The notes: generated by a model from the letters alone, not told the origin. Positions 1 to 32,000 are shown, counted from the first letter of the stretch. The stretch: 32,000 nt of DNA from Acaryochloris marina MBIC11017 (GCF_000018105.1 NC_009925.1:4260001-4292000), one strand, 5' to 3'. A program made the numbers and translations.

Positions 1-125
1 CCAAGCTTGTTACGGTTGGTGAGTCGTCTGCGCTGATAGAGAAAGCCTTCTCTGTGGGGGCGAACCCTCAGAAACTTGATGGATTGGAGTTTTCTTTATG
101 GGGTGTAGTCGATGATCACGGATAA
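1..125 (+). CDS. C-terminal end of an unidentified protein (gene enters from upstream of the window)
   Basis: The frame is open from the window edge (codons phased from nt 3): KLVTVGESSALIEKAFSVGANPQKLDGLEFSLWGVVDDHG, with TAA at 123-125. No family recognised. Confidence 0.3.
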   Translation, partial: KLVTVGESSALIEKAFSVGANPQKLDGLEFSLWGVVDDHG

Positions 126-225
126 CCCATTGTTTCACCGAGAGGCGGCTGAAGAGTTGTTGATAATAAACGGAGCAAGCCACCCTATGACCTTCTATAT
201 CAACGTAATTTAGGCAATATTGTTC

Positions 226-597
226 ATGCCAAGACTAACGCGTAAGACACTAATTTCTGTGGGGTGTATTTTCAGCGTGTTAGCTGTCAGCGTTCGCATC
301 TATTACCAACTGATTCCTCATGGCGTAGCGTTTACTCCCTTCACTGAATATTCTCGCCAACTCCCCTCAATTACTGCTCCCAATGGCAAAACTTATGAGG
401 TAGTTGTCAACGATGCTGGAGCGCTGCATTCTGGGAATTATTGGACTTGGGTCATCGACAGCCATTGGTTGACGGGGCGTTACGTTGCAACTGAAGGTTA
501 TCTCACATCAGAGTATGCAACGGGGGACAGACCGCTTACTGTTGAGTGGAATGGAAACGTTCCCAAACTCCCCTTTAAGAAGGAGAGATATGAATAG
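226..597 (+). CDS. small hypothetical protein with hydrophobic N-terminal anchor or signal-like segment
   Basis: Track ORF 220-597 starts at TTG; the first ATG is at 226. N-terminus is MPRLTRKTLISVGCIFSVLAVSV. No family recognised. Confidence 0.45.
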   Translation: MPRLTRKTLISVGCIFSVLAVSVRIYYQLIPHGVAFTPFTEYSRQLPSITAPNGKTYEVVVNDAGALHSGNYWTWVIDSHWLTGRYVATEGYLTSEYATGDRPLTVEWNGNVPKLPFKKERYE

Positions 598-734
598 GAA
601 TTGGTCTGTCAAACCAGATCACCACTCAAGTGCAACCTAACATTGAGATGCATGAGAAATCGAGTGGCTTTACAGGTTTAGCATTGAATGTGTGGCCTGG
701 TATTCTCAGGTGCTAATTTCAGTCTGATTCTGCT

Positions 735-2657
735 TTACTCATCTACGGTGGTGCGGAAACGGAACAGCCCATAGGAATCATTGGGGGCACCTACTCCAGT
801 TGAGTGTGGGAGGCTAGGTAGATTCGGCAGGCCTGTTCCCGTATTGCCCGTTAAATTGAGGACGAACGTTCCATTGCCATTGGGGCCAGCAAGATTACAC
901 TCACTCGGTATCGCTGTATTGGGAGTGGCGTACAGGGCGCGATCACTACTGTCGTTTGCTGCAGTCAACGGTATGACTGCACTGGTTCCTAGCTGAAATT
1001 CTGCATCTCCATTGGATGGAAATGAAACGGGTTGAAAGGTCTGGAACGGCTGTAAGCGATCGCAGATGGTTACGTCAAAAGCAGGTCGCCCCCCAGCATT
1101 GAGAAAGTAAATTGTATATTCAATTTCGTCGCCTGGGCGGACCAACCCTGCAGAGAAAGCGCCTGTTAAGTAATTACTTGGCCAGCCAGCCTCATTGTCA
1201 TTGGTTGTGACATCATCCACAAACTGATTCAGCACCGTATTGTCATTGGGATTAATAGTTCGATTGCCATTGATCGCCGTAATACGTTTGACGAGAACCA
1301 GTTTAGGCGGTGGGAGGGTTGTGGTCTTGGCAATGGACAAGGTTTTGTTATTGGTTGGATCAACTTGCTGATCCATAAAAGATGTCGCTTGAATCTCGGT
1401 GACATCCGACGCATTCGCGCCAGCTAAAGGGGTGACTCGTAAGATAAAACTCTGGGTTTGATTAGGGTTTAGAATTCCCGTATCTAGCTGGCCATCACCA
1501 TCTGTATCGGCCAAAGCATTGCCGCTAGCATCCAGCAACTGGACCGTATAGTTAGCATTGGTGCTAACAGGATTTAGGTTGATAATGTCTGTGGTTAGAA
1601 ATTCATTGGTGACGATAAAAGGATGATCAACCGCTACACCAATCGTTGTTGATAAAGTCGTATCCGGGGTAATTGCAACATCCCCCGCTCGAGTCGGTGG
1701 TTCGTTATAGAGAACTAGACGGTCTCCTGTTCCCGTATTTGCCTCCACAATCATTTGATTGTTGCTGGATAGATTATTAACTCTGAGTCCCCATAACCCA
1801 GCATCAGATAGGGTTAAGCCAGGTATGGTATCGCCTCCGGTATTGAGGTTTCCACCATTATTCCAACGACCGTTGCCAGAGTTAGTACCCGCTATCGTCG
1901 ATCCATTGGGGCGGGTATAGGTTAACGTTCCTCTATTATCGATATCAAAGTTGCGGAGAAACAAACTCCCTGTGCCGGGGCCTACCAAAAAGTAAAACGG
2001 AATGGTTAAGGTGCCCCTCTGATTATGTTGAACAGTCCCCTGATACTGTCCAACTAAGCCTTGGGAGGCTGGGGGTAGGCCAGGGACATCGGGGATATTA
2101 ATCCGAAAGCTATTATCATCGTTATTCAAAGCAGTGGTGTTATCGCCAAAGATCGGTCCCGCACCGGTTTCACTCGTAATTTGGTATGTGCCTGCGGTTG
2201 TGATCGTAAAGTTGACCGTGGTGTTATTGGGACTACCAGAATTGACGGTTTGAGATTGTAGAACCGTATTGCCATCTGCTGTCCGCAGCTGGAACCGAGT
2301 CGGGTCACCAGCGCCTGAGACCTCATCAAGCGCGCCATTGCTCTCAGCATCTTCAACACTGACCGTGACGCTCCCCCCCATGGCCGTAATCATTTCGGGG
2401 GTGATATCGACGACAAATCGGTGAATTCTATCGGTACTGGTGGTGGCTGCACCATTACAAGCCCCGCCACCGCTGCTGCCATTCGTGGTGTACCAGTCTC
2501 CAATATTTGCACAGCGTAAGGGGCCACTAGTTTGAAATTTCAAGCCGTTGGTAACAGGGAGAGTCGTCCCTGTGGCGATAGGAGTGGCTGTTACCCAAGT
2601 CAGCAGGGCCAGCCCCAACCCAACAGCATAATGAAATTGTTGTCGTCTCTTGTTCAT
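735..2657 (-). CDS. large secreted Thr/Asn/Gly-rich surface protein with C-terminal DUF11-type conserved repeat domain
   Basis: Track ORF 735-2789. The internal ATG at 2657 gives MNKRRQQFHYAVGLGLALLTWVTATPIATG, a basic n-region plus hydrophobic core typical of a signal peptide. The C-terminal segment LVLVKRITAINGNR...GLVRPGDEIEYTIYFLNAGGRPAFDVTICDRL matches the conserved-repeat (DUF11-like) pattern. Confidence 0.75.
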   Translation of the reverse strand: MNKRRQQFHYAVGLGLALLTWVTATPIATGTTLPVTNGLKFQTSGPLRCANIGDWYTTNGSSGGGACNGAATTSTDRIHRFVVDITPEMITAMGGSVTVSVEDAESNGALDEVSGAGDPTRFQLRTADGNTVLQSQTVNSGSPNNTTVNFTITTAGTYQITSETGAGPIFGDNTTALNNDDNSFRINIPDVPGLPPASQGLVGQYQGTVQHNQRGTLTIPFYFLVGPGTGSLFLRNFDIDNRGTLTYTRPNGSTIAGTNSGNGRWNNGGNLNTGGDTIPGLTLSDAGLWGLRVNNLSSNNQMIVEANTGTGDRLVLYNEPPTRAGDVAITPDTTLSTTIGVAVDHPFIVTNEFLTTDIINLNPVSTNANYTVQLLDASGNALADTDGDGQLDTGILNPNQTQSFILRVTPLAGANASDVTEIQATSFMDQQVDPTNNKTLSIAKTTTLPPPKLVLVKRITAINGNRTINPNDNTVLNQFVDDVTTNDNEAGWPSNYLTGAFSAGLVRPGDEIEYTIYFLNAGGRPAFDVTICDRLQPFQTFQPVSFPSNGDAEFQLGTSAVIPLTAANDSSDRALYATPNTAIPSECNLAGPNGNGTFVLNLTGNTGTGLPNLPSLPHSTGVGAPNDSYGLFRFRTTVDE

Positions 2658-3631
2658 CGTTGAAAGAGTGGTGTTGTTCTTGCAATGGCCAGTGGAAGCC
2701 CAATCTGCTATTGAGTCCCAAAGCGTGAGCAGATACAATTCTGGGCAGCAGTAACTAAGGCTGAAGACTTCTCCGAGCCAAAGCCGCATTCATCTGGCAG
2801 TACGCTAGATTGAAAAATTGAAATTCATAAAATAACCGAACAAAACAAGCTGTTTTGTTCTCACCCCTCTATTACATATTTTTGATGTCTTGCGAACAAC
2901 AGATATTATTGTTCGATTGCCATATTTTGTTGCAACTACTCTTAGTATGCTCAATATTTATGATTTTCAAATCATAGAAAATACTGATTTTATTGAGGTT
3001 AATAAATAACTTTCCTAAAGGTGAATAGCAAATGCACCATGCCGTGTCATCCCAGAAAATACTGAATTTCTGAGATACAATCACGCTGCTCGATCGGTCC
3101 GCAACAAGGAATGTACGGATCTAGAGACGGTTCTTCAGTTTAGGGAGTCTTCGCTGATGGCATCGAACTCGTTTGTAGCGGAGCAAACCGTTCCAACTTG
3201 AGGGATAAAGAAGGAACAAGTTTATGAGAGAGGCCTAAAGCGTTACTCATCTGGCGAGACAGATGAAAACTGTCTGACTCTCTAACAGTATGGCTAGAGC
3301 TTGTATACAAACATGTTTTATTTATGATTTGAATCTGTATATTTTTGAACACCAATTCAAAAAATAGTGATCACCAATAAAAATATAGAAGAATTAAATG
3401 AATAGGGTGACTCCAATACATGATGACTGAGTATAACTGTCCCAATGATAGATATTAATACTGTCGAGAATCGGATACATTGTGGGACTGTCTACTATGT
3501 TGAAAGTGCTCCAGGGAGTAGAGTCTGACCCTAGTGAATTGGATGGTTTCCATCTTGGATGAGCGGATAGCCTTCATGTCTTGCCCTATCAGTAGTCAAG
3601 AACGAGGAGAACAGCAGCATACGAGGCTGAT

Positions 3632-5125
3632 CTAGGCCTTTCCTAGGAAAGGTTGAAGATTGAGGTAGGGGGCGATGGCATCGGTGACTTGGTCCAGCAT
3701 ATGGTCTCGATAGACTTTATAATTTGGAATTGCAAGGGGGAGAGGAAGCAAATTTTTCTGGGCTCGCAACTGATTCAACCACACGCGTCGCCATGGCCCA
3801 TTGTTAAAGATTCCGTGTAAATAGGTTCCTAAGATGCGATGGTTACAACTCACTACGCCTAACGCTGGATCATCAAACCATGCTTGCACTGCTTCTGGTT
3901 GTAACACTTGGGTTTGACCTTGATGAATTTCATAGCCTTGTATCGTTCTCGCATCTTCGCCTAAAGCGGAACAGTCGGATGGCAACGTGATTTGAGCTTG
4001 ACGCTGACGAGTAATCTTGTCCCCAGACATAGTGGTCTGGAGGGGGAGTAGCCCTAGCCCGGCAAATTCACCGGGTGGGCCTTCGGTGCCCATTGGATCT
4101 GAGATGGTTTGACCCAACATTTGCAAGCCCCCACAGATCCCTAAGACCATGCCTCCTGCTTGGCTATAGGCACGAAGTTGATCCGCCATACTTGAGACCT
4201 GGAGCTGCTGTAGGTCTGAAATAGTGGTTTTAGACCCTGGCACAATGACGGCATCGGGCTGGCCTAAGGGTTGATTTGGGCCAACAAACTGTAAACGCAC
4301 TGAGGGTTCAGCTTCCAGTGGATCAAAATCCGTGAAATTTGAGATGCGAGGTAGACGGATAACTGCAATGGTTACCTCGGCATTGGGTTTGGTTCGACGT
4401 CGTTCAAAGAGATCTAAGGAGTCTTCGGCTGGCAAAGAATGCTCTAGCCAGGGAATTACGCCCACCACGGGAATACCAGTTCGCTCTTCCAGCCAGGTAA
4501 TACCGGATTCCAGCAGCGATCGCTGTCCACGAAATTTATTAATCACAAATCCTTTAATTAGGGCGCGTTCGTCGGGGTCCAGCAGTTCTAAGGTGCCGAC
4601 AATATGAGCAAACACACCGCCTCGATCAATATCTGCGACTAATAAGGTGGGGGCATTAAGATGTTTGGCAACCCGCATATTCGTGAGATCACGATGTTTG
4701 AGGTTAATCTCAGCAGGACTACCGGCTCCTTCGCAAACAATCCAATCAAATTCTTGCTGGAGGGTGACTAATGCGGTTGTAATGGCCTGCCAACCCCGAT
4801 CAAAATAATCCCGGTAGTAATCGGCCGCCTGGGTTCGACCGACGGCTTTGCCATTGAGGATTACCTGGGAGGTCATATCTCCCTGGGGTTTCAGCAAAAT
4901 GGGGTTCATTTCTACCCGAGGTTCGAGACCGGCAGCCCAGGCTTGAACAGCTTGGGCATGGCCAATTTCATCCCCAGCATTGGTGACGTAGGCATTGAGG
5001 GCCATATTTTGCCCTTTAAAAGGGGTAACTTGATAGCCCTTGCGCTTGAGCATTCGGCAGATCACCGCTGCCATGATCGATTTCCCAGCATGGGAGGTGG
5101 TTCCGACCACCATAATGGCGCCCAT
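3632..5125 (-). CDS. cobQ: cobyric acid synthase CobQ
   Basis: N-terminal MGAIMVVGTTSHAGKS P-loop, DIDRGGVFA, and a C-terminal glutamine amidotransferase part with LGICGGLQMLG and GTYLHGIF. The preferred ATG at 5125 overlaps the upstream gene's stop in a TAATG junction. The track ORF extends to 5155. Confidence 0.93.
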   Translation of the reverse strand: MGAIMVVGTTSHAGKSIMAAVICRMLKRKGYQVTPFKGQNMALNAYVTNAGDEIGHAQAVQAWAAGLEPRVEMNPILLKPQGDMTSQVILNGKAVGRTQAADYYRDYFDRGWQAITTALVTLQQEFDWIVCEGAGSPAEINLKHRDLTNMRVAKHLNAPTLLVADIDRGGVFAHIVGTLELLDPDERALIKGFVINKFRGQRSLLESGITWLEERTGIPVVGVIPWLEHSLPAEDSLDLFERRRTKPNAEVTIAVIRLPRISNFTDFDPLEAEPSVRLQFVGPNQPLGQPDAVIVPGSKTTISDLQQLQVSSMADQLRAYSQAGGMVLGICGGLQMLGQTISDPMGTEGPPGEFAGLGLLPLQTTMSGDKITRQRQAQITLPSDCSALGEDARTIQGYEIHQGQTQVLQPEAVQAWFDDPALGVVSCNHRILGTYLHGIFNNGPWRRVWLNQLRAQKNLLPLPLAIPNYKVYRDHMLDQVTDAIAPYLNLQPFLGKA

Positions 5126-5502
5126 TAAACGGGGATGCGGACCCAGCGCTGACAAAGGTTTTGGAATCGGTCTGAAAGGGAAGGCTTTGGAATATCTTTA
5201 CCCTGATGCTGCCATTGATCAATTAACTGGCGGCCCAAGGGCGTGAGGCGAAAACTGTCTGTCAGGCCCTGACCATCGACTTCTCGACGTAGAAGCCCCA
5301 CCTGGATCAGCCACAGTAAGGTATCTTCGGCTTGCCGTTCAGAGAGGGCTGTTTGGGTATAACCTGCGGTAACGCCACTGAGATCGCACATGTCTTGTAG
5401 GGATACACTTTGCGATCGCATCGTTGTCAATAAATGAATCGTAAAAGGACTGCAAGCCACAGCCCGGACAGCGCGGTTAATGGTAGAACGGGGATAATGC
5501 AT
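5125..5502 (-). CDS. conserved hypothetical protein, translationally coupled to cobQ
   Basis: 125-aa ORF with ATG start. Its stop overlaps the cobQ ATG (TAATG). The central LLWLIQVGLLRREVDGQGLTDSFRLTPLGRQL looks winged-helix-like. No family assigned with certainty. Confidence 0.55.
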   Translation of the reverse strand: MHYPRSTINRAVRAVACSPFTIHLLTTMRSQSVSLQDMCDLSGVTAGYTQTALSERQAEDTLLWLIQVGLLRREVDGQGLTDSFRLTPLGRQLIDQWQHQGKDIPKPSLSDRFQNLCQRWVRIPV

Positions 5503-5541
5503 GAATAGAGCGGACAGACTATACCTTAACTGTAATCCGAA

Positions 5542-6777
5542 TTAGGTAGAAGATAATTCAGGATTCGCTGGGTCAGTAGCCGGTTCGCTAGTTTCTGGGG
5601 CAACGAAAGCTGTAGGTAACCCTTCCGGCAGAGCCGTGGTATCGTCTTGTTCCGTTGCTGCTCCCGTTGAATCGAGCTGCTGCTTGGCGGCTTGCCATAA
5701 AGCTTCCAATTCTTCAAAAGAATGCTCTGCCAGAGGCTTGGTTGTTTGAGACTCAATATTAGCGATGCGATCAATCAGTTTCTTATTCGTACTTCGCAGA
5801 GCAGAGGTGGGATCGAGCTGGCACCACCGCGCCACATTTACCAGGGTAAAGAAGAGATCCCCCAACTCCGAGAGCTGATGTTCTGTATCGCTTTGCAGCA
5901 AAGATTCCTGAAATTCAGCCAGTTCCTCGTAGAACTTCGTCCAAACATCATTAAGATCTTGCCATTCTAGTCCAGCGGCAGCTGCCTTTTCGGACAGTTT
6001 TAACCCTGCCATTAAAGGCGGCAAGCTACGGGTATATCGCTGCATCTTGTCACTCAACGCCTGGGATTGATCAGCCGATTCACCTTTTTCGGCAGCTTTG
6101 ATCTCTTCCCAATTGGCCCGCACTTCCTCAATGCTGTTGGCTTCCACATCCGCGAAGACATGGGGATGGCGACGAATCAGCTTTTTGGTAATGCCTTGGG
6201 CAATTTCTTCCAAACTAAACTGGTCTTGCTCGCAAGCAATTTGGGCTTGTAGAACCACCTGCAAAAGTAAATCGCCTAACTCTTCGGCAATGGCCTCTGT
6301 ACTGCCGGACTGAATGGCGTCGATAGTTTCGTAAGCTTCTTCAATAATGTAGGGAGTGAGACTTTGGGGGGTTTGCTCTAGATCCCAGGGGCAGCCTCCA
6401 TCGGGGGACCTTAACTTAGCCACTACTTCCACCAGCTGCTGAACGGCGATCGTCACTGCAGAGACCTGGGCAGGCAAGTACACATTGGCTGGGTAGGAAA
6501 TGCCCTTCTTCTCTCCAATTTTCCCTAGGGTTGTTTGCGACAGTTGCGGCTCTTCAGCCGTTAGCTCGCCCACAATACTGACGGGATAATCTAAAGGGAA
6601 CGCGGCTTGCAGGGCTGCATGTAACGTCCGCATCATCGAGGCAGACTCAACCTGAGTAATTAGTATGGGAACGTGGAGCTGGACGCCCTCAGTCAAGACA
6701 CTGGCTGCCGTGACGATTTGCAATCTGGCGGGAGTTTCGGGACTAGGCATGGCATCACAATTGTGAGGGCTAACCAT
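5542..6777 (-). CDS. mazG: nucleoside triphosphate pyrophosphohydrolase, MazG family, with N- and C-terminal extensions
   Basis: Two tandem MazG repeats: EEAYETIDAI...EELGDLLLQVVLQAQ and YEELAEFQESL...ELGDLFFTLVNVARW. RRHPHVF motif present. About 100 aa N-terminal extension and an acidic, Thr-rich C-terminal tail. Confidence 0.85.
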   Translation of the reverse strand: MVSPHNCDAMPSPETPARLQIVTAASVLTEGVQLHVPILITQVESASMMRTLHAALQAAFPLDYPVSIVGELTAEEPQLSQTTLGKIGEKKGISYPANVYLPAQVSAVTIAVQQLVEVVAKLRSPDGGCPWDLEQTPQSLTPYIIEEAYETIDAIQSGSTEAIAEELGDLLLQVVLQAQIACEQDQFSLEEIAQGITKKLIRRHPHVFADVEANSIEEVRANWEEIKAAEKGESADQSQALSDKMQRYTRSLPPLMAGLKLSEKAAAAGLEWQDLNDVWTKFYEELAEFQESLLQSDTEHQLSELGDLFFTLVNVARWCQLDPTSALRSTNKKLIDRIANIESQTTKPLAEHSFEELEALWQAAKQQLDSTGAATEQDDTTALPEGLPTAFVAPETSEPATDPANPELSST

Positions 6778-6855
6778 ATGATGCGTTATTTACCAGTTAT
6801 ATAGCCAGTAATTCAAGCGAAGTGATAAAGATTACTGACAACGAAGGTGAAAACA

Positions 6856-7371
6856 TTACAGTTTGAGCCGTTTTAATGTTGACTTGCATAGCGATCCAAG
6901 GCCATCACTAAAAGAATGGCTCATAGCTCCTATTTCTAGTCCGAGTAAAATAGCTAGCCCTTCGGGCAGATATTGCTGGCTATACAGCTTTGCCTGTTGC
7001 AAGAGTTGTTGACGATTCACAGGAACGCCCCAAACTTGGGAGAGCAAGAGTCCTGCTAGCATGGCCCCCAACCCGAGCCAGACGCCTAGGTAAACCAATC
7101 TTAGTATCGTGCCAATAATGGGGCCATGAGATAGCCAGGATCGATGGTGTAATACCTTGCGGTAGGGTAGCCAAATGACTCGCAGCCATCCCCACCGTTT
7201 GTATTGGATGGAGTAGATATCGAGATCCGGGCCAAACATCAACCCACTGAATAGAAAGGCACCACTGAGACTGAGGGTCAGGCTTGCACTCCGACTTAAC
7301 ACTAGGGCAACGATAGCAATACCAGGAAGCATCCCTAAGGTGATTTGATCATGGGTGCGACCGGAGGGCAT
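6856..7371 (-). CDS. integral membrane protein, DUF2227-like putative metal-binding protein
   Basis: 171 aa with an MPSGRTHDQITLG start, several hydrophobic helices and an HHRSWLSHGPIIG motif. Family assignment is from memory only. Confidence 0.6.
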   Translation of the reverse strand: MPSGRTHDQITLGMLPGIAIVALVLSRSASLTLSLSGAFLFSGLMFGPDLDIYSIQYKRWGWLRVIWLPYRKVLHHRSWLSHGPIIGTILRLVYLGVWLGLGAMLAGLLLSQVWGVPVNRQQLLQQAKLYSQQYLPEGLAILLGLEIGAMSHSFSDGLGSLCKSTLKRLKL

Positions 7372-7477
7372 AAGAGAAAACGGAGCAAAGTTGCATCCAT
7401 TATGCTGGATTTGTTGGATTTGTGGGTAAACCTGGCAACAGTCTGCTACAATACATTTTCGATTGCTTCAATCGTAA

Positions 7478-7552
<75 letters not shown>

Positions 7553-7664
7553 GGCTGTAAAACTATTCTGGTGAGGCTTGAAGGCTTTTATAACTAGCTT
7601 TCAGGTTTGTTTTATGTGAATCTCCACATCAAATTCATGTCCGTTAAAGCTGGTTAGTTCCTAC

Positions 7665-7690
7665 AAGTGGCCGGAAGAAGTGGCCGGAAG
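7665..7690 (+). repeat. tandem 13-bp repeat aagtggccggaag x2; candidate arm-type recombinase binding sites on the attL side
   Basis: Perfect tandem duplication that ends 9 nt upstream of the integrase start. The same TGGCCGGA(A) core recurs twice with the same 13-bp period at 23408-23429. Confidence 0.6.
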
Positions 7691-7699
7691 GATTAGCCC

Positions 7700-8845
7700 G
7701 TGAGAAGAAATAGTAGAGATAAAGTCCAGGTCACCGATGATCGAGGGATGATTAGACTCAGGTGGACACAACCTGGGGGTCAACGTACAAGTCTAAATCT
7801 TGGATTGGAACATACTAGAGAGAATATTGTTTATGCCAATGGCATTGCTAGACAGATAGAAGGAGATATGAGATGTGGTCAGTACGATATTTCAAAGAAT
7901 AAGTATAGACCCAAAACTATTGGTCATTCCGGCCTAAGCTGTTTTGAACTGTTTGAGAAGTTCACCAGGTACAAACACAACGAGGGTTTAATCTCCGCCC
8001 GGTCTGTAGAAACACGATATGCTCCAATTGCCACGCTTCTAAAGCAATGGCTGAATAAGCCTGCTCATGATGTTTCGCGAAAAGACACTGAGAACCTTAA
8101 AGCTGTAATGCTCGAACGCTGTATTGAGAGGACTGTCAAAGAGCGATTATGGATGATGAAGAGTTGTTGGGAGTGGGCTAAAGAATGCCAACACCTGGTG
8201 GGGGATAATCCTTGGATAGGATTAACAGCTTCAATTAAAGTTCAGCCAAGCCAAAGGCAAAAGCCATTCACTACGGTGGAGATAATAGCAATTCTAGAAG
8301 CATTTAAGCATCACCGCCATTATTCTCATTACGCTGATTTTGTTTATTTTTTATTTGGGGTAGCTACTCGACCGGGTGAAGCTATTGCATTGCAATGGAA
8401 TCATTTTGGCTCAGACTTTCAGACGGCTTGGATTGGAGAATCCATGAGCAAAGGACAGCGAAAGAGCACTAAAACCGGGAAAGCAAGGACTATAGTTTTG
8501 TCGAGTAGCATCCAGGTTATGCTCCAGCGCAGATGCCAAGAGCTACAGCCTGATAAGTATGATTTAGTTTTTCCCAGTCCGAAGGGGCTACCGATTTGTG
8601 AACGCAACTTTCGTGAAAGAGCTTGGAAAACAATTCTTGATCAATGTCACATTGATTATCGAAGGCCATATGTAATGAGACATACAGCTATTTCTCATGC
8701 TTTGGCTAATGGCGCTGATCCTGTCAGCGTTGCTGAGCAATCTGGACACAATAAGCGTGTACTTCTGGATACTTACGCTCATGTAATCAAGCCCCAAAGC
8801 GTATTTGTGGAGTTTTCAGGCACAATAACCAACCCTCGTGCCTAA
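7700..8845 (+). CDS. int: tyrosine recombinase / phage-type integrase
   Basis: Catalytic pattern: ATRPGEAIALQW (Arg box), VMRHTAISHAL (H-x-x-R) and GHNKRVLLDTYAHV (His...Tyr). The N-terminal KVQVTDDRGMIRLRW...LNLGL resembles an arm-binding/SAM-like N-domain. Starts at GTG 7700; the first in-frame ATG is 16 codons downstream. Confidence 0.92.
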   Translation: MRRNSRDKVQVTDDRGMIRLRWTQPGGQRTSLNLGLEHTRENIVYANGIARQIEGDMRCGQYDISKNKYRPKTIGHSGLSCFELFEKFTRYKHNEGLISARSVETRYAPIATLLKQWLNKPAHDVSRKDTENLKAVMLERCIERTVKERLWMMKSCWEWAKECQHLVGDNPWIGLTASIKVQPSQRQKPFTTVEIIAILEAFKHHRHYSHYADFVYFLFGVATRPGEAIALQWNHFGSDFQTAWIGESMSKGQRKSTKTGKARTIVLSSSIQVMLQRRCQELQPDKYDLVFPSPKGLPICERNFRERAWKTILDQCHIDYRRPYVMRHTAISHALANGADPVSVAEQSGHNKRVLLDTYAHVIKPQSVFVEFSGTITNPRA

Positions 8846-8889
8846 TACTGGTCGTTCTAACTTAGACGTGGATTAATTGAGTTGACCTC

Positions 8890-9777
8890 ATGGATAGCAA
8901 TATTACCCAGCAGAAATTTGTACTGAAACTTTTGTATTGGCCTTACAACGGCTTTAATTACCTAGTTCCACATAAATCAGCATTTGATCAGATTGTAAGA
9001 ATCCTTCCTGATGAAGAGTCGAGGGAAAGTTTTATGGTGATACATAACTTATCTCTTGACGAGTTGGGGGAAGCTCTAAAGAAGCCTCTAGAACGCAAGA
9101 AGGCTGATCTTTTTTGCTCACTGGCCAAAATTGTTGAATTCCCTTTTGATGAGTTTTATCTCAGAGAACTTAATCTTCAATATTTTCATTCGGTTATACC
9201 GACTCAGCTGAGAACTGAAAAACAAGTCTATGATTCGATCTCTCATTTGGACCTTGAGAAAGTAGGTTTTCCTCCACCCATAGGACCACCACCAAAGGTC
9301 TTCATCGATATAGATTTATTCCCCTTATATGGAGAGTGCCTGAGATCTAATTATGCTTGCATGATTAAGGCAAATAAAAAGGCAGAGGCCAATCAAGACG
9401 TCAAGAGATTATTCCAAGAAATCTTTGACGTGCAGAAGCGGTTGTCACGCTTATCCAGATCTGAATCTGCCGTTACAGGTGAGTTGTGCCCGAGCATTTG
9501 TAAGAATTGTGGGAAATATCAAGTTTTCGAGCGAGGAAAAGGGCGTGGTATACCTGAGTTTTGCGATGAGTGCAAAGATGATTGCTTGAGAGTGAGAAAC
9601 AATGGGAAGCGCCGGAAATCCAACAATGGTTGGAAAGTGGCTTTTGATGGGAGCCCCAGAACATGTCAATCCTACCGATATCGTGACACTTACTCAGATT
9701 CTTGCCAGGGGGCACGGAGACAAGTGAACAAAGATTTTATATGCAAATCCTGCTTCATCGCATACCAAAATCAGTAG
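8890..9777 (+). CDS. hypothetical protein with C-terminal Cys-rich zinc-ribbon region
   Basis: 295-aa ORF with ATG start. C-terminal CPSICKNCGKYQ...FCDECKDDC plus further Cys pairs (CQSYRYRDTYSDSC, CKSC). No family recognised. Confidence 0.6.
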   Translation: MDSNITQQKFVLKLLYWPYNGFNYLVPHKSAFDQIVRILPDEESRESFMVIHNLSLDELGEALKKPLERKKADLFCSLAKIVEFPFDEFYLRELNLQYFHSVIPTQLRTEKQVYDSISHLDLEKVGFPPPIGPPPKVFIDIDLFPLYGECLRSNYACMIKANKKAEANQDVKRLFQEIFDVQKRLSRLSRSESAVTGELCPSICKNCGKYQVFERGKGRGIPEFCDECKDDCLRVRNNGKRRKSNNGWKVAFDGSPRTCQSYRYRDTYSDSCQGARRQVNKDFICKSCFIAYQNQ

Positions 9778-9976
9778 ACTACGAATTTTGTTATTTCGAT
9801 TGCAGAAAATCTGCAACCATTTGCTGATGGACTCGCTTAAATAGGATTTATAAGTCCTAAGGTCTCACCAGAGCCAAAAGGATTACGGTCAAAAAAATTG
9901 TTATCCGGTAGTGCCAGCTCGCCAAAGTCGCCACTACCGGCATGTCACACAATCCAAATCCATTGGAGGATTTTTC

Positions 9977-18826: not shown

Positions 18827-19207
18827 ATGAAGGTTTTTGACTGGAAAGACTACAACAATTTAGCTGAAAATATATTTGTAGGTTGCAAGAAAGAAGACCC
18901 TTTGTATGAAGCTAAGTTGCGTTGTGTTATTAGTCGAGCATACTACGCTGCATTTTGTTCTACCAAGGATTTTCTGGAAGACCGAAACGGACGATCATTG
19001 GGAACCAGCCACGTATCAGTTATTAATGAAGCGAGGAAACTTGAATGTCCAGAGGGGCACTTTATAAATTGTTATTTAGACAAGCTAAGAAATATAAGGA
19101 GAGCCGTTGATTATGACTTGAATTTTTCCGGTAAAATTGAATCTGAGGCCAGATTCGCCTTGCAGAAGTCGAAAGAAATTATTGGGAAAATCAATAATAT
19201 TCGATGA
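18827..19207 (+). CDS. HEPN domain protein
   Basis: 126 aa, apparently all helical. Helix-1 pattern EAKLRCVISRAYYAAFCSTKDFL and conserved LDKLRNIRRAVDYD (the R...R..a.Y motif of classical PF05168-type HEPN). Note there is no His after the Arg. Confidence 0.65.
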   Translation: MKVFDWKDYNNLAENIFVGCKKEDPLYEAKLRCVISRAYYAAFCSTKDFLEDRNGRSLGTSHVSVINEARKLECPEGHFINCYLDKLRNIRRAVDYDLNFSGKIESEARFALQKSKEIIGKINNIR

Positions 19208-19214
19208 ACCTTAT

Positions 19215-19421
19215 ATGAAGAGGTGCATTTCTAACTACAACGACGACTACATAGCCCCAATCACTGATCGTCTTACCCAAGAACAGAAACTTGAGCTATT
19301 AGACTGGCACCCTCTGTTTACTGGCCGATGCCCTAATTGTGAGATGCTGATGAAAGGGACTTAACCACCAAGAGTTCACTGGGATTGTGATGAATGCGGT
19401 TGGAAGGATGACACTATATAA
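19215..19421 (+). pseudogene. zinc-ribbon ORF interrupted by an in-frame TAA
   Basis: From ATG 19215: MKRCISNYNDDYIAPITDRLTQEQKLELLDWHPLFTGRCPNCEMLMKGT, then TAA at 19362-19364, then in the same frame PPRVHWDCDECGWKDDTI and TAA at 19419-19421. The CPNC and CDEC halves of one zinc ribbon lie on either side of the stop. Confidence 0.5.
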
Positions 19422-19446
19422 ATCCATTAGGTGCAAAAGGTAATTC

Positions 19447-19788
19447 CTATTTGTTGCGGCGCCTTCTTAATCTCTCTTTAGCTTTTTCATAAGCTGGATC
19501 ATGTTCAGCAAAGCTCAATATCTCGACTCTTTTTGGGGCTGGTTTCTCACAGATTCTATAAACTAAACGATACGCATTGGGATCTCCCTCCCACTCAATT
19601 TCTAATGCCCGATAGTTTTGTAACCCACCAGTCAAATTGTGCCAAGGTAGAAAATCACATTTATGAGGATCCTCCTGTAAGACTGGCTTAAAAATCTCTT
19701 CAAAATCAGTTTTCAGATCTTCAGGAAGTATGTGAACATCTTCGCTAGTAACCTTAGGATGAACTTTCAGGTGATACCTTGTAGCCAC
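19447..19788 (-). CDS. RelE/ParE-family toxin-like protein
   Basis: Matches the RelE/ParE pattern: YHLKVHPKVTSEDVHILPEDLKTDFEEIF...LTGGLQNYRALEI...YRLVYRICE...VEILSFAEHDPAYEKA. Starts at GTG 19788, 35 nt inside the upstream ORF. Confidence 0.75.
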   Translation of the reverse strand: MATRYHLKVHPKVTSEDVHILPEDLKTDFEEIFKPVLQEDPHKCDFLPWHNLTGGLQNYRALEIEWEGDPNAYRLVYRICEKPAPKRVEILSFAEHDPAYEKAKERLRRRRNK

Positions 19789-20767
19789 GCGCTTTAATTT
19801 TCTCTCTCACTTCCTGCATATCAAAGCTATAATCTGGCTCTATGATCTCCCATTCAATCTCCTCACCAGATTCTATGGATTCAATTCGCTGTAATGCTTT
19901 GCCCTCAGCAGATTTGGGGCTAATGTAGAGGATGAGATCATCTGTCCTACAAAGAACCCAATCTTTAAGACCTGCTTGATCCTTAAGGCGGTTAGTAGTA
20001 TATAAGATCTCTTCTGCAGATTCTTTTATGTCCCTTACATACTTGAGGAGATTTACTTGATCCAACTTTTTTCTCACAGTTGTATTTTTCAATTCCTCGT
20101 CTTCAATAGCTGCCCTAGCCAAACCCTCAAAAATTGGTAGCACTTCCAACCCATTGCCTATTTCAACAAGTGGTTGGGAGAACTTAGGAAAGATACTTGA
20201 GAACATGACCATTCCATCACGCAAATCCTTTACCTTCCTGACGGGTCTTTTGTTACTTCTAGAGGATTCATAAATCAAGCTCAAACCCAAAAGAGCCTGA
20301 GAAAAGACATCTGATTCAGTACTAAGGCTAAATAAGTAGTCCGAAACATCTTTACTAACAAGGGCGACACAATTTTCATAGAGCTGTTTCAACTCCTTAG
20401 ATGCTTCCTTAAGGTATTTAGACTTTTCTCGAAAAGAGTTTGTCAATACTGAATTTTCAAGTATCTTTCTAATCTTCTCCCACTTAGAAAGATAAATCCT
20501 GTTAATATCTCTACCGAAAACTCTGTCAATATCTTTACCGATTTCAGGATCAGAATAAATACTGGAATACCTACTACGGGAGTTTTTAGCTATTCCGTTT
20601 GTTGAATTTTGTTGATTTACACTACGCTCCAATAATTGACGTTGTGTATCAGTTGCAGCGTCATCGGTGCTAACAGCTGCTGCCATATACTCTGCAGTTT
20701 CTTGTGTGTATGCTACCAGAGAGCTTTTCACTGGAAAAAATCCCTTTACGTACTTCAATTCTCGCAC
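19754..20767 (-). CDS. 337-aa hypothetical protein occupying the antitoxin position upstream of the RelE/ParE-like gene
   Basis: Long ORF with GTG at 20767; the first ATG is 27 codons in. It looks mostly helical, and no family is recognised. Its 3' end overlaps the toxin-like gene. Confidence 0.6.
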   Translation of the reverse strand: MRELKYVKGFFPVKSSLVAYTQETAEYMAAAVSTDDAATDTQRQLLERSVNQQNSTNGIAKNSRSRYSSIYSDPEIGKDIDRVFGRDINRIYLSKWEKIRKILENSVLTNSFREKSKYLKEASKELKQLYENCVALVSKDVSDYLFSLSTESDVFSQALLGLSLIYESSRSNKRPVRKVKDLRDGMVMFSSIFPKFSQPLVEIGNGLEVLPIFEGLARAAIEDEELKNTTVRKKLDQVNLLKYVRDIKESAEEILYTTNRLKDQAGLKDWVLCRTDDLILYISPKSAEGKALQRIESIESGEEIEWEIIEPDYSFDMQEVREKIKARGYKVSPESSS

Positions 20768-20943
20768 AGATACAAAAAGGGTTAACTAGTAAGTAATTTT
20801 GCTCTAATTTCTTAATAAGATATTCAAAATTCGCAAGAGTAAATCATCCAGCTGTGTTTCTCGGTTTTAAGCCGGATTACGCAGTAACCTCAGCTTGTAG
20901 CTCAGCTTCCCACTGATCCAGATATCGGAATCCCGATAGCAGA

Positions 20944-21510
20944 CTAACGACAAGAGTAATCCCCTTTGATGACAGTCGGGTTCGGGGCTGAGTCTCCCAA
21001 GTCTGTTGACTTGCACATACCAGAGACCGCTGACCAAACACCTAAATGGGGAACTCTCATGAACGAGGTGTACCCATGTACCCGCTCATACTTTGGCTTG
21101 GCCCTAAAATAAACAATTAAATCATCGACCTCTGAAGTAATTTCGTAATAGTCCGAATAGGTCCCCCTGGCATCGGGCACGTCAACATTACTCGACATCA
21201 GGTTTTCTAAGTCAGCCACCCGTAAGGCCTCGGCGTGAGCCTTCTCTATCTTCTCTAGGCTGGCATCCTCATCTAAGGTCTCCGCTTGAACGACTCGAAC
21301 CATTCCCACAAGGTGACTCTTGACTGACTTCTCTATACCCTTGCAGCCCTCGTCCTCTATCGTTCGCTCACATAAAGGACCACCAGAACTTAATAAACTC
21401 CCACCTATCCAAAACAACACAAGTAAACCCAAAAAACCAAGGCCTGAATATAAATAAAGTTGCTTGTTCTTCTCAAAGCTGGAACGATTGTCTATTGATG
21501 CCGGTCTCAT
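20944..21510 (-). CDS. membrane-anchored protein with Cys-containing extracytoplasmic domain
   Basis: ATG start. One TM segment, LYLYSGLGFLGLLVLFWIGGSLL, followed by a soluble domain with 4 Cys. Faint resemblance to cyanobacterial pilin-like GspH-type proteins (YYEITSEV...YFRAKP...GYTSFM...MCKS), but no FTLIE prepilin motif. Confidence 0.55.
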   Translation of the reverse strand: MRPASIDNRSSFEKNKQLYLYSGLGFLGLLVLFWIGGSLLSSGGPLCERTIEDEGCKGIEKSVKSHLVGMVRVVQAETLDEDASLEKIEKAHAEALRVADLENLMSSNVDVPDARGTYSDYYEITSEVDDLIVYFRAKPKYERVHGYTSFMRVPHLGVWSAVSGMCKSTDLGDSAPNPTVIKGDYSCR

Positions 21511-21740
21511 TAAAATTTTTCCCTCTTTCTCTCTAGTTTTTATTGATATCAGAGTATATGAATTCGGGCCTAATATCGCTCATGCCTAAGCATATGAAAC
21601 ATTTACGTCTATTTTTTACGGTTTATCCCGAATAAAGCCCTGCCTGTGTAAAGCAACACGACACAAAACAAAGGCCTCACGAGCCACGTCAAGCGGTCTT
21701 GTTACTATCACTCCGCTGACAAATAAAAATAACGTTGTAG

Positions 21741-21971
21741 CGACTGCTATATGTTCCGCTCAAGAAGCCACAACAGGGCGAACTGACTCCCCTAGAGTGA
21801 GAGTATAACCGTGCTCTGAGTCAAGAACGAATGGGCATTGAACACATTAATCGCAGCCTGAAGATTTTCAGAATTTTGTCGGAGCGCTATCGCAGCCGTA
21901 GTCGTCGCTACGCGCTACGGTGTAACTTGATTGCAGCCATCTATAACTACGAGCTATCTTTGGCTGCTTAA
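21741..21971 (+). pseudogene. C-terminal fragment of an IS4/IS5-superfamily (DDE_Tnp_4-like) transposase, frame-disrupted
   Basis: ...PLKKPQQGELTPLE ends at a stop. A frameshift then gives EYNRALSQERMGIEHINRSLKIFRILSERYRSRSRRYALRCNLIAAIYNYELSLAA and a stop at 21969-21971. This is the typical C-terminal tail of cyanobacterial DDE transposases. No N-terminal part is present. Confidence 0.65.
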
Positions 21972-22485
21972 GAGATGGCAAACAGCAATACCACATCGTC
22001 AAATGAATATTGCAAGAGGTCTAATGTAGAATGTGGATTCACCAGACACCAGCTCAACTGGCAGAATGATATCCATGCAGTAGTCTACCGCTTCTAGAAC
22101 ATTCTTCACAGTGGCCTAATGCCCTGCTGTATACACCACTTAGCATCTGCAATCTGCTGTTGTGTCCAGCCTTCTTCTTTCCAAAGCTTGTTGTATTATC
22201 CCCAAATGCCAAGAATAGGGGCTACAGCGTGATACTCGTCATTCTCGCTTTCCTCGTCGGTTAAGCCTGAAATCTACTCGTCGGTTCTGCTAGTTTTGCT
22301 GCTTCAGAATTCCCCATGATCCTTACACTCAGAGGCTTTCACTCCATGTTCACACTGAATTGGCAAGGTGTGACTAGAGGTCGGTTATCACATCCTTAGA
22401 AGTGATAACCTCTCACCCTGGGGAGCCATGTACTTTCCGGGGTTCTTAGATAGAGGCGCGTTCCTACCTTTTCAGAAAAGGTTAT

Positions 22486-22524
22486 CCCCCAGTAGTCATT
22501 CAACCTGCTACTGGGGGTTTATTT
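22486..22524 (+). terminator. intrinsic-terminator-like hairpin (10-bp GC-rich stem plus TTTATTT)
   Basis: cccccagtag (22486-22495), 12-nt loop, ctactggggg (22508-22517), then tttattt. It lies 25 nt beyond the stop of the minus-strand ORF at 22550, but the T-run is on the + strand. Confidence 0.5.
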
Positions 22525-22549
22525 GGCACCACCGAGCCATTGGGATGTC

Positions 22550-22828
22550 TTAGAACTCGTCTTCGTAATCGTTCTCAGCGCGTACCGTCTGATCAGCCTG
22601 CACTGTGTACCAGCAATCCAGAACACCATCAAGACCAAACTCATTGAGAACCCAATTCTCAACCCTTGTCTGTGTTGTGTGCTCTTCAGCAGTAGATTTA
22701 CGGGTAACGAGGATGATCCAGTACTCATCAAGCTCTAGCTCTTCAGAGAAAGGACCACCACTCTTCAGCCGAATGTAAGCCAAGGTATAAGGCGGGCAAA
22801 GTGGCTCTACAGTATGTTGCCAGTCCAT
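22550..22828 (-). CDS. hypothetical acidic protein (possibly the 3' part of a frameshifted gene)
   Basis: ATG at 22828 gives MDWQHTVEPLCPPYTLAYIRLKSGGPF...ENDYEDEF. The frame stays open up to 22843 and overlaps ORF 22743-22928 by about 100 nt. Confidence 0.45.
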   Translation of the reverse strand: MDWQHTVEPLCPPYTLAYIRLKSGGPFSEELELDEYWIILVTRKSTAEEHTTQTRVENWVLNEFGLDGVLDCWYTVQADQTVRAENDYEDEF

Positions 22829-22928
22829 CAGCTTCGGATGCAATTAAACGGATGTCTGGCTGTGTGGCCTGGGCGTTAGTGAGCTGAGTATCGTTGCATG
22901 AAATTTGAACGATATCGATTTGAGACAT
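22743..22928 (-). CDS. hypothetical 61-aa ORF, first gene leftward of the divergent switch (possibly the 5' part of a frameshifted gene)
   Basis: ATG at 22928 is preceded by AGGTGA at appropriate spacing. Product begins MSQIDIVQISCNDTQLTNAQATQPDIRLIASEADG... The downstream ORF is in the +1 frame. Confidence 0.45.
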   Translation of the reverse strand: MSQIDIVQISCNDTQLTNAQATQPDIRLIASEADGLATYCRATLPALYLGLHSAEEWWSFL

Positions 22929-23014
22929 AATAGTTTCACCTCTTACGGGGTAGAGAGCGGTTCTTCTTTGCGGGAGTGGCCGCTCTCTTTTGATTTGTCC
23001 ATGCCTACATTATT

Positions 23015-23114
23015 CCCAGTCACAGGGGGTCATCAACTCTGCTGATTAATAATTACCCCAGTTACAGGGGTAACCTATAAGCTGCATATATCCCCAGTTA
23101 CAAGGGATATATGC
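23015..23114. promoter_or_regulatory. three related palindromic operator-like sites in the divergent intergenic region
   Basis: Site 1: cccagtcacaggg (23015-23027). Site 2: ttacccc-agttaca-ggggtaa (23053-23073). Site 3: gcatatatccc-cagttacaa-gggatatatgc (23084-23114, perfect 11-bp arms). Shared core is CCC(C)AGT(T/C)ACA(A)GGG. Confidence 0.65.
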
Positions 23115-23147
23115 AACAATGGATTCAATGGATTGGGTGATATCGAG

Positions 23148-23378
23148 ATGTCTAGAGGAACCCCTAAAGAGCTGCTGCCCAAAGAATTTATAGCTCAGCA
23201 AATCAAACCTGTAGGGGAGATGCCTGATGAGCCATTAGGTGCGAAACCGCTAGCTGTCCGAGTAGGCAAGAGTGTTTATGATGCCGTGACAGCTTTACCT
23301 AGGGCTGAGCGAATCACTTGGTTACGAAAAACGATTGCCGATGCGGCTCAGCGTGAGTTGATGGGAGGTGAGAAATAA
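23148..23378 (+). CDS. small putative DNA-binding regulator (or recombination directionality factor) next to attR
   Basis: ATG at 23148 (track ORF from TTG 23133). 76 aa. KPLAVRVGKSVYDAVTALPRAERITWLRKTIADAAQREL resembles small regulator proteins of cyanobacterial plasmids and islands. Immediately downstream of the operators. Confidence 0.55.
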   Translation: MSRGTPKELLPKEFIAQQIKPVGEMPDEPLGAKPLAVRVGKSVYDAVTALPRAERITWLRKTIADAAQRELMGGEK

Positions 23379-23407
23379 GAACGAACTTCCGTTGTTTCAG
23401 ATACCTT

Positions 23408-23429
23408 TGGCCGGATAGATTGGCCGGAA
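23408..23429 (+). repeat. two TGGCCGGA(A) copies with a 13-bp period; candidate arm-type sites on the attR side
   Basis: tggccggatagattggccggaa. Same core, orientation and period as 7665-7690. Ends 57 nt before the attR core. Confidence 0.55.
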
Positions 23430-23486
23430 AGGTTTTTCAAAAAGCTTACAAGACCTATCAAATATAGATTTCAGCCATAGGTGAAT

Positions 23487-23535
23487 CTTCGTTTACACCG
23501 AAGATGTCGGCGGTTCGAGCCCGTCATCGCCCATT
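23487..23535 (+). repeat. attR core: duplicated 3' part of tRNA-Val
   Basis: Exact 49-bp copy of 7504-7552. It lacks the 5' half of the tRNA, so it is not a functional tRNA. Confidence 0.9.
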
Positions 23536-24457
23536 TAATGTAAGGCTTAAACCTTCTAAGAGTTCTATTTAGTTTCTAGCGGGGCTGTTGAGCATAAATC
23601 TCATTGAAGTTGTCTTCGCTGGGGATTAAACAATGTTGTGGCTAGCGTACCAGTGACCCCCAAGAGCTAGAAATAGCACCTCAGGTTGTCTGAAATATCA
23701 ATGTTGGTGATTGTTTGTGTGCAGACAAAGCATACATATTAGGGAAAATGCCAACAAAATTGCCCTGATGTTTGTGGTTCCTCTTGGTTCAGAACAAGCA
23801 CTGAACTCAAATATCCTAGAGACGATAGTTTTTCTGCATTTTAAGTAAAAAACCTCATAAATCAACATCATCAAAATTCAGAGAGTTTGATCGAACAGAA
23901 AAATTCAAACCTGTGAGCAATATTTTAACGACCTAACTTGGTGTTGCAGGCGTTAACTATCATGATTGGAATTTTGAAATATTGAGGGATGTAAATTTTC
24001 GATGCTTAGAATAAAAATTTGATATATCGGATCTTATTTAAGTTGGCTGATATAAAAGATGTAATTAAACTTTTAGACTTCATATTTATATTTTGTTGCC
24101 TAGCGCTTAATTCTGAATAGATGGAAATATCTCTAAAGAAATAATTGGGGATAAAAGGAACTGTAAAACAAATGCTTTTATTATGGAATAATTTATGCCA
24201 TGAAGTTATACAAAAAAAGCTATAAGTTATACCAATCAGTGTTGTTCTTGAACATTATCTCAGACAGGGTGTTGCCATACTGATTCACAGAAGAAAGTTT
24301 AGCTACTTTTGATTGTGAGATTGGTGGCTGAAAGCTATATGCTCTAAAGTCATCAGCATATATGACCATGGATTGATTAAGCTATATAAGAAAAGAGGTC
24401 TAGATGTGTTTGTAGGTAATTGATTTCTAAAGAAATAATTAATTGTCTCGAATCTCT

Positions 24458-24499
24458 CCTTTACAATTAATTCCATGCGGATAGAATTAATTGTAAAGG
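24458..24499. repeat. perfect 16-bp inverted repeat with a 10-nt spacer in an AT-rich gene desert
   Basis: cctttacaattaattc (24458-24473), catgcggata, gaattaattgtaaagg (24484-24499). Confidence 0.7.
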
Positions 24500-25498
24500 T
24501 CTTTACCTAAGCTATTAGTTTATGATTCCATCCGCTTTTACTTTGAGTTTATAAATGAGCAGATCTGCTAGAAATTTTTCTTTCTTTTTCTGAGGAATAT
24601 CTATAGAATCATAAGTAATAAGGTACTATATGGCTGGCAATTATCATTCAACTCTTCAAAGCAATAATCGTTTCCAAAAATGTTCACGAAGTAACAGTAA
24701 TCTAAATGTGATTAGGTGCTCAGGCATAGAGATAGTCTTCATCCAACAGTCTATGTCAGCGCTTCAATCTCAATCTTTGATGCCTAGCCTTCCTGGGCGG
24801 TACTCAGCCTATACATAGATATTACGCCAAGAGCTAACCGTGCCGAGGGGCTTAGATATTGAACATAGTGCCTGCGGCTATCACCTAGTTGAGTACAAAG
24901 CTTCAATGCTCCTGTTAGATCAAAGACTGCATTTTTAAGCGGCTCATATTGCCATCAAGATAGTTGGGGCTGCCCTCAACATGGGTTGGAGCAATGTAAG
25001 TCCAACTCTTAAATGCCCAGATCTCTGATCAAAGGTGACATCACTATTCCTTGTAATGATGCAAGTTTTCAGCTGTCGGTTGCTTGCACAATCTTTCTGA
25101 AATTTCTTTGGTGTTAGTAGACTTCCTTTGACACTTCAAGTTCTTAGATTTAGCATCAGCAATCTTATTCTCCATTGATGTAAAAACTATTTCAGCAGTG
25201 GTTAATGAAATGAAGAATAGAAAGATGCATATAGACAATATCCTAGCTAGAGCTATATGGAGTGCCAAAAGAATAATATTCTCAAGAAAAATATTTTGTG
25301 ATTAGGGAATTTAAATGTCAACTCAAAATCTATTGATCTAGTCAGTAGATGCAAATAGATAATCTTCCTCGCTATATCAGTATCCTGAATTACTTCACAG
25401 GTGTATCAACTATATGATAAAACCTCTAAGGATATACGGATTTAAAGGGGGAGCTTATGTCTCTAAAACTTGTAAGTTACTGATCCTTAGGAGGATAT

Positions 25499-27241
25499 AT
25501 GCGTCAATCATTTCAGCTTAATTTTGAGCATGAGTTGGAATCTCCAATTGAAAGCTTGAATGACCTGAAAGTTGGTTCAACCTCACAAGCATCTGTCGAT
25601 ATCAAAAGTGACAATATTGATATTGCCCCGCAGCAAATCCTAGAACTTTCTGAGTTAGGTACTAAAGTCAATCTTCCTGATATTCAGACTTTTATCTCGA
25701 TACCACTTTTTTCGTCTGAGCCATCTACACAAGACACTACATTAGAAGAAAATGTGGGAACTCAAGCCCCAAAGACGCTAGAAAGTGGTTATTGCTGTTT
25801 ATGTACTGCTTGCGGAACTGCACATAGCCATGGTGCAAGGTTTCAGACAGGTGGATCGTTCGCTCAATTTAATGACAGTGGCGGACGATTCAAATGGAAC
25901 CAGCCTGGAGGAAGCGGGAACGCAGTCAATATTACATACAGCTTTGCACCTAGTTTTCAATTAAATGGGTTATCGAATAACGAAGCAAGATCGCTCTTCC
26001 GCGAGGCTCTGGGCGTTTGGGCAAAGTATGCTCCATTAAATTTTCAAGAAGTTCAAGATCCTGGCAATGGAAGCGACGTTGATATCCGGGTCGGAGCTGA
26101 GTTTATTGATGGTCGTAGTGGTACCTTGGCCTTCGCATTTTTCCCGCGAGGCGGTGATCAAACCTACGATACTGGCGAAACTTGGAATGCTGGCTTATTT
26201 CTAGAAACCGCTGTTCATGAAACGGGCCATAGTCTTGGTCTTGGGCATGAATCGGGAGTGGATGCGATTATGAATCCCTCAATTCAGCGGCGGTTTAGTG
26301 GGGCGGGCACTGCGTTCTTGCTACAGGATGATATCAATGGTGTTCACAGCCTCTATGGCAGTGGTACAGGATCTGTTAGTCCCCTATCACCTTCTCCGAC
26401 TCCAGTCCCGGCTCCGGCCCCAGCTCCAGCTCCAGCTCCAGCTCCGGCTCCAGCCCCAGCCCCAGTGCCAACACCCACCCCGACTCCGACTCCAACACCA
26501 ACACCGACTCCAACACCGACTCCATCACCAAGCCCAACACCAACTCCATCACCGAGTCCTACGCCTGGTGACAACCGGATTGATGGCACCAATCGGAATG
26601 ATGTCTTACGGGGTGGCTCCCGTAATGATGTGATTCGGGGATTTGGTGGTAATGATTTGATCAGTGGTCGAAGGGGAAATGATCGCCTCTTTGGGGGAAG
26701 TGGCAACGATCGTATGTTTGGTGGCTCAGGTAACGATGTGATGTCTGGCGATGGTGGTAGCGATCGTATGAGTGGTGGCTCGGGTAATGACCGTATGTTT
26801 GGCGGCTCAGGCAATGACCGTATCGACGGCAACTCGGGCAACGATGTATTGAATGGTGGCTCAGGCAATGACTCTCTGTTTGGGGGAAATGGTCGCGATC
26901 GATTAATTGGTGTCAATATCAGTGATGCTAAACCCGGTGTCGGAGAGATTGATTTCCTGCGAGGGGGAAGAGATGCAGATGTCTTTGTCTTGGGAGATAG
27001 CCAAAAGGTTTATTATGCTGACGGTCCAGCAACCAGTAATTATGCTGTGGTGCAGGACTTCACACCCAATCAGGGAGATGTATTGCAACTGAATGGCTCA
27101 GCCAGCGATTACTCATTAGGGGTTTCACAGCCCAGTGGAACCGCCCTGATTTATGAAGGGGGGAGTTCTCGTGAAGTCATCGCGATTATCCAAGGTGCGA
27201 CTAACTTCAGTCTGAACAGTAGTGCGGTCCGGTACGTGTAG
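25499..27241 (+). CDS. secreted zinc metalloprotease (matrixin/M10-like) with Pro-Ala/Pro-Thr linker and RTX calcium-binding repeats
   Basis: AGGAGG lies 6 nt upstream of the [15 protein letters not shown] zinc site followed by IMNPS (Met-turn). (PA)n(PT)n linker. About 9 GGSGND-type nonapeptide repeats. No N-terminal signal peptide, which is consistent with type I secretion. Confidence 0.88.
26389..26566 (+). repeat. coding hexanucleotide microsatellite (CCNGCN / CCNACN) encoding the PAPAPA...PTPTPT linker
   Basis: Runs such as ccggctccggccccagctccagctccagctccggct, then ccgactccgactccaacaccaacaccgact. They produce spurious ORFs in other frames. Confidence 0.85.
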
Positions 27242-27746
27242 GTAATCGCCGATAGGGGCCATCGGGTCTCGATTCAGTAAGACTGGCTGGAGTAACGAAT
27301 CTTATACATTGGTTTGCTACTCCAGCAATATGGATAGTTTGTGGAAATGTTTAACCCCTGTGAAAGACGGGCTCTGATAGAGTCGAGAGGGTCTTTATAA
27401 GATTTTCTTATAAGCTTTGGTCTTGACCTTCAAGGTAACTTTAACGATTAACTTGTGTATACGTTCTGTTCAAGAACTGATGGGTTCCCCGACTGAGATA
27501 GCACCTTGTCATGAAAAAACCGATAGTTCACCCCCATGCTTCTGTCAAAAATCCTCTATGGTCTGATTTAGATCGATACTGTGCATCATTGAGTATGGCT
27601 AGTGCTCTTGTTGTGATCATTTTGGCTCCTGTAACCTGTGATGCTTGGCAGCGTGGCCATACAGACACGCTTGTGTATTCTGGCGAGACGACGAGTCTTC
27701 CAATCAGAAGCCATACAATATGAGTCTTTGCAGTATCCCCAGCTTA

Positions 27747-28613
27747 TTAGGAATGGGCTGAGGATTTAGAAGATGACGCCTCCTCATCCCCACTACTTAG
27801 CAAGGGTGAATACATCATGAGTGCGTGGTTCTCAGTAATAAATTCATCTGGGAAAACCTCATCGGTCAATACATGACGTTTTTTCCGAAAAATCTGGTTG
27901 TGGCGCATATATCGACCAGCAACAGGACCCGTAATTTGGTGATTGCGCTCCAAGACGTCGTAATGATAGGGACATTTTGTATCCGATCGCAGCTCGCCAC
28001 ATAGGTCTGTGTCCGTTAACCAGAGACATAGTTGAAAGGGTTGGTGAGTGTTGTTTTCTAGCTGTAAATCAATATAGTTATAGGCGACCGTTGCCCCACT
28101 GCCAAAGGGAAGGGAACGATTGAGATCGGGAAAGACATCATAGCTGTGTCGCCAGCGTTCTTTAATGGTTAGGGGAGAATGTAGAGCCATCCAATATATC
28201 AGATTGGCTAACTGGCACAGTCCACCTCCATACCCTGATTTCACTTGGCCATTGTTCAAGGTCATACCCAGTTTGAAGCCGCGTCGTTTGGTGGGATTGC
28301 CGACTAAATACCAAAAGGAGAAAACCTCTCCGGGATAAATGATGACTGGGTTGATGCAGTTAATGGCTAGCTGTAAATTAGTGACTTTGTTGTGCTGTAG
28401 CCACATGTCTACATCTTTAAGTTGACGTAGTAAAAAAGACTGATGGGAAAATACTGTGATCGGTAAGCGATTGGCCCCTTTGGGGACTGCAAACTTTGTC
28501 CCTGAAAACTGCCATTCCCACTTTCGTTTTTGAATGTAATATTGTCGACCTAGCAATAATCTCAGGCGAGTGCGTTGCTGAGGCTGGGGCTGTTGAAGGT
28601 AGTTCACAGGCAA
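27747..28613 (-). CDS. VanW family protein
   Basis: VanW-domain motifs PGEVFSFW, GYGGGLCQLANLIYW and LPFGSGATVAYNYIDLQ. Start uncertain (TTG at 28613). Confidence 0.78.
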   Translation of the reverse strand: MPVNYLQQPQPQQRTRLRLLLGRQYYIQKRKWEWQFSGTKFAVPKGANRLPITVFSHQSFLLRQLKDVDMWLQHNKVTNLQLAINCINPVIIYPGEVFSFWYLVGNPTKRRGFKLGMTLNNGQVKSGYGGGLCQLANLIYWMALHSPLTIKERWRHSYDVFPDLNRSLPFGSGATVAYNYIDLQLENNTHQPFQLCLWLTDTDLCGELRSDTKCPYHYDVLERNHQITGPVAGRYMRHNQIFRKKRHVLTDEVFPDEFITENHALMMYSPLLSSGDEEASSSKSSAHS

Positions 28614-28731
28614 GTTTCGCGATTGAAATCTTGTCTTAGTGATAGCAAGGCTAGGGTGGGTTAGCTGTGATCTTTAACAGCAAGATATAGATCAGCACTT
28701 TTTTGACAATGGCTGCTCCTATCGTCTGACG

Positions 28732-29529
28732 TTACTGTCCTAGATAGGCTTCTAGCACTTCTTTGTTGGATTGGATCTCTGCGGGGGTGCCTTCGGCTAG
28801 ATTTTGTCCCTCGGCCAATACCCAGACGCGATCGCACAGGGACATAATCACATCCATATTGTGCTCGATGATCAGGAAAGTAATGCCGTTGTCATTCCAT
28901 CGATTGATATGGCCACAGATTTGCTGAATCAAAGTAGGGTTCACTCCCGCAGCGGGCTCATCCAGCAGCATCAGCTTGGGGTCTGCCATTAGACCGCGAG
29001 CCATTTCCAACAGCTTGCGCTGACCGCCGGAGAGGGCACCCGCATAGTCATTCACCTTGGCGGCTAAGCCCACGGATTCCAGAATGATATGGGCTTTTTC
29101 CTTTAGCTCTTTTTCTTGCCGACGGATGATATGGGCTTGGAAAAAGGTATTTTGCAGTTTTTCCCCGGTTTGGTGGGGGGCGGCCAGCAGCATATTCTCT
29201 AAAACCGAGAGCCGAGACAGAACGCGGGCCACTTGAAAGGTACGAATCATGCCCTGGAGGGCAATTTTATGGGGCTGCAGACGCTCGATGGGCCGACCGT
29301 TGAAAATAATCCGACCTTGGTCTGAGGGAATGAAGTTGCAGAGCAAATTAAATAGAGTGGTTTTCCCGGCACCGTTAGGACCGATTAACCCGATAATCTT
29401 GCCTTCGGGGACATGGAGTTCAGCATTATTCACAGCTTGGATACCGCCAAAGGCTTTGGAGAGTCCCTGGGCGGTCAACAGCATTTTTTCTGGTTGGACT
29501 GGAGGGGCGGGCTGGCGCTTATCTTCCAA
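28732..29529 (-). CDS. ABC transporter ATP-binding protein, LivG/NatA-type (branched-chain/neutral amino acid uptake family)
   Basis: Walker A GPNGAGKTT, signature LSGGQRKLLEMAR, Walker B LMLLDEPAAG, H-loop IIEHNM. Overlaps the upstream permease gene by 11 nt. Confidence 0.88.
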   Translation of the reverse strand: MEDKRQPAPPVQPEKMLLTAQGLSKAFGGIQAVNNAELHVPEGKIIGLIGPNGAGKTTLFNLLCNFIPSDQGRIIFNGRPIERLQPHKIALQGMIRTFQVARVLSRLSVLENMLLAAPHQTGEKLQNTFFQAHIIRRQEKELKEKAHIILESVGLAAKVNDYAGALSGGQRKLLEMARGLMADPKLMLLDEPAAGVNPTLIQQICGHINRWNDNGITFLIIEHNMDVIMSLCDRVWVLAEGQNLAEGTPAEIQSNKEVLEAYLGQ

Positions 29530-30955
29530 GGGTGAGTTCCTCCTTTTTACCCAGCAGACCTTGGGGTCGCCACATCATCAAAACAATTAACATTAGGCCA
29601 ATCACCATGACCCGAAAAGCCCCCAATCGCGCATCATCTAGGGGCAGGATATTGGGCAAGATAAACCGAGTCACCTCATTGTAGGCCCAGAAAATTCCAG
29701 CTCCCAGCAGGGTGCCCACGTTATTGCCTGCGCCTCCAGCCACAATAATAATCCAGGCTTGGAAGGTGAGGAGGGGAATAAAACCATCGGGGTTAATAAA
29801 GGTGAGCTGCCAGGCATAAAACGATCCAGCAATACCTGCGATCGCACCGCCTAACATAAAGGACTGCAGCTTGTAGCGAAAGACATTTTTACCCAGGGCT
29901 TTGGCGACTTCCTCATCTTCTCGGATCGAGGTTAATACTCGACCCCACGGTGAATTGACCCAGCGCTCCAACTGCCAAAAGACCAGGGCAATGGTCAAAA
30001 TCAGCAGCCATAGCAGTCCTGCTTTGTAGGTGTAGTCGATAATGCCCATGATGTGAACCCCAAAAAACATCACCACTAATCCCATTCCCATGGAAACGGC
30101 GAGTAGGCTGAGGTGGGTCCCCATGGACTGGGTGCGGAGTTGCTGCAAGGGTTGCCGACAGGACGCATAGACCAGAATAACCCCCACAATTCCTAGGGGC
30201 GCGACCATGGCGAACCGCATCATCAGCAAGACGATTTCCTGTAACGCTGACGGCAGCTCAATGGTGAGGCTGAGGGAAAAGGAAAACCACCAGCAGGCGG
30301 CAACGCCAACTAAGCAGAGGACATAGCCGACAAATAGCGGGGGAGACAAGGGGGGACGACCATCCCGTTGAGGCTGCTGTAGAAGCCATTGCCATAGTCG
30401 CCACAGGGCCAGCCCCAAGACCAAGACTAAGGAGGCAATCATCCCTCCTTGAATCACCAGATTAGGCTCTAGTTTCTCTAAGGGTAGGGGATAGTTAAAG
30501 ACGCCTCGCGGTCCTCGGGTCAGCCATTCTTCATTGACGGCCACCAAGCGAACAACCTCCGAGACGCCAATGGTGACAATGGACAGGTAATCTTCCCGGA
30601 GTCGTAGCGTACTGGTGCCGATGGCTAATCCCAGTAGTGCCGCTAACAAAGCCCCGGTCAGCACGGCAATCACTAAAGGAACCTGTTCCGGCAGGACATC
30701 CCCTAGAAAGTTCAACATAGAGGCCAGCCCCTCTTGGTTGGCAATCGCTGGATATTGCTCCATCAGCCGCTGGGGCATTTCTTTGATGAAGTTGGGTAGG
30801 GTCAAGGCAATGGTGGTGTAGGCTCCAATCGCCATAAAGGCAATATGACCAAAGTTAATGAGCCCGGTATAACCCCACTGTAAATTCAGTCCTAGACTGA
30901 ATAGAGCATAAATGGTGGTGAACAGCGCCAGAGAAACAAAATAGCCAACTTCCAT
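29519..30955 (-). CDS. ABC transporter permease, LivM/NatC-type, with a long internal hydrophobic insertion
   Basis: Polytopic membrane protein. Has the LivM-type motif SIREDEEVAKALGKNVFRYKL. N-terminal GYTGLINFGHIAFMAIGAY. Confidence 0.85.
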   Translation of the reverse strand: MEVGYFVSLALFTTIYALFSLGLNLQWGYTGLINFGHIAFMAIGAYTTIALTLPNFIKEMPQRLMEQYPAIANQEGLASMLNFLGDVLPEQVPLVIAVLTGALLAALLGLAIGTSTLRLREDYLSIVTIGVSEVVRLVAVNEEWLTRGPRGVFNYPLPLEKLEPNLVIQGGMIASLVLVLGLALWRLWQWLLQQPQRDGRPPLSPPLFVGYVLCLVGVAACWWFSFSLSLTIELPSALQEIVLLMMRFAMVAPLGIVGVILVYASCRQPLQQLRTQSMGTHLSLLAVSMGMGLVVMFFGVHIMGIIDYTYKAGLLWLLILTIALVFWQLERWVNSPWGRVLTSIREDEEVAKALGKNVFRYKLQSFMLGGAIAGIAGSFYAWQLTFINPDGFIPLLTFQAWIIIVAGGAGNNVGTLLGAGIFWAYNEVTRFILPNILPLDDARLGAFRVMVIGLMLIVLMMWRPQGLLGKKEELTLGR

Positions 30956-31136
30956 AGGCTTGGGAGGGGGTAAAAGCGCGGGTGCGCCGCCTAAATCAAC
31001 GTCTTCAGGATTTTATCAGGCTAGGGGATATTTCCTCTGCTCAGAAATGCTAAAGCCCATCCGAATATTTGGTCACCTTTTCAGGCCACACGCTATGGTT
31101 TAATCATCAACAAATCATTGCACTCAGGAACGATAT

Positions 31137-32000
31137 ATGGATGCAGCCGCCCTTTGGCAACGCTATCAAGACTGGCTTTATTACCACGAGCAGCTGGGTA
31201 TCTATGTAGACATCAGCCGCATGAGTTTTGATGATGCATTCGTGGAACGCTTGGAGCCTAAGTTTGTAAAGGCGTTCAAAGAAATGGATGCCCTGGAAGC
31301 GGGTGCGATCGCAAATCCTGACGAAAATCGCATGGTGGGCCATTATTGGCTCCGAGACTCCAATCTCGCCCCCACTCCTGAATTAAAAAAAGAAATTATT
31401 ACCACCTTAGAAAAAATAGAAGCCTTTGCGGCAGATGTTCATGCCGGACGGATCAAGCCCGCCACCGCCCCTCGCTTTACCGACGTGATTTCCATTGGCA
31501 TTGGTGGGTCTTCTTTGGGACCTCAGTTTGTGTCTCAGGCCTTGGCCGTGCTCCATCCTGCTTTAGAGCTGCATTTTATCGATAATACCGATCCAGCGGG
31601 CATCGATTATATTTTGGACCGGGTCCAAGATCGCCTAGATACTACCCTCGTAGTTACCATTTCTAAGTCTGGCGGTACACCTGAAACGCGCAATGGCATG
31701 TTAGAAGCGAAAAACCGCTTCAAAAATTTGGGATTAGATTTTCCCAAACATGCTGTTGCCGTTACCGGGTATGGCAGTAAACTGGCCCAAATTGCTGAAG
31801 AGGAGGGCTGGTTAGCCATGCTCCCCATGCATGACTGGGTTGGCGGACGAACCTCTGAACTGTCTGCGGTGGGCTTGGTGCCCGCTTCCTTGCAGGGCAT
31901 TGCTATTCGGGAGATGCTGGCCGGGGCCAAAGCCATGGATGAAGCCACCCGCGTGCATGATCTCAAAACCAATCCTGCTGCCTTGTTAGCCTTGTCTTGG
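31137..32000 (+). CDS. pgi: glucose-6-phosphate isomerase (5' part; continues beyond the window)
   Basis: ATG at 31137, open to the window end (288 codons): [29 protein letters not shown]...[11 protein letters not shown]...[15 protein letters not shown]...[15 protein letters not shown]. Absent from the ORF track because there is no stop in the window. Confidence 0.92.

Follow-up and report, generated by a model that had tools for sequence, protein, structure and literature searches.

The gene pair and its host island

The analysed DNA (the window, a stretch of 32,000 nt from Acaryochloris marina MBIC11017) contains on its minus strand a large ORF followed by an overlapping small toxin gene. 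Both ORFs were recovered exactly where the earlier note had placed them, with the same 35-nt overlap. The pair comprises the following features:

19754..20767, minus strand: antitoxin gene; the longest ORF encodes 337 aa from a GTG start
20513..20767, minus strand: N-terminal leader, residues 1-85, poorly conserved and of low confidence
19973..20512, minus strand: accessory domain (residues ~86-265) in the N-terminal part, modelled as six long helices with pLDDT 75-94
19757..19933, minus strand: predicted toxin-neutralising C-terminal module, residues ~279-337 (SAEGKALQRI...EWEIIEPD...REKIKARGYKVS)
19754..19788, minus strand: 35 nt shared by the end of the antitoxin gene and the beginning of the toxin gene; the arrangement is kept in relatives
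19447..19788, minus strand: toxin gene, 113 aa from a GTG start; RelE/YoeB/YafQ-fold, predicted mRNA interferase
20768..20943, minus strand: intergenic region upstream of the antitoxin gene, the presumed promoter location

In an alignment, 33 homologues start at the same position as the toxin (V/M-A-T-K/R-Y..., with Y5 nearly invariant), which fixes its GTG start, also proposed in the earlier note. For the large ORF, three starts come into question: GTG 20767 (337 aa), GTG 20731 (325 aa) and ATG 20686 (310 aa). The NCBI entry (P0061) is a hypothetical protein of 310 aa that begins at ATG 20686, which corresponds to M28. GTG 20731, which has AAAGGGA 9 nt upstream and agrees with the N-termini of the homologues, is slightly favoured. 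The toxin is likewise entered as a hypothetical protein, and its UniRef title reads 'cytotoxic translational repressor...'. Antitoxin and toxin genes overlap by 23-47 nt in related loci, and the 35-nt overlap would be compatible with translational coupling. The promoter search upstream of the operon yielded no convincing sigma-70 match and nothing above shuffled expectation, and the operator search of the same region (20768-20943) yielded short imperfect palindromes only and no operator-like inverted repeat.

Neither ORF is due to chance, because the toxin has 60 homologues and the homologues of the large protein show a dN/dS of 0.24. An origin of the 337-aa ORF as a fusion or frameshift artefact was considered and rejected, since at least six independent clusters share the architecture and purifying selection acts on it.

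The pair lies inside a phage-derived island of ~16 kb, as indicated by integrase, RuvC-like, TerS-like and TerL genes located between tRNA-Val repeats:

7504..23543, no strand: host island, ~16 kb, inserted into the tRNA-Val 3' end, between direct repeats
7478-7550: tRNA-Val
7504-7560 and 23487-23543: direct repeats of 57 nt, 95% identical, with the first 49 nt identical
7700-8845: tyrosine integrase
14258-14914: RuvC-like resolvase
15325-15762: TerS-like gene
16321-17751: TerL

The tRNA-Val, the 57-nt repeats, the integrase and the TerS/TerL genes bear out the claim that the pair is cargo of a mobile element. The GC content across 18-21 kb is 0.39-0.41, compared with 0.45-0.52 elsewhere. No capsid or tail genes were recognised among the island ORFs scanned, and the tRNA was the sole Rfam match over the window.

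The toxin family

The 113-aa protein belongs by its modelled fold to the RelE/ParE superfamily, in which it represents a divergent cyanobacterial subfamily; its 60 homologues are almost all cyanobacterial. The AlphaFold2 model, calculated from the family alignment, has a pLDDT of 91.7 and exhibits the RelE/ParE alpha-beta fold, in which helices at the N-terminus precede an antiparallel sheet. In a Foldseek search of the PDB with this model, the top 27 matches were all members of the RelE/YoeB/YafQ/HigB/ParE superfamily, with best scores of E 6.8e-4 and probability 1.0 and target-normalised TM values of 0.60-0.79.

The Pfam search with the window toxin gave no match, and its best NCBIfam match was TIGR02385 RelE_StbE with E 0.011 and 16.2 bits, for a cut-off of 27.9; none of the curated cut-offs of PF05016, PF15781 and TIGR02385 was reached. 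Homologues fall closer to these families. PF15781 ParE-like_toxin is matched by 13 of the 34 aligned homologues (best E 4.4e-6) and PF05016 ParE_toxin by four, and homologue P0031 matches TIGR02385 RelE_StbE (E 6.5e-6, 26.5 bits) and YafQ (E 0.003). A sequence search of the PDB with the toxin alone gave no matches. With the family profile, the best five PDB matches were all RelE, including that of E. coli, at marginal E-values of 0.15-0.28; in the marginal alignment with E 0.15, the YRLVY segment is in register and R74, Y100 and H96 fall on R61, Y87 and R83 of RelE, respectively. The fold and the family context thus confirm the small gene as a RelE/ParE toxin, as the earlier note had proposed, with the curated profile thresholds missed.

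All 34 aligned toxin sequences share six invariant residues, H50, R74, Y77, H96, Y100 and R106. Such a His/Arg/Tyr set is typical of the RNase branch of the superfamily and is not known from ParE. The basic and aromatic active-site residues of this branch are R61, R81 and Y87 in RelE and R65, H83 and Y84 in YoeB. The invariant residues of the window family would fit the RNase branch, and the toxin is probably an mRNA interferase.

Modular composition of the upstream protein

The earlier note recognised no antitoxin motif in the 337-aa protein, but one is present, because its last ~55 residues are the predicted neutralising module that ends nearly all upstream ORFs of the toxin family. Small antitoxins of this toxin family (65-114 aa) supplied 55 sequences for a profile HMM, which matches residues 282-332 with an E-value of 2.7e-11, and the upstream ORFs nearly always close with the consensus SAE[GAES]KA[IL].R[IL] ... 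W[IV]T[IV] ... EID ... RGYK. Since this ~55-residue tail is common to ~120 small antitoxins, the 337-aa protein is a canonical antitoxin tail with an added N-terminal domain. Residues 266-337 carry a net charge of -6 (-4 to -10 in the tails of relatives) and are modelled with low pLDDT; both features are usual for tails that fold on the toxin, as this one may do. The tail profile gave chance matches only against the PDB. Word-indexed protein searches with the large protein returned three to four relatives only, and an exhaustive HMMER search was needed to assemble the family. The 71% identity between P0062 (287 aa) and the 337-aa protein is confined to the last 58 aa; for P0063 (297 aa), the alignment spans residues 115-337 at 31% identity.

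The toxin-profile scan covered 59 loci in genomes and 80 in metagenomes, and the upstream ORF was classified in 138 loci. This ORF carries the shared tail motif in 126 of the 138, usually overlapping the toxin start; the co-oriented toxin gene with an upstream antitoxin gene that typifies type II systems is thus conserved across genomes. The upstream ORFs were assigned as follows:

DUF2281-type: 39 loci (PF10047, E 4.8e-9; VapB NF050009, E 8.6e-7)
RHH-like: 39 loci (WLREAIAEKL segment, by eye only)
AbrB-like: 18 loci (KVEVIIILE segment, by eye only)
'Minimal': 23 loci (65-90 aa, without a recognisable N-domain)
Other ORF with the motif: 2 loci
ORF of 200 aa or longer: 5 loci
Motif absent or disrupted: 7 loci
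ORF truncated at a contig end: 5 loci

Of the 138 loci, ~120 have a small upstream gene and only five have one of 200 aa or more; at ~3-4 times the 65-114 aa usual for this toxin family, the window protein is indeed oversized for the antitoxin position. The nearest relatives of the window toxin that have small antitoxins (63-70% identical) are paired with minimal antitoxins of 77-80 aa. The hairpin motif of the minimal class is kept in the large antitoxins (..ILYISPKSAEGKAL.. vs ..EVIYLSPNSAEGKAL..), so that the latter have the appearance of minimal antitoxins that were extended at the N-terminus.

The added part consists of the leader and the helical domain, and the AF2 model of the 337-aa protein rests on a 9-sequence alignment. 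The leader has an insertion of ~28 aa compared with the homologues, and with a later start codon some of the leader may not be translated. When 1.84 billion representatives were searched exhaustively with HMMER, the N-terminal profile recovered 8 clusters only, which are cyanobacterial or unassigned metagenomic. The invariant columns of the N-domain (G185, I247 and L255) look structural rather than catalytic. Its net charge ranges from -8 to +4 across members, and the domain is therefore not basic. The window N-domain is the most divergent member of the family and does not contain the consensus motifs FSDWL, ANLN..N.WF and SILWDL. Pfam has no family for the N-domain of any member, and searches of Pfam, NCBIfam, PHROGs and PADLOC with both proteins of the pair gave nothing significant; the IcmQ, portal and formyl-CoA-transferase matches obtained there were dismissed as noise. 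The structural matches of the 337-aa model were likewise discarded as generic helices, both in the PDB (PhoU-like proteins, translin and designed helical bundles; best E 0.28) and in BFVD (best E 0.056, TM about 0.1). Pattern scans for the N-domain in the JGI metagenomes and IMG/VR found none; the 9-sequence alignment was too divergent for pattern design. The large antitoxins at loci L121 (hhalign E 0.011, 4% probability) and L143 (E 0.52) were treated as unrelated to the N-domain. A low-confidence hhalign profile-profile match suggests that the N-terminal part of P0062 may be a very divergent member.

N-domain relatives carry more than one kind of tail. The SAEGKA...RGYK tail is present in P0064, P0065, P0066 and P0068, and different tails are present in P0067, P0069 and P0070. 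An overlapping toxin homologue follows P0062, P0063, P0064, P0065 and P0068. P0066, at locus L067, is followed by a toxin remnant that has lost residues 44-88, and this copy is therefore decayed. Downstream of P0067, P0069 and P0070, the next small gene starts 0-6 nt from the antitoxin stop codon:

P0067 (N-domain E 1e-21): downstream product of 162 aa, PIN-like (PIN_12, E 0.058; VapC, E 0.024)
P0069, on a plasmid of Thalassoporum mexicanum PCC 7367 (N-domain E 4e-8): downstream product of 96 aa, RelE-like (E 0.0015 in an hhalign comparison with the toxin profile)
P0070 (N-domain E 2e-6): downstream product of 131 aa with a DTGA motif, retropepsin-like (gag-asp_proteas, E 5e-5; Asp_protease_2, E 1.7e-4)

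These three partners clearly lie outside the toxin family of the window, and their putative PIN-like, RelE-like and retropepsin-like identities are weak assignments; the Asp protease match of the P0070 partner (E 5e-5) is below the gathering score. The tail of P0070 matches DUF5678 (E 0.0012). PDB sequence searches with the three partner genes gave nothing, and the literature search found nothing on DUF5678 partners or on the gene pair in Acaryochloris. The earlier note would have counted homologues without an adjacent RelE/ParE gene against its proposal. Formally this applies to three N-domain homologues, which are not followed by this RelE family, but each has another small partner, so that the proposal is recast and not refuted. 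The relatives map between ruvA-glnB and rnc, at other sites among core genes, or within a cluster of toxin-antitoxin genes on a plasmid.

Substitution rates were obtained from one genome pair, two marine MAGs in which the large-antitoxin pair lies between ruvA-glnB and rnc:

Flanking genes ruvA, glnB and rnc: dS 0.64-0.71, dN 0.016-0.054, dN/dS 0.02-0.08
N-domain: dS 0.78, dN 0.18, dN/dS 0.24
Tail: dS 0.10, dN 0.016, dN/dS 0.17
Toxin: dS 0.17, dN 0.014, dN/dS 0.08

The N-domain is a real protein under purifying selection. With a dN/dS of 0.24 and a dS at background, it shows no sign of positive selection. In this single genome pair, the tail and the toxin appear to have been recently replaced or homogenised, and dS, which is 0.78 in the N-domain, drops to 0.10-0.17 in the tail and the toxin, in agreement with a recombination breakpoint at the junction of the domains.

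Proposed mechanism, alternatives and known systems

The locus is likely to be a type II pair that consists of a RelE-type toxin, a neutralising C-terminal tail and a helical accessory domain whose role is independent of the toxin. The toxin would most likely act as a ribosome-dependent mRNA endonuclease, with neutralisation by the last ~55-60 residues of the upstream protein, which are acidic. The ~180-residue six-helix domain would take no part in neutralisation; it would be an accessory module placed before a 'minimal' antitoxin, in the slot that DUF2281, RHH-like or AbrB-like segments occupy in the siblings. Other genomes fuse the same domain to other tails and partner genes, which argues that its role is toxin-independent. 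Its likeliest roles would be oligomerisation and the control of antitoxin availability through stability, regulation or signal sensing.

The core of this system resembles RelBE, YefM-YoeB and DinJ-YafQ: the antitoxin gene is first in a bicistron of overlapping genes, the toxin is small and basic with a modelled RelE/YoeB fold and conserved Arg/His/Tyr residues that may correspond to those of the known toxins, the acidic and probably disordered C-terminus of the antitoxin is the predicted neutraliser, and N-terminal antitoxin domains are swapped between lineages. In contrast to these systems, the toxin subfamily is below curated thresholds and almost only cyanobacterial, no solved antitoxin is related in sequence to the tail (SAEGKA...W.T....EID.....RGYK), and the N-terminal part is a predicted helical bundle of ~180 aa instead of an RHH, Phd/YefM or HTH domain. 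The small sibling antitoxins (DUF2281/VapB-like, RHH-like, AbrB-like and 'minimal') share the C-terminal module, the overlap and the toxin family with the window pair; the siblings have 65-114 aa, whereas the window antitoxin adds ~270 residues before a 'minimal'-type tail.

The closest parallel in organisation is the Panacea domain (DUF4065) of PanA, a globular antitoxin domain that is associated with unrelated toxins, dozens of them, across phyla (PMC8832971, PMC10440598). In multidomain PanA antitoxins, a separate short element neutralises and the globular domain is accessory and a proposed sensor (PMC10440598); direct neutralisation by Panacea is also possible (PMC8832971, PMC10440598). 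The window protein likewise has a globular domain in an antitoxin gene, unrelated partners among its relatives and a predicted short, separate neutralising tail. However, neither the window protein nor P0062, P0063, P0065, P0067, P0069 or P0070 matches DUF4065, and the window protein has no structural relationship to Panacea, so that it would be a functional analogue and not a homologue. The scale here is 8 clusters with about 4 partner types, and direct neutralisation is known for Panacea only. A more specific version, in which the helical domain is a second, independent portable sensor or regulator of the Panacea kind that sits on at least four tails and gates toxin release upon a trigger such as phage or stress, is doubtful. 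The four tails counted there go with two RelE-like families, a PIN-like toxin and a retropepsin-like protein.

Two other functions of the helical domain were weighed against a toxin-independent accessory role. The domain might recognise a phage product and free the RNase through release or destabilisation of the tail, which would stop translation in an abortive infection. We regard this as improbable, although the pair lies in low-GC cargo of an integrated phage-derived island, the protein sequence of the N-domain diverges 3-11 times faster than those of the flanking genes (dN 0.18 vs 0.016-0.054), the 'minimal' siblings show that a DNA-binding domain is dispensable in the clade, and the N-domain pairs with several toxin types in the manner of Panacea, a proposed sensor (PMC10440598). 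In PADLOC-DB v2, neither protein matches at E <= 1, and the cargo neighbours give only a 14-bit HEPN_IX hint. The genomic settings of the relatives include no recognisable defence islands, positive selection left no sign in the N-domain, scans of IMG/VR recovered no member of the toxin family or of the N-domain family, and the latter is very rare. The suggestion that the large partner is a phage sensor in a defence system thus drew no support from PADLOC, defence islands or IMG/VR. Nor do we think it likely that the helical domain represents a novel type of DNA-binding and dimerisation domain through which the operon is autoregulated, functionally equivalent to the DUF2281, RHH-like and AbrB-like domains. 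It sits exactly in their slot, and it is well established that type II antitoxins exchange their N-terminal regulatory domains among neutralising tails (PMC10440598). Against this reading, the domain matched no DNA-binding family, HTH and RHH included, its best PDB match is a generic helical bundle with E 0.28, its net charge is -8 to +4, the upstream region yielded no operator-like repeat, and the nearest toxin relatives use antitoxins of 77-80 aa without a recognisable DNA-binding domain. DNA-binding domains and autoregulation are common in type II modules and are not obligatory.

The remaining alternatives concern the toxin and the integrity of the pair. That the toxin is a ParE-type gyrase poison and not an RNase is very unlikely. 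The names of the matched families point in this direction (ParE-like_toxin for 13 homologues, ParE_toxin for four), as does the annotation of the best Foldseek match as 'YoeB/ParE toxin'. However, most of the top structural matches are the RNases RelE, YoeB, YafQ and HigB, the NCBIfam matches are RelE_StbE and YafQ, and the invariant set of H50, R74, H96 and Y100 lines up, in the marginal profile alignment, with R61 and Y87 of RelE. It is extremely unlikely that the pair is a decaying, non-functional remnant: decayed copies exist elsewhere (at L067 the toxin without residues 44-88, at L144 and L157 toxin fragments accompanied by transposase-type ORFs) and the window N-domain is the most divergent of its family, but both ORFs and the tail motif are intact and all invariant toxin residues are present.

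CapRel reportedly uses its antitoxin element to sense a phage protein as well, within a single fused polypeptide that carries a toxSAS toxin. CapRel-SJ46, a fused toxin-antitoxin sensor, is a precedent for the phage-sensing idea (PMC9712102). In contrast, the window has two separate genes, for which homology to CapRel-SJ46 and defence evidence were not found.

For the type II pair with an accessory domain, the predicted RelE-type core is ordinary. The helical domain, which shuffles between toxin-antitoxin types as read from the sequences, is rare and previously undescribed. Where the triggers of type II toxin-antitoxin systems are concerned, accessory domains that neither neutralise nor bind DNA are the best candidates for sensors. 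The locus would provide a second, unrelated and much smaller example beside Panacea, the one well-studied case, with a significance limited by the rarity of the family and by non-model hosts. The analysis defines two unannotated families, the predicted SAEGKA...RGYK neutralising tail and the helical domain. The clean domain boundaries and the natural controls, namely the tail without the domain and the domain on other tails, ease deletion and swap experiments.

Divergence across the domain junction and other antitoxin architectures

Two marine MAGs carry the large-antitoxin pair between ruvA-glnB and rnc, and their synonymous divergence changes abruptly within the antitoxin gene (L070 10001-11180 versus L072 5325-6504). 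The dS value falls sharply from 0.78 to 0.10-0.17 exactly where the six-helix N-domain meets the C-terminal neutralising tail and the toxin, and the flanking genes of the two loci show dS values of 0.64-0.71. The fall at this junction suggests that only the tail-toxin unit was recently replaced or gene-converted.

Other members of the toxin family are preceded by further atypical antitoxins. The upstream ORF at L121 (361 aa) has a long helical N-part, which is possibly preceded by two membrane-spanning segments. At L143, the upstream ORF comprises 209 aa with an unrelated N-domain of ~150 aa. The 119-aa protein at L110 bears a related motif, DKAEGKAL, near its N-terminus and a different C-terminal extension. 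Kinship to the N-domain of the window antitoxin was not detectable for any of these three loci; hhalign comparison with this domain yielded E-values of 0.011 for L121 and 0.52 for L143.

Decayed copies and a plasmid cluster

At L157, the toxin is present only as a fragment (residues 61-107), and this copy appears to have been disrupted by a mobile element. A decayed copy at L067 (747-946) encodes a toxin without residues 44-88; its antitoxin, P0066, has a truncated N-terminus, and at the other end its reading frame runs on into a new extension. Judged by eye, the 494-aa ORF adjoining the L157 fragment is transposase-like, and a 332-aa ORF upstream of the toxin homologue at L144 is TnpB-like.

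P0069, one of the N-domain homologues with another tail, lies with its partner on a plasmid:

L062 3381-7002: P0069 and its partner, plasmid of Thalassoporum mexicanum PCC 7367

Both are grouped with further toxin-antitoxin-like pairs: an HTH_3 protein is paired with a HigB-like toxin, and there is a weak match to YafQ_toxin. A DDE transposase is located near this cluster.

The host island and the neighbours of the pair

The window pair resides in an island, whose relevant features and flank are as follows:

7478-23543: island of ~16 kb inserted at tRNA-Val
11140-14199: 1019-aa ORF within the island
18335-19207 (+): 162-aa ORF, directly followed by a 126-aa ORF
20944-21510 (-): 188-aa ORF on the strand of the antitoxin gene, 176 nt upstream of it
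21831-21971: short ORF ending in ...RILSERYRSRSRRYALRCNLIAAIYNYEL
25499-27241 (+): 580-aa protein, just beyond the island

The island encodes an integrase, a RuvC-like resolvase, a TerS-like gene and a TerL gene; no capsid or tail genes were recognised among its scanned ORFs. The island is possibly a phage satellite, or else a strongly reduced prophage. The 1019-aa ORF has no match in Pfam, PHROG or PADLOC.

The 126-aa ORF gives weak HEPN matches (Pfam, E 0.0035; PADLOC HEPN_IX, E 0.0078), and no nucleotidyltransferase domain is recognisable in the 162-aa ORF upstream of it. Together they may form a second two-gene cassette adjoining the toxin-antitoxin pair. The 188-aa ORF matches no family and contains a hydrophobic segment, LYLYSGLGFLGLLVLFWIGGSLL, that probably spans the membrane. 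Between the cargo genes and attR, ~2 kb (21511-23486) is devoid of any ORF of at least 100 aa. The short ORF in this stretch may resemble a DDE transposase C-terminus, a likeness that, if it holds, would suggest IS debris. The 580-aa protein combines a matrixin-type metalloprotease domain (Peptidase_M10) with RTX calcium-binding repeats and is probably a secreted protease.
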